Shown in pieces: positions 1 to 64,000 of a stretch of DNA of 64,000 bases; the stretch's first letter is position 1, and the number at the start of each line of letters is the position of its first letter. Made by a program: the position numbers and the translations under genes. The DNA is from Patescibacteria group bacterium (lineage in GTDB: Bacteria > Patescibacteriota > Minisyncoccia > Phycocordibacterales > SBAW01): contig JACOWS010000002.1 in the NCBI GenBank assembly GCA_016176685.1, forward strand, positions 30,608 through 94,607. The letters are read 5' to 3'. Under the pieces are notes generated by a model. That model made no database searches. It saw only the letters and a program-made list of their open reading frames with translations, and was not told where the DNA came from.

Positions 1-663
1 CGTCACCTTAACGAGTACTCCTCAATGGACTTTGAAATGGGCTTTATACACGACCACACCGACGTGATGACTGTGCTTGAAAAGGCAATACGCCATATTG
101 TTGAAAAGGTGCAGGGACACCACCTAGATGTGTTCGAGCTTTTTGGCGCAGAACTTCCCCTTTTACCGGAAAAGATTCCTGTTTTGAAACTGCGCGAAGC
201 ACAAGATATTTTGGGGGTGGAAGAGGAGCCAGACCTCGAGCCGGAGCATGAGAAAAAACTTTGCGAGTGGGCAAAAAAAGAAAAGGGGAGCGATTTTGTG
301 TTTGTCACCCACTACCCAGTTTCCAAACGCCCATTTTATACCTACGAAGACGAGGCGGACCCAGGCTACACCAAGAGTTTCGACCTTTTGTTTCGCGGGC
401 TGGAGATCACCACCGGCGGTCAGCGTGTCCACGACTACGACACTTTAGTGGAGAAAATAAAAGACAAAGGGATGAACTCGGAAAAGTTCTCCTTTTACCT
501 GCAGGCGTTTAAGGTGGGATTACCGCCGCATGGAGGCAGCGCCACGGGGCTTGAGCGTGTAACCGCGCGACTCCTTAACCTGCCCAATGTCAAAGAGGCG
601 ACCCTATTCCCCCGCGACCTCAACCGCATCGACCTCCTCCTCTCCACCGATAAAAAAGAGTAA
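1..663 (+). CDS. Class IIb aspartyl/asparaginyl-tRNA synthetase, C-terminal part (archaeal-type AspRS-like); 5' end lies outside the window
   Basis: Translation contains class II motif 3 and the archaeal-type AspRS/AsnRS C-terminal motifs 'GLPPHGGSATGLERV' and 'FPRDLNRIDL'. The ORF is open to the window start. Confidence 0.75.
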   Translation, partial: RHLNEYSSMDFEMGFIHDHTDVMTVLEKAIRHIVEKVQGHHLDVFELFGAELPLLPEKIPVLKLREAQDILGVEEEPDLEPEHEKKLCEWAKKEKGSDFVFVTHYPVSKRPFYTYEDEADPGYTKSFDLLFRGLEITTGGQRVHDYDTLVEKIKDKGMNSEKFSFYLQAFKVGLPPHGGSATGLERVTARLLNLPNVKEATLFPRDLNRIDLLLSTDKKE

Positions 664-708
664 CTACCGCGCCGGCTTTAAAATCACCTTATTTTTAGCT
701 ACAATAGG

Positions 709-1944
709 GTGGATATGGAAAAAGCGTACACCCCCAGTAAAGTAGTATTAAAGCGCTATGCCGACGTGCTGGTCAAGTTTGCACTTAACCACGGCAAGGG
801 TATTAAAAAAGGAGACGTAGTCAACATCAACGGGCCGGAGAGTTCTAAGCCGCTGTTTTTGGCTGTACGCACGGCAATTTTAAAAGCTGGCGGGCATGTG
901 ATACAGCACTACCTGCCGGATGACGACGACCGCTACAATTTTAGCGCCACGTTTTTTGAGCATGCCAAAGCGCATCAGCTCGACTTTTTTCCGCAACACT
1001 ACTTTAGGGGGTTGGTTGACCAAATGGACCATGTGTTGTTTATACTCGGCAACACCGACCCGCATGCGCTCAAAGGTGTCCATCCTAAAAAAATCATGCG
1101 TCGCGGAGAGGCGATGAAGCCTTACCTAAACTGGCGCCGGCACAAGGAACATCAGGGTAAATTGTCTTGGACTATCGCACTCTACGGCACGCCGGCTATG
1201 GCAAAAGAGGCCGGCCTTTCACCCCGCGCTTACTGGAAGGAAATCGAAAAGGCCTGTTTTCTAAAAGACAAAAACCCCGTCGCCGCTTGGCGCCGCGTCT
1301 ATCGCGACATCCACGCTTACAACCGCAAACTTGACGCCCTTTCTCCTTACATTGAAAAACTCCATATAGAAGGAGCTGATGCGGACCTCTGGATTACTCT
1401 GGGCAAAAAGCGCAGGTGGCTCTCCGGCCGCGGCGCCAACGTACCTAGCTTTGAGATTTTTACCAGCCCCGACTGGCGCGGAACCGAGGGCTGGATACGC
1501 TTCAACCAGCCGCTCTACCGCTACGGCAGCCGTGTAACCGGCATTGAGTTGTGGTTTAAAAAAGGCCGTGTGGTAAAAGCAAAAGCCAAAACAGGCGAGA
1601 AATTGCTTAAAGAGATGGTACACACCCCGGGAGCTGATAGGGTGGGGGAGTTTTCGCTTACAGACAAGCGTTTTTCCCGCATTACCAAGTTTATGGCGGA
1701 AACTTTGTTTGACGAAAACATCGGCGGACCCCAGGGCAACACACACATCGCGCTTGGCGCCTCATATGCCGACTCTTACGCGGGCGACGTACGCACACTG
1801 ACAGAGAAGCAAAAGATAAAGCTCGGCTTTAATGATTCCTCCGTGCACACCGACATCATCTCCACCGCCAAGCGCCGTGTTGTCGCGCACCTCTTTGGCG
1901 GCAAAACAAAAGTGATATATGAAAATGGCGAATTTGTTATATAA
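709..1944 (+). CDS. M29 family aminopeptidase (AmpS/PepS-like)
   Basis: 411 aa; the overall sequence is typical of thermophilic metalloprotease family M29 (e.g. '...GPQGNTHIALG...'). Confidence 0.8.
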   Translation: MDMEKAYTPSKVVLKRYADVLVKFALNHGKGIKKGDVVNINGPESSKPLFLAVRTAILKAGGHVIQHYLPDDDDRYNFSATFFEHAKAHQLDFFPQHYFRGLVDQMDHVLFILGNTDPHALKGVHPKKIMRRGEAMKPYLNWRRHKEHQGKLSWTIALYGTPAMAKEAGLSPRAYWKEIEKACFLKDKNPVAAWRRVYRDIHAYNRKLDALSPYIEKLHIEGADADLWITLGKKRRWLSGRGANVPSFEIFTSPDWRGTEGWIRFNQPLYRYGSRVTGIELWFKKGRVVKAKAKTGEKLLKEMVHTPGADRVGEFSLTDKRFSRITKFMAETLFDENIGGPQGNTHIALGASYADSYAGDVRTLTEKQKIKLGFNDSSVHTDIISTAKRRVVAHLFGGKTKVIYENGEFVI

Positions 1945-1967
1945 CCTTCTGCACGATATGAATCCAG

Positions 1968-2030
1968 CACACCTGCTCAAGAGGGTAGGACTTGGCCTAG
2001 CGGCCCGGAGCGCCCTCTTGAGCAGGTGTG
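1968..2030 (+). repeat. Family 1 conserved-loop hairpin element, copy 1 (18-bp perfect stem plus 27-nt conserved loop TAGGACTTGGCCTAGCGGCCCGGAGCG)
   Basis: cacacctgctcaagaggg / ccctcttgagcaggtgtg is a perfect inverted repeat around the conserved core. It lies just 3' of the aminopeptidase stop. Confidence 0.85.
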
Positions 2031-2043
2031 TTGGCTAAATTAT

Positions 2044-2766
2044 ATGCCCATAACGGTTAAAACTCCTGTGTACGAAGGGCCGCTCGACCTCCTTTTGGAG
2101 TTGGTGGAGAAGCGCAAGCTGCTCATTAACGACATCTCGCTGGCAGCCGTGACCGAAGAATATTTAGAGCGCGTCAACGCTATGGCAAGCGCCCCCGTAG
2201 GGGAAACGGCGGAGTTTGTCGCGCTCGCCGCCACGCTCCTCCTTATAAAATCCCGATCGCTATTGCCTTTTCTATCCCTAACCGGCGAAGAGGAGCGAGA
2301 CATTAAAGAGCTCGAGTACCGCCTTGCGCTTTACCAGATTATTAAAAAGGCTGGGAGCGGTGTTGCTGCAGCCATGAGCGCCCCCTACCTATTTGAGGGA
2401 GGTGAGCCAGAACCAGCGCCTTTATATGCTCCCGACCTTTCTGTAACAGTGGAAAGTATAAGCAATGCGGTGCATGCTCTTATCGACGGCTTTCCGCAAG
2501 CACTCATGCTACCAAAGGTTGCGGTCAAAAAAATGGTTTCGCTTGAAGAGATGGTGACGCGGCTCGAGGCGCGGGTCAGTAATGCCCTGCGCCTTTCGTT
2601 TAAAGAGTTTTCAGGGCTTGGAAAACGCGAGCGTACCGAGGTGGTGGTGAGCTTTTTGGCGCTCCTGGAGCTGGTAAAAAGGGGTATAATAAAAGTCACA
2701 CAGGAGCGAGACTTCGGGGATATTATGCTTGAGTCTGATTCTGTTTCTACACCTACATATGAATGA
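2044..2766 (+). CDS. scpA: Segregation and condensation protein A (ScpA)
   Basis: N-terminus 'PVYEGPLDLLLELVEKRKLLINDISLAAVTEEYLE' is typical of ScpA. It overlaps the downstream scpB. Confidence 0.85.
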   Translation: MPITVKTPVYEGPLDLLLELVEKRKLLINDISLAAVTEEYLERVNAMASAPVGETAEFVALAATLLLIKSRSLLPFLSLTGEEERDIKELEYRLALYQIIKKAGSGVAAAMSAPYLFEGGEPEPAPLYAPDLSVTVESISNAVHALIDGFPQALMLPKVAVKKMVSLEEMVTRLEARVSNALRLSFKEFSGLGKRERTEVVVSFLALLELVKRGIIKVTQERDFGDIMLESDSVSTPTYE

Positions 2767-3322
2767 CCGAGAGCTTATTACACGTCTAGAGGCTCTCCTT
2801 TTTGCGCTGGGGCCATTAAGCCGCGAGGAGCTTGCTAAGTCTCTTGATGTACCTCTGCCGGAGTGCGAGAGGGTTCTTGCGACACTGATTATGGAAAGCC
2901 GTACACGCGGGGTGGTGGTTGTATACGACGGCTCCATGGCCGAGATGCGCGCTTCGCCGCAAGCCGCGGAGCATATAGAGCGTGTGCGTAAAGAAGCGTT
3001 TACCAGAGAAATAGGCCGCGCAGGGCAAGAGACATTGGCCGCGGTGTTGTACCGGGGGCCGCTCACCCGCAGCGAGATAGACTTTATACGCGGGGTCAAC
3101 TCGAGCCACATCCTGCGCACGCTTACCATGCGCGGGTTGGTGCGCAAAGTGGCGAACCCAAAAGATACGCGCTCCTTTTTGTACGAACCCACCACCGAAA
3201 CGTACGCACACCTGGGGGTGCAGGGGCGCGGCGACTTGCCCGGCTATACGACGGTGCGCCAACAGCTGGCCGCGCTTGAGGAAACCTATCGTTCCGAGCA
3301 GGACTCAACCAACTCATCATGA
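2759..3322 (+). CDS. scpB: Segregation and condensation protein B (ScpB)
   Basis: 'LEALLFALGPLSREELAKSL...' winged-helix ScpB signature; start chosen at MNDREL. Confidence 0.8.
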   Translation: MNDRELITRLEALLFALGPLSREELAKSLDVPLPECERVLATLIMESRTRGVVVVYDGSMAEMRASPQAAEHIERVRKEAFTREIGRAGQETLAAVLYRGPLTRSEIDFIRGVNSSHILRTLTMRGLVRKVANPKDTRSFLYEPTTETYAHLGVQGRGDLPGYTTVRQQLAALEETYRSEQDSTNSS

Positions 3323-3329
3323 TATCTAT

Positions 3330-4226
3330 ATGATAAAACCCATCACTCTTACTCGCACTACCTACACTTTTTTATTCGCAACAGCTTCTCTGTGTCTTGC
3401 GGTACTCATCACCATACAGGTGCCGCCATTTATGGGCGTGCCGGTTGAAGCTAAGGAGCTGGCGGTATTCCCCGCTCCTATCACGCTTCCCGCGGAGGAT
3501 ATAGCAGCAAAAGCGGCCGTGCTTTATGACCCAACCACCGGCCAGATTTTATTTGCAAAAAATGCTACAAGGCCTCTCGCGCTCGCGTCCCTTACCAAAC
3601 TCATGACCGCGCAGGTCATTTTGGCTCAATCCAGCGAACAGCAGGTAGTTACCATTACTTCGCAAAACTTGCGGCCGGAAGGCGACTGGGGTCTCCGTCC
3701 CGGAGAGAAGTGGTCGGTTGAGCAATTGCTGCGCTTTGGTCTTGTCGCTTCAGCAAACGACGCAATGGCCGCAGCCGCGGATGCCATTGGCCCCACCATT
3801 ATCGACGAGATGAACCGCACCGCAAGGGTCTTGGGGCTTTCGCAGACGCACTTTTCAAACCCTACCGGGTTGGATCTCGACCTGGAAACCGCCGGGGCGT
3901 ATGGGTCGGCCTACGATGTCGCGCTTCTTGCAACCTCTTTTATGCAACGCTATCCGACTCTTTTGGGGGCTACCGCCCAGCCGTCAGTTACCATAACTTC
4001 AGGCGAAGTACAGCTTAACGCCACCTCAACCGACACGCCGCTCTTGGACATCCCAGGGCTAGTAGGTGCAAAAACAGGATACACTGACCTGGCAGGCGGC
4101 AACCTTATTGTTGTGTTTGATGTAGAGATAGGACATCCGCTTATTGCGGTTGTGCTCGGTTCAACGCGCGAAAAACGTTTTGATGATATACGTGCTCTGG
4201 TGGTGGCCGTGCGCGCCAAACGATAA
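3330..4226 (+). CDS. D-alanyl-D-alanine carboxypeptidase (serine-type, S11/PBP5-like)
   Basis: SxxK (SLTK), SxN (SAND) and KTG (KTGYT) motifs; N-terminal signal/TM segment. Confidence 0.8.
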   Translation: MIKPITLTRTTYTFLFATASLCLAVLITIQVPPFMGVPVEAKELAVFPAPITLPAEDIAAKAAVLYDPTTGQILFAKNATRPLALASLTKLMTAQVILAQSSEQQVVTITSQNLRPEGDWGLRPGEKWSVEQLLRFGLVASANDAMAAAADAIGPTIIDEMNRTARVLGLSQTHFSNPTGLDLDLETAGAYGSAYDVALLATSFMQRYPTLLGATAQPSVTITSGEVQLNATSTDTPLLDIPGLVGAKTGYTDLAGGNLIVVFDVEIGHPLIAVVLGSTREKRFDDIRALVVAVRAKR

Positions 4227-4233
4227 ATAACGT

Positions 4234-5289
4234 ATGACTACTTTAGACCTAATGCGCATATTTTTGCCATCCTTGATCGCATTCCTCTTTGGCGTGGGGA
4301 TGACGCCGTTTGTAAGTCATGTGCTTTATACGTACCGCTTTTGGAAGCCGCGCGCGGGGAAAATCGGACTCGATGGCACGCCCGCCGAAACTTTTAACCG
4401 TCTGCATGAAAAAAGAGAAGTCGGCACGCCGCGCGCCGGGGGCATCTTGGTGTGGGGAAGTGTACTGGTAACCGCAGGGGTCTTGAGACTCCTCTCTATT
4501 AATTTTCCCGAGGTGTTTGCACAAATTGATTTTATCAGCCGCACCCAAACCTGGCTGCCGCTTGCGGCTTTAGCGGCGGGAGCCCTGGTGGGTTTCGCAG
4601 ACGATTACTTCGAAGTGCGCGGGCGCGGCGGTTTGCCATTGCGTGTGCGCCTGCTTGCGGTGGCCATGGTAGCGTCGTTTTGCGCCTGGTGGTTTTTTAG
4701 CAAGCTGGGGGTGTCGGCGATTTCTTTCCCGTTCGTGGAGGGGCCGCTAGAGCTTGGGTGGCTGTTTATACCGTTTTTTGTTTTGACCGCGTTATTTTTA
4801 TACGCCAGCGGCGTTATAGACGGAATAGACGGACTTTCAGGCGGTGTCTACGGAGCAATTTTTGCCGCATACGCAGGGCTCGCATTTTTCCAAAACCAGA
4901 TGGACATCGCCGGGCTGTCTGCAGCAATAACCGGGGCTCTCTTGGCGTTTTTATGGTTTAACATCCCGCCAGCCCGCTTTTACCTTTCTGAAACGGGGAC
5001 CATGGGGCTCGCACTCGCACTGACCGTTATAGCATTTTTAACAGATGCGCACGGTTACGGACGCGGAGTGCTGGCTCTCCCGGTTATTGCGTTTCCGTTG
5101 GTGGTGACCGTTCTGTCTGTCATAGTACAGATGTCTTCCAAAAAACTTTTTGGGCATAAAATCTTACGCGTTGCGCCGCTCCACCATCACTTTGAAGCAA
5201 TAGGTTGGCCGGCATACAAGGTAACCATGCGATACTGGGTCGTCAGTATGATTGCCGCCATTATAGGCCTTTCTATAGCGCTATTGTGA
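4234..5289 (+). CDS. mraY: Phospho-N-acetylmuramoyl-pentapeptide transferase MraY
   Basis: Polytopic membrane protein with 'IDGIDGLSGG' and 'HHHFE' MraY signatures. Confidence 0.9.
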   Translation: MTTLDLMRIFLPSLIAFLFGVGMTPFVSHVLYTYRFWKPRAGKIGLDGTPAETFNRLHEKREVGTPRAGGILVWGSVLVTAGVLRLLSINFPEVFAQIDFISRTQTWLPLAALAAGALVGFADDYFEVRGRGGLPLRVRLLAVAMVASFCAWWFFSKLGVSAISFPFVEGPLELGWLFIPFFVLTALFLYASGVIDGIDGLSGGVYGAIFAAYAGLAFFQNQMDIAGLSAAITGALLAFLWFNIPPARFYLSETGTMGLALALTVIAFLTDAHGYGRGVLALPVIAFPLVVTVLSVIVQMSSKKLFGHKILRVAPLHHHFEAIGWPAYKVTMRYWVVSMIAAIIGLSIALL

Positions 5290-6383
5290 GGAAGCCCGTT
5301 GACACCGCCTTTTTACTCACCGCGAGCGCTCTGGTCGTAGCCGGGCTCCTTATATTTACCTCTGCGGCTCTTGGGCTTTTGGCACGCGACGGAGGGGCCA
5401 CGTTTACCTCGGTGGCGGTCAGCCAACTCTTGCTTGGACTGGTGTGCGGGGGCATTCTGAGCTACCTTCTTGCCCGCACAGACTACCGCTTGTGGCGCCG
5501 ATACACGCCATACCTCTTTGGCTTTGCCCTGCTACTCACCCTGCTGACTCTTATCCCTCACGTAGGACTTACGCTTAAGGGAGCGTCGCGTTGGATTTCT
5601 CTTGGTCCCATCTCCTTTCAACCGTCAGAGTTGTTAAAGTTTGCGACGGTGGCGTTTCTCGCCGCGATGTATGCCACGCATTACAAACAAATAAGAACCT
5701 GGCGCTGGGGCATACTCCCGCTCATCCTTATAGCCGGCAGTGCGACTCTTGTGGTTTTACGCCAGCCAGACACCGCGAGCGCCATGGTGATAGCTCTGTC
5801 CGCAGTGGTTATGTTGTTTACTGCCGGGGGTAAACTTTCGCATCTGGCGCTCCTGGCTCTTATAGGAGTGTCTTTAGTCGGTTTTGCCGCCTACGAGCGT
5901 CCCTATGTGGCCGAACGCCTGCTGACTTTTATCAACCAGGGAGCCGACCCGCAGGGCGCCGGCTGGCAAATACAGCAGTCGCTTATATCGGTTGGCTCCG
6001 GAGGTCTCTTTGGCCGCGGATTTGGACAAAGCATAGAAAAGTTTTCCTACCTGCCGGAGCCTATCGGCGACTCGATTTTTGCAGTTGCCGGTGAGGAGTT
6101 TGGGTTTGTTGGTTCCGGAATACTCCTTGGACTCTTTGTCGCCTTTGCCGTGCTGGGGCTCCGGATAGCGGCGCGCGCGCCAGACCCGTTTGGCGGCCTT
6201 TTGGCTGTTGGCATCGTGGTCTTGATAGTTGGGCAGTCGTTTTTTAACATTGCTTCAACGCTCGGACTGGTACCCTTGGTGGGAGTTCCGCTTATATTTG
6301 TCTCGCACGGCGGGACCGCGCTTGCTATAGCGCTCATCGAGGTGGGAGTGCTGTTGAGTGTCTCTCGACGGATGAAAAAATAA
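5286..6383 (+). CDS. ftsW: SEDS family peptidoglycan polymerase FtsW (or RodA)
   Basis: 'LPEPIGDSIFAVAGEEFGF' SEDS motif; position between mraY and murG. GTG start overlaps the mraY stop. Confidence 0.8.
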   Translation: MRKPVDTAFLLTASALVVAGLLIFTSAALGLLARDGGATFTSVAVSQLLLGLVCGGILSYLLARTDYRLWRRYTPYLFGFALLLTLLTLIPHVGLTLKGASRWISLGPISFQPSELLKFATVAFLAAMYATHYKQIRTWRWGILPLILIAGSATLVVLRQPDTASAMVIALSAVVMLFTAGGKLSHLALLALIGVSLVGFAAYERPYVAERLLTFINQGADPQGAGWQIQQSLISVGSGGLFGRGFGQSIEKFSYLPEPIGDSIFAVAGEEFGFVGSGILLGLFVAFAVLGLRIAARAPDPFGGLLAVGIVVLIVGQSFFNIASTLGLVPLVGVPLIFVSHGGTALAIALIEVGVLLSVSRRMKK

Positions 6384-6408
6384 CAGAGTCTGCTACACTA
6401 CAAAGGAC

Positions 6409-7539
6409 ATGAAGATACTCTTTACCGGATCGGGTTCAGGAGGGCACTTTTACCCGATTATCGCGGTGGCCGAGTCCATGAGCGACGCGGTGCGCGAGAG
6501 AAAACTGCTTGAGCCCACATTGTACTACGCGGCACCAACTCCGTACGATCGCGAACTTCTTATAGCAAACGGTATTACCTTTGTACCGACCGCAGCAGGA
6601 AAAATGCGTCGCTATTTTTCTCTACTTAACATTGTCGACATCTTCAAAACAGGATGGGGAGTGATACGAGCTTTTGTGCGAGTGTTCTTTCTATACCCAG
6701 ACGCCGTCTTTGGCACCGGGGGCTATGCATCGTTTCCAACCATTTTAGCCGCGCGCTTTTTCCGCATACCGGTGGTGATATACGCAGCCGATGTGGTGCC
6801 CAGCCGAGTCAACCTCTGGGCGGGAAAGTTTGCGCGTAAGGTAGCCATAGCTTTTCCCGAGGCATCACGCTATTTTCCTGAAGATCGGGTCGCGCACACG
6901 GGCGCCCCGGTGCGCAAGGCGGCGCTCTTGCCCGCACGCGAGGGCATGCACGAATTCTTAAAGCTTGAACATACTGTACCGGTCCTGTTAATTCTTGGCG
7001 GCTCACAGGGAGCGCAGGTGATCAACGAGGGAGTGTTGGCGGCATTGCCACAGCTGGTGGAGAAATATCAAGTGGTGCACCAAACCGGCGAAAAAAATAT
7101 TGAGGAGATGGTCGGGCGCGCAAAAGTGGCTCTTGAAAATTCAAACCATGCGGAGCGCTATCGTCCTTTTAGCTACCTTAACGACCTGGCCTTGCGCATG
7201 GCTGCGGGCGCCGCGGCGATGGTTGTCTCACGTGCCGGATCGGGGAGCATTTTTGAAATTGCCGCGTGGGGGCTGCCTTCAATCCTAATTCCCATCCCTG
7301 AACCAACTTCCCACGACCAGGAAAAAAACGCATTTGCTTACGCTCGTTCGGGTGCCGCGGTAGTTATTGAGCAAAACAACCTGACCCCCGGGCTCCTCAT
7401 TTCCGAAATCAACCGCATTTTAGAACAGCCGGAACTCTCTCGCGGCATGTCCGAAAAAGCGCGCGCCTTTGCCCGAGTTGACGCTTCCAAAACAATAGCA
7501 AACGCCCTATTAGATATAGCAATCTCCCACGAGTCATGA
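6409..7539 (+). CDS. murG: Undecaprenyl-PP-MurNAc-pentapeptide-UDPGlcNAc GlcNAc transferase MurG
   Basis: 'MKILFTGSGSGGHFYPIIAV' N-terminal G-loop; GT28 architecture. Confidence 0.9.
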   Translation: MKILFTGSGSGGHFYPIIAVAESMSDAVRERKLLEPTLYYAAPTPYDRELLIANGITFVPTAAGKMRRYFSLLNIVDIFKTGWGVIRAFVRVFFLYPDAVFGTGGYASFPTILAARFFRIPVVIYAADVVPSRVNLWAGKFARKVAIAFPEASRYFPEDRVAHTGAPVRKAALLPAREGMHEFLKLEHTVPVLLILGGSQGAQVINEGVLAALPQLVEKYQVVHQTGEKNIEEMVGRAKVALENSNHAERYRPFSYLNDLALRMAAGAAAMVVSRAGSGSIFEIAAWGLPSILIPIPEPTSHDQEKNAFAYARSGAAVVIEQNNLTPGLLISEINRILEQPELSRGMSEKARAFARVDASKTIANALLDIAISHES

Positions 7540-7569
7540 GCCTATAATCACACAAATATTTAAAACTCT

Positions 7570-8067
7570 ATGACTAACTATGAAGCACGCACATCCGACA
7601 ATAAGTGTGTATTTTGCGAAATCGCCAATGGCCACCTGCCGGCAGCAATTTTCTGGGAGGACAGAGAGTTTTTAGCATTCTTGTCTATTGATCCCAATAC
7701 TGAGGGTTTTTCTTGTGTTATCCCAAAACAACATTATGGGAGCGATGTACTTAAAATGCCCGATGAAATACTTATACGTTTTGTCCTGGTTGCTAAAAAA
7801 ATCAGTGAAATTCTTGAGAATTACTACACCGACGTTGGCAGAGTTGGACTTGTAATGGAAGGGACCGGGATAGATCATGCTCATATCAAACTCATACCTT
7901 TACATGATACTGAGCATATGAAGCGTGGAGAATGGAAACAATACCTTTCAAAACAAAACCATTGGTTTGACACATATGAGGGGTGGGTTTCTTCTGCTGG
8001 TGGACCATTAATTGACCGAGAGGAATTAAAAGTATTGGCGGAAAAGATACGGAAATCTCTAAAATAG
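7570..8067 (+). CDS. HIT family hydrolase
   Basis: Histidine triad 'DHAHIKLIP' and 'CVFCEI' zinc-binding N-terminus. Confidence 0.8.
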   Translation: MTNYEARTSDNKCVFCEIANGHLPAAIFWEDREFLAFLSIDPNTEGFSCVIPKQHYGSDVLKMPDEILIRFVLVAKKISEILENYYTDVGRVGLVMEGTGIDHAHIKLIPLHDTEHMKRGEWKQYLSKQNHWFDTYEGWVSSAGGPLIDREELKVLAEKIRKSLK

Positions 8068-8139
8068 GGGGTAGGGCGAGAATGGCCTATTCTCTAGCTT
8101 GACACACTGCGATGATAGGAGTAGTACTGTATCCACGCT

Positions 8140-8472
8140 ATGGGTAGCAAACACGCCGCCAGCAAGATATATTCTAATATTCTGAAGAATAACAGAATAA
8201 AGTCTGCTAGGACGCCAAAGCAATTAGAACGACACTTTAAGGGAGTCGCCAATCATCGTCGGATCGAGATTTTACTGCTTGTGGCAAAACGAGAGGGAAT
8301 CACTACGGAAGCGATTTCAACTACGCTTGACTGCAATTTTAAAACAATTTCTTCTCACACTCAACGCTTGATACAAGCTGGTTTACTAGAGAAAAAGTAC
8401 CTTGCACAAAGCGTACTCCATACGCTTTCGCCTCATGGAAAAATGGTGCACACCTTTATTCAATCATTCTGA
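8140..8472 (+). CDS. ArsR/SmtB family transcriptional regulator
   Basis: 'LERHFKGVANHRRIEILLLV...ISSHTQRLIQAGLL' matches the ArsR HTH layout. Confidence 0.7.
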   Translation: MGSKHAASKIYSNILKNNRIKSARTPKQLERHFKGVANHRRIEILLLVAKREGITTEAISTTLDCNFKTISSHTQRLIQAGLLEKKYLAQSVLHTLSPHGKMVHTFIQSF

Positions 8473-8492
8473 TATTCTGAAGAATATCAGAA
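8467..8492. promoter_or_regulatory. Perfect 11-4-11 palindrome TTCTGATATTC-TGAA-GAATATCAGAA (candidate operator) overlapping the ArsR stop and upstream of gltX; an imperfect copy lies at 8172-8197
   Basis: Read directly from the sequence. The second copy has two mismatches and lies within codons 11-19 of the ArsR ORF; a half-site is near 8523. Confidence 0.5.
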
Positions 8493-8541
8493 TACAAGCA
8501 GCGAAGAGGTCAAGGGTCGGAAATTCTGATATAGTTTTTAC

Positions 8542-9891
8542 ATGGGAGAAAAAATAATAACGCGGTTTGCGCCAAGCCCAACCGGGAACCTCAACATTGG
8601 CGGGGTGCGGGCGGGGATTTTTGCCTACCTGTTTGCCCGCCACAGCAAAGGGGAGTTTATCGTGCGTATAGAAGACACTGACCGGCTACGTAGTACCAAA
8701 GAGTATGAGGAGAATATTTTAGAAGCGCTTGCGTGGCTCGGGCTCGAGTATGACCGCCTCTTTAGACAGAGCGAACATGCCGCACGACACGAGGAGTTGT
8801 TGCGAAAGTTGGTTGCAGAAGGTAAGGCGTATGTGTCTCAAGAAAATACCGAGGCAACACCTTCCAAAGCTAAGGAGTCGCCTCAAAAAGGAGGGAAGGG
8901 GAGGGGTGAAGTAATCCGTTTTAAAAACCCAAATAAAACAATCAGCTTTGACGACGTGGTGCATGGCTCTATTTCCTTTGAAACCGCCGAGCTTAAAGAT
9001 TTTGTTATCGCCAAGAGTTTTACCGAGCCGGTTTTTCACTTTGCAGTCGTCGCTGACGACTGGGACGAAGGCGTAACTCACGTAGTGCGCGGCGAGGACC
9101 ACATCTCCAATACCCCCAGGCAAATACTGATCGGTGAGGCGCTTGGCGCGCCACGGCCCGTGTATGCCCACCTACCGCTTATCCTCGGCCCCGACCGCGC
9201 AAAGCTCTCTAAGCGTAAAGGGGCCAGGGCGCTCACCGAGTACCGCGAAGCGGGCTACCTACCGGAGGCTATTCTTAATTTTGATGCACTGCTGGGATGG
9301 CACCCCAGAGGAGAGGAAGAGATTTTGACCAAAGAGCAGTTGATCGAGCTGTTTACCCTTGAGCGAGTGCAAAAAAGCCCCGCGATATTTGATGAAGGAA
9401 AACTGCTCTGGTTTAACCGCGAGCATATTAAACGCCTTTCGGACGAAGAATTTGCTCGCCGGTTAGAACAATTTTCCTCTACCTCTGTAAACCCGGCACT
9501 CGTGCCGCTCCTTAAAGAGCGGGTACAAACACTCCGCGATGCTTCCGAAACTCTACAGAGCGGGGAACTTAGTTTTTTGAAGGAAGCTGCGGTATATGAC
9601 AAAGAGTTGCTTTTGAAGGGTGCCAAGGCAGAGGGCCCCGACGTGCAGAAAAACCTTTCCCGAGTGGCCGAGATGCTTGGGGAGATAGGGGTAGGAGATT
9701 TTACTGCAGAGAAAGTTACAGAGGTCGTTTTCCCCTACGCAACTAAGGTAGGGAGGGCTAGAGTATTGTGGCCTATGCGGGTAGCGCTCTGTGGGACGGA
9801 AAGGTCGCCAGACCCGTTTACTCTGGCCGGTCTTTTGGGCAAGGAAAAAACGTTGGAGCGGCTGGGTAAAGCGATCAATATGCTACAGTAA
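8542..9891 (+). CDS. gltX: Glutamyl-tRNA synthetase
   Basis: 'FAPSPTGNLNIGGVRAGIFAYLFAR' (HIGH region) and 'KLSKR' (KMSKS) motifs. Confidence 0.9.
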   Translation: MGEKIITRFAPSPTGNLNIGGVRAGIFAYLFARHSKGEFIVRIEDTDRLRSTKEYEENILEALAWLGLEYDRLFRQSEHAARHEELLRKLVAEGKAYVSQENTEATPSKAKESPQKGGKGRGEVIRFKNPNKTISFDDVVHGSISFETAELKDFVIAKSFTEPVFHFAVVADDWDEGVTHVVRGEDHISNTPRQILIGEALGAPRPVYAHLPLILGPDRAKLSKRKGARALTEYREAGYLPEAILNFDALLGWHPRGEEEILTKEQLIELFTLERVQKSPAIFDEGKLLWFNREHIKRLSDEEFARRLEQFSSTSVNPALVPLLKERVQTLRDASETLQSGELSFLKEAAVYDKELLLKGAKAEGPDVQKNLSRVAEMLGEIGVGDFTAEKVTEVVFPYATKVGRARVLWPMRVALCGTERSPDPFTLAGLLGKEKTLERLGKAINMLQ

Positions 9892-9895
9892 AGCA

Positions 9896-11182
9896 ATGTC
9901 ACGCGGTCGCGCTGTCGTTATTTTGTGCACACTATTGGGGGTGCTGTGGGCTATCACCACGTATGCCGACACTGCAAGCGACTTGCAGACCCAGATAGAC
10001 GCCAGTACAGAGCAGATAGCTCAGCTCAAGGCAGAAATCGCGCAATTGCAAACCGAGCTCAACTCCACCAGCGAGCAAAAACAAACACTCCAGATGGCGG
10101 TAAGGGCTCTAGACCTTAACATTCAAAAGCTGACCAAAAATATTTCACTCACCAACGCTCAGATTACACAAAAAGACAAAGAAATAACATCTCTTTCCGG
10201 TTCTATCACCACCACAATCGGCAACATAGTGACTAGTAAAATGGAGATAGCGGGCTTACTTAGAGAGCATGAGCTCCTTGATGCACAGCCAATTGCCGTG
10301 GCCTTACTCGGCGGGACGACTCTCTCGGAGCTTTTTGATCAAGCGGCAACATTGGGGAGCGTGCGCACCGGCTTACAAAATCATATTTATGAACTCTCTT
10401 CTCTCAAGATTACGTACGAAACGGATAAAAATGTTGCAGAAAAAAAACGCATGGAGTTGGCTAACCTCAAGGCAAACCTTAACCAGGAAAAGCAGGGGCT
10501 CGCCATTGCGCGAGACGCGCAAAACCAACTTCTGGCGGAAACAAAAAACAAAGAATCCACCTACCAAGCCCAGATTGCAAAAAAACAGGCTGAGGAAATT
10601 AAGTTTGAGCAGGACTTGCTCAACTTTGAGTCTCAGCTTAACTTACTGGTTAATCCGGGTAGCTTTGCGGCGGCGCAAGCCGGAGTTCTTATGTGGCCGC
10701 TCGACTCGGTATATATTACGCAATATTTTGGCAACACCGACTTTGCAACTAAAAACCCACAGCTCTACAACGGCAAGGGGCACAACGCCATAGACTTGCG
10801 GGCAAGCCCGGGCACCCCGGTACGCGCCGCTCGAGGCGGGGTGGTGCGCGGGGTAGGGAACACCGACCTCACCTGCCCTGGCGCTTCCTACGGCAAGTGG
10901 GTGTTTATAGACCACGACAATGGCCTTTCGACTATTTACGCGCACTTGGCCACTTACACGGTGGGGCAGGGTGACACGGTCTCCCAAGGACAGGTGCTAG
11001 GGTACTCCGATACCACCGGCTATGCCACCGGGCCACACCTGCACTTTGGAGTCTACGCGAGCGCAGGCGCCAAAATCACTTCCTTCCCCAGCAAAAGCTG
11101 TAAGGGCAAAGTGTATACTATGCCGGTTGCCGACCTGTCCGCCTACCTCAACCCGCTTTCCTATCTACCCATTCTGCCCTAA
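9896..11182 (+). CDS. M23 family peptidoglycan metalloendopeptidase with signal peptide and long coiled-coil (EnvC/LytM-like)
   Basis: C-terminal 'HNAIDLRASPGTPVRAARGG...GPHLHFGVY' M23 motifs; Q/L-rich coiled-coil in the N-terminal half. Confidence 0.85.
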   Translation: MSRGRAVVILCTLLGVLWAITTYADTASDLQTQIDASTEQIAQLKAEIAQLQTELNSTSEQKQTLQMAVRALDLNIQKLTKNISLTNAQITQKDKEITSLSGSITTTIGNIVTSKMEIAGLLREHELLDAQPIAVALLGGTTLSELFDQAATLGSVRTGLQNHIYELSSLKITYETDKNVAEKKRMELANLKANLNQEKQGLAIARDAQNQLLAETKNKESTYQAQIAKKQAEEIKFEQDLLNFESQLNLLVNPGSFAAAQAGVLMWPLDSVYITQYFGNTDFATKNPQLYNGKGHNAIDLRASPGTPVRAARGGVVRGVGNTDLTCPGASYGKWVFIDHDNGLSTIYAHLATYTVGQGDTVSQGQVLGYSDTTGYATGPHLHFGVYASAGAKITSFPSKSCKGKVYTMPVADLSAYLNPLSYLPILP

Positions 11183-11301
11183 TGAGATATCAACAGGTAT
11201 ATAAACCAAGATTATACATCTCTTCTGAGGCGTTATAATAGATATACGGTATAGGTCGAACCGTACTTACGCAGCTTTTCCGTACTTATCTGAAAATATC
11301 T

Positions 11302-11526
11302 ATGAATAGTCTTACCATGGTCGTGTATTGGCTGGTTATTATCGGCGGGCTCAACTGGGGCCTGGTCGGCCTTGGAGCATTTGCCGGTGGCAACTGGAAC
11401 GTGGTCAACTTGGTTCTGGGCTCGTGGCCGCAAGTAGAGTGGCTTGTCTATGTTTTAGTTGGCCTCTCGGCAGCGTGGATGTTGGTTAAAAAAATGGGCA
11501 TGAACTCTTCTTCGGATTCGATGTAG
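11302..11526 (+). CDS. DUF378 family small membrane protein
   Basis: 'GGLNWGLVGLGAFAGGNW' DUF378 signature; followed by a hairpin plus T-tract at about 11545-11580. Confidence 0.65.
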   Translation: MNSLTMVVYWLVIIGGLNWGLVGLGAFAGGNWNVVNLVLGSWPQVEWLVYVLVGLSAAWMLVKKMGMNSSSDSM

Positions 11527-11585
11527 GTACCTCGCCCTTTTCGACAAAAACCTGCCCTTGTGGGTGGGTTTTTGTTTTTTGCCCT

Positions 11586-12341
11586 ATGGTATACTTTTCT
11601 ACTGTGACTTCAACTCCTGCCGTTGCTATAAAAGAACTGCACAAGGTGTATAAGGGAGGGACAGAGGCGCTTAGGGGTGCCACTTTAGACATACCAGCGG
11701 GGGACTTTTTTGCGCTCCTTGGGCCAAACGGAGCAGGGAAGACAACGCTCATCAGCATCCTCGCCGGACTTACTGTCAAAACAAGCGGCACGGCGGAAAT
11801 TTTTGGCATGTCCATAGACACTAACCACTCGCTTGCCAAGTCATACCTAGGTCTGGTGCCGCAGGAATTTAACTTCAATATTTTTGAAAGGGTGATTGAC
11901 ATCGTGGTAAACCAGGCTGGCTACTACGGCATTCCACGCGCCAAGGCACTCCGCGATGCCGAGGCAATACTCAAAGAGCTTGGGCTATGGGAAAAGCGCA
12001 CGGAAAAGGCGCAAAAACTCTCCGGCGGTATGAAGCGGCGGTTGATGATAGCGCGCGCGCTTATCCACCACCCGCGGCTATTACTGTTAGACGAGCCGAC
12101 CGCAGGGGTAGATGTGGAGTTGCGCCGCAGCATGTGGAAGTTTTTGCGCAAAATAAACGCCGAGGGCACGACCATCATACTTACCACCCACTACCTGGAG
12201 GAGGCCGAGCAATTGTGCCGCACCGTGGCGGTTATCAACCACGGCGAGATAGTCGTGCACGAGCCCATGCGTGCGCTTTTGACTCGCCACGGCGACAAAG
12301 ACCTCGAGGACATATTTATGGAGCTTATAGAACAAAAGTAG
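11586..12341 (+). CDS. ABC transporter ATP-binding protein
   Basis: Walker A 'GPNGAGKTT', ABC signature 'LSGGMKRRL', Walker B 'LLLDEPTAGVD'. Confidence 0.9.
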   Translation: MVYFSTVTSTPAVAIKELHKVYKGGTEALRGATLDIPAGDFFALLGPNGAGKTTLISILAGLTVKTSGTAEIFGMSIDTNHSLAKSYLGLVPQEFNFNIFERVIDIVVNQAGYYGIPRAKALRDAEAILKELGLWEKRTEKAQKLSGGMKRRLMIARALIHHPRLLLLDEPTAGVDVELRRSMWKFLRKINAEGTTIILTTHYLEEAEQLCRTVAVINHGEIVVHEPMRALLTRHGDKDLEDIFMELIEQK

Positions 12342-12350
12342 CCACACCAT

Positions 12351-13124
12351 ATGGAAACAAACAGGACTCTTATAGCTTATTACACAGTCGTGCGAAAGGA
12401 TGTCGTACGGATGGTCCGTTTGTGGAAGCAGACTTTTTTGCCGTCTATGGTCACCACGGTGTTGTACTTTATTGTTTTTGGCTCTTTAATTGGCTCAAAG
12501 TTGCCGCCTATACATGGCGTTTCCTACATTATGTTTATCGTGCCCGGGCTGGTGATGATGCAGGTCATTATGAACGCGTACAGCAACACCTCTTCCGCAT
12601 TGTTTATGGCAAAGTTCCAGCGCAACCTAGAGGAGATGCTGGTGTCGCCCATGCCCGAGTGGACTATCATAGGCGGGTACGTAACCGCCGGTATAGTGCG
12701 CGGAAGCATCACCGGTGTTTTGGTGCTCGGTGTGGGGCTCTTTTTTACACACCTCACCCTGTACAGCATTCCTATCATCATAGCGGCGTTTGTACTGACC
12801 TGCGCGCTCTTTTCGCTCGGTGGTTTTCTCAACGCTATGTTTGCGGAAAGCTTTGACTCTATATCCATAATTCCAACGTTTGTGCTGACGCCAATGACCT
12901 TTTTGGGCGGCGTATTTTACTCTATACAACAATTCCCTCCATTTTGGCAAACGGTGTCCCTGGCTAACCCGGTGCTTTACATGGTTAACGTATTCCGCTA
13001 CGGTTTTCTAGGCACATCCGATGTCAACATAGGGCTCGCGTTTGGCGTGCTACTAGGGCTCATTGCGCTTTTTCTAATTCTCATACTCTGGCTCTTTAAA
13101 AGGGGAGCGGGGCTTAAAACCTAG
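12351..13124 (+). CDS. ABC-2 type transporter permease
   Basis: Six-TM ABC-2 permease topology; adjacent to the ABC ATPase. Confidence 0.8.
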   Translation: METNRTLIAYYTVVRKDVVRMVRLWKQTFLPSMVTTVLYFIVFGSLIGSKLPPIHGVSYIMFIVPGLVMMQVIMNAYSNTSSALFMAKFQRNLEEMLVSPMPEWTIIGGYVTAGIVRGSITGVLVLGVGLFFTHLTLYSIPIIIAAFVLTCALFSLGGFLNAMFAESFDSISIIPTFVLTPMTFLGGVFYSIQQFPPFWQTVSLANPVLYMVNVFRYGFLGTSDVNIGLAFGVLLGLIALFLILILWLFKRGAGLKT

Positions 13125-13776
13125 TACGTTTGCCCGCCCTGTTCCACTCCTCTAACTCTAACGCCGCACGTTCTATTTTGGCGGCCTTACGCAACTTTGT
13201 TTTTATGATGCCGGCCGAAGCAACAGGGGAGTGCGGCACCCTGTCCAAGGCATCTGCCAGCCACCCCAAGGAGCCCTCTGTAGTGACCCAGCGCCTTGGC
13301 GGGTACCGGCGCAAATCGAAAATTCTTGAGTAACTGCGCATAGTCTTTTCTCCACTTCGCCATAAAAAATATTCATGGAAGTACGACATTGCCAGCTCTC
13401 GCACGCTTTTGTATACCGGGTCGCGCCAACGTAGCACGTGGTTGTTTGTCTTACTTATAGCTCCCCAACGGTCGCCATTTTTAAAAAGCGTCACCACATG
13501 CTCCTCATCCTTGTCGGTTGTTTTAATATCAAGCAAAAGAGGCGGCGATCCGTGGTAGGCGAGGGAAGCCGCGGCAAGCATAGCCCCCTCAAGGCAGTAT
13601 GCCTTGCCCTCGGCCACTGTGCGGCGCACCGAGCGGCAACTCCCCTCCCTACTGCGAGAAAAATTTTGGGGAAGTGCCTCCAGGTAGTCCTGGATGCGCT
13701 GTGGGGAGTCCAACTTTTTAAACACACGATGCTCGGCGGGGGAGAGAAGGGCGCGCAACTTGGTTTGGTACGTCAT
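13114..13776 (-). CDS. Hypothetical protein (possible transglutaminase-like Cys-His-Asp fold)
   Basis: 220 aa; Cys 'CLEGAMLAAASLAYHG', His 'DEEHVV' and downstream Asp in papain/transglutaminase order. The assignment is speculative. Confidence 0.45.
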   Translation of the reverse strand: MTYQTKLRALLSPAEHRVFKKLDSPQRIQDYLEALPQNFSRSREGSCRSVRRTVAEGKAYCLEGAMLAAASLAYHGSPPLLLDIKTTDKDEEHVVTLFKNGDRWGAISKTNNHVLRWRDPVYKSVRELAMSYFHEYFLWRSGEKTMRSYSRIFDLRRYPPRRWVTTEGSLGWLADALDRVPHSPVASAGIIKTKLRKAAKIERAALELEEWNRAGKRTRF

Positions 13777-13867
13777 TGGTATGTATTGTAGCGCGCTGGT
13801 TTGTGAGAGTATAACCGTCGCACAAATTCAATTATACGCGTTTGTGTCACACATTGAACATATCAAA

Positions 13868-13893
13868 AAGAAAACCGCCCACAGATTACTCTG
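13868..13893 (-). terminator. Rho-independent terminator (minus strand) after the 97-aa gene
   Basis: On the minus strand: ccgcccca...gggcgg hairpin followed by TTTTCTTTTT. Confidence 0.6.
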
Positions 13894-13918
13894 GGGCGGC
13901 TTGCGATGGACGAAGAAT

Positions 13919-14212
13919 CTAGGCGGCTTTAGCCTCGTCGCGCGTTGCGGCGAGCCGTTCGGCGACAGACTGCGCAGGGCAGCCATAGGCAACCAACGCC
14001 TTGCCGATCTGCTGTTCACTCAGCTCGTAGCCGAAGAGATTCAGGACCTCTTCTTGCACGCGAGCCACGAGAACTTTGTTCTTGTCCATGATGACTCCGT
14101 AGGTCTCGCCCTCATTGAATGGAACGAAATCCTTGCGGTAGAAATGGATGGTGCCGACAGCGGCATAGATCATCGAGCGATACTTCCAATCGCCCATCTT
14201 AAAGTCATACAT
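13919..14212 (-). CDS. Hypothetical protein (97 aa)
   Basis: Intact ORF bracketed by about 40-bp direct repeats (13807-13850 and 14442-14485) and its own terminator. Confidence 0.45.
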   Translation of the reverse strand: MYDFKMGDWKYRSMIYAAVGTIHFYRKDFVPFNEGETYGVIMDKNKVLVARVQEEVLNLFGYELSEQQIGKALVAYGCPAQSVAERLAATRDEAKAA

Positions 14213-14490
14213 CTGCCTTAGCGTCCTTTGGCGCGATAGGAGAGGGGGACGTCCAAGAAGACTATACCTACTTCCCCGTTAAAAATCAAAAAACCGGGGG
14301 AGGGGGTAAAAAGAGAAGTACGAAAGAATAGAGCCCGAAAATTCTTCCAGGAATTTTTGGGGGCCAGATGCAGGGTAGGGAGTACAACAAGTTAATGGTT
14401 GGTACCAAGGCAGGTGAGCCCTTCGGCGCTTGAGTATAACCGTCGCACAATATATCTTTTACGCGTGTAGTATATACGACATATATAGTA

Positions 14491-15159
14491 TTACGCACGA
14501 AGGACCTTAAGTGGGTCTCTACCACGGCAAAAGACTTCAAATGTCCCCCACTCCATCACATACTGCCCTGTTTGTAGTTTTTTTGCTTTATGTGAGACAA
14601 GCGTGTCTATCTCTTTCTGCTGGATAGACTCATTCATTTGTAAAAAGATCACTGGGTACAGCAGGAGTGACTTGGTCCCGATATATTTCTTAATCTTTAT
14701 GTTTAGGCACCCAGCTAAATTCCGCAAAGAGTTTGGGTAGAATACATCGACGCAAAAACCCCTCTGCTCGTCGTAGACAAAAAAGTCCGCGCGAGTCCGG
14801 TGATCGTCGGTAAAGAAGTACTCGCGGTGGACCATTTCTTTGCCGAAACGTCGTACTAGGCGCTCGTATACTGTTTGCTCGACACGATGAGCGCGCTTGT
14901 TTATAAGATGTGCGCGATTAGTGCTATGCGTGCCAGTTCTAAAATCATGTTCAATACCTAAACCCAATTGCTTGCGTAAAGCGACGAGGCCTCCAAACCG
15001 TCTTTCAATCGACCGAGCCGATGGTAAGTATGCGTACGCGTCAACTTCAGTCGCAGTTGGATATCTTTTCTGTTGTTCATAAAAGTGCTCAAGTCCTGTT
15101 TTGAGCTCCGCAAGTGTCCAGGGAATCTGCTTGCCATTTTTTTGTTGCCGAAGTGACAT
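14491..15159 (-). CDS. Hypothetical protein, possible restriction-endonuclease-like (PD-(D/E)xK / DUF559-like) C-terminal core
   Basis: 'RADFFVYDEQRGFCVDVFYP...K' resembles Vsr/DUF559-type nuclease cores; this is by eye only. Confidence 0.4.
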   Translation of the reverse strand: MSLRQQKNGKQIPWTLAELKTGLEHFYEQQKRYPTATEVDAYAYLPSARSIERRFGGLVALRKQLGLGIEHDFRTGTHSTNRAHLINKRAHRVEQTVYERLVRRFGKEMVHREYFFTDDHRTRADFFVYDEQRGFCVDVFYPNSLRNLAGCLNIKIKKYIGTKSLLLYPVIFLQMNESIQQKEIDTLVSHKAKKLQTGQYVMEWGTFEVFCRGRDPLKVLRA

Positions 15160-15279
15160 GGATAAGAAGGTAACACGTTTGTGTCGTATAAGCTAAAGGA
15201 CCTTCCTGCCCGTGTAATAAAAAGTGAAGGCCCCGAAGGTGAGTTCGGGGCCGTGCGGTTGATGGAGTTCATCGCTTGT

Positions 15280-15492
15280 TCACGAGGTTTTGCTACTTCC
15301 CCAGGGAGTGAGATACTCTAGAACCCCCAAAATCAGGAGCCACAACCCAGCGCCAGCCAGAATGGCCTTAGCACCCAAGATGGACGCCAATGTCGAGGCT
15401 AGCAAAACAACTCCCAAAGTAATCAGGAAGAGAGCACCGCCCTTGTCACTGATGTCTGTGGTGGGTTCCCTTTTCTTTACGTCGGCCATGGC
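15280..15492 (-). CDS. Small membrane protein (about 70 aa)
   Basis: 'MADVKKREPTTDISDKGGALFLITLGVVLLASTLASILGAKAILAGAGLWLLILGVLEYL' has two TM helices; start chosen at MADVKK. Confidence 0.45.
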   Translation of the reverse strand, partial: AMADVKKREPTTDISDKGGALFLITLGVVLLASTLASILGAKAILAGAGLWLLILGVLEYLTPWGSSKTS

Positions 15493-15648
15493 GGACACCT
15501 CCTCCTCTGTATGACCAGTTGACTGAACTAGTGCAAAAAATAACACAAGTTTGTTAAATAAGCAAGTATTTAAAACAAGGATCTCCCCCACCCCGCACAC
15601 TCAACAAAACCGCCCCGGGGTTGCCGGAGCGGTTTTGTTTTGTATTGC

Positions 15649-16077
15649 TTATCCGTTGAGTACTAATTTTTGCGCTTCTGCAGACTTGCCCCAGCACTGT
15701 TTGGACGATAGCCAAGGGCCGGTGCCTTTTTGCTCATACAAGTACCTGGCGTATGCAAGGTTGCCTTGGATGGTGTAGAGGTCTATTCCCAACTGTTCTG
15801 CAATTTTGCCGTGGTAATACTCGTTGACCTGCATGATACCGAGGTCGCTTTTGTTAACGCGACCGCGATGTATGGAACCGTCTTTGTCGAACTGCTTAAA
15901 GCGCGACTCGCACTGTGCAATGTCGGCCAACACGGGCTCGTCGGCAAAGTAATCGCGCGTATATTGCTCGACCGTCTGTGCCGCAGGCATCAAGGGTATC
16001 CGAGGTACGTCTGTCTGCAACGAACTTTGGCCTAATGCCAAAGAGAATGCCAGAGCGATGCTAGCAGTGAGATGCAT
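15649..16077 (-). CDS. Secreted lytic transglycosylase-like protein (SLT/lysozyme-like domain)
   Basis: Signal peptide; 'AQCESRF' (catalytic Glu-Ser), then about 20 aa later 'GIMQVN', then a downstream 'YARYLY' motif. Confidence 0.65.
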   Translation of the reverse strand: MHLTASIALAFSLALGQSSLQTDVPRIPLMPAAQTVEQYTRDYFADEPVLADIAQCESRFKQFDKDGSIHRGRVNKSDLGIMQVNEYYHGKIAEQLGIDLYTIQGNLAYARYLYEQKGTGPWLSSKQCWGKSAEAQKLVLNG

Positions 16078-16296
16078 AAGTGAATGGGCATATAGTCTTT
16101 GTATCGGCTAAATGTCCTTGTAACCGGCCCAAGGAGGGCCGGGAACAAAAAAGCCCCGGGCTCGACAGCACCGGAGATAAGAAAATATTAGCACATTTTT
16201 GTCAAGGTGGTCAAGCAAGAAACTTGACAAATAAAAAGGGTCCTCGGTGGTGCCGAGAACCCCTTATTTGACAACAGTTTTTAGCTGTTGTCTGAG

Positions 16297-16992
16297 TCAA
16301 TCTTCTTCGGTGGTCGGCTCAAGAATGAGCTTACTCAGGGCTGCGGCGGCGGGGACAAAAAGTGCCTCCATAACAATACCGCGCTCTTCTAGCCACTTCT
16401 TGACCGCCTCGTCGCCGATGACGATTTCCCCACCTTCGCTCCGCATTAAGGCGTGGAGTGGCGGTGGACCTTCGTCATAGCCACGCGCAAAGATGTTTTT
16501 CTGCACCACCCCGCCGAGGTTATCTCCCGGCCTGATATACCCCTCTTCACTCTTGATGTAGCGAGAAATGTGGAAAGTGACGGGGGATACCATAGCGGAA
16601 AGACCATCTCCGTCCTTCCACACAAGCTCCTCCCCTTCCAGCACGCCAAGGCGGAAGCATGATGCATCACGGTACTCGACGCCGGTCATACTGTGCTTGA
16701 AGGGAATCTTGGCGTGGTAAGAAAGGAGCACAAACTCGCCCCGCTTCCCTTTCAACTTACCCTCAAGCTCGCGGTATTTTTCCTCAAGCTTGTGGTCGAG
16801 TCCGTGGACCGTAAGCACCATGTCGCGGATATGGTCGCCAGTGCTCTCGCCGGCCGCAAATGCTTTGCGGACCTTTTTGAGCTTTTCGTAGATATCGCGC
16901 TTCAGGGTTGCCGCCTTCACCAGCAGAGCATTTCTGTGCTCTTCTGCACGCTCGATGTATTGGATATCGTCGTGTATAGACACTGTCTGCAC
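16297..16992 (-). CDS. Hypothetical protein (231 aa)
   Basis: Long ORF with a coiled-coil N-terminus, a terminator downstream at 16200-16245 and a promoter-like region upstream. No family recognised. Confidence 0.5.
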   Translation of the reverse strand: MQTVSIHDDIQYIERAEEHRNALLVKAATLKRDIYEKLKKVRKAFAAGESTGDHIRDMVLTVHGLDHKLEEKYRELEGKLKGKRGEFVLLSYHAKIPFKHSMTGVEYRDASCFRLGVLEGEELVWKDGDGLSAMVSPVTFHISRYIKSEEGYIRPGDNLGGVVQKNIFARGYDEGPPPLHALMRSEGGEIVIGDEAVKKWLEERGIVMEALFVPAAAALSKLILEPTTEED

Positions 16993-17135
16993 TCCTTTTC
17001 TCTTTGCTAATTTTCGGAACAGCTGGCGCTAGGGTACCAGAGTGCGGTATCGTAGTAAAGTTATGGCTTTGGCGGGTTTACCTCGCCGAAGCGTTAGCGA
17101 AGGCGGGCGTTGCCTCGCCGTAACTTTAGTGAAGG

Positions 17136-17206
17136 CGGGCCGTAGTATACCGGTAGTACGCGTCCATGGGGTGGATGTAGACCGGGTTCAATTCCCGGCG
17201 GCCCGA
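17136..17206 (+). tRNA. tRNA-Pro (anticodon GGG)
   Basis: Cloverleaf fits: acceptor cgggccg/cggcccg with C1-G72 and A73 (Pro identity), D-stem gtat/gtac, anticodon stem cgtcc/ggatg, loop AUGGGGU, T-arm ccggg-TTCAATT-cccgg. CCA is not encoded. Confidence 0.65.
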
Positions 17207-17222
17207 AATAGTGCGCAGGAAG

Positions 17223-17297
17223 AAAACCCGCTGCAATTTTAAAGGGTAAGACTTGGCCTAGCGGCCCGGAGCGCCCTTTAAAATTGCAGCGGGTTTT
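17223..17297 (+). repeat. Family 1 conserved-loop hairpin element, copy 2
   Basis: 24-bp perfect stem aaaacccgctgcaattttaaaggg / its reverse complement around TAAGACTTGGCCTAGCGGCCCGGAGCGC. It lies between tRNA-Pro (+) and the exonuclease gene (-). Confidence 0.85.
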
Positions 17298-17301
17298 CGG
17301 A

Positions 17302-17901
17302 CTATACCCAGGGGATAGCAAACTGCTCAAATTCCGGCAGGAGTTTTTTGTCGGAGAGGAGGCGCGAGATAACCTCCGCGTGGCTTTTGGCGCCGGTCAA
17401 AGCGTTGTGGGGGGTCGGCTCTTCGGGGATGCCGCAGTACAGCAGTATAGCATCAAGATTGAGCGCGGAGTGTTTTTTTTCTGGGTCTAATGGGGGAGTG
17501 AGTCCCCTCTTTACCATGTGCATCCAGGCAAGCGAGTGGCTGTCTATCGTGCGATGGGCAAAGGGCCACTCTGTGTGCCCCGCACGGCCTGCGGCGTATT
17601 TTAAAAAATCGCGGTCAAACGACGGGTTCTGCCCGGCAAAGGTCCTGTCCCCCGCCTTGAGCGCCCAGGTAATAAATTGATGCACCAATTCCCCTTCGCT
17701 TTGTTTGTTAGGGTCCCCCGCCTCCTCGCGCGTAAAGCCGTTGACCGCGAGCGCCTCGTCTTCTATCTTGGCGCCGTCCCACGCCCGACACTCGGCATAA
17801 AAGGTGGGCCGCGCCGGATTGTCGAGGTCGACAGCTCCCACGCTTAAAATTGAGTGTTTGTGGGCCTCGGTGCCGGTTGCTTCTACATCAACTGCGAGCA
17901 T
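17302..17901 (-). CDS. DEDDh 3'-5' exonuclease (DnaQ/RNase T-like domain)
   Basis: Exo I 'AVDVEATG' and Exo III 'HNALTGAKSHAEV' motifs. Confidence 0.75.
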   Translation of the reverse strand: MLAVDVEATGTEAHKHSILSVGAVDLDNPARPTFYAECRAWDGAKIEDEALAVNGFTREEAGDPNKQSEGELVHQFITWALKAGDRTFAGQNPSFDRDFLKYAAGRAGHTEWPFAHRTIDSHSLAWMHMVKRGLTPPLDPEKKHSALNLDAILLYCGIPEEPTPHNALTGAKSHAEVISRLLSDKKLLPEFEQFAIPWV

Positions 17902-17910
17902 AGTTGGTAG

Positions 17911-18159
17911 TTAAATCTCCCCCACTATCCTGCGGATAAACTGCTCGACGGAGAGCACTGCGCGGTGGAGTTTCGGGTACCTGCGCGTATGCCGCTCGAG
18001 CCACTCCCGCAGCGGGGGAGAAAAGAGCGAAAGGAGCATGAGTCCTATCGCCAAAAAAAGTATCCCCTGCAAAAACGGCAGTACCAGCCCAACCACTCCA
18101 AGGATTAAAAAGAGGATGCCTATAACAAATATAACCGTGCGTTTAGTATTGCGTATCAT
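17911..18159 (-). CDS. DUF454/YbaN-like inner membrane protein
   Basis: 82 aa with two TM helices; 'GLVLPFLQGILFLAIGLMLLS' pattern. Confidence 0.55.
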   Translation of the reverse strand: MIRNTKRTVIFVIGILFLILGVVGLVLPFLQGILFLAIGLMLLSLFSPPLREWLERHTRRYPKLHRAVLSVEQFIRRIVGEI

Positions 18160-18165
18160 ATAGAT

Positions 18166-18333
18166 TTATGGCTCAAGAGCTGGCGGTTGGTGAACAATAA
18201 TACCGACTTTTTGCTCGGTAAGGGCCGAAAGGCGCCCCAGCCCAAAGGCCGCGAGGCCCACCAATACTACAATGGCCGGTACGATCAGTCTATCCAAAAA
18301 GGACTTGCGGCTGGCTATAAATCCTGCTATCAT
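18166..18333 (-). CDS. Possible small membrane protein (55 aa)
   Basis: A minus-strand ORF '[55 protein letters not shown]' fills the gap between ybaN-like and rpmA. It is shorter than the track cutoff. Confidence 0.3.
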
Positions 18334-18353
18334 ACCCCTACCCTAACACACTT

Positions 18354-18632
18354 ATGGCGCATAAAAAGGCGGGCGGTTCAGCACATAACCTTACCGACTC
18401 CGAGGCAAAGTTCCTGGGGGTTAAGCTCTATGCCGGAGAAAAGGCCCGCAAGGGCGCCATTATAGTGCGCCAGCGCGGCACCCGTTACCTCCCGGGGCAG
18501 CACGTGGGGCTGGGCCGTGACCACACCCTCTTTGCACTTGCGGACGGCATAGTTTCCTTCCGCACCGTGCGTAAAACAAGCTTTACGGGCAAAACCGTAC
18601 GCCGTCCAAAAGTAGACGTTGTTACTAAGTAG
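18354..18632 (+). CDS. rpmA: 50S ribosomal protein L27
   Basis: '[24 protein letters not shown]...[13 protein letters not shown]' is the canonical L27. Confidence 0.95.
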
Positions 18633-18634
18633 TT

Positions 18635-19081
18635 TTATACGGCAGAAACCACCGACACCTTGAGCTCCGCTTTTTGTGTCTTACTGGCGAGCATAACCAC
18701 ATGCTCTCCCGTTGTTTTTATATGCTCCGGGACATGCACTGATTCTTGGGGGATGTGTATGTCGTACTCGGCTTTAATCGCACGGACAATGTCTGCTGCA
18801 CAGAGTGCTTTAAATAAACCGCCCTTCTCTGTAGAGCGGGCAGAGATCACAACGCTCTTGCCGCGCAAGGAAAGGATTTTTTGCGTAAGTTCTTCTTCCT
18901 GTTTTATCAACTCCTCGTCGTGCGCCTGTTTTTTTGCTTCAAGCTCCGCTATTTTGGCGTCCGTTGCGAGCTCGGCTAGCCCCTGCGGCAGTAAAAAGTT
19001 GTGTGCGTAGCCGTCAGCCACATTTTTTACCTCTCCACTCCGCCCCGTCCCCCGCACATCCTTTAAGAATAGTACCTTCAT
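18635..19081 (-). CDS. rplI: 50S ribosomal protein L9
   Basis: '[36 protein letters not shown]' L9 N-domain. Confidence 0.9.
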
Positions 19082-19096
19082 ATTATTTTGAGTATA

Positions 19097-20353
19097 CTAC
19101 TGCCCTGAAAGCCACAGAACGGCCGCGTTTTTTTGCGGATCTTTACCCGCCTTCGCATCTTCTGTAGTGCGGTCCTTTTGTATGTCCGGGGCAAGGCCGC
19201 CGTCCGAGATAGAGGAGCCGTTGGGGGTCAGCCAGCGCGCCACGGTTATCTTAAGCTCCGCTCCGCCCCCCAACTCCAAGAGCTCCTGGACCGAGCCCTT
19301 GCCAAAAGAGCGCGTCCCAATGAGCTTTGCTACCCCGTGCTGCTGCAGCGCCCCGGCCAAAATTTCCGACGCGGAGGCGGACCCTTGGTTGATGAGTATC
19401 GCCATAGAAAGTTTTTTGTTGGCAAAAACATTGTAACCGACGCTCCGGTGCACAATGTTATCGTGGTTGCCCTGATAGTCTTCTGTCACCACCACCTCGC
19501 CAACCGGCAAGAAGAAGCTCGCCATCTGTACCGCCGCCTCGAGGTACCCGCCGGGGTTACCGCGCAGGTCAAGAATCATCCTTGTTGAGCCCGACTCAAA
19601 AAACTCGCGGAGCGCGCCGCGGAACAACTCGGCCGAGTTTGCAGAAAAGCTGTACAGCTCTATAACGAATATCCCGTCGCCACGCGCCTCTGTTTTGATA
19701 GTGGGGATGCTAATAGTGTCGCGCACTATTTTTATAGTGAGCGGCCTTGGTTCTCCCTCCCGCCCGACCGTGAGCGTCACGGCGGTACCTTTTGGCCCGC
19801 GAATGACCCTGACCGCGTCGTCAACGCCAAAACCCTCTGTTGACTTGCCGTCTACCGCCAAAATTATGTCTCCGCTTAGCATTCCAGCGCGTTCGGCCGG
19901 CGAGCCCTTAAGCGGGGCCACTACCACCACCTGGGTATCTTTAAGCCCCAGTTCCATACCTACTCCGCCAAAAGAGCCGTTTATGTCTTCCTGAAATGCC
20001 TGCGCGTCTTGCGGAGGCAAGAACACGGTATACGGGTCGCCGTAGCTTTCGGTCAAACCTTTTATGGCACCAAAAAGACGCTCCTGTGCGGTGGGGAGCG
20101 TGTTTGATGCGTGCGTCACCACATAATTTTCTTGCAACAAGTTCCACGCTAGCCATAGTTGCGCGGCAGGTATGTCGGATGGCTCTGCGTCGTTTGGCCA
20201 AAGAGTGAAGGTGAGTGGCGTCGAGGTCGCCGCCCAAGCGGGCGCGCCATACTGACGCTCAACACCGACATATATCCCCGCCCCAAAGACTACTCCCAAC
20301 ACTAAAAAAACCCCCACGGCCTTAAACCGAGCTCTTCTGTACATCATGTACAC
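19097..20353 (-). CDS. Carboxyl-terminal processing protease (S41, CtpA/Prc-like) with PDZ domain
   Basis: PDZ 'GDIILAVDGKSTEG'; S41 catalytic region 'GSASASEILAGALQ' and 'GGYLEAAV'. Confidence 0.85.
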   Translation of the reverse strand: MYMMYRRARFKAVGVFLVLGVVFGAGIYVGVERQYGAPAWAATSTPLTFTLWPNDAEPSDIPAAQLWLAWNLLQENYVVTHASNTLPTAQERLFGAIKGLTESYGDPYTVFLPPQDAQAFQEDINGSFGGVGMELGLKDTQVVVVAPLKGSPAERAGMLSGDIILAVDGKSTEGFGVDDAVRVIRGPKGTAVTLTVGREGEPRPLTIKIVRDTISIPTIKTEARGDGIFVIELYSFSANSAELFRGALREFFESGSTRMILDLRGNPGGYLEAAVQMASFFLPVGEVVVTEDYQGNHDNIVHRSVGYNVFANKKLSMAILINQGSASASEILAGALQQHGVAKLIGTRSFGKGSVQELLELGGGAELKITVARWLTPNGSSISDGGLAPDIQKDRTTEDAKAGKDPQKNAAVLWLSGQ

Positions 20354-20412
20354 AGTATATCACACGTCGCGCGCCGGATGCATCTTGCGAGTAGTGTTAT
20401 ACTTATGGCCAT

Positions 20413-21318
20413 ATGCTCACCCGATACACGCGCAGTAATGTGGCGTGGATAGACCTGGTTGCCCCGACCCCAGGCGAAGTACGTCCGCTGATGCATGAGT
20501 TTGGCATTGATCCGCTCTTTGCAGAAGAGCTGCTCCTGCCGTCATTTAAGCCGAAAGTAGAGAGGCGCGGCGACATTATATATGTCATCCTGCACTTCCC
20601 TACCTTGGGCGGCCACCGGCCGGAACAGGAGATAGATTTTGTTATAGGTAAAAACTTTCTTATCACCACCCACTACGAAAATATCGACCCTCTCCACTCC
20701 TTTGCGCAAGTATTTGAGGTCGACTCGGTGTTAGGGCGCGAAGGTGCCGCCAGTCACGGCGGACACCTTTTTGCCTTCATGGCTCAAAACCTATACCGCG
20801 CGCTCGGGCTCGAGTGTGAGGCGGTTGGCAGGCACCTCAAAGAAATAGAGGAGCGCATTTTTAACGGCGACGAGAAAAAAATGGTGGTTGAACTCTCGCA
20901 GGCGGGGCGCACGATACACGACTTTCGCCAGGCGCTTGCTCCTCACCAAGAAATGCTTTCCTCGCTGGAGCCCGTTGCGACGCGTCTGTTTGGCGCGGAG
21001 TTTTCCTACCATGTGCGCACCGTCTTTGGCGCCTGGGAGCGGGTTGAGCACACGCTTGCCCGCCTGCGCGACTCGCTTAAAGAACTGCGCGAGACTAACA
21101 ATTCGCTCCTTTCCACCAAGCAAAACGAGATCATGAAGACGCTTACCATCATGGCGTTCGTGACCTTCCCGCTGACCCTCATTTCAAGCGTCTTCGGAAT
21201 GAATACGCGCTACCTCCCCATTGTCGGCTACCCGGGCGACTTTTGGATCGTCACGGGACTCATGCTCACACTCGCGGTATCTTTCTTCATTTTCTTTAAA
21301 CACAAAAAATGGTTATAG
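20413..21318 (+). CDS. corA: Magnesium/cobalt transporter CorA
   Basis: C-terminal two TM helices with the 'GMN' motif (VFGMNTRYLP). Confidence 0.85.
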   Translation: MLTRYTRSNVAWIDLVAPTPGEVRPLMHEFGIDPLFAEELLLPSFKPKVERRGDIIYVILHFPTLGGHRPEQEIDFVIGKNFLITTHYENIDPLHSFAQVFEVDSVLGREGAASHGGHLFAFMAQNLYRALGLECEAVGRHLKEIEERIFNGDEKKMVVELSQAGRTIHDFRQALAPHQEMLSSLEPVATRLFGAEFSYHVRTVFGAWERVEHTLARLRDSLKELRETNNSLLSTKQNEIMKTLTIMAFVTFPLTLISSVFGMNTRYLPIVGYPGDFWIVTGLMLTLAVSFFIFFKHKKWL

Positions 21319-21327
21319 TTCTTCCGT

Positions 21328-22797
21328 ATGGGATTACTTTCTTTTTTTTACAAATCACCTCCTAAAGACCTGCCTCCTCTGCGTTTTTACAACACTCTTT
21401 CAGGAAAAGTAGAGGACTTTGTGCCGCTTTCCGGCCCCTCGGCCATGCCCGGCCTACGGGCGAGGCGAACGGTCAAAATGTATAACTGCGGCCCCACCGT
21501 GTACGATGAACAACATATAGGCAACCTGTTTGCGGCGATCTTGCCGGACACCTTGAGGCGAGCGTTGGAGGCGTGGGGATACAAGGTGCAACAGGTTATA
21601 AATATAACCGACTTTGGACACTTAACCGGAGACAACGAGGGAGACCCTGACCTGGGCGAAGACAAAATGTCCAAAGGGCTGAAGCGAGAGGGGCTTACCC
21701 CGACGCTTGAGAACATGCGGGCCCTCGCAGAAAAATATGCCGCACTATATATTGCAGACCTTTCCTCCTTGGGGGTACCCATTGCGAAGATACGCTTTCC
21801 CCGGGCGAGCGACTACATAGAAGAGCAGGCCGCTATTATCAAAAGCCTGGCGCAAAAAGGGTACGCCTATAAAACAAGTGACGGAATGTATTTTGACACT
21901 GCAAAATTTAAGGAGTACGGCGCATTGGGGTCTATAAACCTATCCGGCCAAAGAGAAGCGGCGCGAGTGGAGGTAAATCCGGAAAAACACAACCCTCGAG
22001 ACTTTGCTCTTTGGAAGTTCGACAAAAAACTCGGCTGGAAGTCGCCTTGGGGGTTGGGGTTTCCCGGCTGGCACATCGAGTGTACCGCGATGATATTTAC
22101 GCTTCTTGGCAAACAAATAGACATACACACCGGGGGCATTGAGCATATCCCCATACATCACAACAACGAGATAGCGCAGGCCGAGTCGGCTACGGGCAAA
22201 AAGTACGCCAAATACTGGCTCCACAATGAGCACATTACCATAGAGGGCAAAAAAGTCTCAAAATCCCTCGGCAATACCATATACTTGCGCCAAATAGTCG
22301 ACCGCGGTTACTCGCCGCGCGCGTTTCGCTATTGGGTCTTAACCGGCCACTACCGAACCCCGATGAACTTTACTTGGGAGGCAATCGATGGTGCCGACCA
22401 GACACTCAAACGGCTTACGCGCCATTTCTTGGAAGCTCCAGCCGCGCCTCCCCCAGCTTCTTTTCTCGCAGAGTTCTACGCCGCTATCGGAAACGACCTT
22501 AACACCGCGCAAGGGCTCGCGCTGGTGTGGAAAAACATAAAGACCCTTAACAAAAAAACTTTGCGCGAGGTAGACCAGGTGCTTGGGTTGGGTTTTAGCG
22601 ACTCACAAACGGCGGCCAAGCTTAGTGTGGTTGAAGAGAGCGAGCTCCCCGCTGAAGTGCAAAAATTGGTGGCACATCGCGAGGAGGCGCGGCTGGCCAA
22701 GGATTTTGCCAAGGCAGACGAACTGCGGAGCAATATCGAACAGGCGGGCTACATTGTCAAAGACACCGAGGATGGCCCCAAACTTACACAAAAATAA
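21328..22797 (+). CDS. cysS: Cysteinyl-tRNA synthetase
   Basis: 'MYNCGPTVYDEQHIGN' (HIGH-type) and 'KVSKSLGN' (KMSKS). Confidence 0.9.
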   Translation: MGLLSFFYKSPPKDLPPLRFYNTLSGKVEDFVPLSGPSAMPGLRARRTVKMYNCGPTVYDEQHIGNLFAAILPDTLRRALEAWGYKVQQVINITDFGHLTGDNEGDPDLGEDKMSKGLKREGLTPTLENMRALAEKYAALYIADLSSLGVPIAKIRFPRASDYIEEQAAIIKSLAQKGYAYKTSDGMYFDTAKFKEYGALGSINLSGQREAARVEVNPEKHNPRDFALWKFDKKLGWKSPWGLGFPGWHIECTAMIFTLLGKQIDIHTGGIEHIPIHHNNEIAQAESATGKKYAKYWLHNEHITIEGKKVSKSLGNTIYLRQIVDRGYSPRAFRYWVLTGHYRTPMNFTWEAIDGADQTLKRLTRHFLEAPAAPPPASFLAEFYAAIGNDLNTAQGLALVWKNIKTLNKKTLREVDQVLGLGFSDSQTAAKLSVVEESELPAEVQKLVAHREEARLAKDFAKADELRSNIEQAGYIVKDTEDGPKLTQK

Positions 22798-22802
22798 CAA
22801 AT

Positions 22803-22831
22803 CTCCGCAAGGTTCGACCTTGCGGAGTGGC
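22803..22831 (+). terminator. Hairpin terminator after cysS (ctccgcaaggt-tcga-accttgcggag)
   Basis: 11-bp perfect stem; the downstream U-tract is weak. Confidence 0.45.
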
Positions 22832-22918
22832 TATCCACTGTTTGTCCACCTAATACACAAGAAAAAAGAAAAAACGCCACTTTCCGCACCGTCACAAACA
22901 GAGTACTCTTGAGACACT

Positions 22919-24319
22919 ATGGCGGCTAACCCTTCGAAATCTTTCAGGGCAGGAAAAGCCGACCCTCTGCGCACACCGCCAAACTCCACCGAGTCGGAGA
23001 AGGCTTTTCTCGGTGCGCTCATGATACGCCCCGACGGAATGTTGGAATCTATAGACGTCATCTCGCCGGATGCTTTTTACAGCGAAAAGCATCGCATCAT
23101 TTATCGCGCAATGCTCGGACTCTACGGCAAAAACGAGCCGATAGATATCGAGAGCGTTCGCGCGCACCTTGCCGACCAAAAACAGCTCGAGGGGGTGGGC
23201 GGTGTCCCCTACCTGGCAAGCCTGGTTAGCGACGTGCCGGCGGCAAGCAACGCAAAGCACTACGCTAGTGTGGTGCAAAAAAAGTATATGTTGCGCGGCT
23301 TGATAGACGCGGGCGAGTATGTGGCGGAGCTTGGCTGGAGAGAAGGAGAGGAGCTCGAAGAGGTGCTCGACAAGGCGGAAAAGCGCGTGTACGAAGTCAC
23401 CGCAAGCCCGACCCTTTCCAAATTTACGCCGCTGCGCGACTCTCTGCACGAGGCGTGGACCAGACTCGAGTACCTGCAGGAAAATCACGACCAATTGCGC
23501 GGTGCGCGCACCGGCTTTAAGGAGCTCGATTCTTTACTTGCCGGTTTCCAAAACTCCGACCTGATAATCCTCGCCGCGAGGCCCTCCATGGGCAAAACAG
23601 CGCTCGCCCTCGACATTGCGCGGCAGTCTGCCGTGCATCACAAAACGGTAGTGGGTATCTTCTCTCTTGAAATGAGCTCTCAACAGCTAGTGGACCGCAT
23701 GGTATCGGCCGAGGCCAAGGTAGACTCCTGGGGCCTGCGCACCGGCCGCATCAAAGATGAGGGCGATTTTGCCCGCATCCGCGACGCGTACGACCGCCTT
23801 TCTCAAGCGCCGATATTTATAGACGACCAGCCGGGCAACAATATCCTCAAAATGCGCGCGGTGGCGCGGCGGCTCAAGCGCGAAAATGGGCTCGGACTGC
23901 TCATCGTCGACTATCTGCAGCTTATGGTCCCCACCAACGCACGTTCATCGGACAACCTGGTGCAGCAGGTGACCGAAATTTCCCGCTCGCTCAAGATTCT
24001 GGCGCGAGAACTCAATGTGCCGGTGTTAGCGCTCTCGCAGCTTTCCCGTGCGGTAGAGCAGCGTCGCGGCAAGCCGCGCCTATCGGACCTGCGCGATTCC
24101 GGCTCCATAGAGCAAGATGCCGATGTGGTTATGTTTATCCACCGAGACGACAAAATAAATGAAAATTCCGAACGCCCAAATATCGCGGAGATTCTGGTGG
24201 AAAAGCACCGGAACGGCCCCGTGGGCAAAGTAGAGTTGTATTTTGACGACAAGAGAACTACCTTCCTTTCCATAGACAAAAGCGACTTCGGCGTGTTTGA
24301 AACCGCCGCTCCTTTTTAG
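22919..24319 (+). CDS. dnaB: Replicative DNA helicase DnaB
   Basis: N-terminal 'SEKAFLGALMIRPDG' and Walker A 'ARPSMGKTALALDIA'. Confidence 0.9.
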   Translation: MAANPSKSFRAGKADPLRTPPNSTESEKAFLGALMIRPDGMLESIDVISPDAFYSEKHRIIYRAMLGLYGKNEPIDIESVRAHLADQKQLEGVGGVPYLASLVSDVPAASNAKHYASVVQKKYMLRGLIDAGEYVAELGWREGEELEEVLDKAEKRVYEVTASPTLSKFTPLRDSLHEAWTRLEYLQENHDQLRGARTGFKELDSLLAGFQNSDLIILAARPSMGKTALALDIARQSAVHHKTVVGIFSLEMSSQQLVDRMVSAEAKVDSWGLRTGRIKDEGDFARIRDAYDRLSQAPIFIDDQPGNNILKMRAVARRLKRENGLGLLIVDYLQLMVPTNARSSDNLVQQVTEISRSLKILARELNVPVLALSQLSRAVEQRRGKPRLSDLRDSGSIEQDADVVMFIHRDDKINENSERPNIAEILVEKHRNGPVGKVELYFDDKRTTFLSIDKSDFGVFETAAPF

Positions 24320-24943
24320 TTGCGTATGAACCCGCTTGAGCGCCTAACCAAAAACTTTGAACGGTTCCCCGGCATTGGCCCCCGGCAGGCAAGACGCTTT
24401 GTGCAGTTTTTACTTGTACAGCAGGGCGCCTATCGCACGGCGCTCGCCGACGACATCAAACGTCTCGGGGCAAACTCCTTCCAGTGCAAAAAATGTTTTC
24501 GGTGGTCGGTTAAAAACGGCAGCTCGCACGCCGTGTGTACTATATGTAGAGATGCTCACCGTGAGACCGGGCTTTTATGTGTGGTGGAAAAAGACGCCGA
24601 CCTCGACAACGTCGAGCGCAGCGGCTTTAAGGGTCTCTACTTTGTTTTGGGAGGGACCATACCTCTCGCCGCCGAAGAGCCAGAGGCCCATGTCCGCGCA
24701 CGAGAGTGTATAATGCGCATAGAGGAAGACGGCACTAAGGGTGTGTTAAAGGAGGTTATTTTGGGCCTCTCCGCCACCACCCTAGGCGACCACACCAGGG
24801 GCTTCCTACAAGAAAAGATACTGCCTATAGCGCAAGCGCTCAATTTTAAAATTACATCACTGGGTCGCGGGCTCTCAACCGGCTCGGAGCTGGAATATGC
24901 CGACCCGGACACCATCGCCAGCGCATTATCCTCTAGATACTAG
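24320..24943 (+). CDS. recR: Recombination protein RecR
   Basis: HhH 'FPGIGPRQARRF', C4 zinc finger and Toprim domain. Confidence 0.9.
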   Translation: MRMNPLERLTKNFERFPGIGPRQARRFVQFLLVQQGAYRTALADDIKRLGANSFQCKKCFRWSVKNGSSHAVCTICRDAHRETGLLCVVEKDADLDNVERSGFKGLYFVLGGTIPLAAEEPEAHVRARECIMRIEEDGTKGVLKEVILGLSATTLGDHTRGFLQEKILPIAQALNFKITSLGRGLSTGSELEYADPDTIASALSSRY

Positions 24944-25018
24944 AGAAACAAAAAAGTCCTTTGTACAGGAGTAGGGCTCCCGTTCATCTCTCCGGAACAA
25001 AGGACTTTTTTGTTTCTC
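24943..25018. repeat. Family 2 conserved-loop hairpin, copy A (22-bp perfect stem; loop contains GGAGTAGGGCTCCCGTTCATCTCTCC)
   Basis: gagaaacaaaaaagtcctttgt / acaaaggacttttttgtttctc around a 32-nt loop. It fills the gap between the recR stop (+) and the rplU stop (-). Confidence 0.8.
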
Positions 25019-25359
25019 TACGCAATCTTTGTTATCTTTACCTCAAAAAAGGGCTGGCGGTGGCCGCGTTTTTTAAAATAGTTGGACTTTGCTTTGTACT
25101 TGATAACCACCACCTTCTTGGCGCGGTCTATTTTTTGTATCTCTGCCGAAACCTTAGCCCCCGCAATGTAAGGCGTCCCCAAGGTGGTGTCTTTTCCATT
25201 GTCTACCACTAGCACCTTGTCAAAAGTTACCGCGTCGCCAATCGCGTAAGCTCCCTGCTCCGGGCTTGCAGGAGCAAGCTTCTCTATTTTGAGGGTGTCA
25301 CCCTGGGATACCATATACTGTTTCCCGCCGGTTTCTATGATGGCAAACTCCTTTTGCAT
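25018..25359 (-). CDS. rplU: 50S ribosomal protein L21
   Basis: 'MQKEFAIIETGGKQYMVSQGDTLKIEKL' L21 N-terminus. The longer track ORF is a read-through of the adjacent hairpin. Confidence 0.9.
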   Translation of the reverse strand: MQKEFAIIETGGKQYMVSQGDTLKIEKLAPASPEQGAYAIGDAVTFDKVLVVDNGKDTTLGTPYIAGAKVSAEIQKIDRAKKVVVIKYKAKSNYFKKRGHRQPFFEVKITKIA

Positions 25360-25405
25360 GAGCGCTACTATAGCGCAAAAAAACCAGTAATACAAGGTCA
25401 GACTG

Positions 25406-25489
25406 GATGAGAATCCGCAGCCATTTTGGATGGTAAGACTTGGGTCTTTAGCGGCCCGGAGCGCCATCCAAAATGGCTGCGGATTCTCA
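25406..25489 (+). repeat. Family 1 conserved-loop hairpin element, copy 3 (loop variant with a 3-nt insertion)
   Basis: 27-bp perfect stem atgagaatccgcagccattttggatgg / its reverse complement; loop TAAGACTTGGGTCTTTAGCGGCCCGGAGCGC. It lies just 3' of rmuC and 5' of rplU. Confidence 0.85.
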
Positions 25490-25496
25490 TATTGTA

Positions 25497-26600
25497 TTAC
25501 TCCTTCCCTTCCAACTCCGGTTTTTCAACCCCCTCAAGCTCAAAGCCGATCGCCTCGCCGGTGATTTTTAATACGTCTTTATCAATCTTCCCCAGCTCGC
25601 GGCTCCCGCCGTTGTAGTGGTTTATCGTGGTCGAGAGCGAGGCCCCAAGCCGTTTGTAGATATCTTCATACGCCTTCATATGGCGCGAAAGCGCCTCAAC
25701 ATTTTTAGCAATGTCCTTTGCCGCCTCTTCTATCTTAAAGGCCTTAAATCCGTACAGCACCGACTGCAAATAGGCGGCGAAGGTAGTGGGCGAGACAATT
25801 ATCACCTTTTTTTCGTTGTAGGCGTAGTCTATAAGGTTGCGCGTGTTTACCTTAACCGCCCCCACCTCATTTATCAAAAGGTCGTAGTAAATGGCCTCTG
25901 CCGGAATATACATAAAAGCAAACGGCAGTGTGCCGTCTTTGGGCCGCACGTACTTGGCGCTCTCGTCGATACGCGTCTTGAGGTCGTTTTTAAACTGCTT
26001 TTCTAGCTCCTCGCGCTGGGTCTGATCTATCGCATTCACCAGCCGGTTGTAGTTTTCTAAGCTAAACTTGGCATCAACCGGTATGACCCCCTCTTTGGTC
26101 ATAATTACCGCATCCACCGTCTCCCCGCCCGGAAATTCATACTGCATTTTGTAGGCGGTGGGCGGTAAAATGTTGCCCAAAATGAGCTCGAGCGACGCTT
26201 CGCCCAAGTTGCCGCGCTGTTTTTGGTGCGTGAGCACTTTTTCCAGATTTTGCAGCTGCTCGGCCAGGGTAAACACCTGCTTGTTGGACTCCTTCGTTTC
26301 GGCAACGCCCTTAGTTACCTCGAGCAGCTGCTCGGAGACCTGCTTGGTGATGTTGCTCATCAGCCGCTCGGCCTGCTCGGACTGCGTCTTCATGCTTTCA
26401 AACATTCGGTCGGAGCCCTCGCCAAGCTTGTTCTCCACCACCCGAGAAAGGTCTTGCAGCTGGTTTTGCAGGAGCATAAGCCCTTGGCTGTCGGCCAGAG
26501 CGTCCTGTGCGGGACCTGTGGAGCCGCGCCTCCACAACAGATACATAGTCGCTATGTTGCCAAGCACGAGGAACACCAGTAGCAGTATGAGCGGATCCAT
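25497..26600 (-). CDS. rmuC: DNA recombination protein RmuC
   Basis: N-terminal TM helix, long coiled-coil and RmuC C-terminal domain. Confidence 0.8.
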   Translation of the reverse strand: MDPLILLLVFLVLGNIATMYLLWRRGSTGPAQDALADSQGLMLLQNQLQDLSRVVENKLGEGSDRMFESMKTQSEQAERLMSNITKQVSEQLLEVTKGVAETKESNKQVFTLAEQLQNLEKVLTHQKQRGNLGEASLELILGNILPPTAYKMQYEFPGGETVDAVIMTKEGVIPVDAKFSLENYNRLVNAIDQTQREELEKQFKNDLKTRIDESAKYVRPKDGTLPFAFMYIPAEAIYYDLLINEVGAVKVNTRNLIDYAYNEKKVIIVSPTTFAAYLQSVLYGFKAFKIEEAAKDIAKNVEALSRHMKAYEDIYKRLGASLSTTINHYNGGSRELGKIDKDVLKITGEAIGFELEGVEKPELEGKE

Positions 26601-26646
26601 ACTCCCAGTGTATCACGACGCGTTTTTTTGCTATACTTTTTTGCAT

Positions 26647-27099
26647 ATGACACACCTGGAGTTGAAGGAGGCCATCAAAACCACCATGAAGGCAAAAGAC
26701 ACTGTGCGGCTCGGGGTCTTGCGCGGGCTCTCTGCCGCGGCCGTGAACGACTTGGTGGCCAAAAGCCGTAAGCCGGACGAAATGCTAACCGAAGAGGAGT
26801 TGATGACGGTTATCATGCGTGCGGCCAAACAGCGCAAAGACTCGATAGAGCAGTTTGAGAAGGGCGGCCGGCCCGAGCTTGCACAGGGCGAGCGGGCGGA
26901 GCTTGTAATACTCCAAGCACTCCTCCCCTCCCAGCTCTCGCGCGAGGAGATAGAAAAAGCGGTAAAAGAGAAAGCCACCACGCTTGGAGTAACTGACAAA
27001 AGCGGTGCCAATAAGCTCATGGGTATGCTAATGAAAGACCTCAAGGGCAAGGCCGACGGCACGGTAGTTAAGGAAGTCGTTGATTCCCTCTTTTCCTAA
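26647..27099 (+). CDS. GatB/YqeY domain protein
   Basis: 'MTHLELKEAIKTTMKAKDTVRLGVLRGLSAA...' is the typical YqeY family sequence. Confidence 0.8.
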   Translation: MTHLELKEAIKTTMKAKDTVRLGVLRGLSAAAVNDLVAKSRKPDEMLTEEELMTVIMRAAKQRKDSIEQFEKGGRPELAQGERAELVILQALLPSQLSREEIEKAVKEKATTLGVTDKSGANKLMGMLMKDLKGKADGTVVKEVVDSLFS

Positions 27100-27228
27100 A
27101 GTTGGACTTACGAAGTCCAACTTTGGGGACAAATGGCTTGACAAACAAGCAAAAATCTGCATAATCTGTAACGGAAGTGTTGCGTTCCTACCAATCCTAA
27201 AGTTGGACTTACGAAGTCCTACTTTCCA
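27098..27228 (+). promoter_or_regulatory. Consensus sigma70-like promoter (TTGACA at 27138-27143, CATAAT at 27160-27165) flanked by two copies of the 27-bp palindrome AAAGTTGGACT-TACGA-AGTCCAACTTT
   Basis: Palindrome 1 is at 27098-27124 (perfect). Palindrome 2 is at 27199-27225 (one arm degenerate). The -35 and -10 boxes are 16 nt apart. Confidence 0.6.
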
Positions 27229-27250
27229 ATATAGGCGCGAGGAGGCGCAA

Positions 27251-27442
27251 ATGCTCAAATACACACGATGGGAAAAAACAGCCCCACTTCCGTGGGCCTC
27301 TGGCCTGCCGATGAGGCCGGGCGAAACGTCGCGGCGCACACCGGCCCAATCGCTGGCCGACGCCGAAAAGCTCGCGGCAGAAAAACAACGTGCGCGCCTG
27401 CGCGAGCAAGCTCGCAGGCTCGGGGAGAAGTTCGATGAATAA
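27251..27442 (+). CDS. Small hypothetical protein (63 aa, basic/coiled C-terminus); first gene of the GC-rich cassette
   Basis: GAGGAGG Shine-Dalgarno 6 nt upstream of the ATG; the stop overlaps the next ORF's start (ATGAATAA). Confidence 0.5.
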   Translation: MLKYTRWEKTAPLPWASGLPMRPGETSRRTPAQSLADAEKLAAEKQRARLREQARRLGEKFDE

Positions 27443-27779
27443 TATCCCCTTCTCCCCAAATGACGGGGTCCTGCGCTTCAACCTTCTTTCTGGCGATAAG
27501 CTTCGCCAGGCGGAAGAAGAGTGCGCAGGCGTCGTTCGTGTAATCGCCGCGGGGCGATACACTGCGCGGCTGCGGGTTGGTGAGGAGGTGTGGAAGTTTT
27601 TTCTCACCGACGACCCGAGCGTCGAGTTCGCCGCTAGCGGCGGCGATGCAAACTGCGACGACCTGCTGCGCCGCCTGGCTTTCCATCGCGCCGCCGAGGT
27701 GATGCTGGCTCTGCGCCAGGGACACAAGGAGGCCGTGCTCAGCCGCCAGCAAAAAAAACTGGCCAAGGAACCCGCGTAG
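27435..27779 (+). CDS. Hypothetical protein (114 aa); second gene of the GC-rich cassette
   Basis: Translationally coupled to the upstream ORF and followed by a terminator. Antisense ORFs are Arg/Ser-rich, which indicates this is the coding strand. Confidence 0.5.
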   Translation: MNNIPFSPNDGVLRFNLLSGDKLRQAEEECAGVVRVIAAGRYTARLRVGEEVWKFFLTDDPSVEFAASGGDANCDDLLRRLAFHRAAEVMLALRQGHKEAVLSRQQKKLAKEPA

Positions 27780-27788
27780 CAAGTTTCA

Positions 27789-27822
27789 AGGGCGGACGTC
27801 TTTCAGACGTCCGCCCTTTCCT
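27789..27822 (+). terminator. Hairpin terminator (13-bp perfect stem gggcggacgtct/agacgtccgccc)
   Basis: Immediately after the cassette ORFs; followed by TTTCCTATATAT. Confidence 0.55.
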
Positions 27823-27908
27823 ATATATCTAAATACAGTAAAAAACTCCCAAACGCATTAACTTTAAGCTATAGCGTAGAGTTAATGCGTTTACTAATGA
27901 ACTAATGA

Positions 27909-29078
27909 CTAGCGGAGGTATTTTTTGTTTTTGAGTTTGTCGGGCAGGTAGGACTCCTTTTCGCCCGCGGGTGGATATTTTTCATACCCCTCGCCGTATT
28001 TCAACTCTTTCATCAGTTTGGTTGGTGCATTGCGTATTTTGAGCGGCACCGGGAGGTTGCCAAACGCCGCCACGTCCGCCTGCGCCGCGGTGAGTGCGTC
28101 GTACGCGCGCCTATCTTTTTTAGAGCCCGAAAGGTACGCCACCCCGTGTGCCAAGTTTATGGCACACTCCGGGTAGCCGATTTTATTGCACGCTTCAAAC
28201 ACCGCATTGGCCACCACGAGCGCGGTCGGCACTGCCAACCCCACGTCCTCGCTCGCAAATATAACCATACGCCGCGCGATAAACAGCGGGTCCTCCCCCG
28301 CCTCGACCATCCTCGCCAGGTAGTAGAGCGCAGCATCCGCTTGCCCTGCCCGCATCGACTTAATAAACGCGCTAATGGTGTTGTAGTGCTCCTCGCCCTT
28401 TTTGTCGTAGCGCAAGTTTTTGCTCTGTATAGTCTCCTTGAGCGTCTCTATAGATATCTTGCCGTACAGTTTTTGCGCGTTCTCAAGCACGGTTATGGCT
28501 TGCCGCGCGTCTCCCTGCGCCATCTGCACGAGCCAGTTCCTCGCTTCGTTCGGGATTTTCAATCTCGTGCGTTTGATAATTATCTTCATGTCTTTCTCGG
28601 ACAGTTCGTTTAACACAAACACACGGCAACGAGAAAGGAGGGCTGAAATGATTTCAAAACTGGGGTTCTCGGTCGTGGCGCCAATGAGAGTCAGGTCACC
28701 GCGCTCGACATACGGCAGTAAAAAATCCTGCTGCGCTTTGTTAAAGCGGTGTATCTCGTCTATAAAAAGTATTTTTGGCTTGCCGATTTGCAGTTGCCCG
28801 CGCTTCCCTACTATTTTTTTGATGTCCTCCTTGCCGGAGTCTACCGCCGAAAGTTCGTGGAACTCCGCATCAAGCGCGTTGGCGTAGATGCGCGCGAGCG
28901 TTGTTTTGCCGCTACCCGGCGGCCCCCAAAGGATAAAGGAAAAAAGGTGCTTGTTTTTAATAGCTTCCCACAGCGGACCGCCTCGGCCTAAACTCGTCGA
29001 AGACTCCCCTACCAAATGTTCTTGGCCGGAAAATTCCTTGAGACTCTTGGGGCGTATTTGTGATGCCAACGGCTCCAT
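27909..29078 (-). CDS. rarA: Replication-associated recombination protein A (RarA/MgsA AAA+ ATPase)
   Basis: Walker A 'GPPGSGKTTLARIYANAL'; overall RarA architecture. Confidence 0.9.
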   Translation of the reverse strand: MEPLASQIRPKSLKEFSGQEHLVGESSTSLGRGGPLWEAIKNKHLFSFILWGPPGSGKTTLARIYANALDAEFHELSAVDSGKEDIKKIVGKRGQLQIGKPKILFIDEIHRFNKAQQDFLLPYVERGDLTLIGATTENPSFEIISALLSRCRVFVLNELSEKDMKIIIKRTRLKIPNEARNWLVQMAQGDARQAITVLENAQKLYGKISIETLKETIQSKNLRYDKKGEEHYNTISAFIKSMRAGQADAALYYLARMVEAGEDPLFIARRMVIFASEDVGLAVPTALVVANAVFEACNKIGYPECAINLAHGVAYLSGSKKDRRAYDALTAAQADVAAFGNLPVPLKIRNAPTKLMKELKYGEGYEKYPPAGEKESYLPDKLKNKKYLR

Positions 29079-29132
29079 ACCAAGCCAGTATAACCGCTTG
29101 GCATATGCTATGCGATAGTACTTTAAAATTGG

Positions 29133-29789
29133 CTAATTGCCGGTTTCCTGGTTATCGGTAGAGCTTGCAGTAGTGGTTGGTGTTATGGTTGCTCCATTTG
29201 GCATCACCTCTTCTATAGGGAACTCTGTGGCGGAAGTGCCCTCTGTTGATGTGGGGAAGAAGATGCTTCTTACCGCTTCCGTGCCGCCAACTAATTGAGG
29301 GTAAAACCAATAGGCCAGACCTCCCAGACACAAGAGTATCACCAGCACAAAGATAAACAGCCAGGGAACCCGACTTTTGGTTAGTGGCGGGAATATGGCA
29401 GAGGTGCGCGCCGTGCTTGGAGAGACAGGCCCTGTGTCTATTTCCAACCGCGGCATAGTCGACAGTGGAGTTAAATGCACGGACGGTTGTTGCACGGTGA
29501 CAACCGGCTCTTGTGAGCCGCTCTGTGCCATGCGCGCGGCCTCGCCTATGCCGATTGAGACAGTCGGCCGTATTGTTGCAGGAGCTGGTGCCTTTGGCGC
29601 CATAGATGGTTTAGGAGCCATAGGGACCGGCGGTGCTGGAGGTTTTACTACGCCGTCGATAGCATCAAAGGCCTCTTTTGCATCTTGCTCGCTCCACCCG
29701 CCGGTGGCAAGCGCCTTTTTAATAGCATCACGCGAGGCGCCCGCCTTGAGTTGCCCGCGTATGTAAGAAAGTAGCTCTTCGTTAATCAT
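29133..29789 (-). CDS. Hypothetical membrane-anchored protein with Pro/Ala-rich linker
   Basis: 218 aa; N-terminal helical domain, PAPPVPMAPKPSMAPKAPAP linker, one TM helix. Confidence 0.5.
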   Translation of the reverse strand: MINEELLSYIRGQLKAGASRDAIKKALATGGWSEQDAKEAFDAIDGVVKPPAPPVPMAPKPSMAPKAPAPATIRPTVSIGIGEAARMAQSGSQEPVVTVQQPSVHLTPLSTMPRLEIDTGPVSPSTARTSAIFPPLTKSRVPWLFIFVLVILLCLGGLAYWFYPQLVGGTEAVRSIFFPTSTEGTSATEFPIEEVMPNGATITPTTTASSTDNQETGN

Positions 29790-29821
29790 ACTTATTGAAT
29801 TATACCACTATTGTACCACTC

Positions 29822-29894
29822 GCTGACAAGGCAAAAAAAGAGAGTAAGACTTGGCCTAGCGGCCCGGAGCGCTCTCTTTTTTTGCCTTGTCAGC
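29822..29894 (+). repeat. Family 1 conserved-loop hairpin element, copy 4; supplies the last codons and TAG stop of the FAD oxidase gene
   Basis: 22-bp perfect stem gctgacaaggcaaaaaaagaga / its reverse complement around TAAGACTTGGCCTAGCGGCCCGGAGCGC. The minus-strand reading of the arm plus core gives ...ADKAKKESAPGR*. Confidence 0.85.
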
Positions 29895-31631
29895 TGTGGT
29901 AACCGGCAAATCCAGGTGTGCAAACGCGTCGGAAAAGGTCGTCCCCACCTTTTTTCCTGGGTTAAAGATATTTTGCGGGTCAAATATTGACTTTACTTCG
30001 TGGAAGAGTGCAAACATCTCCTTTCCAAACATCTTTTCCACATAGGGCGTGCGGACTAGCCCGTCGTTATGCTCGCCGGTGATAGAGCCGTGGTAGGAAA
30101 GCACCAGGTCGTACACTTTGTGAGAAAGTTCGTCCAGTACCTTTCGCACACCGGGGTCCCGCGGGTCGACCAGAGGAATAATATGAAAGTTGCCGTCGCC
30201 CACATGGCCCGCAACCGTGTAGGTAAGCTTGTAGCGCGAGAGTATCTTTTCAAGTTTCGGCAAAAATTCAACAAGCGACGACGGGGGCACCACAAAGTCG
30301 TCTATAAAAGGGGCGGTGCGGCGGCCGACCACTTTTTTACGCAAGAGGTTAAAACTCTCGCGCCGCACCACCCAGTATTTGCGTGCGGCTCGCTTTGTCT
30401 TTGCAACGCGCACTTTCAGGTGTGTGCGGTTCTGCCTCACCTCCTGTGCAAGAGCTTGGGCTTTTCCTGTTGCCTCTTTTTGGGTCTCGGCACGGAACTC
30501 TACCAAAAGCACCAGCTTGGGCACCCCGCCGGAGAGCACCATCCACACTTCCGGCAAAAATGAGAGCCCCAGTTTAACCAGACCAACTATTCCGCCCAAG
30601 GCGAATTGGCCTTGGGCCGACATTTGTTGGGCAAACTCAAAGAAGTACTTGGTTGCCAGAGTAAACGTATGGTCGTCGTACGACTCAAAGCTGTCCGGCT
30701 CGTGCTTTAAAACCTCCGGCACCACCTCGCCAAGTTCGGACAGCGAGCGGAGGAAAATGACGGTCATCGCGGCATAGGGTTTGGGGCGCACCAGAGTGAA
30801 CCATATTTTTGTGATGATGCCGAGCGTACCCTGGGCTCCCACCATAAGGCGCGCCAAGTTAAGCGAGGGAGTACCGCCTGCCCGGCCTTCCGACGGATCG
30901 CCCACCTCCCACAGCGCATAGCCGGAGGAATTTTTTTCAACCTTTGGTTTGTGCTCCGCTATCACCTTGCGGTGCAGGGGGGTGCTTATCAGTGCGCGGA
31001 CACGGCGGTACACGCTACCTTCCCACGAGTCTTCGGCAAGTTTTTGCTGTAACTCCTCCCCTTCCAGTTTTTTAAAGTGATGTACCGCTCCGTCGGCGCA
31101 CACGACGTCGAGCTTTTCTACATACCGGGCAGTTTTGCCGTATTTTAAGTTCTTTTCCCCGCCGGAGTCGTTGGCAACCATGCCGCCTACGGCGTTGAGC
31201 TCGCGGCTGGCGGTATAGCTTGGGAGTTCCAGCCCCTTCTTCTTCGTCTCTTTGTCAAAGTCGCGGAAAAACATCCCCGGCTCTGCCACCGCATGGCCTG
31301 CCACTCCCGCGGCGCCGGGGATAGCATCAAGCTCCAGCAGGCGGTGTAGGTGTTTAGTGACGTCCAGGACTATAGAGTCGCCCAAGGGGCCTCCACCCAT
31401 GTCTGTACCCGCCGCGCGCGGGGTAATGGAGAGGTGCGTCTTGGGGACCTTTTTCTTTTCGTCTACAAAGCGCACTGCGGCGCAGATATCCTCCGCGTCT
31501 TTTGGATACACTACAACCTGCGGCCGCACGGCAAACAAGCTCGCGTCGCGACTGTAATGCGCCAAGGTCTCTGGCGAGTCATCCACCTCGCCGCGCAGTA
31601 TTTTACGCAGTTCTTCCCCCAAACTGCTCAT
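29856..31631 (-). CDS. FAD-binding oxidoreductase (FAD-linked oxidase, GlcD/D-lactate dehydrogenase-like)
   Basis: PCMH-type FAD-binding domain motifs and a C-terminal oxidase domain; 591 aa. Confidence 0.8.
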   Translation of the reverse strand: MSSLGEELRKILRGEVDDSPETLAHYSRDASLFAVRPQVVVYPKDAEDICAAVRFVDEKKKVPKTHLSITPRAAGTDMGGGPLGDSIVLDVTKHLHRLLELDAIPGAAGVAGHAVAEPGMFFRDFDKETKKKGLELPSYTASRELNAVGGMVANDSGGEKNLKYGKTARYVEKLDVVCADGAVHHFKKLEGEELQQKLAEDSWEGSVYRRVRALISTPLHRKVIAEHKPKVEKNSSGYALWEVGDPSEGRAGGTPSLNLARLMVGAQGTLGIITKIWFTLVRPKPYAAMTVIFLRSLSELGEVVPEVLKHEPDSFESYDDHTFTLATKYFFEFAQQMSAQGQFALGGIVGLVKLGLSFLPEVWMVLSGGVPKLVLLVEFRAETQKEATGKAQALAQEVRQNRTHLKVRVAKTKRAARKYWVVRRESFNLLRKKVVGRRTAPFIDDFVVPPSSLVEFLPKLEKILSRYKLTYTVAGHVGDGNFHIIPLVDPRDPGVRKVLDELSHKVYDLVLSYHGSITGEHNDGLVRTPYVEKMFGKEMFALFHEVKSIFDPQNIFNPGKKVGTTFSDAFAHLDLPVTTADKAKKESAPGR

Positions 31632-31636
31632 GAGTA

Positions 31637-32191
31637 TTATTCTACCGTGTCAACATCTGCACCCATCAAGGACTCTATGTCTAGAAAGTCTACGCCATCC
31701 GGGAGCACAAAAATGCCCGCATCGGCCGCCCACGGCTCGCACGAGTAGTCGGCCAGTGCGTTTGGGTCAACTGCACTTTGCCCGCCTTCCTGCCCCGCCG
31801 TCATGGCGTCAAACGACATCATCATCCCTTGCGGGTAATTATCGGTCCATACATAACTGGTGTTGTCCGTAACCAAGAGGTGGCTCATCACCGACTGCCC
31901 GCCCGCCGCAGAGGTAAAGTCGCCGCGCATTTGCCCATCCGCAACGTAGACTGTCCCTGACGACTCGGAGTCGTCGGTTACACTAGAAAAGGCGCATTTT
32001 TGCGAACCGCCCTCTGTCAAAAGGTCTTTGAGCGACATTTGGGTGCCTGCATTGCCTGCGGCCGCAGGGCCGCCAGGCGCGCCGCCAAGGTATGCCCACG
32101 CTCCGGCAAGCACCAGCACCACCGCTACCGCCCCAAGCCCGTACCATACTGTCCCGCCCATTGCGCCTCCCGAACCGTTTTCTGTTTCCAT
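31637..32191 (-). CDS. Hypothetical secreted/membrane-anchored protein
   Basis: Start chosen at METENGSG; hydrophobic anchor followed by a Gly/Ala-rich region. Confidence 0.4.
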   Translation of the reverse strand: METENGSGGAMGGTVWYGLGAVAVVLVLAGAWAYLGGAPGGPAAAGNAGTQMSLKDLLTEGGSQKCAFSSVTDDSESSGTVYVADGQMRGDFTSAAGGQSVMSHLLVTDNTSYVWTDNYPQGMMMSFDAMTAGQEGGQSAVDPNALADYSCEPWAADAGIFVLPDGVDFLDIESLMGADVDTVE

Positions 32192-32258
32192 ATACATTAT
32201 AAAAATCACCTGGTAAATTGCGCACAATTTATACGTCTCATAAAAGTATACCACCTTG

Positions 32259-32921
32259 CTACCCCTTTTTGTCGAGAACAAACCGCCACGGCTTGTTTAC
32301 ATACTCACCCGCGGAGTCAATGCCGATGCGCGGGGTGCATCGCACTTGACCACGCCCTACCTCTACTCCTCTGTCCTCAACCCACAGGCCGGTCTTTTTG
32401 CCGAGCGGTTTGTTGTTTAGCTTTTTGTCTACCTGCAAAAACTTGGTGAGTTTTGCCGGACCGTCAAGGCGCACGCCAACAGGGCGAAAAAAGAGGGCGC
32501 TCCGGGCCGCTAGGCCAAGTCCTACCCTCTTTTTTCGCCCTGTTGGCGGCAGCTCACCGTGTGACAAGATTCGACTTTGCCATTGCGGTTCAAGGCCGCG
32601 TATCAGAACAGCCGCAGGATATCTTTCTTTCCCGCACACCAGGTTAAGCATCCAGTGCATGCCGTAGGTAAAGTACACGTACACCACTCCGGGGCGGCCA
32701 AACATCGGCGTGTTGCGAGCGGTTTGCCCGCGGTGGGCATGGCTGGCTTTGTCTCTTGGGCCGTCGTACGCTTCGGTCTCAACAATCATAAGTGCTACTT
32801 CACTGCCCCGTACCCTGCGCACTAAAAATTTTCCCACAAGTTCCCGCGCCACGGTAAGTGTTGGCCGGTCAAAAAACGCCGCTTGTAGAACTTTGCGCAT
32901 AGGTTGCATGATACGCAACAT
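32259..32921 (-). CDS. mpg: DNA-3-methyladenine glycosylase (Mpg/AAG family) carrying an in-frame hairpin-element insertion
   Basis: 'FLVRRVRGSEVALMIVETEAYDGPRDKASHAHRGQTARNTPMFGRPGVVYVYFTYGMHWMLNLV...IRGLEP...DGPAKL'. The 220-aa length equals a typical roughly 196-aa Mpg plus a 24-aa insert. Confidence 0.85.
   Translation of the reverse strand: MLRIMQPMRKVLQAAFFDRPTLTVARELVGKFLVRRVRGSEVALMIVETEAYDGPRDKASHAHRGQTARNTPMFGRPGVVYVYFTYGMHWMLNLVCGKERYPAAVLIRGLEPQWQSRILSHGELPPTGRKKRVGLGLAARSALFFRPVGVRLDGPAKLTKFLQVDKKLNNKPLGKKTGLWVEDRGVEVGRGQVRCTPRIGIDSAGEYVNKPWRFVLDKKG
32475..32545 (-). repeat. Family 1 conserved-loop hairpin element, copy 5, embedded in-frame in mpg (translated as PPTGRKKRVGLGLAARSALFFRPVG)
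   Basis: 22-bp perfect arms ccaacagggcgaaaaaagaggg / reverse complement around GTAGGACTTGGCCTAGCGGCCCGGAGCGC on the gene strand. The reading frame is preserved. Confidence 0.85.
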
Positions 32922-32968
32922 CGGCCTACCATGCGAGCAGGAGAACCTATAACCAATGGAGGTGGGCT

Positions 32969-33241
32969 ATGAAAACTTTATTAGTTGCTCTGGCGTGTCT
33001 CATGGTGCTTGCCCCGGTAGCACAGGCCAACGTAGACCCGCGCGGAGGAGCAGCGGAGGCATACATGCCTTATGAGAACAATGCTGACACCATAATCATC
33101 CCCGGCAAGTGCGCCGAGATTTTGGTGCAGCCAGCGGCCGTGTGGATTCTTATCTTCCTCGCAAGCGGCGGCAAGGAAGAAAATCTGCCCGACCTCGGCC
33201 ACTACCTGCGCGAGACGCTCCTGTGTATCGGGAGGCAGTAG
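32969..33241 (+). CDS. Small secreted hypothetical protein (90 aa)
   Basis: Signal peptide 'MKTLLVALACLMVLAPVAQA'. Confidence 0.4.
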   Translation: MKTLLVALACLMVLAPVAQANVDPRGGAAEAYMPYENNADTIIIPGKCAEILVQPAAVWILIFLASGGKEENLPDLGHYLRETLLCIGRQ

Positions 33242-33313
33242 TGTTATGAATCGAAAACAAACAGCGCGGACGATGAGCCACAAAATCTCGTCCGCGCTTC
33301 CATTTTTTAAAAC

Positions 33314-33388
33314 TGGTGACCCCTACGGGATTCGAACCCGTATTTGCGCCGTGAGAGGGCGCCGTCCTAACCATTAGACGAAAGGGCC
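33314..33388 (-). tRNA. tRNA-Glu (anticodon CTC), CCA encoded
   Basis: Reverse-complement sequence GGCCCUUUCGUCUAAUGGUUAGGACGGCGCCCUCUCACGGCGCAAAUACGGGUUCGAAUCCCGUAGGGGUCACCA aligns closely with canonical bacterial tRNA-Glu. Confidence 0.85.
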
Positions 33389-33516
33389 TCGCCCGTAAGA
33401 TGGGGCTACGGCCAAGGGCCGTTGCAATACAATAAAATAAAAATAGATAAAAAGAAAGAGCGCCCCGGAAGTCACGGAGCGCCCCAACACAACTAACTAA
33501 AAGCCAAAAACGCTGG

Positions 33517-33777
33517 TCAGGTGACTCGGCCCCTTAACAATGACGAGGGGCACGTACATTCTTCGTGAGTCGGGAGAATCTCAATGACGAGCATATTCTT
33601 CTCCCATCCCAGAAATTTGCCCTTGAATTGGCCGATTTCCGGGGACTCAAAACTCAAGATTGCCCCTTTTGGGAGGTTCTTCTTGAGTCGCTTGATTCGC
33701 TGCGACTCTCGTTTCCTGTTTAAGGAAACGATTTTGGACTCATCCACCACTTTTCGAGCAATCCAGCTTTTGGTCAC
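33517..33777 (-). CDS. Hypothetical protein (86 aa)
   Basis: Intact ORF between murF and tRNA-Glu; no family recognised. Confidence 0.35.
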   Translation of the reverse strand: MTKSWIARKVVDESKIVSLNRKRESQRIKRLKKNLPKGAILSFESPEIGQFKGKFLGWEKNMLVIEILPTHEECTCPSSLLRGRVT

Positions 33778-33859
33778 AATAGTTCCCTCCTAAATTATTT
33801 AGTTGTGGGTGCCGTCCCAAGTTACTATACCAGACTATACGAAAAAAGGAAGGGTTTGC

Positions 33860-35155
33860 CTACCGCCGCTTCCACTCCGGGTCCTGGCGCACCAAGAGTT
33901 CCGCCGCGCGCTCGGGCTCTGCCATTATCTCTTCCACCGCACGCTCCATGCGCGCGCTCTGCGAGCCCTTTACCAGCACCACGTCGCCCCGTTTTAGCAT
34001 CACCTCCAGCTCTTTACCGGCGCGGCGCGCGTCTTCATATTGAAAAATGTTTGCATCCAGCATCCCAGCGTCGAGCGCCCCCTGTGCCATGTCGCGGGCG
34101 CGGAAGCCCACGGTGAAAAGCAGGTCGCCTGTTTTTGCGGCTAGCGCCCCTGCCTTGCGATGCTCTTCCACCGAGTGGCGGCCAAGCTCCAGCATGTCTC
34201 CCAAAACAGCGACGCGTCTGCCCTTTACGGGCAGGTGCTTAAGCGTTTCCAGAGCCGCCTCTACCGCCGCGGGGGATGAGTTATAGGTGTCGTCTATAAT
34301 AAGCGTCTCCTTAAGCCCAAGGACAAGTCGCATGCGCCCCTGCGGGGGCTCGTAGGCGCCGAGCGCCTTAACCACCTCTTCCAAACCGTGTCCAAGCGCC
34401 TTGCCCACCGCGGCTGCGGCCAAAAAAGGCTGCAGGGCATGCGTGCCAACCGCGCCTCTAACTATAAACGGCGCCGACTCTTCACCGCACACCACCCTTC
34501 CCTGCATACCAAGGGGCTCCCCATCCTCGCCCAAATGCACTGCCACTGCTTCGGCGCGCACCTCTGCATTTTTTGAAAGGCCGAAGGTTATAACGCTCTT
34601 TCCTTGTGCACGAGCGCGCAAAACTGCTACCTTTTCGTCGTCACCATAAAGTACCAGGGTGCCGCCTTGTTTGAGCGAGCTTATAAGCGATGCCTTTTCT
34701 TCCACCACTTCCCTTGGCGAGTCAAAATACTCCACATGCACCGGTACCTCCGGCAGCCGGGTGATAACCACCACGTCAACCGGCAGCCACTTTGCCACAC
34801 GCTTAACATCGCCCGGGCGGTCCGCCCCCACTTCGAGCACCAGCCACCTGGGGTAGCGCGCCTTAAGCAACAGCAAAAAAAGTCCGTCCAGTAAATTTTG
34901 TGCCCAACGCAGCGGGTTTTGCCAAGCATTTGGCACGCCAAGTATAGTGAGCGGCAGACCCACCTCGCTGTTAAAGCTTTTTTCACTGCGGCGCACGTAT
35001 GTACTCGCCGCCAACACCGCATATATCGCGTCCTTGGTTGAGGTCTTGCCGACGCTGCCGGTGACCGCCACAATGTGGGGATGATATTTTTTTACCACCC
35101 CGCGCGCCTCAAGCGTCAAGAGTGTCACCAATATTTTTTTAAGTAGCGTCCACAT
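33860..35155 (-). CDS. murF: UDP-N-acetylmuramoyl-tripeptide--D-alanyl-D-alanine ligase MurF
   Basis: 'VAVTGSVGKTSTKD' P-loop and 'IIDDTYNSSPAAVEAAL' MurF motif; start chosen at MWTLLKK to avoid overlap with ftsI. Confidence 0.8.
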   Translation of the reverse strand: MWTLLKKILVTLLTLEARGVVKKYHPHIVAVTGSVGKTSTKDAIYAVLAASTYVRRSEKSFNSEVGLPLTILGVPNAWQNPLRWAQNLLDGLFLLLLKARYPRWLVLEVGADRPGDVKRVAKWLPVDVVVITRLPEVPVHVEYFDSPREVVEEKASLISSLKQGGTLVLYGDDEKVAVLRARAQGKSVITFGLSKNAEVRAEAVAVHLGEDGEPLGMQGRVVCGEESAPFIVRGAVGTHALQPFLAAAAVGKALGHGLEEVVKALGAYEPPQGRMRLVLGLKETLIIDDTYNSSPAAVEAALETLKHLPVKGRRVAVLGDMLELGRHSVEEHRKAGALAAKTGDLLFTVGFRARDMAQGALDAGMLDANIFQYEDARRAGKELEVMLKRGDVVLVKGSQSARMERAVEEIMAEPERAAELLVRQDPEWKRR

Positions 35156-35160
35156 AAGGG

Positions 35161-36882
35161 CTAGCGGTCCGGCGGTATGTCGTAGTAGCTGATAAGAAAT
35201 TGCGTGAGCGAGTGGAACGGCAATGCCCATGTTTGCGAGGAATAGGAAGCGCCCTGTGGCTCCAACGCAAACAAAAAGACTATAAACCTCGCGTCATACG
35301 AAGGGAAGTATCCAAAAAAGCTGTGCAAGAACCTGTCTGTATAGTAGCCGCCGCCCCCGGGGTTGGCAATCTGGGCGGTACCGGTTTTTGCCGCAACACT
35401 ATGGCGCTCAATTTTTATTTTGCCGTCTACCAAAGCGGTATCCACCACCTTGGTGAGCATGCGGCTCACCGCAAGCGCCGAGCCGGGCAAGAGCGCCTGC
35501 GAGCTGCCGGCCCACGAGAGCGTCCGGGTAATGCCCGAGTCGTATCGCACCGCGCGTACAAAGTGCGGCGGTACCAGCTTCCCGCCGTTTGCCAGCGCCG
35601 CGAGTGCTTGCACCATGGCGATTGGGGTGACGGCTATCCCCTGGCCAAACGATGCGGTGTCAAATTCTACCTGCCTCGAGCTTTTGGCTATGTTGTCTAC
35701 CAACCCGCGTGCCTCACTGGGGAGGTCAATGCCGGTTTCCTCGCCAAACTTGTAGCGATTTAAAAAGTAATCGCGCATCACCGCGGGGCCCATCTCTGTT
35801 GCCACGTAGGAGGCACCGAGGTTGAGAGACTGGCTTAAAATTTCTTGCATGGGCACCTCCCCGCGTGCACGCAGGTCGTAGTTGCATATTTTTTTCGTGT
35901 CGACCGTGATGCATCCTGTGTCTTTATAGGTGCTCTCCGGCGTTATAACACCGGCGTCGATACCCGCGGCGAGAGTCAGCGGCTTCATAATGGAGCCCAT
36001 TTCAAACACGTCCTCAACCATGGCGTTTTTAAAAATAAACGGGTCCTTCTGTGCACCAAATGCGTTGAGGTCAAAGGTCGGGTTTATCGCCATGGCGTAT
36101 ATATCACCCGTTTGCGGGTCCATAATAATGCCGCCGGCAAGGCGCGGGTGCCAATTATCTGCATAGGCGACGAGAGCGCGCTCAAGCTCCGCCTGTACGG
36201 ACGGCTCTATGGTGGTCAAGAGGTCGCCGGTTTGAGGAGCTCCATTAAAAACCGCCTGCGCTGCGCCGAAAAGTTGTACAAAAAAGTTCGTATATAGGTC
36301 CTTGTCTTGGCGCGCCAGCGTCTGCTCAAAGTACCGCTCGAGCCCGTAGCGGCCTTCAAGCACATTGCCGTCGTTGTACGCAACAAACCCGAGCTCCTGC
36401 GCCGCCAAAGACCCGCCCGGGTAAAAACGCCACTGGTTTTTAGAGAGTATAACGCCGGGCAGTGAGAGCTTTTGTATAATTTCGGCGGTTTGTACATCCA
36501 AACGCTCTACCACCATTTGATACAAGCTCCCCTCCTTGGTCGCACGGGCTATGAAGTCGTCGTGGGAAAGCTCCGCCACTAGGGGACTAAGCGCAAGGTA
36601 AAGCGACTCCCCGTCCGCCACCTTGGATGGGTTTATCGCGAGCGTAAAGCCCTGGGTGAGGGTCGCCGCGGTTATGAGCGTGCCATTTTTGTCGGTAAAG
36701 TAGATGTTGTCACGTAGAAGGAGCGGGGATGCCGGCGGCGCAAATTGCGCGTCCGCGCGCGTAATGTACATATCTGCGCGCACCACCTGCAGCAGGTACA
36801 GTCGACCGACGATAACCATGCTTAAAAGCGCAAAGAGTGCGGTTACCAATCTAACGCGGCCGACAAAGAGGGCCTTGGTCAT
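35161..36882 (-). CDS. ftsI: Class B penicillin-binding protein (FtsI/PBP3-like transpeptidase)
   Basis: SxxK 'SIMKP', KTG 'KTGTAQ', N-terminal TM anchor; position after ftsL in the dcw cluster. Confidence 0.85.
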   Translation of the reverse strand: MTKALFVGRVRLVTALFALLSMVIVGRLYLLQVVRADMYITRADAQFAPPASPLLLRDNIYFTDKNGTLITAATLTQGFTLAINPSKVADGESLYLALSPLVAELSHDDFIARATKEGSLYQMVVERLDVQTAEIIQKLSLPGVILSKNQWRFYPGGSLAAQELGFVAYNDGNVLEGRYGLERYFEQTLARQDKDLYTNFFVQLFGAAQAVFNGAPQTGDLLTTIEPSVQAELERALVAYADNWHPRLAGGIIMDPQTGDIYAMAINPTFDLNAFGAQKDPFIFKNAMVEDVFEMGSIMKPLTLAAGIDAGVITPESTYKDTGCITVDTKKICNYDLRARGEVPMQEILSQSLNLGASYVATEMGPAVMRDYFLNRYKFGEETGIDLPSEARGLVDNIAKSSRQVEFDTASFGQGIAVTPIAMVQALAALANGGKLVPPHFVRAVRYDSGITRTLSWAGSSQALLPGSALAVSRMLTKVVDTALVDGKIKIERHSVAAKTGTAQIANPGGGGYYTDRFLHSFFGYFPSYDARFIVFLFALEPQGASYSSQTWALPFHSLTQFLISYYDIPPDR

Positions 36883-36885
36883 GCT

Positions 36886-37206
36886 CTAGTATGGTCCACT
36901 GAGCGATAAAGAACGAGTTGCGTCCGTTGCAAACACCGTTGTAACCGCCGTAGGCGGGACAAAACCAAGCTCCTGCGCGCGCCCGGGCGTCATGGTGCGC
37001 GTAAGCGTCAAGTATTGGCTCTCCAAAATACTTAGGCGCGCATTTGTTGCGAGTATTTCAACCTCGGCATCCGCGCGCGCCGCAGTATGCATAACCGCCT
37101 CAAGTAAAAAGAATCCGTATAAAAATAGTGCGACAACCACCAACCCGGCGAGAGCCGCTATGATTTTGGAAAGGTGGTCTTGATATACTAAGGCAACGGT
37201 GTTCAT
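36886..37206 (-). CDS. ftsL: Cell division protein FtsL-like
   Basis: Small single-TM protein between rsmH and ftsI. Confidence 0.55.
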   Translation of the reverse strand: MNTVALVYQDHLSKIIAALAGLVVVALFLYGFFLLEAVMHTAARADAEVEILATNARLSILESQYLTLTRTMTPGRAQELGFVPPTAVTTVFATDATRSLSLSGPY

Positions 37207-37213
37207 ACCATAT

Positions 37214-38230
37214 TTAGAGCGGCGATTTTTCTATACCTCGCAGCTTGGCGCTGCGCGCGGAAGGGTTTTTAACGCTCTCTTCGCGTGCCGGTGTGAGCGG
37301 TTTTTTCGACAGTAAACGACCGCCTTCTTTTACAAATCCGGCAAACAGGTGTTTGACCAGCCTATCTTCTATACTGTGGAAGGTAATAACCGCCATGCGT
37401 CCGCCCTGTGGAAGTAAGTTCCACACAGCCGTAAGCCCCGCCCCAAGCGCACCGAGCTCGTCGTTGACCGCGATGCGCAGTGCTTGAAAAGTTTTCGTCG
37501 CCGGATGTATGCGCCCGTGGCGATACATTGCCGGTACGGCGTCCTGCACCACTTCAACCAACTCCACGCTGGTCTCAAATGGTTTTCGGGATCTTCGCTC
37601 TACCACGGCGCGCGCAATCCTGCGTGCAAAACGCTCCTCGCCGTAACCAAAGAAAACGTCGGCCAGCACCTTTTCGCTCCAGGAGTTGAGAATCTGTGCC
37701 GCACTAAAGCCCGAGCGCGGGGTACTGCCATATACCATGGAAAGCGGCTCATCGTGGAGGAAGGAAAAACCCCGGCCGCTTTTGAGCTGGCCCCGGTTCC
37801 ATCCCAGGTCAAAGACCGCTTTGTCGAGCGTTTCTACCCCGGCATGTTTAAGCAGTGCGCCGACGTCGGCAAAATTGCCTTCTATAATGCTTGCCCGCTT
37901 CTTAAAGGGCGCGAGACGCTTTGCGGTCGCGGCTACTGCGGCTTGGTCCGCATCCAGCGCAATAAGTTTGCTCCCGGCGGCCGCCCGCAAAAGCGCTTCG
38001 CTGTGGCCGCCTTCCCCTGCGGTTGCATCAAACAAAAGCTCCCCTTTTTGGGGGGAAAGAAAGTCAACCACCTCGCGCACCATCACGCTCTTGTGGACAC
38101 GCTCTGACTCCTGCCCGCCCCGCGGTTCGCGGCCACTATCGCCCTCCTCTCGAGTGGAGCGAAACTGTGCACGAACCCCAAGCGCCCCAAGGCGGGGCAC
38201 GCGGCGGGCAAGAGTCAAAGAATATATCAT
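37214..38230 (-). CDS. rsmH: 16S rRNA (cytosine1402-N4)-methyltransferase RsmH (MraW); start uncertain
   Basis: 'HKSVMVREVVDFLSPQKGELLFDATAGEGGHSEALL' N-terminal signature. The first in-frame ATG after mraZ gives a 45-aa basic extension, so the true start may be internal. Confidence 0.8.
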   Translation of the reverse strand: MIYSLTLARRVPRLGALGVRAQFRSTREEGDSGREPRGGQESERVHKSVMVREVVDFLSPQKGELLFDATAGEGGHSEALLRAAAGSKLIALDADQAAVAATAKRLAPFKKRASIIEGNFADVGALLKHAGVETLDKAVFDLGWNRGQLKSGRGFSFLHDEPLSMVYGSTPRSGFSAAQILNSWSEKVLADVFFGYGEERFARRIARAVVERRSRKPFETSVELVEVVQDAVPAMYRHGRIHPATKTFQALRIAVNDELGALGAGLTAVWNLLPQGGRMAVITFHSIEDRLVKHLFAGFVKEGGRLLSKKPLTPAREESVKNPSARSAKLRGIEKSPL

Positions 38231-38265
38231 ACGTAAATTTTGAATGAACCTACATTGACAAAGAA

Positions 38266-38703
38266 CTACAGCACTCCCATGTCGCCCAAGGTCTGCGCCA
38301 TCCCCTCGGCATCGTGCTCGATGCGATGCTTGTACTCCTCCCAGGTTTTGTCGCTCCATATCTCAACCCGGTCGGAAACGCCCGCAAGCACGACCCTGCT
38401 TTGCAACCCGGCAAATTCCTTCAAAAACTCCGGAATAAGGATCCGCCCCGTGCGGTCTACCTCCATCTCGACCGCACCGGAAAGGAGAAATCTGCTCATC
38501 CCCCGGGTGTTTGCCTGGCCAAACGGCAGCTCCTCAAGCTTGCCTGCTATCTCTTTCCACGTCCGCTCCGGGAACATGAAGAGGCAGGTGTCGAGTCCGC
38601 GGGTAATGACGACTTTTTTCCCTATTTCCTTGCGGAACTTCGCGGGAAGAGAGAGGCGTTTTTTGGAATCCAGCGTGTGTATATATTCTCCAATCAACAT
38701 CAT
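38266..38703 (-). CDS. mraZ: Transcriptional regulator MraZ
   Basis: 'MMLIGEYIHTLDSKKRLSLPAKFR' and tandem SpoVT/AbrB-like halves. Confidence 0.9.
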   Translation of the reverse strand: MMLIGEYIHTLDSKKRLSLPAKFRKEIGKKVVITRGLDTCLFMFPERTWKEIAGKLEELPFGQANTRGMSRFLLSGAVEMEVDRTGRILIPEFLKEFAGLQSRVVLAGVSDRVEIWSDKTWEEYKHRIEHDAEGMAQTLGDMGVL

Positions 38704-38752
38704 CCCACTCTATCCCACTAATGTAGGATTGTATAGCACTTTTACCCACCTT
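38704..38752 (-). promoter_or_regulatory. Candidate MraZ operator: GTGGGAT direct repeats at 10-bp spacing (plus-strand atcccac at 38704-38710 and 38714-38720; a third GGTGGGT at 38744-38750)
   Basis: MraZ is known to bind GTG[G/T]G direct repeats upstream of mraZ. Here the repeats abut the start codon, which is atypical. Confidence 0.4.
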
Positions 38753-38774
38753 TCCTACACACTTTATCCACATC

Positions 38775-38803
38775 TTGACAAATACATAATATAGGTATAT
38801 AAT
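38775..38803 (+). promoter_or_regulatory. Perfect consensus sigma70 promoter (TTGACA-17 nt-TATAAT) driving the 85-aa ORF divergently from mraZ
   Basis: TTGACA at 38775-38780 and TATAAT at 38798-38803; AAAGGAG Shine-Dalgarno upstream of the ATG at 38869. Confidence 0.65.
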
Positions 38804-38868
38804 TAATATTAGAAGAATCAAAAAAATAAAAAACGGGGAGGCGTTCGCCTCATCAAAGGAGTACAGAG

Positions 38869-39126
38869 ATGAACACTTCAAACCCCTTCGACTTCAAAAG
38901 AATTCGAGGGGAAATAAGGGACATCGCCGACGCTGCGGCGCAGCGTCGGCGAAAGGGCTTGAGGGTTATTGCCCTCTCCCTTCTGGCGGCGCTGGCCGCA
39001 ATGCTCGTCGCAGTCGCAGCGAGCATCCAGACCTTGCCCAGGGCAGGGTTGGACTACGAGGGCATCAAGGTCCTCTCGGAACGGGCTGCGTTTGAGCAGC
39101 TCGTCGCGGATGCCAGCCGCCAGTGA
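38869..39126 (+). CDS. Small hypothetical membrane protein (85 aa)
   Basis: Strong promoter, Shine-Dalgarno and a downstream intrinsic terminator; one TM helix (LRVIALSLLAALAAMLVAVAASI). Confidence 0.6.
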   Translation: MNTSNPFDFKRIRGEIRDIADAAAQRRRKGLRVIALSLLAALAAMLVAVAASIQTLPRAGLDYEGIKVLSERAAFEQLVADASRQ

Positions 39127-39132
39127 GTTTAG

Positions 39133-39172
39133 GGGTCGTCTGCGTTTGAGCAGACGACCCCATTTATTTTTG
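39133..39172 (+). terminator. Rho-independent terminator (ggggtcgtctgc...cagacgacccc followed by a T-tract)
   Basis: 12-bp perfect stem followed by ATTTATTTTT. Confidence 0.75.
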
Positions 39173-39272
39173 CTTACTTTTTACGAATTACACCAACCAC
39201 ACCTTACCATCTATGCCGCTATAGCATTAGTTATGGTAAAATATATTTTAATAATAAACTCTGTACGCAATT

Positions 39273-40933
39273 CTACAAAAGTATCTCGACTAGTCGGCTT
39301 AATACAAAGTCGCGTTCCAGTGCGGAAAGGAACCACCCGGCTTGCGGACCGTGCGTTTTGCCGAGGAAAGCCAGGTAGATTGCTTTAAACAGCTCCGCCG
39401 GGGCTATGCCCTGCCCTTCCTTTATTTCATGCAGTTTTTTGTGCAAGTCATCACCGCTTGGCATCTGCGGCGACACTTCTATATATCGAAGTAGCTCGCC
39501 GAGAGCTTTTTTCTGCGCGTCGCTTAAACTGTTAGCTGCGTCCGGGAGCGTTTTCTGCAGTTCATAGACAAACCTCTCCGGCGCATATTGTGCGAGCCAT
39601 TTTTTTGCATACGAGGCGCGCTCCTTGAGCTCTGTTTTATCCTCTGCGGTGAGCGCACCGCCTTTTATTTTTTCCACCTCCACTTCCACCTTAAGGTGCG
39701 GCATCTGCACGATGAAGGCCACTTGCGAAAACCGCGGGAGAAAGACCGGTGGCGGAATCCGCCGGAGAAATGGTCTGGCCTCGCCTTGCCCGCCAGGAGA
39801 TTGCGGGCGAGCGAGGAGACCCGAGGACCTTTCTCCGGCGGATTCCGCCGTAGGTTCAAACAAATATGAAAACAACCGCGCGTAGTCGTCTTTGACGCCG
39901 GCCCAATAGCTCAAGGCGAGTTTGTCGTACTGGTCGTAGAGCACCGGTATGGTATCGCCCTCGGGGTCGAAATTTATTTGCTGGTTGATGTCGCGGCCCA
40001 GCAGTGCCAAACGGAAAATCTTTGTGGGTACCAGGTCTGAAATTTCTTTAGCACTGCTCCCCCTCCCTTTGCTTGACGACATCTTTTTGCCGCCCGCGAG
40101 CAAAAACTCGTAGGGGATGTCAAACGGCGGCTCGTAGTTGAAGACTTCTTTGGAAATATGGTTGGCCACGTCGCGCGAGCCGCCGCGCGTCGAGTGGTCT
40201 TTGCCCGCGCCCTCTACCAAAACTCCGCCCACCTTCCACTTTGCGGCCCACTCAACCTTCCACGGCAACTTGGCTTTACCGCCAAACGGGGAAACTCTGC
40301 CCGCAAATCCGCATCCTTTTGTATATTCAACCTTATCTTCTCTGCAGAGGACGGCCACTGTTTTGCCATCGAAGTCGCTTGCTTCTGTGGTTGCTATCTT
40401 TCCGCACCCCGGGCACACTACGGAGAGCGGGAGCCACTCCCCTTCTTTTTGCGAGCCGGAAACTTCTTTATATATAGTGCGGATTTTTTCGGCATTCTTG
40501 AGCGCCCCGGTAATAGCCCCGTCCATGCGGCCAGAAAGATATAGGTCGCTTGCCCACGAGTATTCTGGGGTAAACCCCGCATGCGCTATGGCTTTCTTAA
40601 AGTCGTCGGCAAAGTACTCGGCAAAGTTTAGGGCGCTGGGCTCTGGTGATGGCACGTTTTTAAGCGGCATTCCCAAATAGTGCTCAAATTGTTCGCGCGG
40701 GAGGTAGGCGGGGATGTCATCCATCGGGTCAAAGTCGTTCATCTCAAAGCGAAATACGTTCGGGACTTTTGCTCCGCGAGTATCTTGGCCACCGCGCCGT
40801 GTATTGCCACCCCGCGCATAGAACCTATGTGTACGCGGCCGGAGACCGTCTTTTCGTCGCGTACGACAATGGTACCCTTCCGGCCCTTGTAGCGCTCGAC
40901 TATCTCCCCCGCTATCCGCTCTGCCCAAAACAT
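39273..40933 (-). CDS. lysK: Class I lysyl-tRNA synthetase (LysK type) with an apparent single-base frameshift near 40765-40768
   Basis: Frame A (40933 to about 40766) encodes 'MFWAERIAGEIV...SGRVHIGSMRGVAIHGAVAKILAEQK' (HIGH region). Frame B continues 'VPNVFRFEMNDFDPMDD...CPGCGK...KMSSSKG' and matches archaeal-type LysRS throughout. The junction lies in an A4 run on the coding strand (TTTT on plus) that would need to be A5. Confidence 0.8.
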
Positions 40934-40942
40934 GGGCTTATT

Positions 40943-41410
40943 CTACTCTACTTTCAAAATTTTGTATTTGTTGGTGCCTTTGGGAGTATGGAAGGAAAAT
41001 TCGTCCCCCCTTTTTTTACCCATGAGCGCCGCGCCCAAGGGCGAGTGGTAGGAAATTTTACCCTCAAACATGTTTGTCTCCTCGGAGCCGACAATGGTGT
41101 AGGTGCGCTTCTCCTCACTGCCTTTTGCGGCAGTGGGCTGCACGGTAACCATAGAGCTCATGCCGACGGTTTCGCTTTTACTGCCCTGCACTATCTTTGC
41201 ATTCTTAAGCATCGCCTCGAGTTTGCTGATGCGCTCCTCCACCGCCGCCTGCATCTCGCGCGCCTCTTGGTACTCGGCGTTTTCCGACAGGTCGCCGAGC
41301 GAGCGGGCGTATTCCAACTGCTCGGCAATTTCTTTGCGGCGCGTGGTACGCAGTTGGTCGAGTTCGCGGGTTAATTCCTCGAACTTCTCTTTAGAAAATA
41401 ATTCTTCTCC
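40943..41410 (-). CDS. greA: Transcription elongation factor GreA
   Basis: 'LTRELDQLRTTRRKEIAEQLEYARSLGDLSENAEY...' plus a C-terminal FKBP-like domain; start at MGEELF. Confidence 0.9.
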   Translation of the reverse strand, partial: GEELFSKEKFEELTRELDQLRTTRRKEIAEQLEYARSLGDLSENAEYQEAREMQAAVEERISKLEAMLKNAKIVQGSKSETVGMSSMVTVQPTAAKGSEEKRTYTIVGSEETNMFEGKISYHSPLGAALMGKKRGDEFSFHTPKGTNKYKILKVE

Positions 41411-41451
41411 CATAGCTATGCCGAAGTAGTGTAACGGAGTGAGCAGTAAAG

Positions 41452-43155
41452 TCAAGGAAGAACTTCCAGGTACTGCGGTGCGTTGGCATTGAGCCAGTCT
41501 AGGAATGCGCGAACAGCGGCCGAGGCGCCCACGGCGGTGCCCGCGGGGCCGCGCTCCAAAACCACTGCATACGCATAACGCGGATGTTCGTACGGGAAAA
41601 ATCCTATCATCCAGGAGTTCATGTACTCATTCTTGACTCCCACCTGCGCAGTGCCGGTTTTTGCCGCTACCGAAACATAGGGAGTATTGACCGCACTTGC
41701 AATTCCTTCGGTGACCCCAAGCCGCATACCTTCGCGCGCCACTTGCATCGCCTCGCTTGAGGCGCCGACTCTGCGCGAATACGGGGTCGAGCTTGCCACA
41801 ATAGTGGGTGTGAGCAGATGTCCATCGTTTGCAAGAGCCGCGGTGGCGCGCACGGCCTGCAGAGGAGTGGTTTGCATGCCATACTGCCCTATTGCGGTGT
41901 GATACGTGTTGCCGATGCGCCACGGGTCGCCGGGGAAGGTTGCCTCCTTCCATGCCGGCGAGGGGATGGCTCCCGCTTGGCTGCTAAAACCTAGGAGTCC
42001 TGCATCCTCGCCGAACCCAAACGCCCTTAACCACTGGCCGAGCCGGTCTATGCCTAACCCGGGCTGGCCTTCAAACCCGCCGCCCACTTCGTAAAAATAT
42101 ATGTCGGAGGAAACGGCGATAGCGCGGCGCATGTCGGCCCAGCCGTTTACGCGCCAATCTTTAAACACGGTGGGGTGCGCCTCATCGTATGGGTTGGGAA
42201 TGCTAATCGAGCCGGTGGAGAGTATTTGCTTGTGCTCGTCTATTACTCCCTCATCAAGCGCCGCGACGCCGACAAACGGCTTCACAATTGAGCCGGGTGC
42301 ATAGAGACCGTCGACCACGCGATTAAGAAACGGTTCTCTCTTGTCCTCCGTGAGCATTGCGAGCGCTTCGGCGCTTCCCTCCGACAGAGTTTGGGAAGTA
42401 TATTCCGGGTAGCTCGTGAGCGCCAGCAACTCGCCGGTATCTACGTCCATCAACACCCCGGCCCCGGCTTGGAAATGAGAGCCGGAGACGCGCGCGGCTA
42501 TGGCATCATATAGCCCCTGGGTGACGCCCGCGTCTATGGAAAGTTGTAGAGTGCTTCCGGCGATAGGAGGATCCTCGGCGCTTTGGGAAACGATAGTGCC
42601 GCGTGCGTCCGTTTCGGTAAGTATGCGGCCATTTTTTCCGCTTAATATGCCGTCAAACACGCGCTCCGCGCCATCTATGCCGACAAAAGAGGTCTGATAG
42701 TACACGCCGGAGGCATCCTTTGCCGGCGGCTTGGTATACCCCACCATATGGGCAACCCCTCGATAAGCACTGTAGGCGCGCACTACCGCCCCCGCGCCAG
42801 AGGCTGTGGTGCTTGCGGCGCGCACATTATTGTAGGCAAGTTCCACCCCCGCGCGGTCTTTGAGCGCGCCGCGGTCGGCAAACAGCAGTTGCTCGGTCAA
42901 CTGATTTTCGGCGGCTTGTGTGGCATATGCAATACCGTTGGTAAACATGAGGTTCCACGCGCGCGTGCCAAAGGCAAAAAAGAGCAGGGCCACAACCCCC
43001 CCCACAACCGCAAGAGTCTGCCGGCGGATAGGTTTCTCCAGCCGACCCTCAAAATGCAGCGTGTCGTACGCGGGTAGATTTGAGGAGTCTAGAAATATTT
43101 CGTCCGGCGCTATCTCCTGACTCCTACGCTTTGCGGAGTGCCTAAACCAAGCCAT
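41452..43155 (-). CDS. mrdA: Penicillin-binding protein 2 (MrdA, class B transpeptidase)
   Basis: SxxK 'SIVKP', KTG 'KTGTAQV'; lies upstream of mreD/mreC/mreB on the same strand. Confidence 0.85.
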   Translation of the reverse strand: MAWFRHSAKRRSQEIAPDEIFLDSSNLPAYDTLHFEGRLEKPIRRQTLAVVGGVVALLFFAFGTRAWNLMFTNGIAYATQAAENQLTEQLLFADRGALKDRAGVELAYNNVRAASTTASGAGAVVRAYSAYRGVAHMVGYTKPPAKDASGVYYQTSFVGIDGAERVFDGILSGKNGRILTETDARGTIVSQSAEDPPIAGSTLQLSIDAGVTQGLYDAIAARVSGSHFQAGAGVLMDVDTGELLALTSYPEYTSQTLSEGSAEALAMLTEDKREPFLNRVVDGLYAPGSIVKPFVGVAALDEGVIDEHKQILSTGSISIPNPYDEAHPTVFKDWRVNGWADMRRAIAVSSDIYFYEVGGGFEGQPGLGIDRLGQWLRAFGFGEDAGLLGFSSQAGAIPSPAWKEATFPGDPWRIGNTYHTAIGQYGMQTTPLQAVRATAALANDGHLLTPTIVASSTPYSRRVGASSEAMQVAREGMRLGVTEGIASAVNTPYVSVAAKTGTAQVGVKNEYMNSWMIGFFPYEHPRYAYAVVLERGPAGTAVGASAAVRAFLDWLNANAPQYLEVLP

Positions 43156-43161
43156 AACGCC

Positions 43162-43455
43162 CTAGTATAGCGTTTCCGACTGCATTCTGCCTAAAAGGTA
43201 GCGTTTGGCGAGCGCGCGGCCGAGCATCGCGGCAAGCGCGATAATCGTAAAAGGAAACCATACAAAGTGCGGCGCGCCCATGGGCGCGCCGTAGGCAATA
43301 TCAAACAAAAGACCCATCGCTATGGCAAACAAGTACCGGCCCGAGAGTCCCGCAAGCAGTATGCCGAGTGCCGAGAGCGGCCACAAAGGGAGCAAAAAGC
43401 CGAGTGCGGCGAGGAGGAAGCTGGCGGCGAGGAGGAGGCGGGTTTTGTTCATCAT
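43162..43455 (-). CDS. mreD: Rod shape-determining protein MreD-like
   Basis: 97-aa multi-TM protein immediately downstream of mreC. Confidence 0.55.
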   Translation of the reverse strand: MMNKTRLLLAASFLLAALGFLLPLWPLSALGILLAGLSGRYLFAIAMGLLFDIAYGAPMGAPHFVWFPFTIIALAAMLGRALAKRYLLGRMQSETLY

Positions 43456-44264
43456 AATGCTGTTTGCGGACGCACCTCTACATACTGTAATCCAAACAAA
43501 TTAACCGGCAACGACATAGAAAGCGTTAAAAACGAACCGCCTTCGGTTGGAGTTACGCTCACCACCGCGGCGGCAAATGATGGGGCAATGCCCGGGAATA
43601 GTACCGCATCGCCCACGCGTACTACGGTGCCGGACGGCACGTCGCCCGCAAGCGACCCGCCGCCCATGCCGGCAACAGTAAGCGGCACGGTGCCGTCTTG
43701 TGTTTTGAGCAACGCGTCGTACGACTCACCCGGTGCGGAGAGCAGGACCACGCGCGCGGCGTGCGGGTATACCTGCGACACTTTCCCTACTATGACCGAA
43801 CCGCCGGCAAACACCGGCGCCCCCGCCACGACCCCCTCTATACTCCCCGCATCTATAAAGAGCGTGTCGTATGGCACCCCGGGGGGCGCGAGCAGTACGG
43901 CGGCAAGTATGCTTGCCGTGCTCGCCTCCCTGCCAAGGCGGCGTTTTAGGTCGCTGTTTTCAAGGTATAGCAGGTTGCGGTCGAGGAGCAGTATGCTTGA
44001 TGAAGCGAGGGCGGCGCGCAGGGCATCATTCTCCGCAACCAGGGCGGTTTTTGATGCAAATGGCGTTGCTATAGAACTAAACACGCCCGCGGAGAATGTC
44101 CGTGTTTCGAGTACCGGAGTAGCAACGCTCCACAGCACGATTGAGAGTTGCTCTCGCCAGAGCGCCGCCATGGCGAACAGCGCTATACAAAGAACCAAAA
44201 ACACTACGGTGCGAGGAGACCCAAAGCGCCGGCCGTGACGCCGGCTAGGAGAAATCGTCGTCAT
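43452..44264 (-). CDS. mreC: Rod shape-determining protein MreC
   Basis: N-terminal TM helix, coiled-coil and C-terminal beta domain 'GGSLAGDVPSGTVVRVGDAVLF'. Confidence 0.8.
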   Translation of the reverse strand: MTTISPSRRHGRRFGSPRTVVFLVLCIALFAMAALWREQLSIVLWSVATPVLETRTFSAGVFSSIATPFASKTALVAENDALRAALASSSILLLDRNLLYLENSDLKRRLGREASTASILAAVLLAPPGVPYDTLFIDAGSIEGVVAGAPVFAGGSVIVGKVSQVYPHAARVVLLSAPGESYDALLKTQDGTVPLTVAGMGGGSLAGDVPSGTVVRVGDAVLFPGIAPSFAAAVVSVTPTEGGSFLTLSMSLPVNLFGLQYVEVRPQTAL

Positions 44265-45312
44265 ACTCTAAAAATACATCCCGGTAGGCGTCAAGGTTTT
44301 CCAAAATAACACCGGTGCCGCGCGCCACGGCGGTCAAGGGGTCGTCGGCAACCACCACCGGGACCTTGAGCCATTGCGAGAGCAGTTGGTCGAGCCCTTT
44401 AAATAGCGCTCCCCCGCCGACAAGCACTATACCCTGCCGCATTATGTCGGAGAGGATTTCGGGCGGCGTAGTTTCAAGCACCTCGCGGATAGTTTCAACC
44501 AGCGTGTCCATAGACTGCGAGACGGCCTCGCGGATGTCGGAGTCGGTTATTATAACCTCGCGAGGGAGCCCGGTTATAAGGTCGCGGCCGCGCACCACCG
44601 CCTCGAGGTGCCCGCCACCTTCTGTGACAGAGCCGATAGCAACTTTAACGTTCTCGGCGGTCTTTTCGCCTATCAAAATCTTAAATTCAGAACGTAGGTG
44701 AGAGATGATGTCTTGGTCGAGCTTGTCGCCCGCTATTCTAAGATTTTTTGAGCGCACGACTCCGCCGAGAGAGAGAACGGCAATGTCCGTGTTGCCGCCG
44801 CCAATGTCGACTATCATGCTCCCCATAGCCTCGCGTATGGGGAGGCGCGTGCCGATTGCCGCGGCCATCGGCTCTTCGACAATGTAAACTTCTCGGGCTC
44901 CGGCGTTGCGCGTCGCGTCTTTAACCGCGCGTATCTCTACATTGGTGATGCCGCTTGGCACGCCTATCACCACGCGCGGGCCCAATAGTTTGCGCGCGGT
45001 ACCTGCCGGCGAGCTCTGCGCGCGGTTTATAAGGTACGCAAGCATCTCTTCGGTCGCCTCAAAGTCCGACACCACACCCTCTACCAATGGGCGCACGGCG
45101 GCCAAGTGCCCGGGGGTCCTTCCGAGCATTGCTTTGGCAACACTCCCCACCGCCACCACCTGGCCGGTTTTTTGGTTGACCGCCACTACCGAGGGCTCGG
45201 TCACCACGATGCCCTTGCCGCGCAAATATACCAGCGTGTTTGCCGTGCCAAGGTCTATCCCGAGGTCGTTGGAAAAAATCGGAAACACTCGGTTTGTAAT
45301 CAGTTTAAACAT
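44245..45312 (-). CDS. mreB: Rod shape-determining protein MreB (paralog 1)
   Basis: 'LGIDLGTANTLVY...' actin-fold motifs; start at MFKLI. Confidence 0.9.
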   Translation of the reverse strand: MFKLITNRVFPIFSNDLGIDLGTANTLVYLRGKGIVVTEPSVVAVNQKTGQVVAVGSVAKAMLGRTPGHLAAVRPLVEGVVSDFEATEEMLAYLINRAQSSPAGTARKLLGPRVVIGVPSGITNVEIRAVKDATRNAGAREVYIVEEPMAAAIGTRLPIREAMGSMIVDIGGGNTDIAVLSLGGVVRSKNLRIAGDKLDQDIISHLRSEFKILIGEKTAENVKVAIGSVTEGGGHLEAVVRGRDLITGLPREVIITDSDIREAVSQSMDTLVETIREVLETTPPEILSDIMRQGIVLVGGGALFKGLDQLLSQWLKVPVVVADDPLTAVARGTGVILENLDAYRDVFLEYDDDFS

Positions 45313-46561
45313 GGGTAAGGCGCGTCTGCAGTTCTGAAATGGAGAGATGCTGAGTTTTGCCGCCCTTGCGCTCGGTACACTCAAACGCTCCTTCGGACAG
45401 CGTCTTTTCCGACACCACCACTCTAAGAGGAACGCCCAAAAGGTCGCTGTCGGAAAACTTTTCCCCCGCGCGCAAGTCGCGGTCGTCCCACAACACCTCT
45501 ATGCCGGCCTCGGTCAGCGTGCGATACAGCTCGCCGGCTTCTGCGGACACTTCCTTGTTGCCGCCGGAGAGCTCAACCAGGTGTACGGCAAACGGAGCGA
45601 TGGACTCGGGCCATACCATGCCCTTTTCGTCGCAGAGTAGTTCCACCACGGTGCCCATGGCGCGCGCCGGGCCGATACCGTAGGAGCCCATGACAACCGG
45701 CACAGACTCGCCCGCCTCGTTTTTATAGGTAAGCCCCAAGGGAGCCGAGTACTTGGTGCCAAGCGGAAAAATGTTGCCGACCTCTATTGACTTCGCCTCG
45801 CGCAGATAGGTCTTGTCGAGGCCTAGCGAGTCGAGCGTCTCGTCGTTGTATACCTCTTTGTTGACGGCAATATGCCGTCGCTCGTCTATATATATGGTGT
45901 CCTCGCCGGCATCCGACACGGTTTGGAACTCATCGCTAAACTTGCTGAACGAGCCGCCTGACGCAAAGGTGCGGAAGGTTTTGTCTCCGATCCCAAGCCT
46001 GTTAAAAATCCGTACATATGCCTCCGCACACTGCTCGTAAAACTCGCGGAACTCCTCTTGCGTTTTGCTGAATGAGTACAGGTCCTTCATGATAAACTCG
46101 CGGGTGCGCATGATGCCGCTCTTGGCCCGTAGCTCGTTGCGGAACTTGGTTTGGAACTGGTACACGTAGCGGGGCAGGTCTTTGTGGGAGGAGATGTGCT
46201 GGGTTAGAAGCCGCGTCAATGGCTCTTCGTGCGTGTTGGCAAATCCCACCTCTCCGCCCGCCTTAAGCTCCGACTTAAACCATATATCCACCACCTCGTC
46301 ATTCCACCGGCCGGAGACCTTCCACACCTCGGGCTCTTGGAGTGCGGTCATCGAAATTTCCTGCCCGCCGATGGCGTTCATCTCCCCGCGGATTACCGCC
46401 ATTATGTTGTTAAGTACCCGGAGCCCCAGCGGCAAAAAAGTGTAAGCCCCGGCCATCTCTTTGTGGATGTATCCGGCGCGTATTAGCAGCTGTGCGTTTT
46501 TAGAAACCTCGTCTTTTGGCGCCTCGCGGCGCGTCTTGGTAAACAATTGCGATTGGCGCAT
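45305..46561 (-). CDS. proS: Prolyl-tRNA synthetase
   Basis: Class II motifs; 'MRQSQLFTKTRREAPKDEVSKNAQLLIRAGYI' N-terminus; anticodon-binding C-terminal domain. Confidence 0.85.
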   Translation of the reverse strand: MRQSQLFTKTRREAPKDEVSKNAQLLIRAGYIHKEMAGAYTFLPLGLRVLNNIMAVIRGEMNAIGGQEISMTALQEPEVWKVSGRWNDEVVDIWFKSELKAGGEVGFANTHEEPLTRLLTQHISSHKDLPRYVYQFQTKFRNELRAKSGIMRTREFIMKDLYSFSKTQEEFREFYEQCAEAYVRIFNRLGIGDKTFRTFASGGSFSKFSDEFQTVSDAGEDTIYIDERRHIAVNKEVYNDETLDSLGLDKTYLREAKSIEVGNIFPLGTKYSAPLGLTYKNEAGESVPVVMGSYGIGPARAMGTVVELLCDEKGMVWPESIAPFAVHLVELSGGNKEVSAEAGELYRTLTEAGIEVLWDDRDLRAGEKFSDSDLLGVPLRVVVSEKTLSEGAFECTERKGGKTQHLSISELQTRLTHV

Positions 46562-46608
46562 ATGAGAGCCATTGTACGGCGAAACGGCAGGGGAAGCAAA
46601 AAGAGAAA

Positions 46609-47694
46609 CTAGCTTATGAGGCGGGTAATATCGTGGAAAGACACCAGCACCATAAGAGCGATGAGTAGCGCGAAGCCGCCCACGGTAAACCACAAGGTTA
46701 ACCGCTCCGGCAGGGGGCGGCGCGTCACACTTTCTATAAAGATAAAAAATAGCCGGCCGCCGTCGAGCCCCGGTATCGGCAAAATATTTAAAAGCGCCAG
46801 GTTTATTGAAATGAGCGCGGTTAGGGTTACCGCCGCGGCAAACCCGCTTGCGACCGCGCGGCTGCCTATGCCGGCTATCCCGATGGGCCCGGCGATGTCG
46901 GCAAAGTTTCCCGCACCGATGAAGAGCCCCGAAAAAAACTCTGCAAGACCTTCCGCCGTGGCGAGAGTCATGCGGTAGGTCAAGATACCGCCCTCAAGTA
47001 GCGCCAGGTGGGGCGGCAAGGTAAGCACGCCGACATCGTCGAGGTTGATGCCCACCGCCTTGCGCCCGGGCACCAGTCCCGCTTCCGCTTTTGCCAAAAA
47101 GTGCTCCTCGGCGCCGTCGCGCAGTACCGTAAATACGATGCTTTCTTCCTGATGCTCTGTTATAAACGTTTGTACCTCGGCCGAGGAAGCGCCTTGGTGG
47201 AGTGCCGCGCTACCGGTGTCGATATTTTCAACTACATCGCCCGGCAAAAGCCCGGCACGCGCCGCAGGCGAGTCCGGGAAAACGCCCACGACGGTAGCGC
47301 GTACATCGGTGACAGCGCCAAACCCGACATGCTCCGCCGAGGTCGGAAGCCCCGCCAGGTAGCCCGCGGAAAGCACCAACCAGGCAAATAGTATATTCAT
47401 CACGATGCCGGCCGCGATGACTGCCGCCTGCTTGGGCCGGGACTTGCTTGCAAATGCGCGCGGATTGCTTCCCGCCTCATCTTTTCGTTCGCCAAAAATG
47501 CGCACAAAACCGCCAAAAAACAGCAAGTTTATAGAGTAGCGGGTTTCGCCCAATTGGAGCGAGAGTAGACGCGGCGGGAAGCCGATGCCGAACTCCTCCA
47601 CCTTTATACCAAAAAGTTTTGCCGCAAAAAGGTGCCCGAACTCGTGCACGACAATAAGCCCGGTCAATATGAGTATAAATATGAGAAGCGACAT
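46609..47694 (-). CDS. rseP: RIP metalloprotease RseP (site-2 protease, M50) with PDZ domain
   Basis: 'HEFGHLFAAKLFGI' HExxH and 'NILPIPGLDGG' LDG motif. Confidence 0.85.
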   Translation of the reverse strand: MSLLIFILILTGLIVVHEFGHLFAAKLFGIKVEEFGIGFPPRLLSLQLGETRYSINLLFFGGFVRIFGERKDEAGSNPRAFASKSRPKQAAVIAAGIVMNILFAWLVLSAGYLAGLPTSAEHVGFGAVTDVRATVVGVFPDSPAARAGLLPGDVVENIDTGSAALHQGASSAEVQTFITEHQEESIVFTVLRDGAEEHFLAKAEAGLVPGRKAVGINLDDVGVLTLPPHLALLEGGILTYRMTLATAEGLAEFFSGLFIGAGNFADIAGPIGIAGIGSRAVASGFAAAVTLTALISINLALLNILPIPGLDGGRLFFIFIESVTRRPLPERLTLWFTVGGFALLIALMVLVSFHDITRLIS

Positions 47695-47698
47695 AGTG

Positions 47699-48250
47699 CT
47701 AGGCGGCTATCTCCTTTTCCTTGCGTGCCAGCGCCTCGTCAAAGAGCTTGTTGGCCGCATCAACGCGTTTTTGCATTTCGTCTTTGGCGCGGAACTTGTC
47801 ATCTTCCGCCATTTTTTTGTCTTTTTCCTGCTTTTGGATGTCGTTCCATGCATCGTCTCGCGCCGCCCGCAGCTCTTTGCGCACATCTTCAACCTTTTCT
47901 TTTGCGAGCTTCAGCAGCATAGTGCGGCGCTCGGAGGTAAGCTCGGGGAAAAAGACGCGCACACCTTTTTCGTCGCTCCCGACCGAGAGTCCCAAATTTG
48001 CCACGGTGATGGCCTTTTCTATTTCCTTGCCTAAGCTGTGGTCCCACGGGGTAATGCGCAATGTCCGCGCATCCTCAACGGAAATAGTTGCCACCTGCGG
48101 CAAGGTCATCCGCGAACCAAAAGACTCCACGGTAACGCCGTCCAGTATTGCCGGTGTGGCGCGCCCAGTGCGCACGCCCGCAAGCTCTTTGCCGAGCCGC
48201 TCGACTATATCTGCAACACGCTTTCCGAATGGTTTAAAGTCGTATGCCAT
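47699..48250 (-). CDS. frr: Ribosome recycling factor
   Basis: Full-length RRF similarity ('...RTGRATPAILDGVTVE...'). Confidence 0.9.
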   Translation of the reverse strand: MAYDFKPFGKRVADIVERLGKELAGVRTGRATPAILDGVTVESFGSRMTLPQVATISVEDARTLRITPWDHSLGKEIEKAITVANLGLSVGSDEKGVRVFFPELTSERRTMLLKLAKEKVEDVRKELRAARDDAWNDIQKQEKDKKMAEDDKFRAKDEMQKRVDAANKLFDEALARKEKEIAA

Positions 48251-48263
48251 CGCTTTTAGTATA

Positions 48264-48926
48264 TCAAACTCTAAATTTTTTTGCCGCCTTGGAATATGTC
48301 TTTACCAGTGGGTCTTGGCTTGTGTCGTAGCGCCTCGCGGGTGCCAGGTATCGGCCGTAGTGTATGACCCGGTTTGAAAAAGAGCCCCACTCTTTTTTGG
48401 GCAAGAGCTGCATTAAGTCTTTTTCAATCTTGACAGGGTTGCGGTGGTTTGAGAGGTCAAACCGGTGCACAAAACGTATCATGTGTGTGTCCACGGTAAC
48501 CCCCGCGACAGTGCCATATACCTCTTGCAAAACCACGTTGGCGGTTTTGCGCGCCACACCCGGCAACAGCAAAAGCTCTTCCATAGTGCGCGGCACCGAG
48601 CCCTTAAACTTGGCCTTAACCATTTTGGCCGCGGCCAAAATGGTTTTTGTTTTATTGCGATAAAAGCCGCTAGACTTTATGTCTTGCTCAAATGCGCGCG
48701 GCCGTGCCAGTACATACGCTTCGAGTGTTTTATATTTTTTAAAAAGCTTCTTTGTAATTTTGTTGACCATTTTGTCAGTGCACTGCGCAGAAAGTTGCAC
48801 CGCCACCACAAGCTCCCATGGGGTATGGTAGGTAAGTTCTATTTCCGCATTGGGAAAAAGCTTTTTAAGCGCCCGGTTGAGTTTTTGTATCCGCACCTTT
48901 CTTTCTTTAAATATTTTAGGATTCAT
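48264..48926 (-). CDS. nth: Endonuclease III (Nth, HhH-GPD) lacking the C-terminal [4Fe-4S] cysteine ligands
   Basis: HhH 'LPGVARKTANVV' (catalytic Lys) and 'VDTHMIRF' (Asp). There are no Cys residues in the C-terminal 60 aa. Start chosen at MNPKIF; the upstream extension is read-through of the hairpin element. Confidence 0.8.
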   Translation of the reverse strand: MNPKIFKERKVRIQKLNRALKKLFPNAEIELTYHTPWELVVAVQLSAQCTDKMVNKITKKLFKKYKTLEAYVLARPRAFEQDIKSSGFYRNKTKTILAAAKMVKAKFKGSVPRTMEELLLLPGVARKTANVVLQEVYGTVAGVTVDTHMIRFVHRFDLSNHRNPVKIEKDLMQLLPKKEWGSFSNRVIHYGRYLAPARRYDTSQDPLVKTYSKAAKKFRV

Positions 48927-48934
48927 ACGTATTT

Positions 48935-49012
48935 CAGCCAGCGGAGCAAAAAAAGAGGGCACTCCGGGCCGCTAGGCCAAGTCTAACCCTCTTTTTTTGC
49001 TCCGCTGGCTTG
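48935..49012 (-). repeat. Family 1 conserved-loop hairpin element, copy 6 (core variant TTAGACTTGGCCTAGCGGCCCGGAGTGC); supplies the holB-like C-terminus and TAG stop
   Basis: 25-bp arms cagccagcggagcaaaaaaagaggg / reverse complement. On the gene strand the arm plus core reads ...ASGAKKEG-TAG. Confidence 0.85.
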
Positions 49013-49699
49013 CAGTTGTGGCAAGGTAGCGGCCAAGTGCTCCAGGAGCATTTTGTAGGAGGGGGCGCGGTCGTTTGCGTAGCCGCGGATTTTTGCAATG
49101 TCTTCAAGCCCTTCTCGCACCCTACTATTCCCTTTTGCCAGGTGCGGATACATTTCCACCTCGAGCGCGTCTAAAAATGCGCGCACCGACTCGCGTAGGC
49201 CTTCGTCGTCCCCGACCGAACGACCGGAGTCGTCCGGTCGGGCGGGTTTGAGCATTTTGGCTATTTCCGCACTGCGCGCCGTTTGCGAGCTAGCAAGAAA
49301 TTTCCTGGCAAGCGCATGCTCAACAATGATGGATTTACGAAGTCCATCATTGGGGTATGGAGTCATTCTCGAGCGCAGGGTCGGTATGACCGTGCCATGT
49401 GGAGTTAACAAAACAAAGATGGTCCCCTGCTGCGGCTCTTCAAACAATTTTAAAAGCGCCTGCTGGGCTTCTATGGTCATGGTGGAAACGCCCACTACAA
49501 AAAGCGCGCGGCCCGTGGCCGACCTAAGCCCTGCCGCTTGCCGCAAGGCGCGCGCCTCGCCTATACCAAAAGTCTCTTCACTAACCACCCTAACGTCCGG
49601 GTCACCCTGTTTTGTAAAAGTAAAACGTGTACGCGCATCCTCTACGAGCCCTACAAGGTTTGAAAGAGGCCCTTCAAAAAGGTAGGCGTGGTGCTGCAT
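48983..49699 (-). CDS. holB: DNA polymerase III delta-prime subunit-like (HolB-like clamp-loader subunit)
   Basis: 'ALLKLFEEPQQGTIFVLLTPHGTVIPTLRSR' clamp-loader box; start chosen at MQHHAYLFEGP. Confidence 0.65.
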   Translation of the reverse strand: MQHHAYLFEGPLSNLVGLVEDARTRFTFTKQGDPDVRVVSEETFGIGEARALRQAAGLRSATGRALFVVGVSTMTIEAQQALLKLFEEPQQGTIFVLLTPHGTVIPTLRSRMTPYPNDGLRKSIIVEHALARKFLASSQTARSAEIAKMLKPARPDDSGRSVGDDEGLRESVRAFLDALEVEMYPHLAKGNSRVREGLEDIAKIRGYANDRAPSYKMLLEHLAATLPQLQASGAKKEG

Positions 49700-49710
49700 G
49701 TACGCAGTAT

Positions 49711-49795
49711 AGCGAAGCAAAAACCCTTTGCGAAGGAGTAGGGTTCCCGTTCATCTCTCCTTTGCAAAGGGTTTTTGAGCAGTTTACCGCTTCGC
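49711..49795. repeat. Family 2 conserved-loop hairpin, copy B (loop GGAGTAGGGTTCCCGTTCATCTCTCC; inner 13-bp stem plus outer 7-bp stem)
   Basis: aaaaaccctttgc / gcaaagggttttt plus gcgaagc / gcttcgc. It lies between the mreB-2 stop (-) and the holB-like start (-). Confidence 0.8.
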
Positions 49796-50797
49796 TATGA
49801 TTGCTTTTTTGTAGGAGTCGAGGTGCTCGAGTGCCACCCCGGTGCCGCGCACCACGCAAAACAGCGCGTCTTCTGCCAATTGGGCTTTGACCCCGGTGCG
49901 GCGCAGAACCAGCTCGGGAAAGTTGCGCAGTTGCGAGGTGCCGCCCGTCATGGTTATGCCGCGGTCTATTATGTCGGCGGCCAACTCCGGCGGCGTTTCT
50001 TGCAGTACGTTGCGTATCGCTTTGATAATTTCGCGCAGCTCTTTGCCCATGGCGCGCACCACGTCGTTGGTCTTGAGCTCAAACTGACGCGGGAGCCCCG
50101 ATACAAAGTCGCGGCCGCGTACCTGCATGGCCAGCTCGTCTTCGACCGGCACGGCGGAGCCTATTTCTATTTTTATCCGCTCGGCGGTCTTTTCGCCTAT
50201 GCCGAGGTTATAGGTCTTCTTTACAAAATCGGCTATCGCGTGGTCGAGCCGGTCTCCCGCACACTTCACCGAGGTGGAGGCGACAATGCCTCCCAAGGAA
50301 ATTACCGCCACGTCGGTGGTGCCGCCGCCGATGTCAACCACCATGTTGCCGCGCGCCTCTTGTATGGGAATCCCTGCACCAATGGCCGCGAGTACCGGCT
50401 CTTTAACCACATAGGCGGCGCGGGCGCCGGCGCGTATCGTCGCCTCTACCACCGCGCGCCGCTCGGTCGAGGTCACCCCGGCGGGGACCGACACCATCAC
50501 CTCGGGGCGAAATAGTTGGAAGCGTCCCATTGCTTTGCGTATAAAGTAGCGCAGCATCGCCTGGGTCACGCGGTAGTCGGCAATAACACCGTCTTTAAGC
50601 GGCCGGTAGGCGATGATTTCCTCCGGCGTGCGGCCTATCATCTCCTTCGCTTCAACCCCGACCGCTAGGATGCGTTTGTCGACGTCGGAAATAGCTACCA
50701 CGGAGGGCTCGTTTAAAATAACTCCCCTCCCCGGCGCGAACACCAGGGTGTTGGCGGTGCCGAGGTCAATACCGAGTTTTGGGTTAAAGAAAGACAT
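49784..50797 (-). CDS. mreB: Rod shape-determining protein MreB (paralog 2, Mbl-like)
   Basis: 'LGIDLGTANTLVFAPGRG...' full-length actin-like ATPase. Confidence 0.9.
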   Translation of the reverse strand: MSFFNPKLGIDLGTANTLVFAPGRGVILNEPSVVAISDVDKRILAVGVEAKEMIGRTPEEIIAYRPLKDGVIADYRVTQAMLRYFIRKAMGRFQLFRPEVMVSVPAGVTSTERRAVVEATIRAGARAAYVVKEPVLAAIGAGIPIQEARGNMVVDIGGGTTDVAVISLGGIVASTSVKCAGDRLDHAIADFVKKTYNLGIGEKTAERIKIEIGSAVPVEDELAMQVRGRDFVSGLPRQFELKTNDVVRAMGKELREIIKAIRNVLQETPPELAADIIDRGITMTGGTSQLRNFPELVLRRTGVKAQLAEDALFCVVRGTGVALEHLDSYKKAIIAKR

Positions 50798-50829
50798 ACG
50801 GAGTGTTGCTATGGTACGCTATTTAAGCT

Positions 50830-52149
50830 ATGCAGACAACGCTCAATTTTAATATTGAGGGCGGGAGGAAGTTGCACGGGACCATCGAGATAAACTCCTC
50901 CAAAAACGGCGCGGTGGCGCTTTTGTGCGCCTCGCTCCTTAACCGCGGCATTACCACGCTAACCCGCGTGCCAAAAATAGAAGAGGTTAACCGTCTTATA
51001 GAGGTACTGCTCTCTATTGGGGTTGGGGTGGAGTGGCACGGAAGCACCGTTACCATCACCCCGCCAAAAAAATTTACACTTGGCGCGATAGACCGCGCGG
51101 CCGCAGAGAAAACCCGCAGTATTTTGATGTTTACCGGGGCGCTGGTCCACTCGCTCGCCTCTTTCTCGCTCCCGCAGGCGGGCGGTTGCAAGCTGGGCTC
51201 TCGCACGGTGCGCCCACACCTCTTTGCGCTCCAAAAGTTTGGCGTGGCGATAAAAACCACCAGAAGCTTGTGGCGGGTTACGCGCTCGAACTTGCACCGG
51301 GGAGAGGTGGTGATGTACGAGTCCGGCGACACCGCAACCATCAATGCGCTTTTATGTGCCGCCGGAATACCGGGTAAAAGCGTCATCAAGTATGCCTCGG
51401 CAAACTACCAGGTGCAGGAGGTGTGTTTTTTCCTCCAAAAACTCGGCATACAAATAGAAGGGGTGGGCACTACGACGCTAGTGGTCAATGGCAAAAAAGT
51501 AATCAAAAAAAACGTCGCCTATTCCGTGAGCGAGGACCCGACGGATGCGATGTTTTTTCTCGCGGCGGCAATAGTGACCAACTCTTCTATCACCATACGC
51601 CGCTGCCCAATAGACTTTTTAGAGCTCGAACTTTTGGTGTTGGAAAAGATGGGCTTTTGCTACCACATACTGCGGCGCTACAAAGGTCGCGGAGGGCGCG
51701 TACATTTGGTTGATATAAAAACCTTCCCTGGCTCGCTCATTGCGGCGCCGGAAAAAATCGCCGCGCGCCCCTACCCGGGGCTCAATATGGACAATCTGCC
51801 GTTTTTTGCGGTCATCGCCACCCAAGCTAAGGGCACCACGCTTATACATGACTGGGTGTACGAAAAGCGCGCACTGTACTTTACCGAGCTCGACAAGCTG
51901 GGCGCCACCACGCTTTTGGCCGACCCGCACCGCATCTACATCACCGGCAAGACTCCGCTAAAGCCCGCCGACCTGGTGTGCCCGCCGGCATTGCGGCCTG
52001 CAACCATTTTGCTTATCGCGATGCTCGCGGCGCCCGGCCGCTCGACCCTGCGCAACGTCTACAGCATCAACCGCGGGTACGAGGGGCTCGCTTTAAAGCT
52101 TTCTTCTTTGGGGGCGCGGGTGGAGCTGGTTGAGGAGTCTCACCCGTAG
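50830..52149 (+). CDS. murA: UDP-N-acetylglucosamine 1-carboxyvinyltransferase MurA
   Basis: EPSP-synthase fold; 'KLHGTIEINSSKNGAVALLCASLL' N-terminus. Confidence 0.9.
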   Translation: MQTTLNFNIEGGRKLHGTIEINSSKNGAVALLCASLLNRGITTLTRVPKIEEVNRLIEVLLSIGVGVEWHGSTVTITPPKKFTLGAIDRAAAEKTRSILMFTGALVHSLASFSLPQAGGCKLGSRTVRPHLFALQKFGVAIKTTRSLWRVTRSNLHRGEVVMYESGDTATINALLCAAGIPGKSVIKYASANYQVQEVCFFLQKLGIQIEGVGTTTLVVNGKKVIKKNVAYSVSEDPTDAMFFLAAAIVTNSSITIRRCPIDFLELELLVLEKMGFCYHILRRYKGRGGRVHLVDIKTFPGSLIAAPEKIAARPYPGLNMDNLPFFAVIATQAKGTTLIHDWVYEKRALYFTELDKLGATTLLADPHRIYITGKTPLKPADLVCPPALRPATILLIAMLAAPGRSTLRNVYSINRGYEGLALKLSSLGARVELVEESHP

Positions 52150-52510
52150 GGCTACGACCGAGGGTGTGCTTTTTAGGATTTATTTCCCACCAGAACTTTT
52201 TTGAGAAATTAGACGCTTGGTCGCACACGCTTTTAAGATAGTACAGGTCTTTGGTGGGGATAGCTTGGAGTACCCGCCCCATGCGCGGCATGGTTAAGGG
52301 CAAAATGCCGTCGCGCGCGCGCGAGCGGTTGAGCGCTTGAAGAAAGTATTGCATCAGCTCGCCGCGCTCGGTGGCGCGTTCTTTTTTACTGGTGATCGCT
52401 TTGATGTGCGCCCTGATGTGCTCCACTGCTCTATTGTACCCCTTGGCGTACCTCTAGCCCGCCTATGGGCAGTAGGTTGACAAAAAACAGGCAATCGTGT
52501 AGCATACCTA

Positions 52511-52702
52511 CTAGTAGTTGCATATTTACTTCTTTCAGGTGTCTTCGGCACCCCCCGCTCTCCGAAGGCTGCCTGACTGAAGGCCGGGGGCGCTTCACAG
52601 CGGCACTCCGGCAAAAGCGGCGCGACGTCATTCCCCCCGCGTTGCGCCTGTTTCGGCCGGTTCGCTTGTCTCCCACCCAAGCGAACCGGCCTATTTTTTT
52701 AT
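52511..52702 (+). ncRNA. Candidate small RNA (about 190 nt) between a TTGACA/TAGCAT promoter (52476-52504) and a strong intrinsic terminator (52655-52702), upstream of def
   Basis: GC-rich and internally self-complementary (e.g. ggcgc...gcgcc; cttcgg tetraloops). Terminator ggccggttcgcttg...agcgaaccggcc plus T9. No convincing ORF; no match by eye to SRP, 6S or RNase P RNA. Confidence 0.4.
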
Positions 52703-52727
52703 AAAAAAATATTTTAGTATAAATAGT

Positions 52728-53261
52728 GTGAAAGCGACAAAAGACCCGATAGTGCAAAACGGCGAGGAGGTGCTGCGCCAAACCGCCGCCCCTATTGCAA
52801 AAAAAGACATCGCCTCGCGCGCAGTGCGCGGGCTTATCGCTCGGATGAAGAAAGTTTTAAACAAAGAGCCGCACGGCGTGGGGCTTGCGGCCTGCCAGCT
52901 GGGGGTGCCGCTCCAGCTGTTTATCATCTCCGGCCGCGCGTTTGTTGCTGACCACAAAAACCAAAAGCAAGAAAAAAAGCTCCCCCCCGACCTGGTGGTG
53001 ATAAACCCGGAGTTGGTTCGCAGTTCTAAAAAACAAAAAGAGATGTCGGAGGGGTGTCTTTCGGTGCGCGGCAAGTACGGCTCCGTGGTGCGGTTTGAGA
53101 AGGTGACCATACGCGCGCTAGATGAGAGCGGAAAGCCGTTTGTATACAACGCATCGGGCCTGCCGGCGCATGTTATCCAACACGAGCTCGACCACCTCCG
53201 TGGCCAACTGTTTATCGACAAAACAAAAAAACTCGAAGAGTGGGAGGATGACCATGAGTAA
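52728..53261 (+). CDS. def: Peptide deformylase
   Basis: Motifs 'GVGLAACQ', 'EGCLS' and 'HELDH'. Confidence 0.9.
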   Translation: MKATKDPIVQNGEEVLRQTAAPIAKKDIASRAVRGLIARMKKVLNKEPHGVGLAACQLGVPLQLFIISGRAFVADHKNQKQEKKLPPDLVVINPELVRSSKKQKEMSEGCLSVRGKYGSVVRFEKVTIRALDESGKPFVYNASGLPAHVIQHELDHLRGQLFIDKTKKLEEWEDDHE

Positions 53262-54129
53262 ACCCATGCCTCGATGTGCCTTTTTTGGGACGCCGCAGTT
53301 CGCGGTGCACGCTCTTAAAGCGCTTGAGGCGCAGGGGCTCTCGCCTGCGCTTGTGGTAACCGCGCCAGAGAGGCCGGCAGGCCGCGGGCTAAACCTCCAA
53401 CCATCCCCCGCAAAAGTGTGGGCCGAGGAGCGCGAGATAGATGTACTTGAGCCCTTAAGTCTTAGGGATAAGTCTTTTGTAGCCGAGCTTGGCAATACCG
53501 ACTGGGATGTGTTTGTGGTCTCGGCCTATGCCAAACTCATCCCAAAAAATATCCTTGACATCCCGCGCAAGGGCTCGCTCAACCTCCACCCATCGCTCTT
53601 GCCGAAGTTTCGCGGGCCCTCGCCGGCCGTCTCCGCCATCTTGGCAGACGAGCGCGCTACCGGCGTCTCTGTCATGCTGATGACCGAAAAGATGGACGCG
53701 GGGCCGGTTTTAGCGCAGGCCCGCATCGAGCTGGAAGAAGGTGCGGATGGGTGGCCGCCCACCGGTTCTTTTTTGGAGGAGCTCTTGGCAACCGAGGGCG
53801 GCAACCTTCTGGCGGAAATTTTGCCAGAGTGGCTCGCGGGTACCCTTACACCCGAGCCGCAGGACGAAAGCAAGGCGACGTACACACACAAGTTTAAAGA
53901 CCAAGATGCTTTGGTCGACCTCATGGGCGACGCGCGCCAAAACCTCTTAAAAATCCGTGCATTCGACCAGGGCCCGCGGGCGCATTTTTTTACAAAAGAC
54001 GGCAAGCGAGTACTCATCACCGACGCCCGCATAAGCGACAGTACTTTGGAAATCCTCAAGGTAATCCCCGAGGGGAAGCGGGAGATGTCGTATGAAGTGT
54101 TTGCCAAACGAGAAGCAACACAGAAGTGA
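53253..54129 (+). CDS. fmt: Methionyl-tRNA formyltransferase
   Basis: N-terminal formyltransferase domain 'RCAFFGTPQFAV' and C-terminal domain. ATG overlaps the def stop (ATGAGTAA). Confidence 0.9.
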
Positions 54130-54186
54130 AGAATGCGGAGCAAAACAAACTTTGCCGCCCTCCGGCAAAGTTTGTTTTGTGCAGTC

Positions 54187-54549
54187 TTAAAACCTATCGC
54201 GCAAGCCGCGTAGCATATCTTTTATAATCGCTCCGCTACGGCGCACCAGCACCAGGGCGCGCTTTTTATTGCGCCGCACCACGCGCGTAAACTCGGAGGC
54301 GGCCAAGTCTATCGCCTCGTGCATGGTATCGCCGCGCTCCTCTGCCCGGTACGTTTCGCCCCCGGCGGTGGCGGTAAACTCGGCGCGGTTCTTCTTGCCG
54401 CGCTCACCACCTAAAAACTGGAGCTCGACATCTACATGCACGGTCGAGTCCCCCGCTAAAAATTTGTCCGCCAGCTCAAGTTTGGCTTCTACATAAGCGC
54501 GCAATTCTGGAGTAATAGAGACATCGGTGCCCTTGATGTTGTAGTGCAT
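54187..54549 (-). CDS. hpf: Ribosome hibernation promoting factor / ribosome-associated inhibitor A (HPF/RaiA)
   Basis: 'MHYNIKGTDVSITPELRAYVEAKLELADKFL' sigma54-modulation-protein fold. Confidence 0.85.
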   Translation of the reverse strand: MHYNIKGTDVSITPELRAYVEAKLELADKFLAGDSTVHVDVELQFLGGERGKKNRAEFTATAGGETYRAEERGDTMHEAIDLAASEFTRVVRRNKKRALVLVRRSGAIIKDMLRGLRDRF

Positions 54550-54594
54550 AGCTCTTTTTATACTAATACTACTGCTTCTTTTTATAAGTTCCTA

Positions 54595-54894
54595 TCAGCT
54601 GTGCTTGCGCCAGGACACTGCCCTGTATTGCGGAAAGCACCTTGGGTTTTGAGGCGCCCGGCGCGAGCCCGAGCGTTGTTTTAAGTGCATAGAGTACAAA
54701 TTCTTGGTTTTGTCGCCGTCGCAGGTGTACCGGGCTGGGATAGCCCCGCCCTCGGTAAATGCACTGTTCGTAAGCTCCATACCAGTAGTATACCCGTTTG
54801 CCTGCTGTTTTGGTGCAGGGCGGCCAGCATACCACCACACTGCGGCAAACAGCGCCACAAGTACCACGAAAGTCGGCAGTGCGGCATACCTCAT
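54595..54894 (-). pseudogene. Possible truncated PEBP (YbhB/YbcL) family remnant
   Basis: Signal peptide plus 'ELTNSAFTEGGAIPARYTCDGDK' matches the PEBP N-terminal motif (FxLxSxAFxxGGxIPxxYTCDGxN). Similarity is lost after about 60 aa and a stop follows; the other frames do not continue the family. Confidence 0.35.
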
Positions 54895-54978
54895 ACATTC
54901 AAGTATACAAAAAGCGGCCGCCCGGGTGGCGGGCGACCGCGAAAGTTGTGCGGGATAGCGGTCCGCCAGCCGGCGGAC

Positions 54979-55362
54979 TTAGCCTGCCCTGCGGAAGGTC
55001 TTGCTTTCCCACTCGGAGAGCGCATTTCTGGCCGACCCCAATGCACCGCTGAACAGCCTTTCGGCAAGTGCAACAACCATGGCCTCGGCCTCTTGCGGAC
55101 TTTCTGCCTGGGCGGTCAGCTCCTTGTAGAGCTGGTCGGCAATCATCCGCGCCCCCTCCTCAAACGAGGGGTCAAAGGGGCGGCCTTGCTGCCGCTCTAT
55201 GCCCCCCTTAGCCAAAAGGTGCGCAAGCTGCCCAAGTGCCTCTGCAGGGCTCACGTGCCCCTGGAAGGACACAAAATCGTAAGCTTCTTCCAAGGCCCCC
55301 TCAACAGCGTGCTGGCGCGCGGCGCCGCGCTCCATCCATGCGTCATGGTCAAAGTCAGACAT
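54979..55362 (-). CDS. Acidic hypothetical protein (127 aa) in a GC-rich patch
   Basis: Intact ORF; local GC is clearly higher than the flanks. Confidence 0.4.
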   Translation of the reverse strand: MSDFDHDAWMERGAARQHAVEGALEEAYDFVSFQGHVSPAEALGQLAHLLAKGGIERQQGRPFDPSFEEGARMIADQLYKELTAQAESPQEAEAMVVALAERLFSGALGSARNALSEWESKTFRRAG

Positions 55363-55460
55363 GCTCTCCTCCTTTCTAGCTGATGCAGTCTTAAAATACT
55401 ATATCACATTATATAAAATTTGTCAGACCTCCGTGGGGCGAGGGGTGCGTGTTTCAGCAT

Positions 55461-57302
55461 CTAGTACCCTATTGGTGCCGGCATGTCCAAAAGGTCCTTC
55501 ACCTTTCGCACATAATTTGCGGGGGTATCGGTCGTGCAGTCGGTTTGTACCGCGCCATTGCGGAAAAGAAATACCCCTCCAAGTTTGTTATCGAGGATAA
55601 ATTGCCGCGTGTCGTACATAAGGTTTTCGTCGTCGCTCATGTCGGCGACAACAAACATTTTCTTTTTCTGCCACGAGGTGGGGGTACCGTTTGCCGCAAG
55701 CTGCATTTGGGCAGTAAGGCGGTTGACAACGGTGTCGGTGCGGTTGTTGCACTGCCCGCCAGGAAAGAGCCAAAGCGACACATGGTCGAATTTTTTAAGC
55801 AAGAGCGGCCCCAGCGCGCTTACTCCGGAGGTATTGTTACCCCACGCACCCCACGAATTGACCATGATGGCCAGCCGCGTGTTGGGGCTTAATGTATTTA
55901 TAGCGCTGGTATAGTTGTTGAAAAAGGTGCGCGTCTGCGCCGTGGTTCGATCATCTTGCACCTCCCAGTCAAGCCAGATACCCGCAATATACTGCGTGAG
56001 GGATCCGTCGAACGCCTCGGGGGGGATGTAGCAGGTGTCCCCCACCCAGGGTTGCGTCCGGTTGACACTCTCGGTCATATACTGGTCGAGCCGAGCCCGA
56101 CTACCCACAAAGGCAATTTTTGACGAGGTACTCTGCAGGAGCGCGGCTTGAGACTGCATGTCAGTGTCATAGGAAGCGAGCGTGAGTCCGGCCGCAGAAA
56201 GGCGGTTTTTGATTTGAGACTGCGGCTCGCCCAGGGCCGAAAGTGTTTGAGAGAGGGTGCAGGTATCTGCTTTGGCGAGAGAGGCGAAGAAAGCGCGGTA
56301 CATTATCCCATTTACGTTCATAGGATTTCCTTCTACGTTATTGCCCGTACAAACCGCAGAGTTGGTGTCTGTAGCATGGCAACGGTTACCCCATATGGTC
56401 CAGAATTTTTTAACCCCGCCCACGGTGCCCCCCGGGGTACGCTGAAATGCGCTGGGTGAGCGAGAAAATCCGATCGTGGCTGGGTAGAGATAGTCAGGGT
56501 CATTTACAGACTTAGGTATGTTGTTCTGGAAAACGACAAGCCCGTTGTTGGCTGGGGACGAGTAGAGCGCCGACTCGTCCCAACAGTGTGGAAGTGCGGG
56601 GAGCCCCGGAATATTGTCGTCCGATGCGCCATTTGCGTATGTACACTGGTTGATGGTGTAGGAGTATGTGGTAACCCCAGAGTCTCCGTATGCATTACAC
56701 CCTATAGCTTTAAGCTCTCTGGGGACTGGCTGGGCAGCAGTGGCAGAAGAGCGATAGTAAACCACACTTACACCGCCATCGTAGTGAATACCGGAAGTGC
56801 AGGTAGGGTTGATACCGTCGAGCGTGTAGCGGATAAACCCAGCCCGAGACGATGCAAGAGTGACTGTTTGGGTATCTGTGTACGTGCTTGGGGCTGGCGT
56901 AACTTGTATCTTGCCTGGGGGAATTTCGATAATGTAGCTATAGAGCATGGAGGCCGAGGTTCCATCGGGGTAGCAGGCAATGGTGTTGAGTGTGCGGCTC
57001 ACCCCAATATTGAAAGGTCCTGTGTAGAGGGTACCGGTTGAACAGGTGATAGAGTTGCTGGTACCCCGCCAGCGTATCTGTGAAGCTTCGGGGGCGGAGA
57101 GCGTAATGGTGACTACGGAGGTGTACGTACCCGGTGCAGGGGAAATGGATGGAGGTAGAATATTCGTGGTACCAGAGGCAAAAGGAGCATTGGTAAACGT
57201 AGTAAAAAAGACTGTACTCACAGCGAGCACAACAAAGGCCAAGAGAATACTGCGAGCATCCGTTGATAAAAAAGAAGGGCCACGTTCCTTAAGAGTATTC
57301 AT
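55461..57302 (-). CDS. Large secreted/cell-surface protein with two chitobiase/beta-hexosaminidase C-terminal-like (CHB_HEX_C) repeats and a putative glycoside-hydrolase-like C-terminal domain
   Basis: N-terminal TM/signal. Repeats 'PGTYTSVVTITLSAPEASQIRWRG...C' and 'PSTYTDTQTVTLASSRAGFIRYTLDGINPTC'. Cys-rich C-terminal half. Confidence 0.5.
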   Translation of the reverse strand: MNTLKERGPSFLSTDARSILLAFVVLAVSTVFFTTFTNAPFASGTTNILPPSISPAPGTYTSVVTITLSAPEASQIRWRGTSNSITCSTGTLYTGPFNIGVSRTLNTIACYPDGTSASMLYSYIIEIPPGKIQVTPAPSTYTDTQTVTLASSRAGFIRYTLDGINPTCTSGIHYDGGVSVVYYRSSATAAQPVPRELKAIGCNAYGDSGVTTYSYTINQCTYANGASDDNIPGLPALPHCWDESALYSSPANNGLVVFQNNIPKSVNDPDYLYPATIGFSRSPSAFQRTPGGTVGGVKKFWTIWGNRCHATDTNSAVCTGNNVEGNPMNVNGIMYRAFFASLAKADTCTLSQTLSALGEPQSQIKNRLSAAGLTLASYDTDMQSQAALLQSTSSKIAFVGSRARLDQYMTESVNRTQPWVGDTCYIPPEAFDGSLTQYIAGIWLDWEVQDDRTTAQTRTFFNNYTSAINTLSPNTRLAIMVNSWGAWGNNTSGVSALGPLLLKKFDHVSLWLFPGGQCNNRTDTVVNRLTAQMQLAANGTPTSWQKKKMFVVADMSDDENLMYDTRQFILDNKLGGVFLFRNGAVQTDCTTDTPANYVRKVKDLLDMPAPIGY

Positions 57303-57444
57303 CTCACGATTATGACATGCCAGAGCGGCCTGTATAGGTATTGAAGTGTAGAGCGGTGTAAAAAATAAAAGGAGCGGCCCGGGAGTAAACTCCCGAACCG
57401 CCCCTGAACTTACACCCTTTCGGATGCAAACTGCCGCCGGCCGG

Positions 57445-57747
57445 CTAGGCCTTGAGAGCCGTGACGTTGTAGCCGAAGCTCTCGGCCAGAGCCACCGCCA
57501 GCATCTCGGTGTCGCCCAGCGGCATCGACAGCGTGTGGCCGTCGGCGCCCTGGATCACGGCCGTGCCACCGACCTTGGCGAAGCGCCCGCTGTTGATCGT
57601 CTTGCCGTCGCGGGTGGTGCCGTGGGCATCCTGCCAGCCGCGGATCGAATCGATCGGGATGAGACCGGTGTTGTAAGCGTCGATGTTGACGGGGACGGTC
57701 TTGGCGCGGTGGCGAGTGCTCGGCGAGAAGGAACGATTGCTGTTCAT
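57445..57747 (-). CDS. Hypothetical protein (100 aa) in a 65% GC patch immediately upstream of tRNA-Asn
   Basis: GGAGG Shine-Dalgarno 7 nt upstream of the ATG (MNSNRSF...). Confidence 0.5.
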   Translation of the reverse strand: MNSNRSFSPSTRHRAKTVPVNIDAYNTGLIPIDSIRGWQDAHGTTRDGKTINSGRFAKVGGTAVIQGADGHTLSMPLGDTEMLAVALAESFGYNVTALKA

Positions 57748-57965
57748 AAATGAACCTCCGTTTGTGTGTATTCGCTCCCCTGCCCTGCAAAAAGGGCTAG
57801 GGACAGCGAAATCGGCCACCATTGGCCGACCAGAGGAGCTTAGCATAGGCCAATTTTGGTGTCAAGCTCCGCGGGTAGGACTCGACCTAGAGCTTTGTGA
57901 CTCCGGCCACATTCTTGATATGACAAAATCCATAAAATTAGGTATAGTTTTTTTGTTCGACATAT

Positions 57966-58250
57966 TCCGCGGTAGCTCAATGGTAGAGCAGCTCCCTGTC
58001 AGCAGGCAGCCTCCCACAGGAATGTGGGTTGCAAACGAGGTGAATTCGGGGAAATCCTAAGCTTTGTCGAAGGACAATCCCGAGCCAAGCTCCAGATTTT
58101 GGAGAAGGTGTAGAGACTATCCCGCAAGGGAGTACTCTCAAAAAGAGGAAGCCCCTCGCATCCAGAACGGATGATGATATAGTCCACGCCCGCAGTAATG
58201 TGGGGAAACGTGTAAGGAGTTGGTTGTAGGTTCGAGTCCTACCCGCGGAG
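57966..58250 (+). tRNA. tRNA-Asn (GUU) interrupted by a 213-nt group I intron in the anticodon loop (mature length 72 nt)
   Basis: Exons UCCGCGGUAGCUCAAUGGUAGAGCAGCUCCCUGU / UAAGGAGUUGGUUGUAGGUUCGAGUCCUACCCGCGGAG fold as tRNA-Asn with loop CUGUUAA and G73. The 5' splice site is after U, the intron ends with G, and a GCAGG internal guide-like segment follows the splice site. Confidence 0.7.
58000..58212 (+). ncRNA. Group I self-splicing intron (subgroup IC3-like) within tRNA-Asn
   Basis: Contains blocks nearly identical to the Azoarcus/cyanobacterial tRNA introns: AATTCGGGGAAATCCTAAGC, GAGCCAAGC and GAAGGTGTAGAGACTA (J8/7-P7). No ORF. Confidence 0.7.
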
Positions 58251-58482
58251 CCCAGTCCCCCGACCCCCGTCTGGGTAACCTCTCGGTTTCCCAACATCTC
58301 GCTACGCTCAATCCTTCCTCCACGAGGGACTAGGCGTCTTTTGCTCTGCAAAAGCCGAGGGTAGGACGAGAACGAGGGGTGGGTCGGAGGGGAAACTATA
58401 GTGTCCCCTCCGTGGAGGAAATTATTCAAAACCGTGGGTTTTGAAAGCGCAGTCTCGTTATAGCGGGACGAGCAGTGAGTAC

Positions 58483-58501
58483 TCCTACCCGCGGAGCCCA
58501 G
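58483..58501 (+). repeat. 19-bp exact direct repeat of the tRNA-Asn 3' end (TCCTACCCGCGGAGCCCAG; first copy 58237-58255); att-like
   Basis: Read directly from the sequence. This is the classical signature of site-specific integration at a tRNA 3' end. Confidence 0.6.
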
Positions 58502-58537
58502 ATAACCCTTTGCGACGGCAAAGGGTTATCTGGGCTC
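58494..58537 (+). repeat. 20-bp perfect hairpin with GACG loop (gagcccagataaccctttgc-gacg-gcaaagggttatctgggctc); left arm overlaps the att-like repeat
   Basis: Read directly from the sequence. Confidence 0.6.
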
Positions 58538-58780
58538 ATCTATACGAATTGGCTCGTACCTATTTTACCCTAAACCCCTAGTCGCGCGCTCCGCGCGCGT
58601 GGTGGCTTTGTACCGCATCGTACGTCCCGATTTCCGTGCTGACTCTCTCGGGCGCGAGTACGCCGCGCCCTCGACCCCGCCCCGCCGCTTTCCATTCTTT
58701 CTTATTTTCGCGGGGGGGGGAATGCAAAACTGAATGGCAGCGGGGACGGGGACCCGAAAAATCCCCGATTTTTGGCGTAG

Positions 58781-58809
58781 TTGACAGAAATTATTAGGAA
58801 TCGTATAAT
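58781..58809 (+). promoter_or_regulatory. Perfect consensus sigma70 promoter (TTGACA-17-TATAAT) with an about 150-nt leader preceding the GC-rich ORF
   Basis: TTGACA at 58781-58786, TATAAT at 58804-58809. The leader contains an RNA-only 13-bp stem (two G-U pairs) and three GAACACGT motifs at 58920-58965. Confidence 0.6.
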
Positions 58810-58966
58810 ACATTGAGTTCTTTGAGAAAATCCCTTATTTGCCGTGGCAGAAAGCCCTTGAAAACAATCGAGTTTTTTCTGCTATGGCAAACCGAGGTCA
58901 GCTCGGAGCCCAATGGCCCGCAACACGTTCCGAGAGGAACACGTTGCATAACGGAGTGAACACGTC

Positions 58967-59617
58967 ATGACTGACAGGTTCATCATGTCTAGCCGCCAAG
59001 CGGCAGAACTCGACCATGCGCTTGAGCGCAACGGTTGGACGTCTGCGGACGTCAAAACGGCGACGAAGGGCAATACCCTTGCTCAATTCCGCAAGGTGTT
59101 GCTCGGGACTGCTACGGTCGTCGACAATCCTGTGACGAAAAAGAAGCAGTCGAAGCTTCTCGTCTCCGACGGCCACTATGCCGTCGTCGAAGTCGGCGAG
59201 CGGCACGATCCGGGCAGTTTGTGGCAGACTCGCCCGGGTCTCTACGTGTACGACGACTTTCGGAATCGAATCGTCGCGGCCGCCAAGCCGACCGAGACGG
59301 GAGCGAAGTTCAAGAAACTCCCGCGTTTCAAGCTCGGCCGCAATGCGACTGGTGAGGAACTGAAAGGTGCACGTCCGAATGGGATTTGGACGGCGACCGA
59401 TTTCTGTCCGTGGCTTGCCGCGAAGCTTGCGAAGCAAGCAGGTGGCAAGGACGGGGAATTCCTCAACAACGGCTGGGCCAACCTCTTCTTGGTCGAAGGG
59501 GTAAACGGCGAGGTCTTCGTCGTCGTCGTGGGCTGGTTCGGCGGCGAGTGGATCGTCGACGCGTGGCGGCTCGACGACGACTGGCCCGGTGGCAGCCAGT
59601 TCGGCTCCCGCAACTGA
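58967..59617 (+). CDS. Hypothetical protein (216 aa), about 63% GC, foreign-looking
   Basis: Long ORF with a strong promoter; no recognisable family. Confidence 0.5.
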   Translation: MTDRFIMSSRQAAELDHALERNGWTSADVKTATKGNTLAQFRKVLLGTATVVDNPVTKKKQSKLLVSDGHYAVVEVGERHDPGSLWQTRPGLYVYDDFRNRIVAAAKPTETGAKFKKLPRFKLGRNATGEELKGARPNGIWTATDFCPWLAAKLAKQAGGKDGEFLNNGWANLFLVEGVNGEVFVVVVGWFGGEWIVDAWRLDDDWPGGSQFGSRN

Positions 59618-60026
59618 CCGATTGCAACTTTGTGCGCTCGCCGGTGGCGGGCGCATTGACCCCTTGGATACTTTGGCCCTGTGCCGGAGTCCAAGGGGTT
59701 TTCGTTTGATATACTGAAATTGAAATTTCTGGCGGCGTTCCGATAACAGGGACAATAACGGGATAACGGGGACAGGCACAGTTAAATAAGCAAGAGTGTG
59801 GTATAGTTAAAAGGATTATACATTAAGCGATTTTTTATGATGGGTTATAGCTGGTCAATGATGGGAGGCGCGGGTATTTTTGGTTCTCTTATTGCAATCG
59901 TAATATTCGTGAACCTCGTTCTCGTCGGCATCTGGCTCTGGCAGCAGATCTCAAAGAAGTGACTACTTTAAACGAAACAGAGCGGCAAAAGCCGCTCTGT
60001 TTCGTTTTATGGATGGCCAAAGAATA

Positions 60027-60602
60027 TCATTCCCCGTACCAACTTGTGAGCCACCCGCGCATCATGTCGATTTCTCGCGACTGCGATGTGATGATGTTGT
60101 CAGAAAGCTCCTTCATTTCTGAACGCTGTGTAGAAGCTTGGAGCATTTGTGCCATCATGATGGCCATCTCGTGATGCGGGATCATCTGCTCGATGAACTC
60201 ACGATCAAACTCTGAAGTAGAAACACCTGCGAGTACTGCCGTGTCGCCACTCATACCGTCCATGTGCATCATACCCATACCGCCTTCTGGTGGCGCAGAG
60301 CCGAACCATGATTGATACCACGAACGCATGTCTCGATTTTCGCTCTCCTGAGCTTCAATAATGCCATTTGCCAGCGAGAGTATCTCGGGACGCTTTGAGC
60401 GTTCCAGGGCGACCTTAGCCATTTTTATCGCTCCCTCATGGTGTGGAATCATCTGGACAATAAAGTGCTGATCGATCGGATTATTGCCCCAGACCAGGTA
60501 TCCACCAAGAAGACCGAGTACAAGAGCTACGACACCTACTGCGATACTACTCGTATTCATGAGCGGAATATACCATATTTTGGAAATAGGGTCAGACCCC
60601 AT
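60027..60602 (-). CDS. DUF305 domain protein (tandem 'MIPHHEGAI'/'MIPHHEMAI' motifs; metal-resistance-associated family)
   Basis: Two DUF305 HH motifs and one N-terminal TM helix; alternative start at 60560. Confidence 0.7.
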   Translation of the reverse strand: MGSDPISKIWYIPLMNTSSIAVGVVALVLGLLGGYLVWGNNPIDQHFIVQMIPHHEGAIKMAKVALERSKRPEILSLANGIIEAQESENRDMRSWYQSWFGSAPPEGGMGMMHMDGMSGDTAVLAGVSTSEFDREFIEQMIPHHEMAIMMAQMLQASTQRSEMKELSDNIITSQSREIDMMRGWLTSWYGE

Positions 60603-60665
60603 CCCCTAGGGGTACTCTGTCAAAACAGTCGGGGAACCTTTAGTCTTTAAGTACTACCCTATGGA

Positions 60666-61202
60666 TTGATGGGAGGAGGGTCTGGTATTATTACAACAAT
60701 GACAAACCTATTTATACTCGCCGGTATACTACTATTTATCGCCATTGCGGTGGCGTTATTTTCAGGAAAGTTCGAAAATATAAACGGGGAAAAGGCGCAG
60801 TATCAATACAGAAGGAAAAACTTCTTTCTTACTCGAGCAGAGCATGAATGCTATGACGCTTTCGTCGAGGCGGTTGGTGCGGAGTATCGCATTTTCGCAC
60901 AGGTGCATCTACCTACTCTAGTTGACCACACAATTCGAGGGCAGGATTGGCGTGCCGCTCTGGCACACATAAACCGGAAGTCTGTTGATTTCGTGCTTTG
61001 TGACAAAGCGTATCTCTCACCAAAGCTAGCTATCGAGCTGGATGATAAATCACACGAGCGTCCGGATCGGCAGGAACGTGATCGTGAAGTGGAGCGTATC
61101 CTGCGTGAAGCCGGTGTGCCACTCTTGAGACTGGAAAATCACGGCAATTTTAATCCAAGCGAATTAGCTCAACAAATCAAAGAAACCCTTAACCCCAAAT
61201 AA
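60666..61202 (+). CDS. DUF2726 (NERD/restriction-endonuclease-like) domain membrane-anchored protein
   Basis: N-terminal TM helix; 'RKSVDFVLCDKAYLSPKLAIELDDKSHERPDRQERDREVERILREAGVPLLRL' DUF2726 core. Confidence 0.65.
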   Translation: MMGGGSGIITTMTNLFILAGILLFIAIAVALFSGKFENINGEKAQYQYRRKNFFLTRAEHECYDAFVEAVGAEYRIFAQVHLPTLVDHTIRGQDWRAALAHINRKSVDFVLCDKAYLSPKLAIELDDKSHERPDRQERDREVERILREAGVPLLRLENHGNFNPSELAQQIKETLNPK

Positions 61203-61248
61203 CATCCCTATAAACTGGAGTATGTAAGGATATTGAAAAAACAAATAT

Positions 61249-61749
61249 ATGCGTATAAATAATTTTTTCAAATCAGTAATTGCCATTGGCGTTTCGCTGG
61301 GAGCAGGAGTGATCGGCTCATTCTTTACCACACCGGCAGTTCAATCCAGTTGGTATCTGGAACTTATTAAACCGGCTCTCAATCCTCCGACGTGGATGTT
61401 CGGTCCGGTCTGGACGACACTATTTGCGCTTATGGGCATTTCTCTTTTTCTTGTCTGGAAACAACATCCTTACATACTTGAGAATGTAAGGATGTTACGA
61501 GTGTGGAGATGGGCGATCGCGCTATTTTTTATTCAGCTGGTACTCAACACCCTTTGGTCGATTATCTTTTTTGGTCTGCATAGCCCCGGCGGTGCGCTTG
61601 TTGAGATCGTGTTCCTTTGGCTTGCTATCCTCGCCACAATCATTGCATTTTATAAAATCTCCCGGCCGGCCGCGTGGCTCTTGGTGCCGTATATCCTTTG
61701 GGTCAGCTTTGCCGCTTATTTAAACTATGCCATTTGGTCGCTGAATTAA
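61249..61749 (+). CDS. tspO: TspO/MBR family tryptophan-rich sensory protein with an in-frame palindromic insertion
   Basis: 'FGPVWTTLFALMGIS', 'WSIIFFGL' and 'YILWVSFAAYLNYAIWSLN'. The loop 'KQHPYILENVRMLR' is encoded by the hairpin element. Confidence 0.8.
   Translation: MRINNFFKSVIAIGVSLGAGVIGSFFTTPAVQSSWYLELIKPALNPPTWMFGPVWTTLFALMGISLFLVWKQHPYILENVRMLRVWRWAIALFFIQLVLNTLWSIIFFGLHSPGGALVEIVFLWLAILATIIAFYKISRPAAWLLVPYILWVSFAAYLNYAIWSLN
61459..61496 (+). repeat. Family 3 hairpin element, copy 1 (AAACAACATCCTTACA-T-ACTTGAGAA-TGTAAGGATGTT), inside tspO
   Basis: 13-bp stem aacatccttacat/aatgtaaggatgtt. The second copy at 62618-62655 is identical except for one nucleotide. Confidence 0.8.
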
Positions 61750-62149
61750 ATCCAATTAAGCAAACAGACTTCGGTATAATTTCTTAACATCGTTCGAGTT
61801 AATCAAATCGTTCCAAAGGTTCAAATTTGGTCAAACCGGTGGGTAGTGGTGGCAACTGGTGATAGTGTGATGTACCCTAGGCACAAATCTCTCCACAGGG
61901 GCAAATAGCTGGCAAATCGGGGTGCATTTACCAGTAATTCACTATCTTAAACGGCGAGATATTGCCGGGAATCTGCCAAATGGCGGTTCGGAATGCATGA
62001 AGCGCGCGGAGCTCGTAAAAGTCGTTATTTTAATAGGGCCATTTTGAGTACCCGCGGATAAGACTCGAACTCTTGACTTGTTTATATATCTAATATATAT
62101 TACCTACAGATAATCTTTTCAGTCAATTCATTTCATAGAGGAGCTAGCA

Positions 62150-62428
62150 ATGCCGACCACAGACGATATCAAAAAATTCTGCGAAAGCATCGACTTCGAT
62201 TTATTGAAAAAGGCGAGGCGGAAAGAGTCTCTGACACCCGGCGAGCGCATCAAGGTACTTGCCGCACTCGCGTCGCCGACTCCATATATTAACGGTGGCA
62301 AGGTAGATGTGATGCGCAACCCCATCTTCGATCTTTCTTCAGTCGAAATTGCAAATATGTCTCGCGATAGAGGTTTCGCTGCAGCAGGCTACACGCCCGC
62401 AGCAATTGACTACATCCTACATCACTGA
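62150..62428 (+). CDS. Hypothetical protein (92 aa)
   Basis: Intact ORF followed by a hairpin plus T-tract (62450-62500). Confidence 0.4.
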   Translation: MPTTDDIKKFCESIDFDLLKKARRKESLTPGERIKVLAALASPTPYINGGKVDVMRNPIFDLSSVEIANMSRDRGFAAAGYTPAAIDYILHH

Positions 62429-62617
62429 AATGCCCGCCCAACAAACCGCACCGTCCACAACGCGAACCCGTTGGAGGACGGTTTCGCTTTTTACGCCAGC
62501 AAACAGGTTCGAACTTCGTAGGGCAGGCAGGGCAACTTTATTCAATCATGCGAGTTGTAAAGGAATATTGACTAAAAATCCAATTATAAACGATGGATAG
62601 AAAGGCATCGACCCCAT

Positions 62618-62655
62618 AAACAACATCCTTACAAACTTGAGAATGTAAGGATGTT
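62618..62655 (+). repeat. Family 3 hairpin element, copy 2 (intergenic, between convergent genes)
   Basis: caacatccttaca-aacttgagaa-tgtaaggatgttg. Confidence 0.8.
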
Positions 62656-62690
62656 GTGTGTTTGGAAATTGGCGATTGTTTCCCTGGAAT

Positions 62691-63407
62691 TTAGCGAGTA
62701 CTGACTAGCTTTTGGTACAGGCCGCCAAAGTATGAGGATTTTTGCCATCTGCGGCCGGCCATTTGTGCCGGTATAACATCTGCCAGTTCCCTGCCCCATA
62801 GGTCGACCGCGTAGGGCTCGAGTCTGGCGAGAAAAAGGTAAATTAAAAAACGCACCGGGTGCCATTTGGCCGGCTGTGCGTAGTCGACTATCACCAACTT
62901 GCCTCCTGGTTTTAGCACGCGCAGAGCCTCGCTCACGGATTTTTCTCTATATGCCTGCGGCTCTTCGTGCAGCAAAAAAAATAGCAGTACCCTGTCGTAG
63001 CTCTGGTCGGGCAGAGCGAGGGCCGTAGCGTCCATAAGGAGCGTCTGCGCATGCATCTCGGGCGTCATTTTCCTGCGCAGATTGTCTAGCTGGACCTCTA
63101 GTATGTCTATAACATCGAGTGAACCGCCGTTTTTTGCGGCGCGTGCCGCCAGGCGGGGCGAGAGGTCTCCATAACAGCACGACATTTGCAGGGTGCGCCC
63201 GGCCAGATCGTCGCCAAACTCGTCGAGCACGGCATTGCGTAGTGTTACGTAGTTGCCAAAAAGGATGAAGTTGATAAGCCACTGGCGCTCAAAAAAACGT
63301 ACTGCAGAGGGGCGCACATACGCCCACCAGTAAGTCTCCTCAAGATAGTCTGGTATTGGTGGGGCTATCTTGTGGGACATAGTTATAAAAAAAATACCCA
63401 GATACAC
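62691..63407 (-). CDS. Class I SAM-dependent methyltransferase-like protein (Methyltransf_11/RquA-like)
   Basis: 'PDYLEETYWWAYVRPSAVRFFERQWLINFILFGNY...LDVIDILE...LKPGGKLVIVDY'. Confidence 0.6.
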   Translation of the reverse strand: MYLGIFFITMSHKIAPPIPDYLEETYWWAYVRPSAVRFFERQWLINFILFGNYVTLRNAVLDEFGDDLAGRTLQMSCCYGDLSPRLAARAAKNGGSLDVIDILEVQLDNLRRKMTPEMHAQTLLMDATALALPDQSYDRVLLFFLLHEEPQAYREKSVSEALRVLKPGGKLVIVDYAQPAKWHPVRFLIYLFLARLEPYAVDLWGRELADVIPAQMAGRRWQKSSYFGGLYQKLVSTR

Positions 63408-63439
63408 TCAACAATAGCACGGTGGCCAGACCGAGTGGA

Positions 63440-63731
63440 TTTTTTTATCAACATCAGGCATACTAGCGGCAGACAGACCCGAGGGAGTGTTTGGCATAGT
63501 AAGCCGCGCAAGGGGTCACCCATCCTTTTGTGCGGAGATGAGGTGCCAAGCACACTTCTTTTAGACGACCGCGGTGGAAGTGATCTCCCCACCGCTCTTC
63601 GTTTAGACAGAAGAACCCCCGGTTGCCGCTCGGGAGCGCGCGAGCTCTGGTGCCTTATACGCTGGAGGCACACCAAAGCTATCGCCCCCCGAGCGGCACT
63701 TTTACACCACCCCTAGCCGGGTGGTGTTTTT
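63440..63731 (+). ncRNA. Candidate structured RNA (about 290 nt, GC-rich) ending in a strong intrinsic terminator (63704-63731); class unknown
   Basis: A 340-bp gap without a credible ORF. Long-range complementarity (gccgctcggg...cccgagcggc) and nested hairpins. Terminator acaccaccc-ctagcc-gggtggtgt plus T5 on the plus strand. It could alternatively be the 5' UTR of the minus-strand methyltransferase. Confidence 0.3.
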
Positions 63732-63747
63732 ACTCACCGACCAAAAG

Positions 63748-63903
63748 CTACTTTTTGTTGCCCAAAATCTTAAACATCTTGGTGCTACAGGTTGCACAGG
63801 TGCCAGACATAGCGCGACGGCCCCCCTTCATCTCAACTTCTTTTGGGTCAACCATTTCCTTCTTCTCGCGGCACTTAACACAATATGCAATTTCCTTTTC
63901 CAT
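63748..63903 (-). CDS. Small zinc-ribbon protein (51 aa; two CxxC pairs)
   Basis: 'MEKEIAYCVKCREKKEMVDPKEVEMKGGRRAMSGTCATCSTKMFKILGNKK'; below the ORF-track length cutoff. Confidence 0.5.
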   Translation of the reverse strand: MEKEIAYCVKCREKKEMVDPKEVEMKGGRRAMSGTCATCSTKMFKILGNKK

Positions 63904-64000
63904 ATCGTTACGTTAGTAGTACGTACAAATTAATAAAATAAGCCTCCTCTTCTATTCTATGGCTAAAATAGGCATATAAGAAGAGTGGTGGGGACAACCC

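Follow-up and report, generated by a model that had tools for sequence, protein, structure and literature searches.

A palindromic repeat of Patescibacteria with a conserved hairpin loop, probably mobile, that extends into gene ends and coding sequences

The hairpins described here, which combine a conserved loop with variable but complementary arms, appear to be copies of a short, non-autonomous palindromic repeat that is widespread in the Patescibacteria (CPR) and that behaves as a mobile or self-propagating DNA element, a reading to which we attach a probability of roughly 0.7. The best reading of this repeat, termed family A, is that of a new palindromic mobile element similar to REPs and RPEs. 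The case for mobile or selfish behaviour rests on several lines of evidence: (i) in-frame copies within genes (30 of 117 analysed); (ii) insertions found in the RarA gene of some lineages; (iii) a mixture of hairpin families at one site in a DNA glycosylase gene; and (iv) patchy presence of the hairpins among related genomes. Six copies, approximately one per 10 kb, are found in the 64-kb window (the whole stretch of DNA that was analysed), and two of them change the ends of genes, in that an open reading frame (ORF) continues into one arm of the hairpin and terminates at a stop codon in its loop.

Hairpin copies at the 3' ends of two genes

Copy 4 of family A (29822-29894, forward strand) is formed by the arms GCTGACAAGGCAAAAAAAGAGAG (29822-29844) and CTCTCTTTTTTTGCCTTGTCAGC (29872-29894), which are 100% complementary around a 27-nt loop, TAAGACTTGGCCTAGCGGCCCGGAGCG (29845-29871). 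It overlaps a minus-strand gene (29856-31631) for an FAD-binding oxidoreductase of 591 residues, which contains the Pfam domains FAD_binding_4 and FAD-oxidase_C (PF01565 and PF02913) and whose conserved part ends ...LDLP. As an earlier, sequence-only reading of this DNA had claimed, the ORF traverses the right arm of copy 4 and terminates at the TAG within the loop, which is the reverse complement of the CTA at 29856-29858 within GGCCTAGCGGCC. The predicted element-encoded tail (29856-29894, minus strand) comprises that TAG and the 12 codons preceding it, with which the protein ends ...ADKAKKESAPGR*.

Across approximately 120 orthologues of the oxidase, the sequence is conserved up to ...LDLP and is then followed by a variable tail of roughly 1 to 30 residues, and the same 3' site is variously occupied among close relatives. 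One relative (L117, oxidase 86% identical) harbours the same hairpin with arm changes that are compensated on both sides, with the loop inverted, and with the ORF stopping at a different loop codon (GAG AGT TAG). Two others (L118 and L119, 85% identical) possess another hairpin family at that site, the copy in L118 (4700-4790) belonging to a second family, termed family B, where the window has family A; in a fourth (L120, 78% identical) the hairpin is absent and the next gene begins 7 nt away. The arm, as read from the oxidase gene, starts with GAC AAG GCA (DKA) and resembles the tail found in L118, whose hairpin family differs; given that likeness, part of the arm could be native sequence. 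Directly after copy 4 on the minus strand (29790-29821), a promoter-like box, TGGTATAAT, lies 9 nt 5' of the ATG of an ORF at 29133-29789, and its position suggests a hairpin-then-promoter layout in which the transcript of that ORF would be nearly leaderless.

Copy 6 (48936-49010, minus strand; arms 48936-48959 and 48987-49010) carries the loop variants TTAGAC and GGAGTG, and lies at the end of a DNA polymerase III delta-prime-like (holB-like) gene (48983-49720, minus strand; PF13177), the orthologues of which end ...LPQL(K). As the earlier reading correctly described, its ORF ends ...ASGAKKEG*; it traverses the arm at 48987-49010 and stops at the TAG contained in the GGTTAGAC variant of the loop. 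The predicted element-encoded tail (48983-49010, minus strand) would thus add 8 residues (ASGAKKEG) from the arm and supply a stop codon, the TAG of the TTAG variant, from the loop. The C-termini listed for 70 of 120 holB orthologues read ...KMLLEHLAxxLPxL(K), with a few short extensions. The closest relatives found, L121 and L122 (74% and 71% identity), are both without the hairpin, and the TGA stop codon of the L122 gene, in GCTGAAATACG, aligns with a TGA just past the distal arm in the window.

Because each ORF ends in a loop, because the C-termini of orthologues differ, and because the corresponding sites in L120, L121 and L122 are empty, the tails of both proteins are considered to be element-derived. 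The proposal that both genes had been modified at their 3' ends by insertion of the element is therefore supported by the comparison with about 120 orthologues of each: those free of the hairpin share neither the C-terminal residues nor the stop position, the holB proteins ending earlier and the oxidases diverging after their conserved part. Such overlap with gene ends recurs in other copies, as a gene stop codon is found inside 17 of the 117 listed copies (genes of at least 100 residues), and in nine of these it lies in the loop. At each of the two genes a copy sits on or beside the original stop codon, and the ORF now continues across the proximal arm, whose richness in A accounts for the predicted ...AKKE...; translation would stop in the loop, either at the TAG of GGCCGC-TAG-GCC in the reverse reading or at the TAG or TAA of the T(A/T)(A/G)GAC end in the forward reading. 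Two of the six reading frames of the loop contain a stop codon, and a copy is read through in the other four. Predicted element-derived tails of this kind are already part of deposited CPR proteins with NCBI/nr names, among them P0001, the 591-residue FAD oxidase, and P0121, the holB-like protein.

Sequence architecture and taxonomic distribution

Family A was sampled by searching genomes, one for each prokaryotic species, for an exact 22-nt core; this yielded at least 116 stretches, and 117 usable copies from those listed were analysed. Every named taxon among the matches listed belongs to the Patescibacteria, the taxa being Saccharibacteria (gut and oral lineages too), Paceibacteria, Kaiser-, Adler- and Nomurabacteria, and Peribacteria; a search of viral contigs for the core returned 0 matches. 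In the window, the 22-mer GACTTGGCCTAGCGGCCCGGAG occurs 5 times against 0 expected, and the six copies fold with z-scores of -8 to -11 relative to shuffled sequence. The unit is about 73 to 83 nt in length, with the 27-nt loop given above and, in the window copies, arms of 23 to 28 bp.

The remaining copies in the window occupy various positions relative to genes. Copy 1 (1964-2034, forward strand) is located approximately 20 nt past the stop codon of an ORF at 709-1944, and copy 2 (17222-17298, forward strand) between a tRNA-Pro gene (17136-17206) and the stop codon of a convergent ORF (17302-17901). Copy 3 (25407-25490, forward strand), the loop of which is of a subtype termed A2 (TAAGACTTGGGTCTTTAGCGGCCCGGAGCG), lies 6 nt past the stop codon of a minus-strand ORF (25497-26600), and copy 5 (32474-32548, minus strand) is found in frame in a 3-methyladenine DNA glycosylase gene (32259-32921, minus strand), where it encodes PPTGRKKRVGLGLAARSALFFRPVG. 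The orientation of the window copies changes from plus to minus near 31 kb, and a GC-skew profile showed no replication-strand switch there.

In all 117 listed copies the core forms the loop of a hairpin, and the arms vary from copy to copy; this invariance of the loop is overstated by a sample that was chosen by an exact 22-mer. In samples not chosen in that manner, the loops comprised five canonical sequences and one A2 (in the window), and one canonical sequence, one A2 and one of a further subtype, A3 (at loci selected for family B). An ungapped alignment of 83 columns contained standard pairs in 78.1% of cells, as compared with 46.6% after shuffling (0 of 500 shuffles scored as high), and gave a covariation score of 0.744, as compared with 0.20 for shuffled alignments and at most 0.31 for slid controls; that the arms remain paired and covary to this extent indicates that the hairpin is maintained. 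Pairing holds for approximately 23 bp, is weaker at pairs 24 to 28, and is lost by about pair 29. At arm positions 6 to 10, the left arm is rich in A and the right arm in T.

The conserved block lies at the centre, and the entropy of the arms is 1.5 to 2 bits per position; outside the loop region, conservation above 90% is confined to the loop-proximal G columns 24 and 28 of alignment A6. A reading of the copy listings nonetheless gives the outer arms a loose consensus, GCCGGCAA..CG, that holds from one genome to another and is found in family B as well as in family A, and a reading of the alignments indicates that the inner stems tend to be genome-specific. The notion that the arms are inverted copies of the local target was rejected as a general rule, given that copies 4, 5 and 6 have similar arms at unrelated genes and that the outer-arm consensus is found across genomes. 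Purine-purine oppositions (G.A and A.G) were noted at fixed stem positions (pair 2 and pairs 24-25 of alignment A6; for instance in the Saccharibacteria copies L058, L081 and L101). Examples are CGAG, which is present in each arm, and GA..GA, which lies at the base of the stem; they resemble tandem sheared G.A motifs. A survey of the literature for the core sequence, or for palindromic, REP or MITE elements of CPR bacteria, found nothing relevant.

Genomic context

The gene contexts of the 117 listed copies, which were derived from simple longest-ORF calls, place 44 copies between genes on the same strand, 20 between convergent genes, 10 between divergent genes, 5 at a contig edge and 38 within a called ORF of any size, of which 30 are in frame in an ORF of at least 150 residues. 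Among these 30 intragenic copies each of the four stop-free frames is represented, and neither of the two that contain a stop codon; the predicted peptides are RLGLAARS or KTWPSGPE when read forward and LRAARPSL or RSGPLGQVL when read in reverse, and the insertion would lengthen the encoded protein by about 25 residues. The host genes include those for IF-2, a ValRS-type synthetase, ArgRS, MiaA, RarA, the DNA glycosylase, a cysteine desulfurase, FtsJ- and MTS-type methyltransferases, and an O-antigen-ligase-like protein (Wzy_C). In RarA, the element is absent from the window and from L118, and insertions with the hairpin are present in L053 (22 alignment columns) and L017 (approximately 36 columns). 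Insertions of 20 to 45 residues are likewise present in deposited essential enzymes of CPR bacteria, and both tails and insertions are to be annotated as repeat-derived, rather than as lineage-specific domains.

Intergenic copies are separated from the upstream stop codon by a median gap of 7.5 nt, a position that would be expected if the hairpins were bidirectional intrinsic terminators or mRNA 3'-end stabilisers of the host, with a loop that binds a CPR protein; they would in that case evolve in place, and their overlap with gene ends would be incidental crowding in a compact genome. Such a role would also agree with the A and T tracts that flank the inner stem, with the scarcity of copies between divergent genes, where 10 of the 74 intergenic ones lie, with the promoter-like box after copy 4, and with the presence in the window of other palindromes (I10, I14, I15 and I17) that have loops of 4 to 5 nt, in some cases with A/T-rich outer ends, and that are putative terminators. 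A terminator would be harmful, however, at the positions of the in-frame copies (30 of 117) in genes such as IF-2, ValRS, ArgRS and RarA, and copies are present or absent among relatives that are 74 to 86% identical. Furthermore, the A and T tracts lie inside the long stem, and a simple consensus terminator scan calls none of the hairpins (the scan allows loops of 3 to 8 nt, for which the family A loop is too large). In view of these observations and of the strand evidence given below, the reading of the hairpins as host-functional terminators or stabilisers is judged to be improbable. For a mobile element, intergenic copies next to stop codons, with their A and T tracts, would probably double as bidirectional terminator-like structures.

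An examination of 116 loci, with approximately 0.8 Mb of flanking DNA, revealed no recurrent transposase-like gene or other recurrent neighbour; clustering of neighbouring ORFs returned only syntenic housekeeping genes, and the accompanying Pfam scan covered 10 neighbouring or host proteins. No distinct target-site duplication is evident; flank repeats of 2 to 3 nt number 29, against about 12 expected, a weak GA signal that is confounded by the GA..GA motif at the base of the stem. Direct evidence of recent transposition was not found either, as no two full-length copies that occupy separate sites are nearly identical among the copies examined. In one contig (L028 1779-1945), two copies of family A occur in tandem, with identical left arms and with an unrelated right arm in the second copy, an arrangement that points to duplication in place or to rearrangement of one copy.

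Strand asymmetry of folding

Mismatches within the stems are distributed unequally between the two strands. When scored on the strand that reads TAAGAC...GGAGCG, G.T oppositions outnumber A.C by 98 to 17, G.A outnumber C.T by 62 to 6, and G.G outnumber C.C by 18 to 1; when the arms alone are folded, the forward strand folds better in 99 copies and the reverse strand in 13. A comparable bias (40 versus 4) was found for family B, on its own preferred strand. The orientation of the copies relative to genes is unbiased (17 same and 27 opposite among same-strand intergenic copies; 15 and 15 among intragenic copies), and the mismatch ratios point in the same direction whether the TAAGAC...GGAGCG strand is sense (25:2 and 8:3) or antisense (32:5 and 27:1), some of these counts being small. 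Because the asymmetry holds in both orientations, selection for structure in mRNA only cannot explain it. We infer that one of the two DNA strands is recognised or copied while single-stranded, as occurs for REP/RAYT systems, IS200/IS605 elements, attC sites and single-strand origins (sso), with transcription of both strands being another possible explanation of the bias. Both the independence of orientation from gene direction and the finding that the better-folding strand is as often antisense as sense argue further against the hairpins being host-functional terminators.

These same data bear on whether the hairpin instead acts at the level of the transcript as a structured RNA, be it a small RNA, a riboregulator or an element excised like an intron, with its intragenic copies being removed or bypassed. 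The strong covariation, the tolerance of G.U-type pairs, the tandem G.A motifs of the stems and a compensatory change in the mini-hairpin of the loop (see below) would all be in keeping with such an RNA. Yet for half of the copies it is the complement, which folds poorly, that would be present in the mRNA, and all 30 intragenic copies are in frame and avoid the frames with stop codons, which removal from the mRNA would not need. Nor did any of 41 same-strand flanking gene pairs resemble a split gene, and no conserved promoter-like flank was seen beside family A copies. The hairpin matches no Rfam family at gathering thresholds, and a permissive search returned only generic microRNA-hairpin matches, at no more than 30 bits against thresholds of 45 to 200. 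A function as a structured RNA is thus considered very unlikely, and propagation as DNA is the preferred reading.

Turnover of the loop at a shared insertion site

The glycosylase gene that contains copy 5 provides a second series of occupied and empty sites. A homologue in L120 is without a block of 39 residues that includes copy 5, and in an AlphaFold model of the protein the core is predicted with pLDDT values above 90 and the insertion (residues ~105-145) as low-confidence coil; the model is consistent with a surface loop in which additional residues are tolerated. Among 120 glycosylase homologues, the long insertion is absent (at most 20 residues, mostly a 5-residue linker) in 86, and longer insertions of up to 46 residues are found in 34. 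Many of these long insertions are identifiable as family A, its A2 subtype, family B or a fourth family, with A and B being present in both orientations, a pattern to be explained either by repeated colonisation of a single tolerated position or by a strong preference for this target.

Several smaller observations were made at this site. The fourth type of insertion encodes KVLGSPVSRRPLRGGLAGQTF (P0247, P0251, P0256 and P0324) and presumably represents another element family. Next to copy 5 (32560-32600, codons for PQWQSRILSHGE), approximately 12 extra residues are encoded in the window, in L117 and in L172 that are absent from the similar protein P0243, and this block may represent another small insertion, or what is left of one. 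A palindromic GCCGGC target at the glycosylase site was considered and found to be unsupported, as the empty site in L120 reads GGC GCA GGG.

The glycosylase of L172 is 82% identical to that of the window, and approximately 190 nt of flanking sequence and arms are 96 to 98% identical to those of the window and L117; the counterpart of copy 5 (L172 2380-2590) nevertheless has its loop in the opposite orientation and in the form of the 30-nt subtype A2. Together with the inverted loop at the oxidase site of L117, this case indicates that inversion or replacement of the loop far outpaces the accumulation of substitutions in the flanks. Variant loops retain the mini-hairpin by compensatory change (GGCC-TAGC-GGCC to GGGC-TAGC-GCCC). 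The A2 subtype recurs in at least one other sampled lineage (L132 and L152, two near-identical contigs), A2-type peptides are found in several glycosylase homologues, and A3 loops occur in two lineages (L105; L163 and L167).

Exchange and inversion of the loop between unchanged arms and flanks would also be produced if the mobile unit consisted of the loop and inner stem only, copied into the apex of hairpins that already existed, with the outer arms being local sequence. Genome-specific inner stems, outer arms that differ between copies, and the occurrence of families A and B at the same oxidase 3' site in relatives might all be explained in this way. When compared with empty sites, however, the insertions in RarA and in the glycosylase include both arms as well as the loop; the loose consensus of the outer arms across genomes and between the two families implies that the arms travel with the element; and the arms of A and B copies at shared sites are unrelated. 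Mobility confined to the loop and inner stem is accordingly the least probable of the explanations weighed here, and the whole hairpin is the more plausible mobile unit.

A mechanism for the spread of the whole hairpin may be outlined as follows: (i) one strand would fold, when single-stranded, into the hairpin; (ii) the apical loop, with its mini-hairpin GGCC-TAGC-GGCC, would be recognised in trans by a putative factor, perhaps an enzyme of the HUH/RAYT type or a process tied to replication; and (iii) the palindromic arms would be kept paired by gene conversion or by template switching from one arm to the other, which would also flip or replace the loop and homogenise loops among copies. A bolder version of this scheme, which is conceivable but doubtful, envisages a new selfish or host-recruited element that exists as a folded single DNA strand, with a loop cassette that would be read strand-specifically by a putative CPR-wide enzyme, perhaps HUH-like, or would serve as an sso-like priming signal. 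The loop would then be copied, inverted and swapped between hairpins faster than it acquires point mutations, and the surface loops of essential proteins would have been colonised across the superphylum.

Relationship to known repeat systems

RPEs are not known outside Rickettsia and are conserved along their whole length. Each is about 150 bp and encodes a conserved peptide; they are palindromic, often lie in frame in unrelated housekeeping genes, contribute peptide segments that are compatible with folding, and have no known transposase (PMC10969869). Of the systems compared, RPEs are closest to family A in effect, as both consist of in-frame palindromic insertions in unrelated genes, in the reduced genomes of host-dependent bacteria, for which no transposase is known. 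Family A differs in being approximately 75 nt in length, in having an invariant loop only, with arms that covary freely, in its use of both orientations to give four peptides, and in its CPR-wide distribution.

REPs are hairpin repeats at the 3' ends of genes, in which one strand is relevant, the stems keep their pairing, and terminator or stabiliser activities arise as side effects. They are extragenic, consist of an imperfect palindrome of 20 to 40 nt with a conserved GTAG at the 5' stem base and a short variable loop, and flank genes for RAYT proteins (Y1 HUH enzymes). As strand-specific hairpins at gene 3' ends, they are closest to family A in logic; in contrast to REPs, family A is conserved in its loop, has no GTAG at the stem base and places a quarter of its copies within genes, and no RAYT gene was seen in the loci examined.

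Classical MITEs are recognised by terminal inverted repeats of conserved sequence, by target-site duplications and by the existence of a cognate IS. SPRITE, Correia/NEMIS, ERIC and BOX MITEs are multi-copy and non-autonomous, give rise to stable transcript hairpins, and can resemble Rho-independent terminators and form in-frame fusions with host ORFs (PMC10969869). Family A is likewise a short, multi-copy, non-coding repeat, to which SPRITE-like MITEs come closest in terminator resemblance, but its termini are variable and its centre conserved, and no IS was found in the loci examined. The earlier comparison of the two gene ends with C-terminal remodelling by REPs or MITEs therefore holds as an analogy of effect, but does not extend to membership of either class, as family A lacks the GTAG motif and exclusively extragenic location that define REPs and the conserved termini that define classical MITEs.

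Integron attC sites conserve the base of the stem and are found in cassette arrays beside intI, and sso are single sites on rolling-circle plasmids. In ssoA origins, the loop contains the motif CS-6, TAGCGT (PMC4598088). Family A shares with attC and sso the maintenance of structure over sequence and the use of one strand, and its mini-hairpin loop reads TAGCGG or TAGCGC against the TAGCGT of CS-6; this 5-of-6 match offers a lead, although it could be due to chance. To our knowledge, the combination of an invariant loop with freely covarying arms, folding that favours one strand whichever way the genes are transcribed, and turnover of the loop that outpaces change in the flanks has not been described for REPs, MITEs or RPEs. 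Family A indicates that even streamlined CPR genomes (at most 1 Mb) harbour a prolific repeat that alters the ends of genes, the loops of proteins and probably also the ends of transcripts, and its 27-nt loop provides a bait for a recognising factor in bacteria that are hard to study genetically.

Family B and other palindromes

Family B, which behaves like family A, is defined by a conserved loop, (GGAG)AGATGAACGGGARCCCTA(CTCC), between variable paired arms, and was seen in 49 metagenome stretches; 15 of 45 distinct copies are in frame within long ORFs, including those of proteins that resemble NAD-dependent ligases by sequence motif. Two copies are present in the window, one (24941-25020, minus strand) with 31-nt arms and an 18-nt loop, AGATGAACGGGAGCCCTA, and the other (49718-49777, minus strand) with 21-nt arms and the loop AGATGAACGGGAACCCTA; this second copy overlaps the start of the holB-like ORF (49720).

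A third type of hairpin (L008 3208-3274; L047 5864-5930) has a 39-nt loop that contains two mini-hairpins, AAGACATTGGAAATGTCTGCCGACTCG...CGAGTCGG, and begins with AAGAC, as does that of family A. Elsewhere in the window, an imperfect palindrome at 39751-39849, with 44-nt arms that are 80% complementary around an 11-nt spacer, resembles neither family A nor family B in sequence, and a perfect 20-bp palindrome with a 4-nt loop at 58494-58537 has AACCCTTTGC in one arm in common with the family B copy at 49718-49777. Finally, a group I catalytic intron is reported by Rfam at 57986-58205 (56.7 bits, E 1e-11), a region in which ARAGORN called no tRNA.

Follow-up and report, generated by a model that had tools for sequence, protein, structure and literature searches.

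The locus raises the question of how a long, perfect palindrome came to lie within the reading frame of a DNA glycosylase gene, and whether its origin is to be sought in the protein or in the DNA. The window (the whole stretch of Patescibacteria DNA analysed, 64,000 nucleotides) contains an intact mpg coding sequence (32259..32921, minus strand) for a 3-methyladenine/alkylpurine DNA glycosylase of the AAG fold, with an ORF of 220 aa (213 aa with the NCBI start). The product matches Pfam PF02245 (Pur_DNA_glyco) over residues 16-218 (E=4e-56, 189.6 bits) and human AAG (E=1e-30), and the catalytic motifs of AAG (VETEAY..., ...YGM..MN..., ...LIR...) line up in the alignment; their residues are assigned the roles they have in AAG. 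The fold of the AlphaFold model is confident and AAG-like (TM 0.68-0.79 to AAG). The pLDDT falls below 50 only at residues 1-4 and at residues 115-148, the latter a low-confidence loop on the fold, which agrees with the suggestion in a preliminary description of this DNA that the insert is tolerated in a surface loop. A group I intron is also present in the window.

The hairpin is a copy of a repeat called family 1 here, 75 nt long and in-frame (32474..32548, minus strand; 89.3 bits, E=1e-22). Two perfect arms of 24 bp (32474-32497 and 32525-32548, 100% complementary) enclose 27 nt, the RNA fold reaches -58 kcal/mol (z=-8.9), and the arm 21-mer occurs in the window only at its two arm positions, against 0 expected. 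In gene orientation, the 5' arm (CGCCAACAGGGCGAAAAAAGAGGG; 32525..32548, minus strand) encodes PPTGRKKR, the conserved apical core of 29 nt (GTAGGACTTGGCCTAGCGGCCCGGAGCGC; 32497..32525, minus strand) encodes VGLGLAARSA in the mpg frame, and the 3' arm (CCCTCTTTTTTCGCCCTGTTGGCG; 32474..32497, minus strand) encodes (A)LFFRPVG. The mRNA across this copy carries the F strand, which is defined by the core, and TGC is present on both sides of the copy. The codons at 32475-32549 are those of residues 125-149 (PPTGRKKRVGLGLAARSALFFRPVG), with neither stop nor frameshift among them. The observation of a palindromic repeat lying in-frame within mpg is confirmed: the hairpin had been placed at 32475-32545 in the preliminary description, which is right to within a few bases, and described as leaving the frame unbroken, which holds, with 25 residues contributed instead of about 24. 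Directly 5' of the element lies an extra lineage-specific stretch of 36 nt (32553..32588, minus strand; 12 residues, PQWQSRILSHGE), which is missing from the 81%-identical orthologue P0003/L119 and may be the remnant of an earlier element. Once these 12 residues are removed as well, the protein without the element measures about 176 aa from Met8, not the roughly 196 aa first estimated, and is then as long as Mpg usually is in Patescibacteria (171-181 aa).

A covariance model search of the window found exactly six family-1 copies, scoring 70-92 bits, with everything else at 33 bits or below; the core 25-mer (at most one mismatch) occurs 5 times, against 0 expected. Besides the mpg copy, one occupies the intergenic space from the M29 peptidase gene to scpA (1964..2034, plus strand; 83.8 bits), one lies between tRNA-Pro and a convergent exonuclease gene (17222..17298, plus strand; 86.3 bits), and one, a sub-variant with a 30-nt loop and the core GGGTCTTTAGC, lies between rmuC and rplU (25407..25490, plus strand; 70.5 bits). 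The copy at 29822..29894 (plus strand; 91.9 bits) reaches into the ORF for the FAD-linked oxidase (29856..31631, minus strand) and provides its last 12 residues (ADKAKKESAPGR) together with the TAG stop; the oxidase of relatives terminates in ...LDLPSVQK*, the element-derived C-terminus being found in the window only. The sixth copy, where the holB-like and nth-like genes meet (48936..49010, minus strand; 88.6 bits), contains the stop codon of the ORF at 48983..49720 (minus strand). Regarding the copies starting at 32474, 48936 and 29822, the arms are about 78% identical between copies, while each copy is 100% self-complementary. Other palindromes are present too. Two hairpins belong to a family 2 with another conserved loop (GGAGTAGGGYTCCCGTTCATCTCTCC), one between the convergent recR and rplU (24941..25020, plus strand) and one at 49718..49777 (plus strand), and a family-3-like palindrome of 99 nt (39751..39849, minus strand) stands in-frame, as 33 codons, in the gene of a class I lysyl-tRNA synthetase (ORF 39273..40928, minus strand; PF01921, E=5e-72). 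Clustering of loops across all loci for further hairpin families gave a noisy result.

The exact core 22-mer was present in at least 116 genome stretches, from Patescibacteria or unlabelled MAGs, and conservation of the core spans Paceibacteria to Saccharimonadia. A family-1 unit measures about 70-85 nt and has the conserved core of 29 nt (GTARGACTTGGCCTAGCGGCCCGGAGCGC) at its apex. On each side of the core follow an optional G.A mismatch, a proximal stem of about 4 bp, an A-run and a T-run that pair, and a distal stem that varies; the arms, about 17-27 bp in length, vary in sequence by copy and co-vary with each other. Among the arm cells, 90.8% were paired, against 50.5% in shuffles and 42-51% in slid controls, and changes on both sides were seen at all 22 pairs (covariation score 1.00 vs 0.22). 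Mismatches are unevenly distributed, with 86 G:T against 14 A:C on the core-defined strand (binomial p ~1e-13); at least one G:T was found in 58 elements and at least one A:C in 13. The family, the covariation of its arms and this strand bias are read directly from the aligned copies. The G:T excess persists where the opposite strand is the one present in the host mRNA (12 vs 2), and this independence of host-gene direction points to a strand-specific single-stranded fold, of ssDNA or RNA, as the relevant form. The F strand had negative local GC skew in 67 of the 110 loci (p ~0.03), by which a link to the replication strand is weakly suggested; GC skew within the window was uninformative on the replication strand of its copies. 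With the Rfam 15 covariance models, no window copy yielded a match at the gathering threshold, and the sub-threshold matches (E up to 10) were generic hairpins of the miRNA-precursor kind only, so a known Rfam RNA family (ribozyme, intron or sRNA) was rejected. The core was likened by eye to a tRNA D-arm, 5S rRNA loop E and a k-turn, which found no Rfam support and is not claimed.

About one fifth of the family-1 copies lie in-frame within housekeeping genes, and about 60% are intergenic or at stop codons. The in-frame hosts are Mpg, RarA, PrmC-like, MiaA, IF-2, ArgRS, Val/IleRS, TruB, FtsJ-like, Wzy-like and class V aminotransferase proteins, and in-frame copies often share one site in both orientations. 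The core has four open frames, all of which were found as peptides in genuine housekeeping genes (VRLGLAARSA, xKTWPSGPER, ALRAARPS(L/P)T and RSGPLGQVL). At the RarA site the element is absent in the window and present in L017, L053 and L089, where the protein is longer by about 20 residues, roughly the whole palindrome. In the corresponding gene neighbourhood of the syntenic relative L201, none of three window copies of family 1 was found (0/3). Gain and loss of elements between relatives follow from these alignments, in which no pair is close enough for a base-resolution comparison of filled and empty sites. Regarding traces of a transposition mechanism, no target-site duplication was consistent across 50 copies (GA stood on both sides of some), no conserved element termini were found, and clustering of the ORFs within 2.5 kb of 117 copies revealed no recurrent transposase-like neighbour; only housekeeping genes recur.

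A possible, if doubtful, explanation of this distribution is that the hairpins are host-functional motifs (a terminator, an RNA-stability element or a protein-binding site in ssDNA or RNA) which are selected at gene ends, the coding copies being tolerated spill-over. The predominance of intergenic and stop-codon positions and the conservation of the core across classes speak for it, and so do copies that several species have at orthologous positions: behind smpB, in the interval from gatC to gatA, and close to ftsZ and trxB. Differences between the orthologous copies at smpB and gatC/gatA are compensated changes, and orthologous intergenic copies persist across species with 70-80% identical flanking proteins; such persistence with compensatory arm changes, together with a cross-class core, is accounted for at least as well by a motif useful to the host as by DNA that is purely selfish. 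At the position of the window element behind the FAD oxidase gene, L201 has a plain GC hairpin. The A-run/T-run arms around a short G/C proximal stem resemble a bidirectional terminator, but the pairing of the U-tract with the A-tract and the closing of a 29-nt loop by a stem of only about 4 bp make a poor intrinsic terminator. The orientation of the copies is, moreover, unbiased relative to the flanking genes, dozens of them lie inside essential ORFs, where termination would harm, and they are gained and lost between relatives. The tie of the G:T wobble to the core strand, kept even with opposite-strand mRNA, makes a cis function in mRNA unlikely. As an intrinsic (Rho-independent) terminator the mpg copy itself was rejected, being internal to an ORF, with a paired T-run, a stem of about 4 bp and a family without preferred orientation.

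It is unlikely that the transcript loses the element by intron-like excision, or that the element is otherwise bypassed, leaving an Mpg without the 25 residues. Points in favour are an RNA fold that is complete in itself and very stable (-58 kcal/mol), the wobble bias, which suggests a single-stranded form, and the intron richness of Patescibacteria, with a group I intron in the window itself. All coding copies examined, however, keep an open frame, one of the four stop-free frames, which excision would not demand; no ribozyme or intron family was matched, and copies in reverse orientation also occur in ORFs although the fold is strand-specific.

In 59 of the 112 classifiable Mpg orthologues, the linker between ...AAVLIRG and GPAKL is just 5-6 residues long, and the segment of the window Mpg is therefore an insertion, which bears out the lineage-specific segment anticipated in the preliminary description. 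The Mpg of P0003 carries the same element as the window. That of P0002 has the arms of the window copy around a reversed core, a sub-variant identical to that of window copy 25407-25490, and its in-frame peptide differs (ALRAAKDPSPT); a core reversed between close relatives, in the same frame and with a different peptide, is explained only by behaviour at the DNA level. That the element acts at this level had been proposed in the preliminary description, and the peptide is indeed the literal translation of an otherwise mostly intergenic DNA repeat. In P0004/L120, a family-2 hairpin with perfect arms of 21 bp stands exactly in place of the 5-6-residue linker (the family-2 translation at the Mpg site of other lineages reads ...RSGEMNGSPTPAR...), and in P0007, P0011 and P0016 the site is filled by the hairpin family to which the 99-nt palindrome of the lysyl-tRNA synthetase gene belongs. 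Three or more hairpin families occupy the site, each in other lineages, and they lie scattered at the same codon in the Mpg tree. An equivalent segment in the Mpg of unrelated bacteria had been named as evidence against an insertion; segments of similar length do occur, yet in Patescibacteria only and with no conserved protein segment, as they are translations of hairpins, of family 1 or of another family, whose frame and orientation vary.

These orthologues make it very improbable that Mpg had the segment from the start, as the equivalent of a helical region of about 30 residues in human AAG, with the hairpin a coincidence. In human AAG, ...LRALEP and GPSKL are about 30 residues apart, and therefore some linker length is ancestral in the wider family, but the peptide translates a DNA repeat present at five other, mostly non-coding, sites of the window and is not similar to the AAG segment in the alignment, a close orthologue has the core reversed, and other lineages have different hairpin families or 5 residues only. 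An assembly or library artefact, such as a hairpin adaptor or a chimeric inverted duplication, has next to no probability, for although amplification chimeras can yield perfect palindromes, the same core occurs in at least 116 independent assemblies from many projects and habitats, with ordinary substitutions between orthologous copies and with reading frames kept.

The mpg hairpin is thought, with reasonable though not strong confidence, to be a copy of a palindromic family specific to Patescibacteria (CPR), which resembles the Rickettsia palindromic elements (RPEs) in behaviour and moves as whole units. A whole unit including both arms would have entered mpg at the short linker that follows the ...LIRGLE strand, and would have survived there because its length is divisible by three, its core frame is open (one of the four) and the linker is tolerant. 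The insert is presumably translated into a disordered surface loop, as a tolerated passenger with no evident role for the enzyme. The family probably spreads, or once spread, by copying whole units to new sites in either orientation. Its active form may be single-stranded, a hairpin folded by one specific strand as either ssDNA or RNA, and a putative trans-acting factor would presumably read this hairpin via the conserved loop. Arm pairing would be maintained by selection on the fold, by conversion between arms and between copies, or by both, and the arm sequence could thereby drift while the loop stays constant. Repeated filling of the same Mpg codon by different families needs a hotspot or in-place replacement, and is left unexplained by this model.

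Two other routes of entry were considered. A snap-back model, in which a native arm gives rise to an inverted copy, was rejected for mpg, where both arms are extra in comparison with the minimal orthologues and the family-2 allele of P0004, and it is also contradicted by the gain of roughly the whole palindrome in RarA. Mobility of the core alone, into the loops of existing hairpins, was not supported as a general rule, the arms of window copies being homologous over their full length (about 78%); exchange of cores in existing hairpins, as in P0002, is possible. More tentatively, the 29-nt loop might be the handle of a Patescibacteria-wide machinery for strand-specific single-stranded hairpins, although we regard this as rather improbable. 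Such a machinery might mobilise small DNA, by an HUH-like, retro-copying or template-switching process without a transposase encoded nearby, or it might be a host system of replication, recombination or RNA processing which uses hundreds of hairpins per genome, those in essential genes included. If true, recurrence at the same codon would stem from hairpins already present being targeted or from cores being swapped in place, and a new mode of protein-loop evolution would be at hand.

The comparison with the RPEs is one of behaviour, and at that level the analogy drawn in the preliminary description holds. According to the summary of Ogata et al. (2000, 2002) in PMC10969869, RPEs are short, non-autonomous palindromic repeats of reduced, host-dependent bacteria, come in several families with no transposase known, and have a large share of their copies in-frame in unrelated housekeeping genes as inserts compatible with the fold, in all of which they are like family 1. 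RPEs measure about 100-150 bp, and their families are defined by overall sequence and a conserved encoded peptide. Family 1 is a palindromic repeat forming a stable hairpin, with frequent in-frame insertion in unrelated genes, but it belongs to a different host phylum, has a unit of about 75 nt, and is conserved mainly in the apical loop, with co-varying arms. Four frames of one and the same core are used, in either orientation, so that family 1, unlike an RPE family, has no conserved peptide. The 116 listed loci all come from Patescibacteria or unlabelled MAGs, and the element is treated as an analogue of RPEs, not as a member.

A GTAG is found beside REP hairpins, and family 1 has GTAG or GTAA at the 5' edge of its conserved part. 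The REP/REPIN-RAYT system likewise consists of dispersed hairpin repeats whose mobility is thought to involve a single-stranded hairpin and a trans-acting enzyme (PMC3116915). REPs have conserved arms with a variable loop or spacer and are extragenic by definition, whereas family 1 has a conserved loop with variable arms and about one fifth of its copies in ORFs; no gene for a RAYT-like (Y1 HUH) transposase was among the recurrent neighbours in the 116 listed loci of 8 kb. MITEs (Correia, ERIC, Nezha) are similarly small, non-coding and multi-copy, and are sometimes fused in-frame to ORFs (PMC10969869). Unlike them, family 1 is without conserved terminal inverted repeats (its distal arms are the least conserved part), a target-site duplication consistent across the 50 copies or a related full-length IS, and no IS-like neighbour recurs. 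The ends of IS200/IS605 elements and integron attC sites combine a conserved structure with varying stem sequence and one active strand, a combination which by analogy would give the bias of G:T over A:C in family 1; they act beside their own transposase or integrase genes or cassettes and have no conserved loop of 29 nt. No gene for an IS200/IS605- or integrase-type enzyme was identified among the recurrent neighbours of family 1. The small dispersed repeats (SDRs) of Nostoc, on which PMC3116915 cites Elhai et al. (2008, Genome Res 18:1484), offer a further lead. SDRs are very small, dispersed mobile repeats of 21-27 nt, some of them in pairable flanks and some nested in other repeats, and in this they may resemble family 1, where flanks that pair and vary surround a core of about 29 nt. 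They are cyanobacterial and differ in sequence, and are not known to have frequent in-frame copies in housekeeping genes.

In the literature searched, no description was found of the core sequence, of the core peptides, or of palindromic or RPE-type repeats in Patescibacteria, and the element family is best read as previously undescribed. Its architecture, with a constant loop and co-varying arms, is unusual, and the strand-specific wobble signature makes the mechanism directly testable, both as to ssDNA or RNA and as to a loop-reading factor. In practical respects, the elements are a possible source of error in the gene calling and homology modelling of Patescibacteria proteins and in phylogenies built on their alignments, and for metagenomes the core 22-mer is a compact marker of Patescibacteria DNA. 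Palindromic repeats lying in-frame in housekeeping genes were previously regarded almost as a peculiarity of Rickettsia; Patescibacteria, another reduced, host-dependent lineage, now show the same behaviour across a whole phylum. As the mpg repeat is in-frame and one of a Patescibacteria-wide family, these reduced bacteria, like Rickettsia, carry hairpin repeats in housekeeping proteins, where the elements enlarge and diversify surface loops and provide C-termini and stop codons.

The hairpin at 32474-32548 consists of two perfectly complementary 24-nt arms separated by 27 nt, and its arm sequence has no further occurrence in the window (0 expected). Its host ORF (32259..32921, minus strand) encodes a full-length Mpg/AAG glycosylase, with matches to Pfam PF02245 (E=4e-56, residues 16-218) and to human AAG (E=1e-30). 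Residues 125-149 (PPTGRKKRVGLGLAARSALFFRPVG) are encoded by the hairpin without a stop codon or a frameshift, which confirms the in-frame location given in the preliminary description (32475-32545, about 24 residues); the coordinates reported there were off by no more than a few bases and the peptide by one residue. We infer that the insert is translated into protein. An AlphaFold model using 35 sequences (mean pLDDT 82, pTM 0.80) superimposes on human AAG with a TM-score of 0.68-0.79. Values of pLDDT below 50 are limited to residues 1-4 and 115-148, the latter comprising the insert plus an extra 12 residues between strand 103-111 and helix 155-161, so the insert is modelled as a loop, as had been suggested. 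The AAG motifs around what we take to be the catalytic Glu, the intercalating Tyr and the Asn/Arg residues are aligned in the window Mpg. Given the AAG-like model and these motifs, the mpg gene looks functional, carrying a presumably disordered extra loop.

Among the 120 best Mpg homologues 112 were classifiable, and 59 of these have only a minimal linker of 5-6 residues (e.g., AGEVV, VEGIN) between ...AAVLIRG and GPAKL; the segment is thus an insertion, as the preliminary description had proposed. Regarding the close relatives, DNA alignment showed that P0003 (locus L119, 81% identical) shares both the element and its orientation with the window. P0002 (L117, 82% identical) keeps the window's arms around a reversed core, in a 30-nt sub-variant as at window positions 25407-25490, which reads ALRAAKDPSPT in the same frame. 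P0004 (L120, 70% identical) carries at the same codon a hairpin of another family, family 2 (loop GGAGTAGGGYTCCCGTTCATCTCTCC), with 21-bp perfect arms, and reads ...LIRGLE-GLDGPAKL, the minimal form, once this hairpin is removed. The alignment of these relatives indicates that both arms of the mpg hairpin are part of the inserted DNA, and the possibility that one arm is native mpg sequence was rejected on this basis. Directly 5' of the hairpin, a 36-nt in-frame indel (PQWQSRILSHGE, 32553-32588, minus strand) is present in the window and P0002 and absent from P0003; it may be the remnant of an earlier element at this site, because its pattern PQ..S....G shows weak similarity to the left portion of a further hairpin family, family 3. 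At the Mpg site the element studied here (family 1) and family 2 each occur in both orientations, alongside a third family (FEKVLGSPVSRRPLRGGLAGQTF) and several inserts that remain unclassified; in a neighbour-joining tree these states are scattered among minimal forms. The family-2 translation RSGEMNGSPTPAR, or GVGLPFISP when reversed, occupies the site in many other Patescibacteria lineages.

When the hairpins of the window are aligned, the loop is common to them and the arms are not. The loop 25-mer GACTTGGCCTAGCGGCCCGGAGCGC occurs five times in the window at no more than one mismatch (0 expected), and a sixth copy has a loop with a 3-nt insertion. A covariance model trained on 72 copies detected exactly six copies in the window (70-92 bits), the next best scores (33 bits or less) being the reverse strands of the same six. 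An exact loop 22-mer matched at least 116 stretches of species-representative genomes; the sources among the matches listed are all Patescibacteria/CPR MAGs or unlabelled MAGs, including Kaiser-, Adler- and Nomurabacteria, Paceibacterota, gut Saccharibacteria and Nanosyncoccus, some of these labels being possibly loose. Because loci were chosen by the exact 22-mer, the selection itself accounts for part of the core conservation seen in the sample; divergent cores exist (second copies in L019, L055, L074, L100 and L113). By loop anchoring the core is 29 nt long (GTARGACTTGGCCTAGCGGCCCGGAGCGC). The arms begin directly at the core or past one G.A/A.G mismatch, with a peak length of 21 bp (range ~17-27 bp) and G:C at arm position 4 in 91% of the copies; across positions 5-10 the 5' side is rich in A and the 3' side in T, and the remainder is poorly conserved. 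No Rfam family matches the element, and no description of it was found in the searchable literature.

In a gapless alignment of the 72 copies, standard pairs made up 90.8% of the arm cells (shuffles, 50.5%; slid controls, 42-51%), with both-side changes in all 22 arm pairs; the arm covariation score was 1.00 versus 0.22. The arms of the window copies starting at 32474, 48936 and 29822 share ~78% mutual identity while each copy is 100% self-complementary, which argues that whole units were copied and their arms later changed with compensation. Orthologous intergenic copies likewise differ between species by compensated arm changes (flanking proteins 70-94% identical) at three sites: 8-30 nt past the smpB 3' end (L007, L026, L096, L102), the gatC-gatA spacer (L022, L038, L116, L054) and ftsZ-trxB (L005, L037, L093). 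In the gatC-gatA spacer, one species has GG/CC where another has AA/TT, and a G:T intermediate is present; at two of the three sites the copy of one species is inverted and its arms are unrelated to those of the others. The arms contain 176 mismatches, of which 86 read G:T or T:G on the F strand (the strand carrying the core as written) and 14 read A:C or C:A (p ~1e-13), with at least one G:T in 58 elements and at least one A:C in 13. The bias persists where the host mRNA is the opposite strand (12 versus 2), and orientation has no relation to the direction of flanking genes (55 versus 64 at 3' ends, 18 versus 15 inside ORFs). Taken together, wobble bias on either mRNA strand and orientation independence indicate that the relevant form of the hairpin is one particular strand in single-stranded state, rather than a segment of the local mRNA. 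Over 110 copies from L001-L116 and the window, the F strand tends to be locally C-rich: GC skew averages -0.019 (t-test p=0.006) and is negative in 67 cases (binomial p ~0.03). Where two copies lie in one locus they mostly share their orientation. These trends hint weakly at a possible link to replication direction.

Long ORFs contain 29 of 130 family-1 copies and a further 29 overlap a C-terminus or provide the stop codon, the gene calls being noisy ORF-based proxies; as a few of the former ORFs are spurious antisense, the share in real genes is put at roughly a fifth. Of the core's six frames, four are free of stops, and each of these was found as a peptide (VRLGLAARSA, xKTWPSGPER, ALRAARPS(L/P)T and RSGPLGQVL). 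A Pfam check of ten host proteins (PrmC-like methyltransferase, RarA/MgsA, MiaA, class V aminotransferase, IF-2, ArgRS, Val/IleRS, FtsJ-like methyltransferase, TruB and Wzy-like ligase) found genuine housekeeping proteins throughout, with domains spanning the insert. In several genes a given site is filled in more than one genome, by copies of either orientation whose arms are unrelated: in the PrmC-like gene (L014, L027, L032), RarA (L017, L053, L089; the window's RarA is empty there), MiaA (L043, L084) and Mpg (window, L098). Two window copies, at 29822-29894 (FAD-linked oxidase) and 48936-49010 (holB-like), supply the last 8-12 codons and a TAG stop located inside the core. Relatives of the FAD oxidase finish at ...LDLPSVQK*, ~12 residues earlier; the window protein extends with the element-encoded ADKAKKESAPGR*.

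The locus L201, from a relative, has the window's gene order (Mur ligase, mpg, FAD oxidase, rarA, yqeY, rmuC, rplU). Its 20.7 kb contain no family-1 copy, versus three in the window counterpart, the genome pairs compared being too distant to define insertion boundaries at base level; its mpg carries a family-3 insert, and a plain GC hairpin follows the FAD oxidase gene. Related to this insert (protein P0011) is the second coding palindrome of the window, a 99-nt family-3-like sequence (39751-39849, minus strand) of 33 codons, in-frame in the class I lysyl-tRNA synthetase ORF 39273..40928, where it encodes ...PTAESAGERSSGLLARPQSPGGQGEARPFLRRIPPP... between the catalytic and anticodon-binding domains. 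Family-2 hairpins with the conserved loop and variable arms are intergenic at 24941-25020 and 49718-49777 (plus strand). Past the YqeY-like ORF, a small perfect hairpin (AAAGTTGGACTT-ACG-AAGTCCAACTTT) occurs in two tandem copies (27086-27225); these resemble terminators and have no relation to the family-1 core. A group I intron (57986-58205, within region 57966-58270, plus strand; Rfam RF00028, 56.7 bits) appears to split a tRNA gene just past a GTC (Asp) anticodon (5' half TCCGCGGTAGCTCAATGGTAGAGCAGCTCCCTGTCA; 3' half with T-arm GGTTCGAGTCC and acceptor strand CCGCGGA); ARAGORN made no call for this tRNA at 57966-58270.

The closest system in behaviour is that of the Rickettsia palindromic elements (RPEs), described in PMC10969869; the parallel drawn in the preliminary description holds in this respect but does not extend to membership, as family 1 belongs to a different phylum and has no conserved peptide. 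Its constant loop and variable arms are the reverse of the pattern defining REPs, and it has neither the conserved terminal repeats typical of MITEs nor, across 50 copies, a consistent target-site duplication, although TGC flanks the mpg copy on both sides. Its strand-specific folding is reminiscent of IS200/IS605 ends, REP-RAYT and integron attC sites, but no IS200/IS605-, RAYT- or integron-type enzyme was found among the recurrent neighbours of the copies at 116 loci of 8 kb. The small dispersed repeats of Nostoc are a possible parallel.

On balance, family 1 is probably a non-autonomous palindromic repeat that is, or once was, copied as a whole unit into new sites in either orientation, via a strand-specific single-stranded hairpin whose loop would be read by some trans-acting factor. 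It would persist where harmless, be it in intergenic DNA, at the ends of genes or within protein loops that tolerate an open-frame insert. That the hairpins are motifs useful to the host, with coding copies as by-products, is a possibility of distinctly lower rank: in its favour are the depth to which the core is conserved, the retention of copies at orthologous sites and their position at gene ends; against it stand orientation independent of genes, wobble bias even with the mRNA on the opposite strand, poor terminator geometry and turnover between relatives. These two explanations are mutually compatible. RNA-level excision is very improbable, giving no account of the frame kept in every coding copy, and an ancestral Mpg segment or an assembly or library artefact is effectively excluded.

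Follow-up and report, generated by a model that had tools for sequence, protein, structure and literature searches.

A conserved structured RNA gene predicted directly upstream of def-fmt in Patescibacteria

Published small RNAs with C-rich loops pair with ribosome-binding sites (PMC4615179, PMC2790875, PMC8216469). The closest likeness to the RNA described here is the cuckoo family of Alphaproteobacteria (CcsR1-4/RSs0680/SmelC397; CcsR1, RF02791), in which two to four adjacent hairpins carry C-rich, anti-Shine-Dalgarno-like loops and the stems turn over by compensatory change (PMC4615179). Each hairpin loop of this family contains the defining nonamer CCUCCUCCC. In addition, sequence conservation in the family fades beyond the genus, the number of hairpins varies, and tandem copies occur, in an intergenic neighbourhood that is itself conserved (PMC4615179). 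In Firmicutes, RsaE/RoxS as well as the UCCC-motif Rsa RNAs and RNAIII use unpaired C-rich seeds to pair with Shine-Dalgarno regions (PMC8216469, PMC2790875). The locus studied here belongs to a different phylum, and our literature searches brought up no paper on a regulatory small RNA of Patescibacteria. To our knowledge, next to nothing has been described of regulatory RNAs in this phylum (CPR).

The window is the whole stretch of DNA that was analysed, 64,000 nt (64 kb) from a Patescibacteria genome. As judged from its sequence, the candidate at 52477-52702 on the plus strand is a real, conserved gene for a structured non-coding RNA of ~190 nt, predicted to be independently transcribed (Table 1). 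Its expression, its exact 5′ end, its trans-acting mechanism and its targets are what we infer from the features below. The preliminary description had pointed to a TTGACA-17-TAGCAT promoter, which is present and matches the consensus at 10 of 12 positions. TTGACA-N16-18-TANNNT sites occur five times in the 64 kb against 0.78 expected, and none of 100 shuffles reaches five, so that such sites are real features of the genome. From the position of the -10 box, transcription would start at about 52512. The genes that come next are def and fmt, in keeping with the location directly 5′ of def-fmt given earlier.

Table 1. Features of the RNA gene and its surroundings in the window. Promoters, hairpins and unpaired segments are predictions.
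Feature	Position	Strand	Remarks
mreB	49784-50797	-	
murA	50830-52149	+	
Divergent small ORF without family	52067-52426	-	GTG start at 52426; conserved core ~52160-52426
-10 TACAAT of the small ORF	52433-52438	-	6 nt before the GTG; upstream boundary of the spacer
RNA promoter, sigma-70-type	52477-52505	+	-35 TTGACA 52477-52482; 17-nt spacer; -10 TAGCAT 52500-52505
5′ segment, AU-rich, predicted single-stranded	52512-52528	+	unpaired in the minimum-energy fold
Hairpin H1	52529-52582	+	inner 8-bp stem GUCUUCGG/CCGAAGGC; 13-nt C-rich loop CACCCCCCGCUCU at 52549-52561
Hairpin H2	52583-52612	+	base CCGG/CCGG conserved; loop UCAC
Hairpin H3	52615-52653	+	loop CAUUCCCCCC at 52629-52638
Hairpin H4, intrinsic terminator	52655-52701	+	14-bp stem 52655-52691; 9-nt loop UCUCCCACC at 52669-52677
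-10-like TAGTAT of def	52715-52720	+	exactly 7 nt before the GTG; 3′ boundary of the RNA gene
def	52728-53261	+	PF01327; GTG start 52728-52730
fmt	53254-54129	+	PF00551; 8-nt overlap with def
Shine-Dalgarno sequence of fmt, GGGAGGA	within the 3′ end of def	+	
raiA-type ribosome-hibernation factor gene	54187-54549	-	1.5 kb from the RNA

The plus strand of 52510-52702 folds into four adjacent G+C-rich hairpins, H1-H4, with -90.5 kcal/mol, where shuffles average -61.2 (z = -7.02; 0 of 200 shuffles as good). G+C rises to 0.71 at 52550-52649 against ~0.55 nearby. The segment is thus as GC-rich and internally complementary as it had appeared by eye. The minus strand of the same segment gives z = -2.92 with a poorly defined centroid, and the two strands differ because the G-U pairs exist only on the plus strand and become A-C mismatches on the minus strand. 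H4 is an intrinsic terminator in which 10 of the 14 bp are G-C, and the tail that follows reads T-A-T7-A-T at 52692-52702 (U-A-U7-A in the RNA, 52692-52701). The fold thus confirms the 14-bp stem reported before; the reported T9 tract turns out to be seven consecutive T. No T-run follows this hairpin on the minus strand. A simple terminator scan missed H4 because the loop limit of that scan was 8 nt.

The segment does not look like a coding sequence. A 79-aa ORF can be drawn at 52465-52704, without a Pfam match, and its start lies 5′ of the -35 box. No ORF is common to the homologues in start, frame or peptide, and indels of 1-3 nt break every frame, which bears out the earlier impression that no credible ORF is present. 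The Rfam scan that the preliminary description proposed places no family in the window when Rfam 15 is run at the gathering score over the 64 kb. A permissive search (E ≤ 10) of the 800 nt at 52100-52900 listed 13 matches, with the models for 6S, SRP, RNase P, tmRNA, the raiA motif and riboswitches absent from them, and ARAGORN found no tmRNA. The statement that the RNA is not 4.5S, 6S, tmRNA or RNase P RNA, made by eye at the outset, agrees with these searches. In six related loci (L003, L005, L006, L018, L019 and L029, described below), likewise searched at E ≤ 10, no family reached threshold and none recurred.

The sub-threshold matches do not give the RNA a family either. The best of them is Streptomyces RNA 3202 (Scr3202, RF02833), which scores 38.5 bits against a gathering score of 52 and spans 52615-52696. 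This RNA likewise has two G+C-rich hairpins with C-rich loops and a U tail, corresponding to H3-H4. Membership in Scr3202 was rejected on account of the score, the coverage of H3-H4 only and the lack of recurrence in the six related loci. The match most likely reflects generic hairpin-plus-terminator features. Srn266 matched on the wrong strand, over the terminator and the AT-rich tract, and the CcsR1 model gives 18.2 bits at the locus against a gathering score of 65.3.

The conservation of the RNA was followed in close relatives obtained from exact-protein look-ups of the closest Def clusters. L001/L002 are identical to the window. Def is 84% identical in L003/L004, from a groundwater metagenome, 82% in L005, whose RNA sequence is identical to that of L170, and 70% in L006. 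The closest other relatives of the window Def are labelled Adlerbacteria, Kaiserbacteria and Paceibacterota. The cassette is kept 5′ of def in four related metagenomic species, which answers the question of conservation that the preliminary description had left to be checked. Across the close relatives the -35 sequence TTGACAAAA is invariant, and the -10 box of L003, L005 and L006 reads TAGTAT, TAGTGT or TACTAT, 16-17 nt after TTGACA. The UAGUUG of the 5′ segment is kept in the window, L003 and L005. The terminators share a GGCCGG...CCGGCC base and a T-run, followed by a highly conserved AT-rich stretch that extends to def. A covariance model built from L003, L004 and L005 only finds the window RNA with 91.6 bits (E = 2e-24) and L006 with 21.4 bits; elsewhere in the 64 kb the same model gives nothing beyond a 10-bit chance match inside a coding region.

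The homologues have their architecture in common. Folded singly, each homologue forms a multi-hairpin structure (z = -6.9, -9.6, -5.9 and -4.0). Four adjacent hairpins are present in the window, L003 and L005, three in L006 and two in the more distant L019. H2 and H3 behave as variable modules: between species H2 exchanges its upper stem and loop, and in L006 both H2 and H3 give way to a different hairpin. The outer stem of H1, on the other hand, is kept in every species, with a sequence that is almost wholly different (UCAGGU/GCCUGA, CGGGUG/CACUCG and UUCUGG/CCAGGA). The H1 loop is the most conserved unpaired sequence. It reads CACCCCCCGCUCU in the window, CGUCCUCCCCGCUCU in L003, CAUCCUCCCGCUCUCU in L005 and UUCCCCGUCUCGUC in L006, with the core CC(U)CCCCGCUCU.

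A plain MAFFT alignment yields only one compensatory pair by column-based covariation. MAFFT misplaces the window sequence in this alignment because the strand that carries a bulge differs between species. The comparative alignment suggested by the preliminary description was therefore fitted by hand to the structure: the four sequences were split into helix arms, loops and linkers and padded with N, and the pieces rebuild the originals. The outer stem of H1 was left out because MAFFT shifted it. In this alignment, 97.5% of 157 cells are paired, compared with 89.5% after shuffling and 31-44% in controls slid by 1-3 columns. Changes on both sides of a pair occur in 11 of 50 pairs against a shuffled mean of 3.8, and 0 of 500 shuffles reach any of five pairing measures. 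Such double-sided changes are present in all four helices. Helix 1 is 100% paired (3 of 8 pairs changed on both sides), helix 2 is 94.6% paired (4 of 14), helix 3 is 95% paired and helix 4 is 100% paired (3 of 14). For example, C-G becomes G-U or G-C in H1, U-A becomes C-G in H4 of L006, and C-G to U-A as well as U-A to C-G changes are found in upper H4. These covariation statistics are weak because there are only four distinct close homologues and the alignment was fitted to the structure.

Beyond the close clade, at least 166 def loci were gathered from GTDB representative genomes and JGI metagenomes, with Def at most 59% identical among the matches listed. Among the gathered loci, the close relatives and the window, 39 sequences have the divergent small ORF next to def. 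The spacer between the two is bimodal in these loci, 6-86 nt in 19 and 186-555 nt in 20 with none between, which fits a discrete inserted gene. Weaker homologues of the RNA occur in ~10 more Paceibacteria-like lineages. Like cassettes are found in the long spacers of L014, L018, L019, L124, L169 and L175, and also in L171-L174, which are truncated sequences. These wider cassettes have a TTGAC(A/G/C)-16-18-TAnnnT promoter, 2 to ~7 G+C-rich hairpins whose loops are often C-rich, and a terminator directly next to the def -10 box. A cassette without the small ORF is present in L029 and L045, and in L029 it consists of two tandem units. Similarity outside the close clade is marginal: nhmmer finds L019 at E = 0.005, and with the filters off the model scores are 23.5 bits for L169, 19.1 for L029, 15.3 for L019, 14.2 for L124, 12.6 for L018 and 11.1 for L045. 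Apart from the close clade, the six best full-length matches, which are among the seven best overall, lie in the spacer on the def-sense strand. In lineages with short spacers (L020-L024 and others) the RNA would not fit, and the long spacer of L013 and L017 seems to hold a putative small ORF in its place. As far as the sampled loci indicate, the RNA is an accessory gene at a fixed site, with fast turnover, in roughly half of the lineages.

The gene that follows the RNA appears to have a promoter of its own. No Shine-Dalgarno sequence precedes the def GTG, and close relatives have TAGTAT or TACTAT at an equal distance before def. Over the gathered loci, 84 of 156 have a TANNNT placed 5-8 nt ahead of an in-frame, open ATG or GTG (0 and 4 in the other frames), and the spacing peaks at 6-7 nt. 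Because of this conserved TANNNT near the start and the missing Shine-Dalgarno sequence, the def mRNA looks leaderless, with the start codon as the transcription start and the promoter downstream of the RNA terminator. Of 72 crude ORFs in the window, 23 show this layout, compared with 1.7% of internal start-like codons. Shine-Dalgarno-type starts are found in 9 of the 72, which is not above chance. The divergent small ORF is also of the leaderless type, with TACAAT 6 nt before its GTG.

Three of the four hairpins in the window have C-rich, anti-Shine-Dalgarno-like loops (CACCCCCCGCUCU, CAUUCCCCCC and UCUCCCACC), and nowhere else in the 64 kb do strong C-loop hairpins cluster. Of the 17 loops predicted in the window clade, 9 carry a C-rich motif (CCCC, CCUCC, CUCCC and similar), and across all analogues the figure is 18 of 42, against 59 of 2245 (2.6%) in random 200-nt windows of the same loci, an enrichment that is inflated by relatedness and by the choice of some analogues for their C-rich loops. 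There are no G-rich loops among the predicted loops of the clade and the analogues. C-rich loops of this type resemble the 3′ end of 16S rRNA. By analogy with the published small RNAs that have such loops, a trans-acting base-pairing RNA is favoured. We see about an even chance that the locus is a separate ~190-nt RNA gene whose product is probably a trans-acting base-pairing riboregulator working through its C-rich loops. The RNA would be transcribed from its own promoter and ended by the H4 terminator. Its exposed loops would then pair with G-rich stretches of a few mRNAs, typically their Shine-Dalgarno regions, and block or modulate translation of those mRNAs. In the meantime def-fmt would be transcribed separately as a leaderless mRNA, with the terminator insulating it from the strong RNA promoter.

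The search for targets gave a single lead. The loops and the 5′ segment were scored for duplex energy against the 5′ regions of ~70 crude gene calls and against random windows. Initiation regions of the window show no enrichment in loop complementarity, with a mean of -12.1 kcal/mol where controls gave -12.7. A search with the reverse complement of the H1 loop turned up no good site close to a start codon in the window. Genes led by a Shine-Dalgarno sequence are rare in this genome, so that the classical target class would be small; among them are fmt, a small gene (38869-39126) and two further genes at 57445-57846 and 62150-62428. The conserved H1-loop core CCCGCUCU is complementary to AGAGUGGG, which overlaps the Shine-Dalgarno sequence of fmt within def. 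Against random windows this pairing ranks in the top 1.5% in the window, 1.0% in L003 and 0.25% in L005, and the H4 loop of the window also pairs at the site (top 0.25%). The pairing is poor elsewhere, with ranks of 22% in L006 and 40-98% in seven distant analogues. The ribosome-binding site of fmt may thus be taken as a weak lead for a target. The same stretch also encodes the conserved EEW of Def. The fixed position of the RNA next to def across lineages could reflect a local (cis) role. A bolder possibility is that a modular RNA mimicking the anti-Shine-Dalgarno sequence selectively silences the few Shine-Dalgarno-dependent genes, including fmt, of a mostly leaderless CPR lineage. To this we give only a slim chance. 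If true, it would uncouple fmt from def and tune the formylation of initiator tRNA, on which leaderless initiation depends.

Other functions for the cassette have to be weighed against base pairing in trans, beginning with those that act on def-fmt itself. The preliminary description had also considered a leader with an attenuating terminator. A 5′ leader, attenuator or riboswitch governing read-through would suit an RNA that lies directly 5′ of def on the same strand. In the window, L003 and L005, the 5′ arm of the terminator can form 5-6 bp with the 3′ side of H2 (CCGG(U)C with GGCCGG) as long as the 3′ arm has not yet been transcribed. However, this short pairing is all that competes with H4, and no alternative fold of comparable stability was found. 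In four species, folds that block the terminator are worse by 22.5, 21.5, 16.3 and 16.1 kcal/mol, which gives the terminator an advantage of 16-22 kcal/mol over any of them. Together with the layout of def, these energies suggest a constitutive terminator and two separate transcription units, the RNA and def-fmt. A read-through transcript would, moreover, bury the start codon of a leaderless-looking gene without a ribosome-binding site. The RNA has no multi-stem junction and no conserved core resembling a ligand pocket, no riboswitch model appeared at E ≤ 10, and the cassette is missing from about half of the syntenic lineages, in which the short spacers imply that def is expressed without it. 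Attenuation is for these reasons very unlikely. A different local role, in which promoter occlusion or the A/T-rich context modulates def-fmt and the RNA is a by-product, is suggested by the confinement of the cassette to one spacer, by a terminator U-tract that ends ~15 nt from the def -10, by the high conservation of the stretch from terminator to def, and by the high turnover of the RNA body sequence. Yet compensatory stem changes and a signature in loop composition are unexpected for a by-product, four hairpins exceed what termination needs, and def again runs without the cassette in about half of the lineages. We regard this role as distinctly unlikely.

Among functions of the RNA as a separate molecule, its C-rich loops might titrate an RNA-binding protein or a G-rich RNA, with no pairing to mRNA. 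CsrB and RsmZ, which use repeated GGA loops, are analogues of such a sponge, and KH-domain proteins are an example of the poly-C-binding type. The modular build, with 2 to ~7 hairpins according to lineage, would agree with this function, as would the fast turnover of the stems around C-rich loops that stay; the target search in the window gave no mRNA signal, and Shine-Dalgarno sites are scarce in the genome. But the genes next to the RNA encode no candidate partner. The small protein of the adjacent ORF shows no recognisable RNA-binding fold and exists in RNA-less lineages as well, and the loop motif is loose rather than a precise repeated site. Titration is accordingly a possible function, though a rather unlikely one. 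That the RNA is a divergent housekeeping RNA (6S, SRP/4.5S, RNase P, tmRNA or raiA-motif) missed by Rfam is highly improbable. CPR RNAs are often divergent, and a raiA-type gene lies close by. Even so, no such family appeared at E ≤ 10 in the 800 nt searched or in the relatives, with ARAGORN negative; four hairpins fit neither the long bulged helix of 6S, nor the helix-8 motif of SRP, nor the size of RNase P; and absence from many related lineages is unexpected for an essential RNA. An mRNA for a very small protein can hardly be entertained: each homologue allows ORFs of 20-65 codons, but they share no start, frame or peptide, and the predicted 5′ end has neither a start codon nor a Shine-Dalgarno sequence.

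The locus has the generic features of a small-RNA gene, namely a promoter, an intrinsic terminator, no conserved ORF and an intergenic position between divergent genes. Small-RNA candidates of this general type are common. The best reading is that the RNA is an independent small RNA, a new family of a known kind. The novel small RNA proposed in the preliminary description is supported in this sense, with its own promoter and terminator, a structured and non-coding body, compensatory changes and no entry in Rfam 15. Such a gene offers a concrete, testable way into the post-transcriptional control of reduced, mostly uncultured CPR bacteria, and its addition to family databases would improve the annotation of CPR genomes. 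In addition, a terminator that abuts a leaderless def promoter is a compact arrangement, useful for defining promoters and transcription units.

Comparison with known systems places the RNA near several groups and inside none of them. Like terminator-based leaders, it is structured, ends in an intrinsic terminator and lies directly 5′ of an operon on the same strand; unlike them, it is followed by a gene with a predicted promoter of its own and has neither a competing antiterminator nor a junction core. With RsaE/RoxS it shares the build of a terminator-ended small RNA with C-rich unpaired regions, here three loops. However, RsaE is not among the 13 Rfam matches listed at E ≤ 10, the length and the layout of the hairpins differ, and the host genome has mostly leaderless mRNAs. 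The cuckoo RNAs come closest, with their adjacent C-loop hairpins, variable hairpin number, tandem units (as in L029) and fixed neighbourhood. The RNA is nevertheless not a member of that family because it is without CCUCCUCCC and because of its low CcsR1 score. Its loops have CCCCCC or CCUCCCC (in relatives) or CUCCCAC instead, its phylum is Patescibacteria and its gene context is def-fmt. The resemblance to cuckoo is probably convergent. Should Shine-Dalgarno sites prove to be the targets of the loops, this would be an independent case of the C-rich-loop solution of Alphaproteobacteria and Firmicutes.

Leaderless gene starts predominate throughout the window and in the def loci L007-L166 of its relatives. 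In the window, 23 of 72 crude ORFs carry a -10-like TANNNT motif (often TGnTATACT) 5-8 nt upstream of the start codon, compared with 1.7% of internal start-like codons. The same motif lies 5-8 nt ahead of the def start in 84 of 156 relatives. Shine-Dalgarno motifs are no more frequent than expected by chance. Among the few genes clearly led by a Shine-Dalgarno sequence is an 85-codon ORF at 38869-39126, whose product looks like a small membrane protein. Its full consensus promoter, TTGACA-17-TATAAT, drives a ~65-nt 5' UTR with AAAGGAG, and a strong terminator follows at 39132-39160. This UTR includes CGGGGAGG, a sequence complementary to the loop of the first hairpin (H1) of the candidate RNA as it occurs in the close relative L003.

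Two further full consensus promoters have no obvious gene immediately downstream on the same strand. Either could be a sign of another non-coding RNA or leader, and downstream of the one at 58781-58809 lies a long hairpin (~58835-58895).

One tRNA gene of the window contains a group I intron, matched by the Rfam model Intron_gpI at 57986-58205 with 56.7 bits. ARAGORN makes no call on the unspliced gene and calls a tRNA when the flanks of the intron are joined. The last 17 nt of the tRNA, CCTACCCGCGGAGCCCA (58238-58254), occur a second time 246 nt downstream, at 58484-58500, and this repeat resembles an integration scar. The close relative L005 also contains a group I intron (3349-3652, 81.9 bits).

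Divergent from the candidate RNA is a small ORF encoding a protein of ~90 aa. Among more than 1300 such proteins from Patescibacteria, sequence identity is 70-90%, a conservation far above that of Def. Its invariant motifs are TERGELM, IPT.DLYYL and FSKKFWWE. No match was found in Pfam, NCBIfam or PDB; the AlphaFold model predicts helices only (pLDDT 86), and a Foldseek search with this model matched nothing. In the clade of the window the protein has a proline-rich tail, whose coding sequence lies antisense to the 3' end of murA. In the relative L169, the public gene call seems too long at its 5' end: it crosses the spacer in which the RNA homologue lies (covariance model hit at 1249-1460, 23.5 bits), and the conserved part of the protein begins at MKRISDL.

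Features in the window and in the def loci of relatives
Feature	Location	Strand	Detail
Promoter, small gene and terminator	window 38775-39170	+	
Full consensus promoter	window 27138-27167	+	
Full consensus promoter	window 58781-58809	+	
tRNA gene with group I intron	window 57965-58254		Rfam and ARAGORN
Small ORF divergent from candidate RNA	window 52067-52426	-	conserved core ~52160-52426
Public gene call for small protein	L169 788-1399	-	203 aa
Inverted-repeat segment upstream of def	L007 ~2360-2450		
Inverted-repeat segment upstream of def	L008 ~2360-2450		

Further elements lie upstream of def in other relatives. In L007 and L008, a perfect inverted repeat of ~27 bp surrounds a G+C-rich core of ~24 nt, whose orientation differs between the two genomes: it reads TCCCCTTGGCAGCTCGCAGCGCTC in one and the reverse complement of this in the other. 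This element, which is absent from the window, may be an invertible segment or reflect hairpin-loop inversion. In L029, two tandem units (2008-2148 and 2205-2445), each composed of a promoter, hairpins with C-rich loops and a terminator, precede def. This arrangement is reminiscent of the tandem copies of the cuckoo/CcsR RNAs, an alphaproteobacterial family with C-rich, anti-Shine-Dalgarno-like loops.
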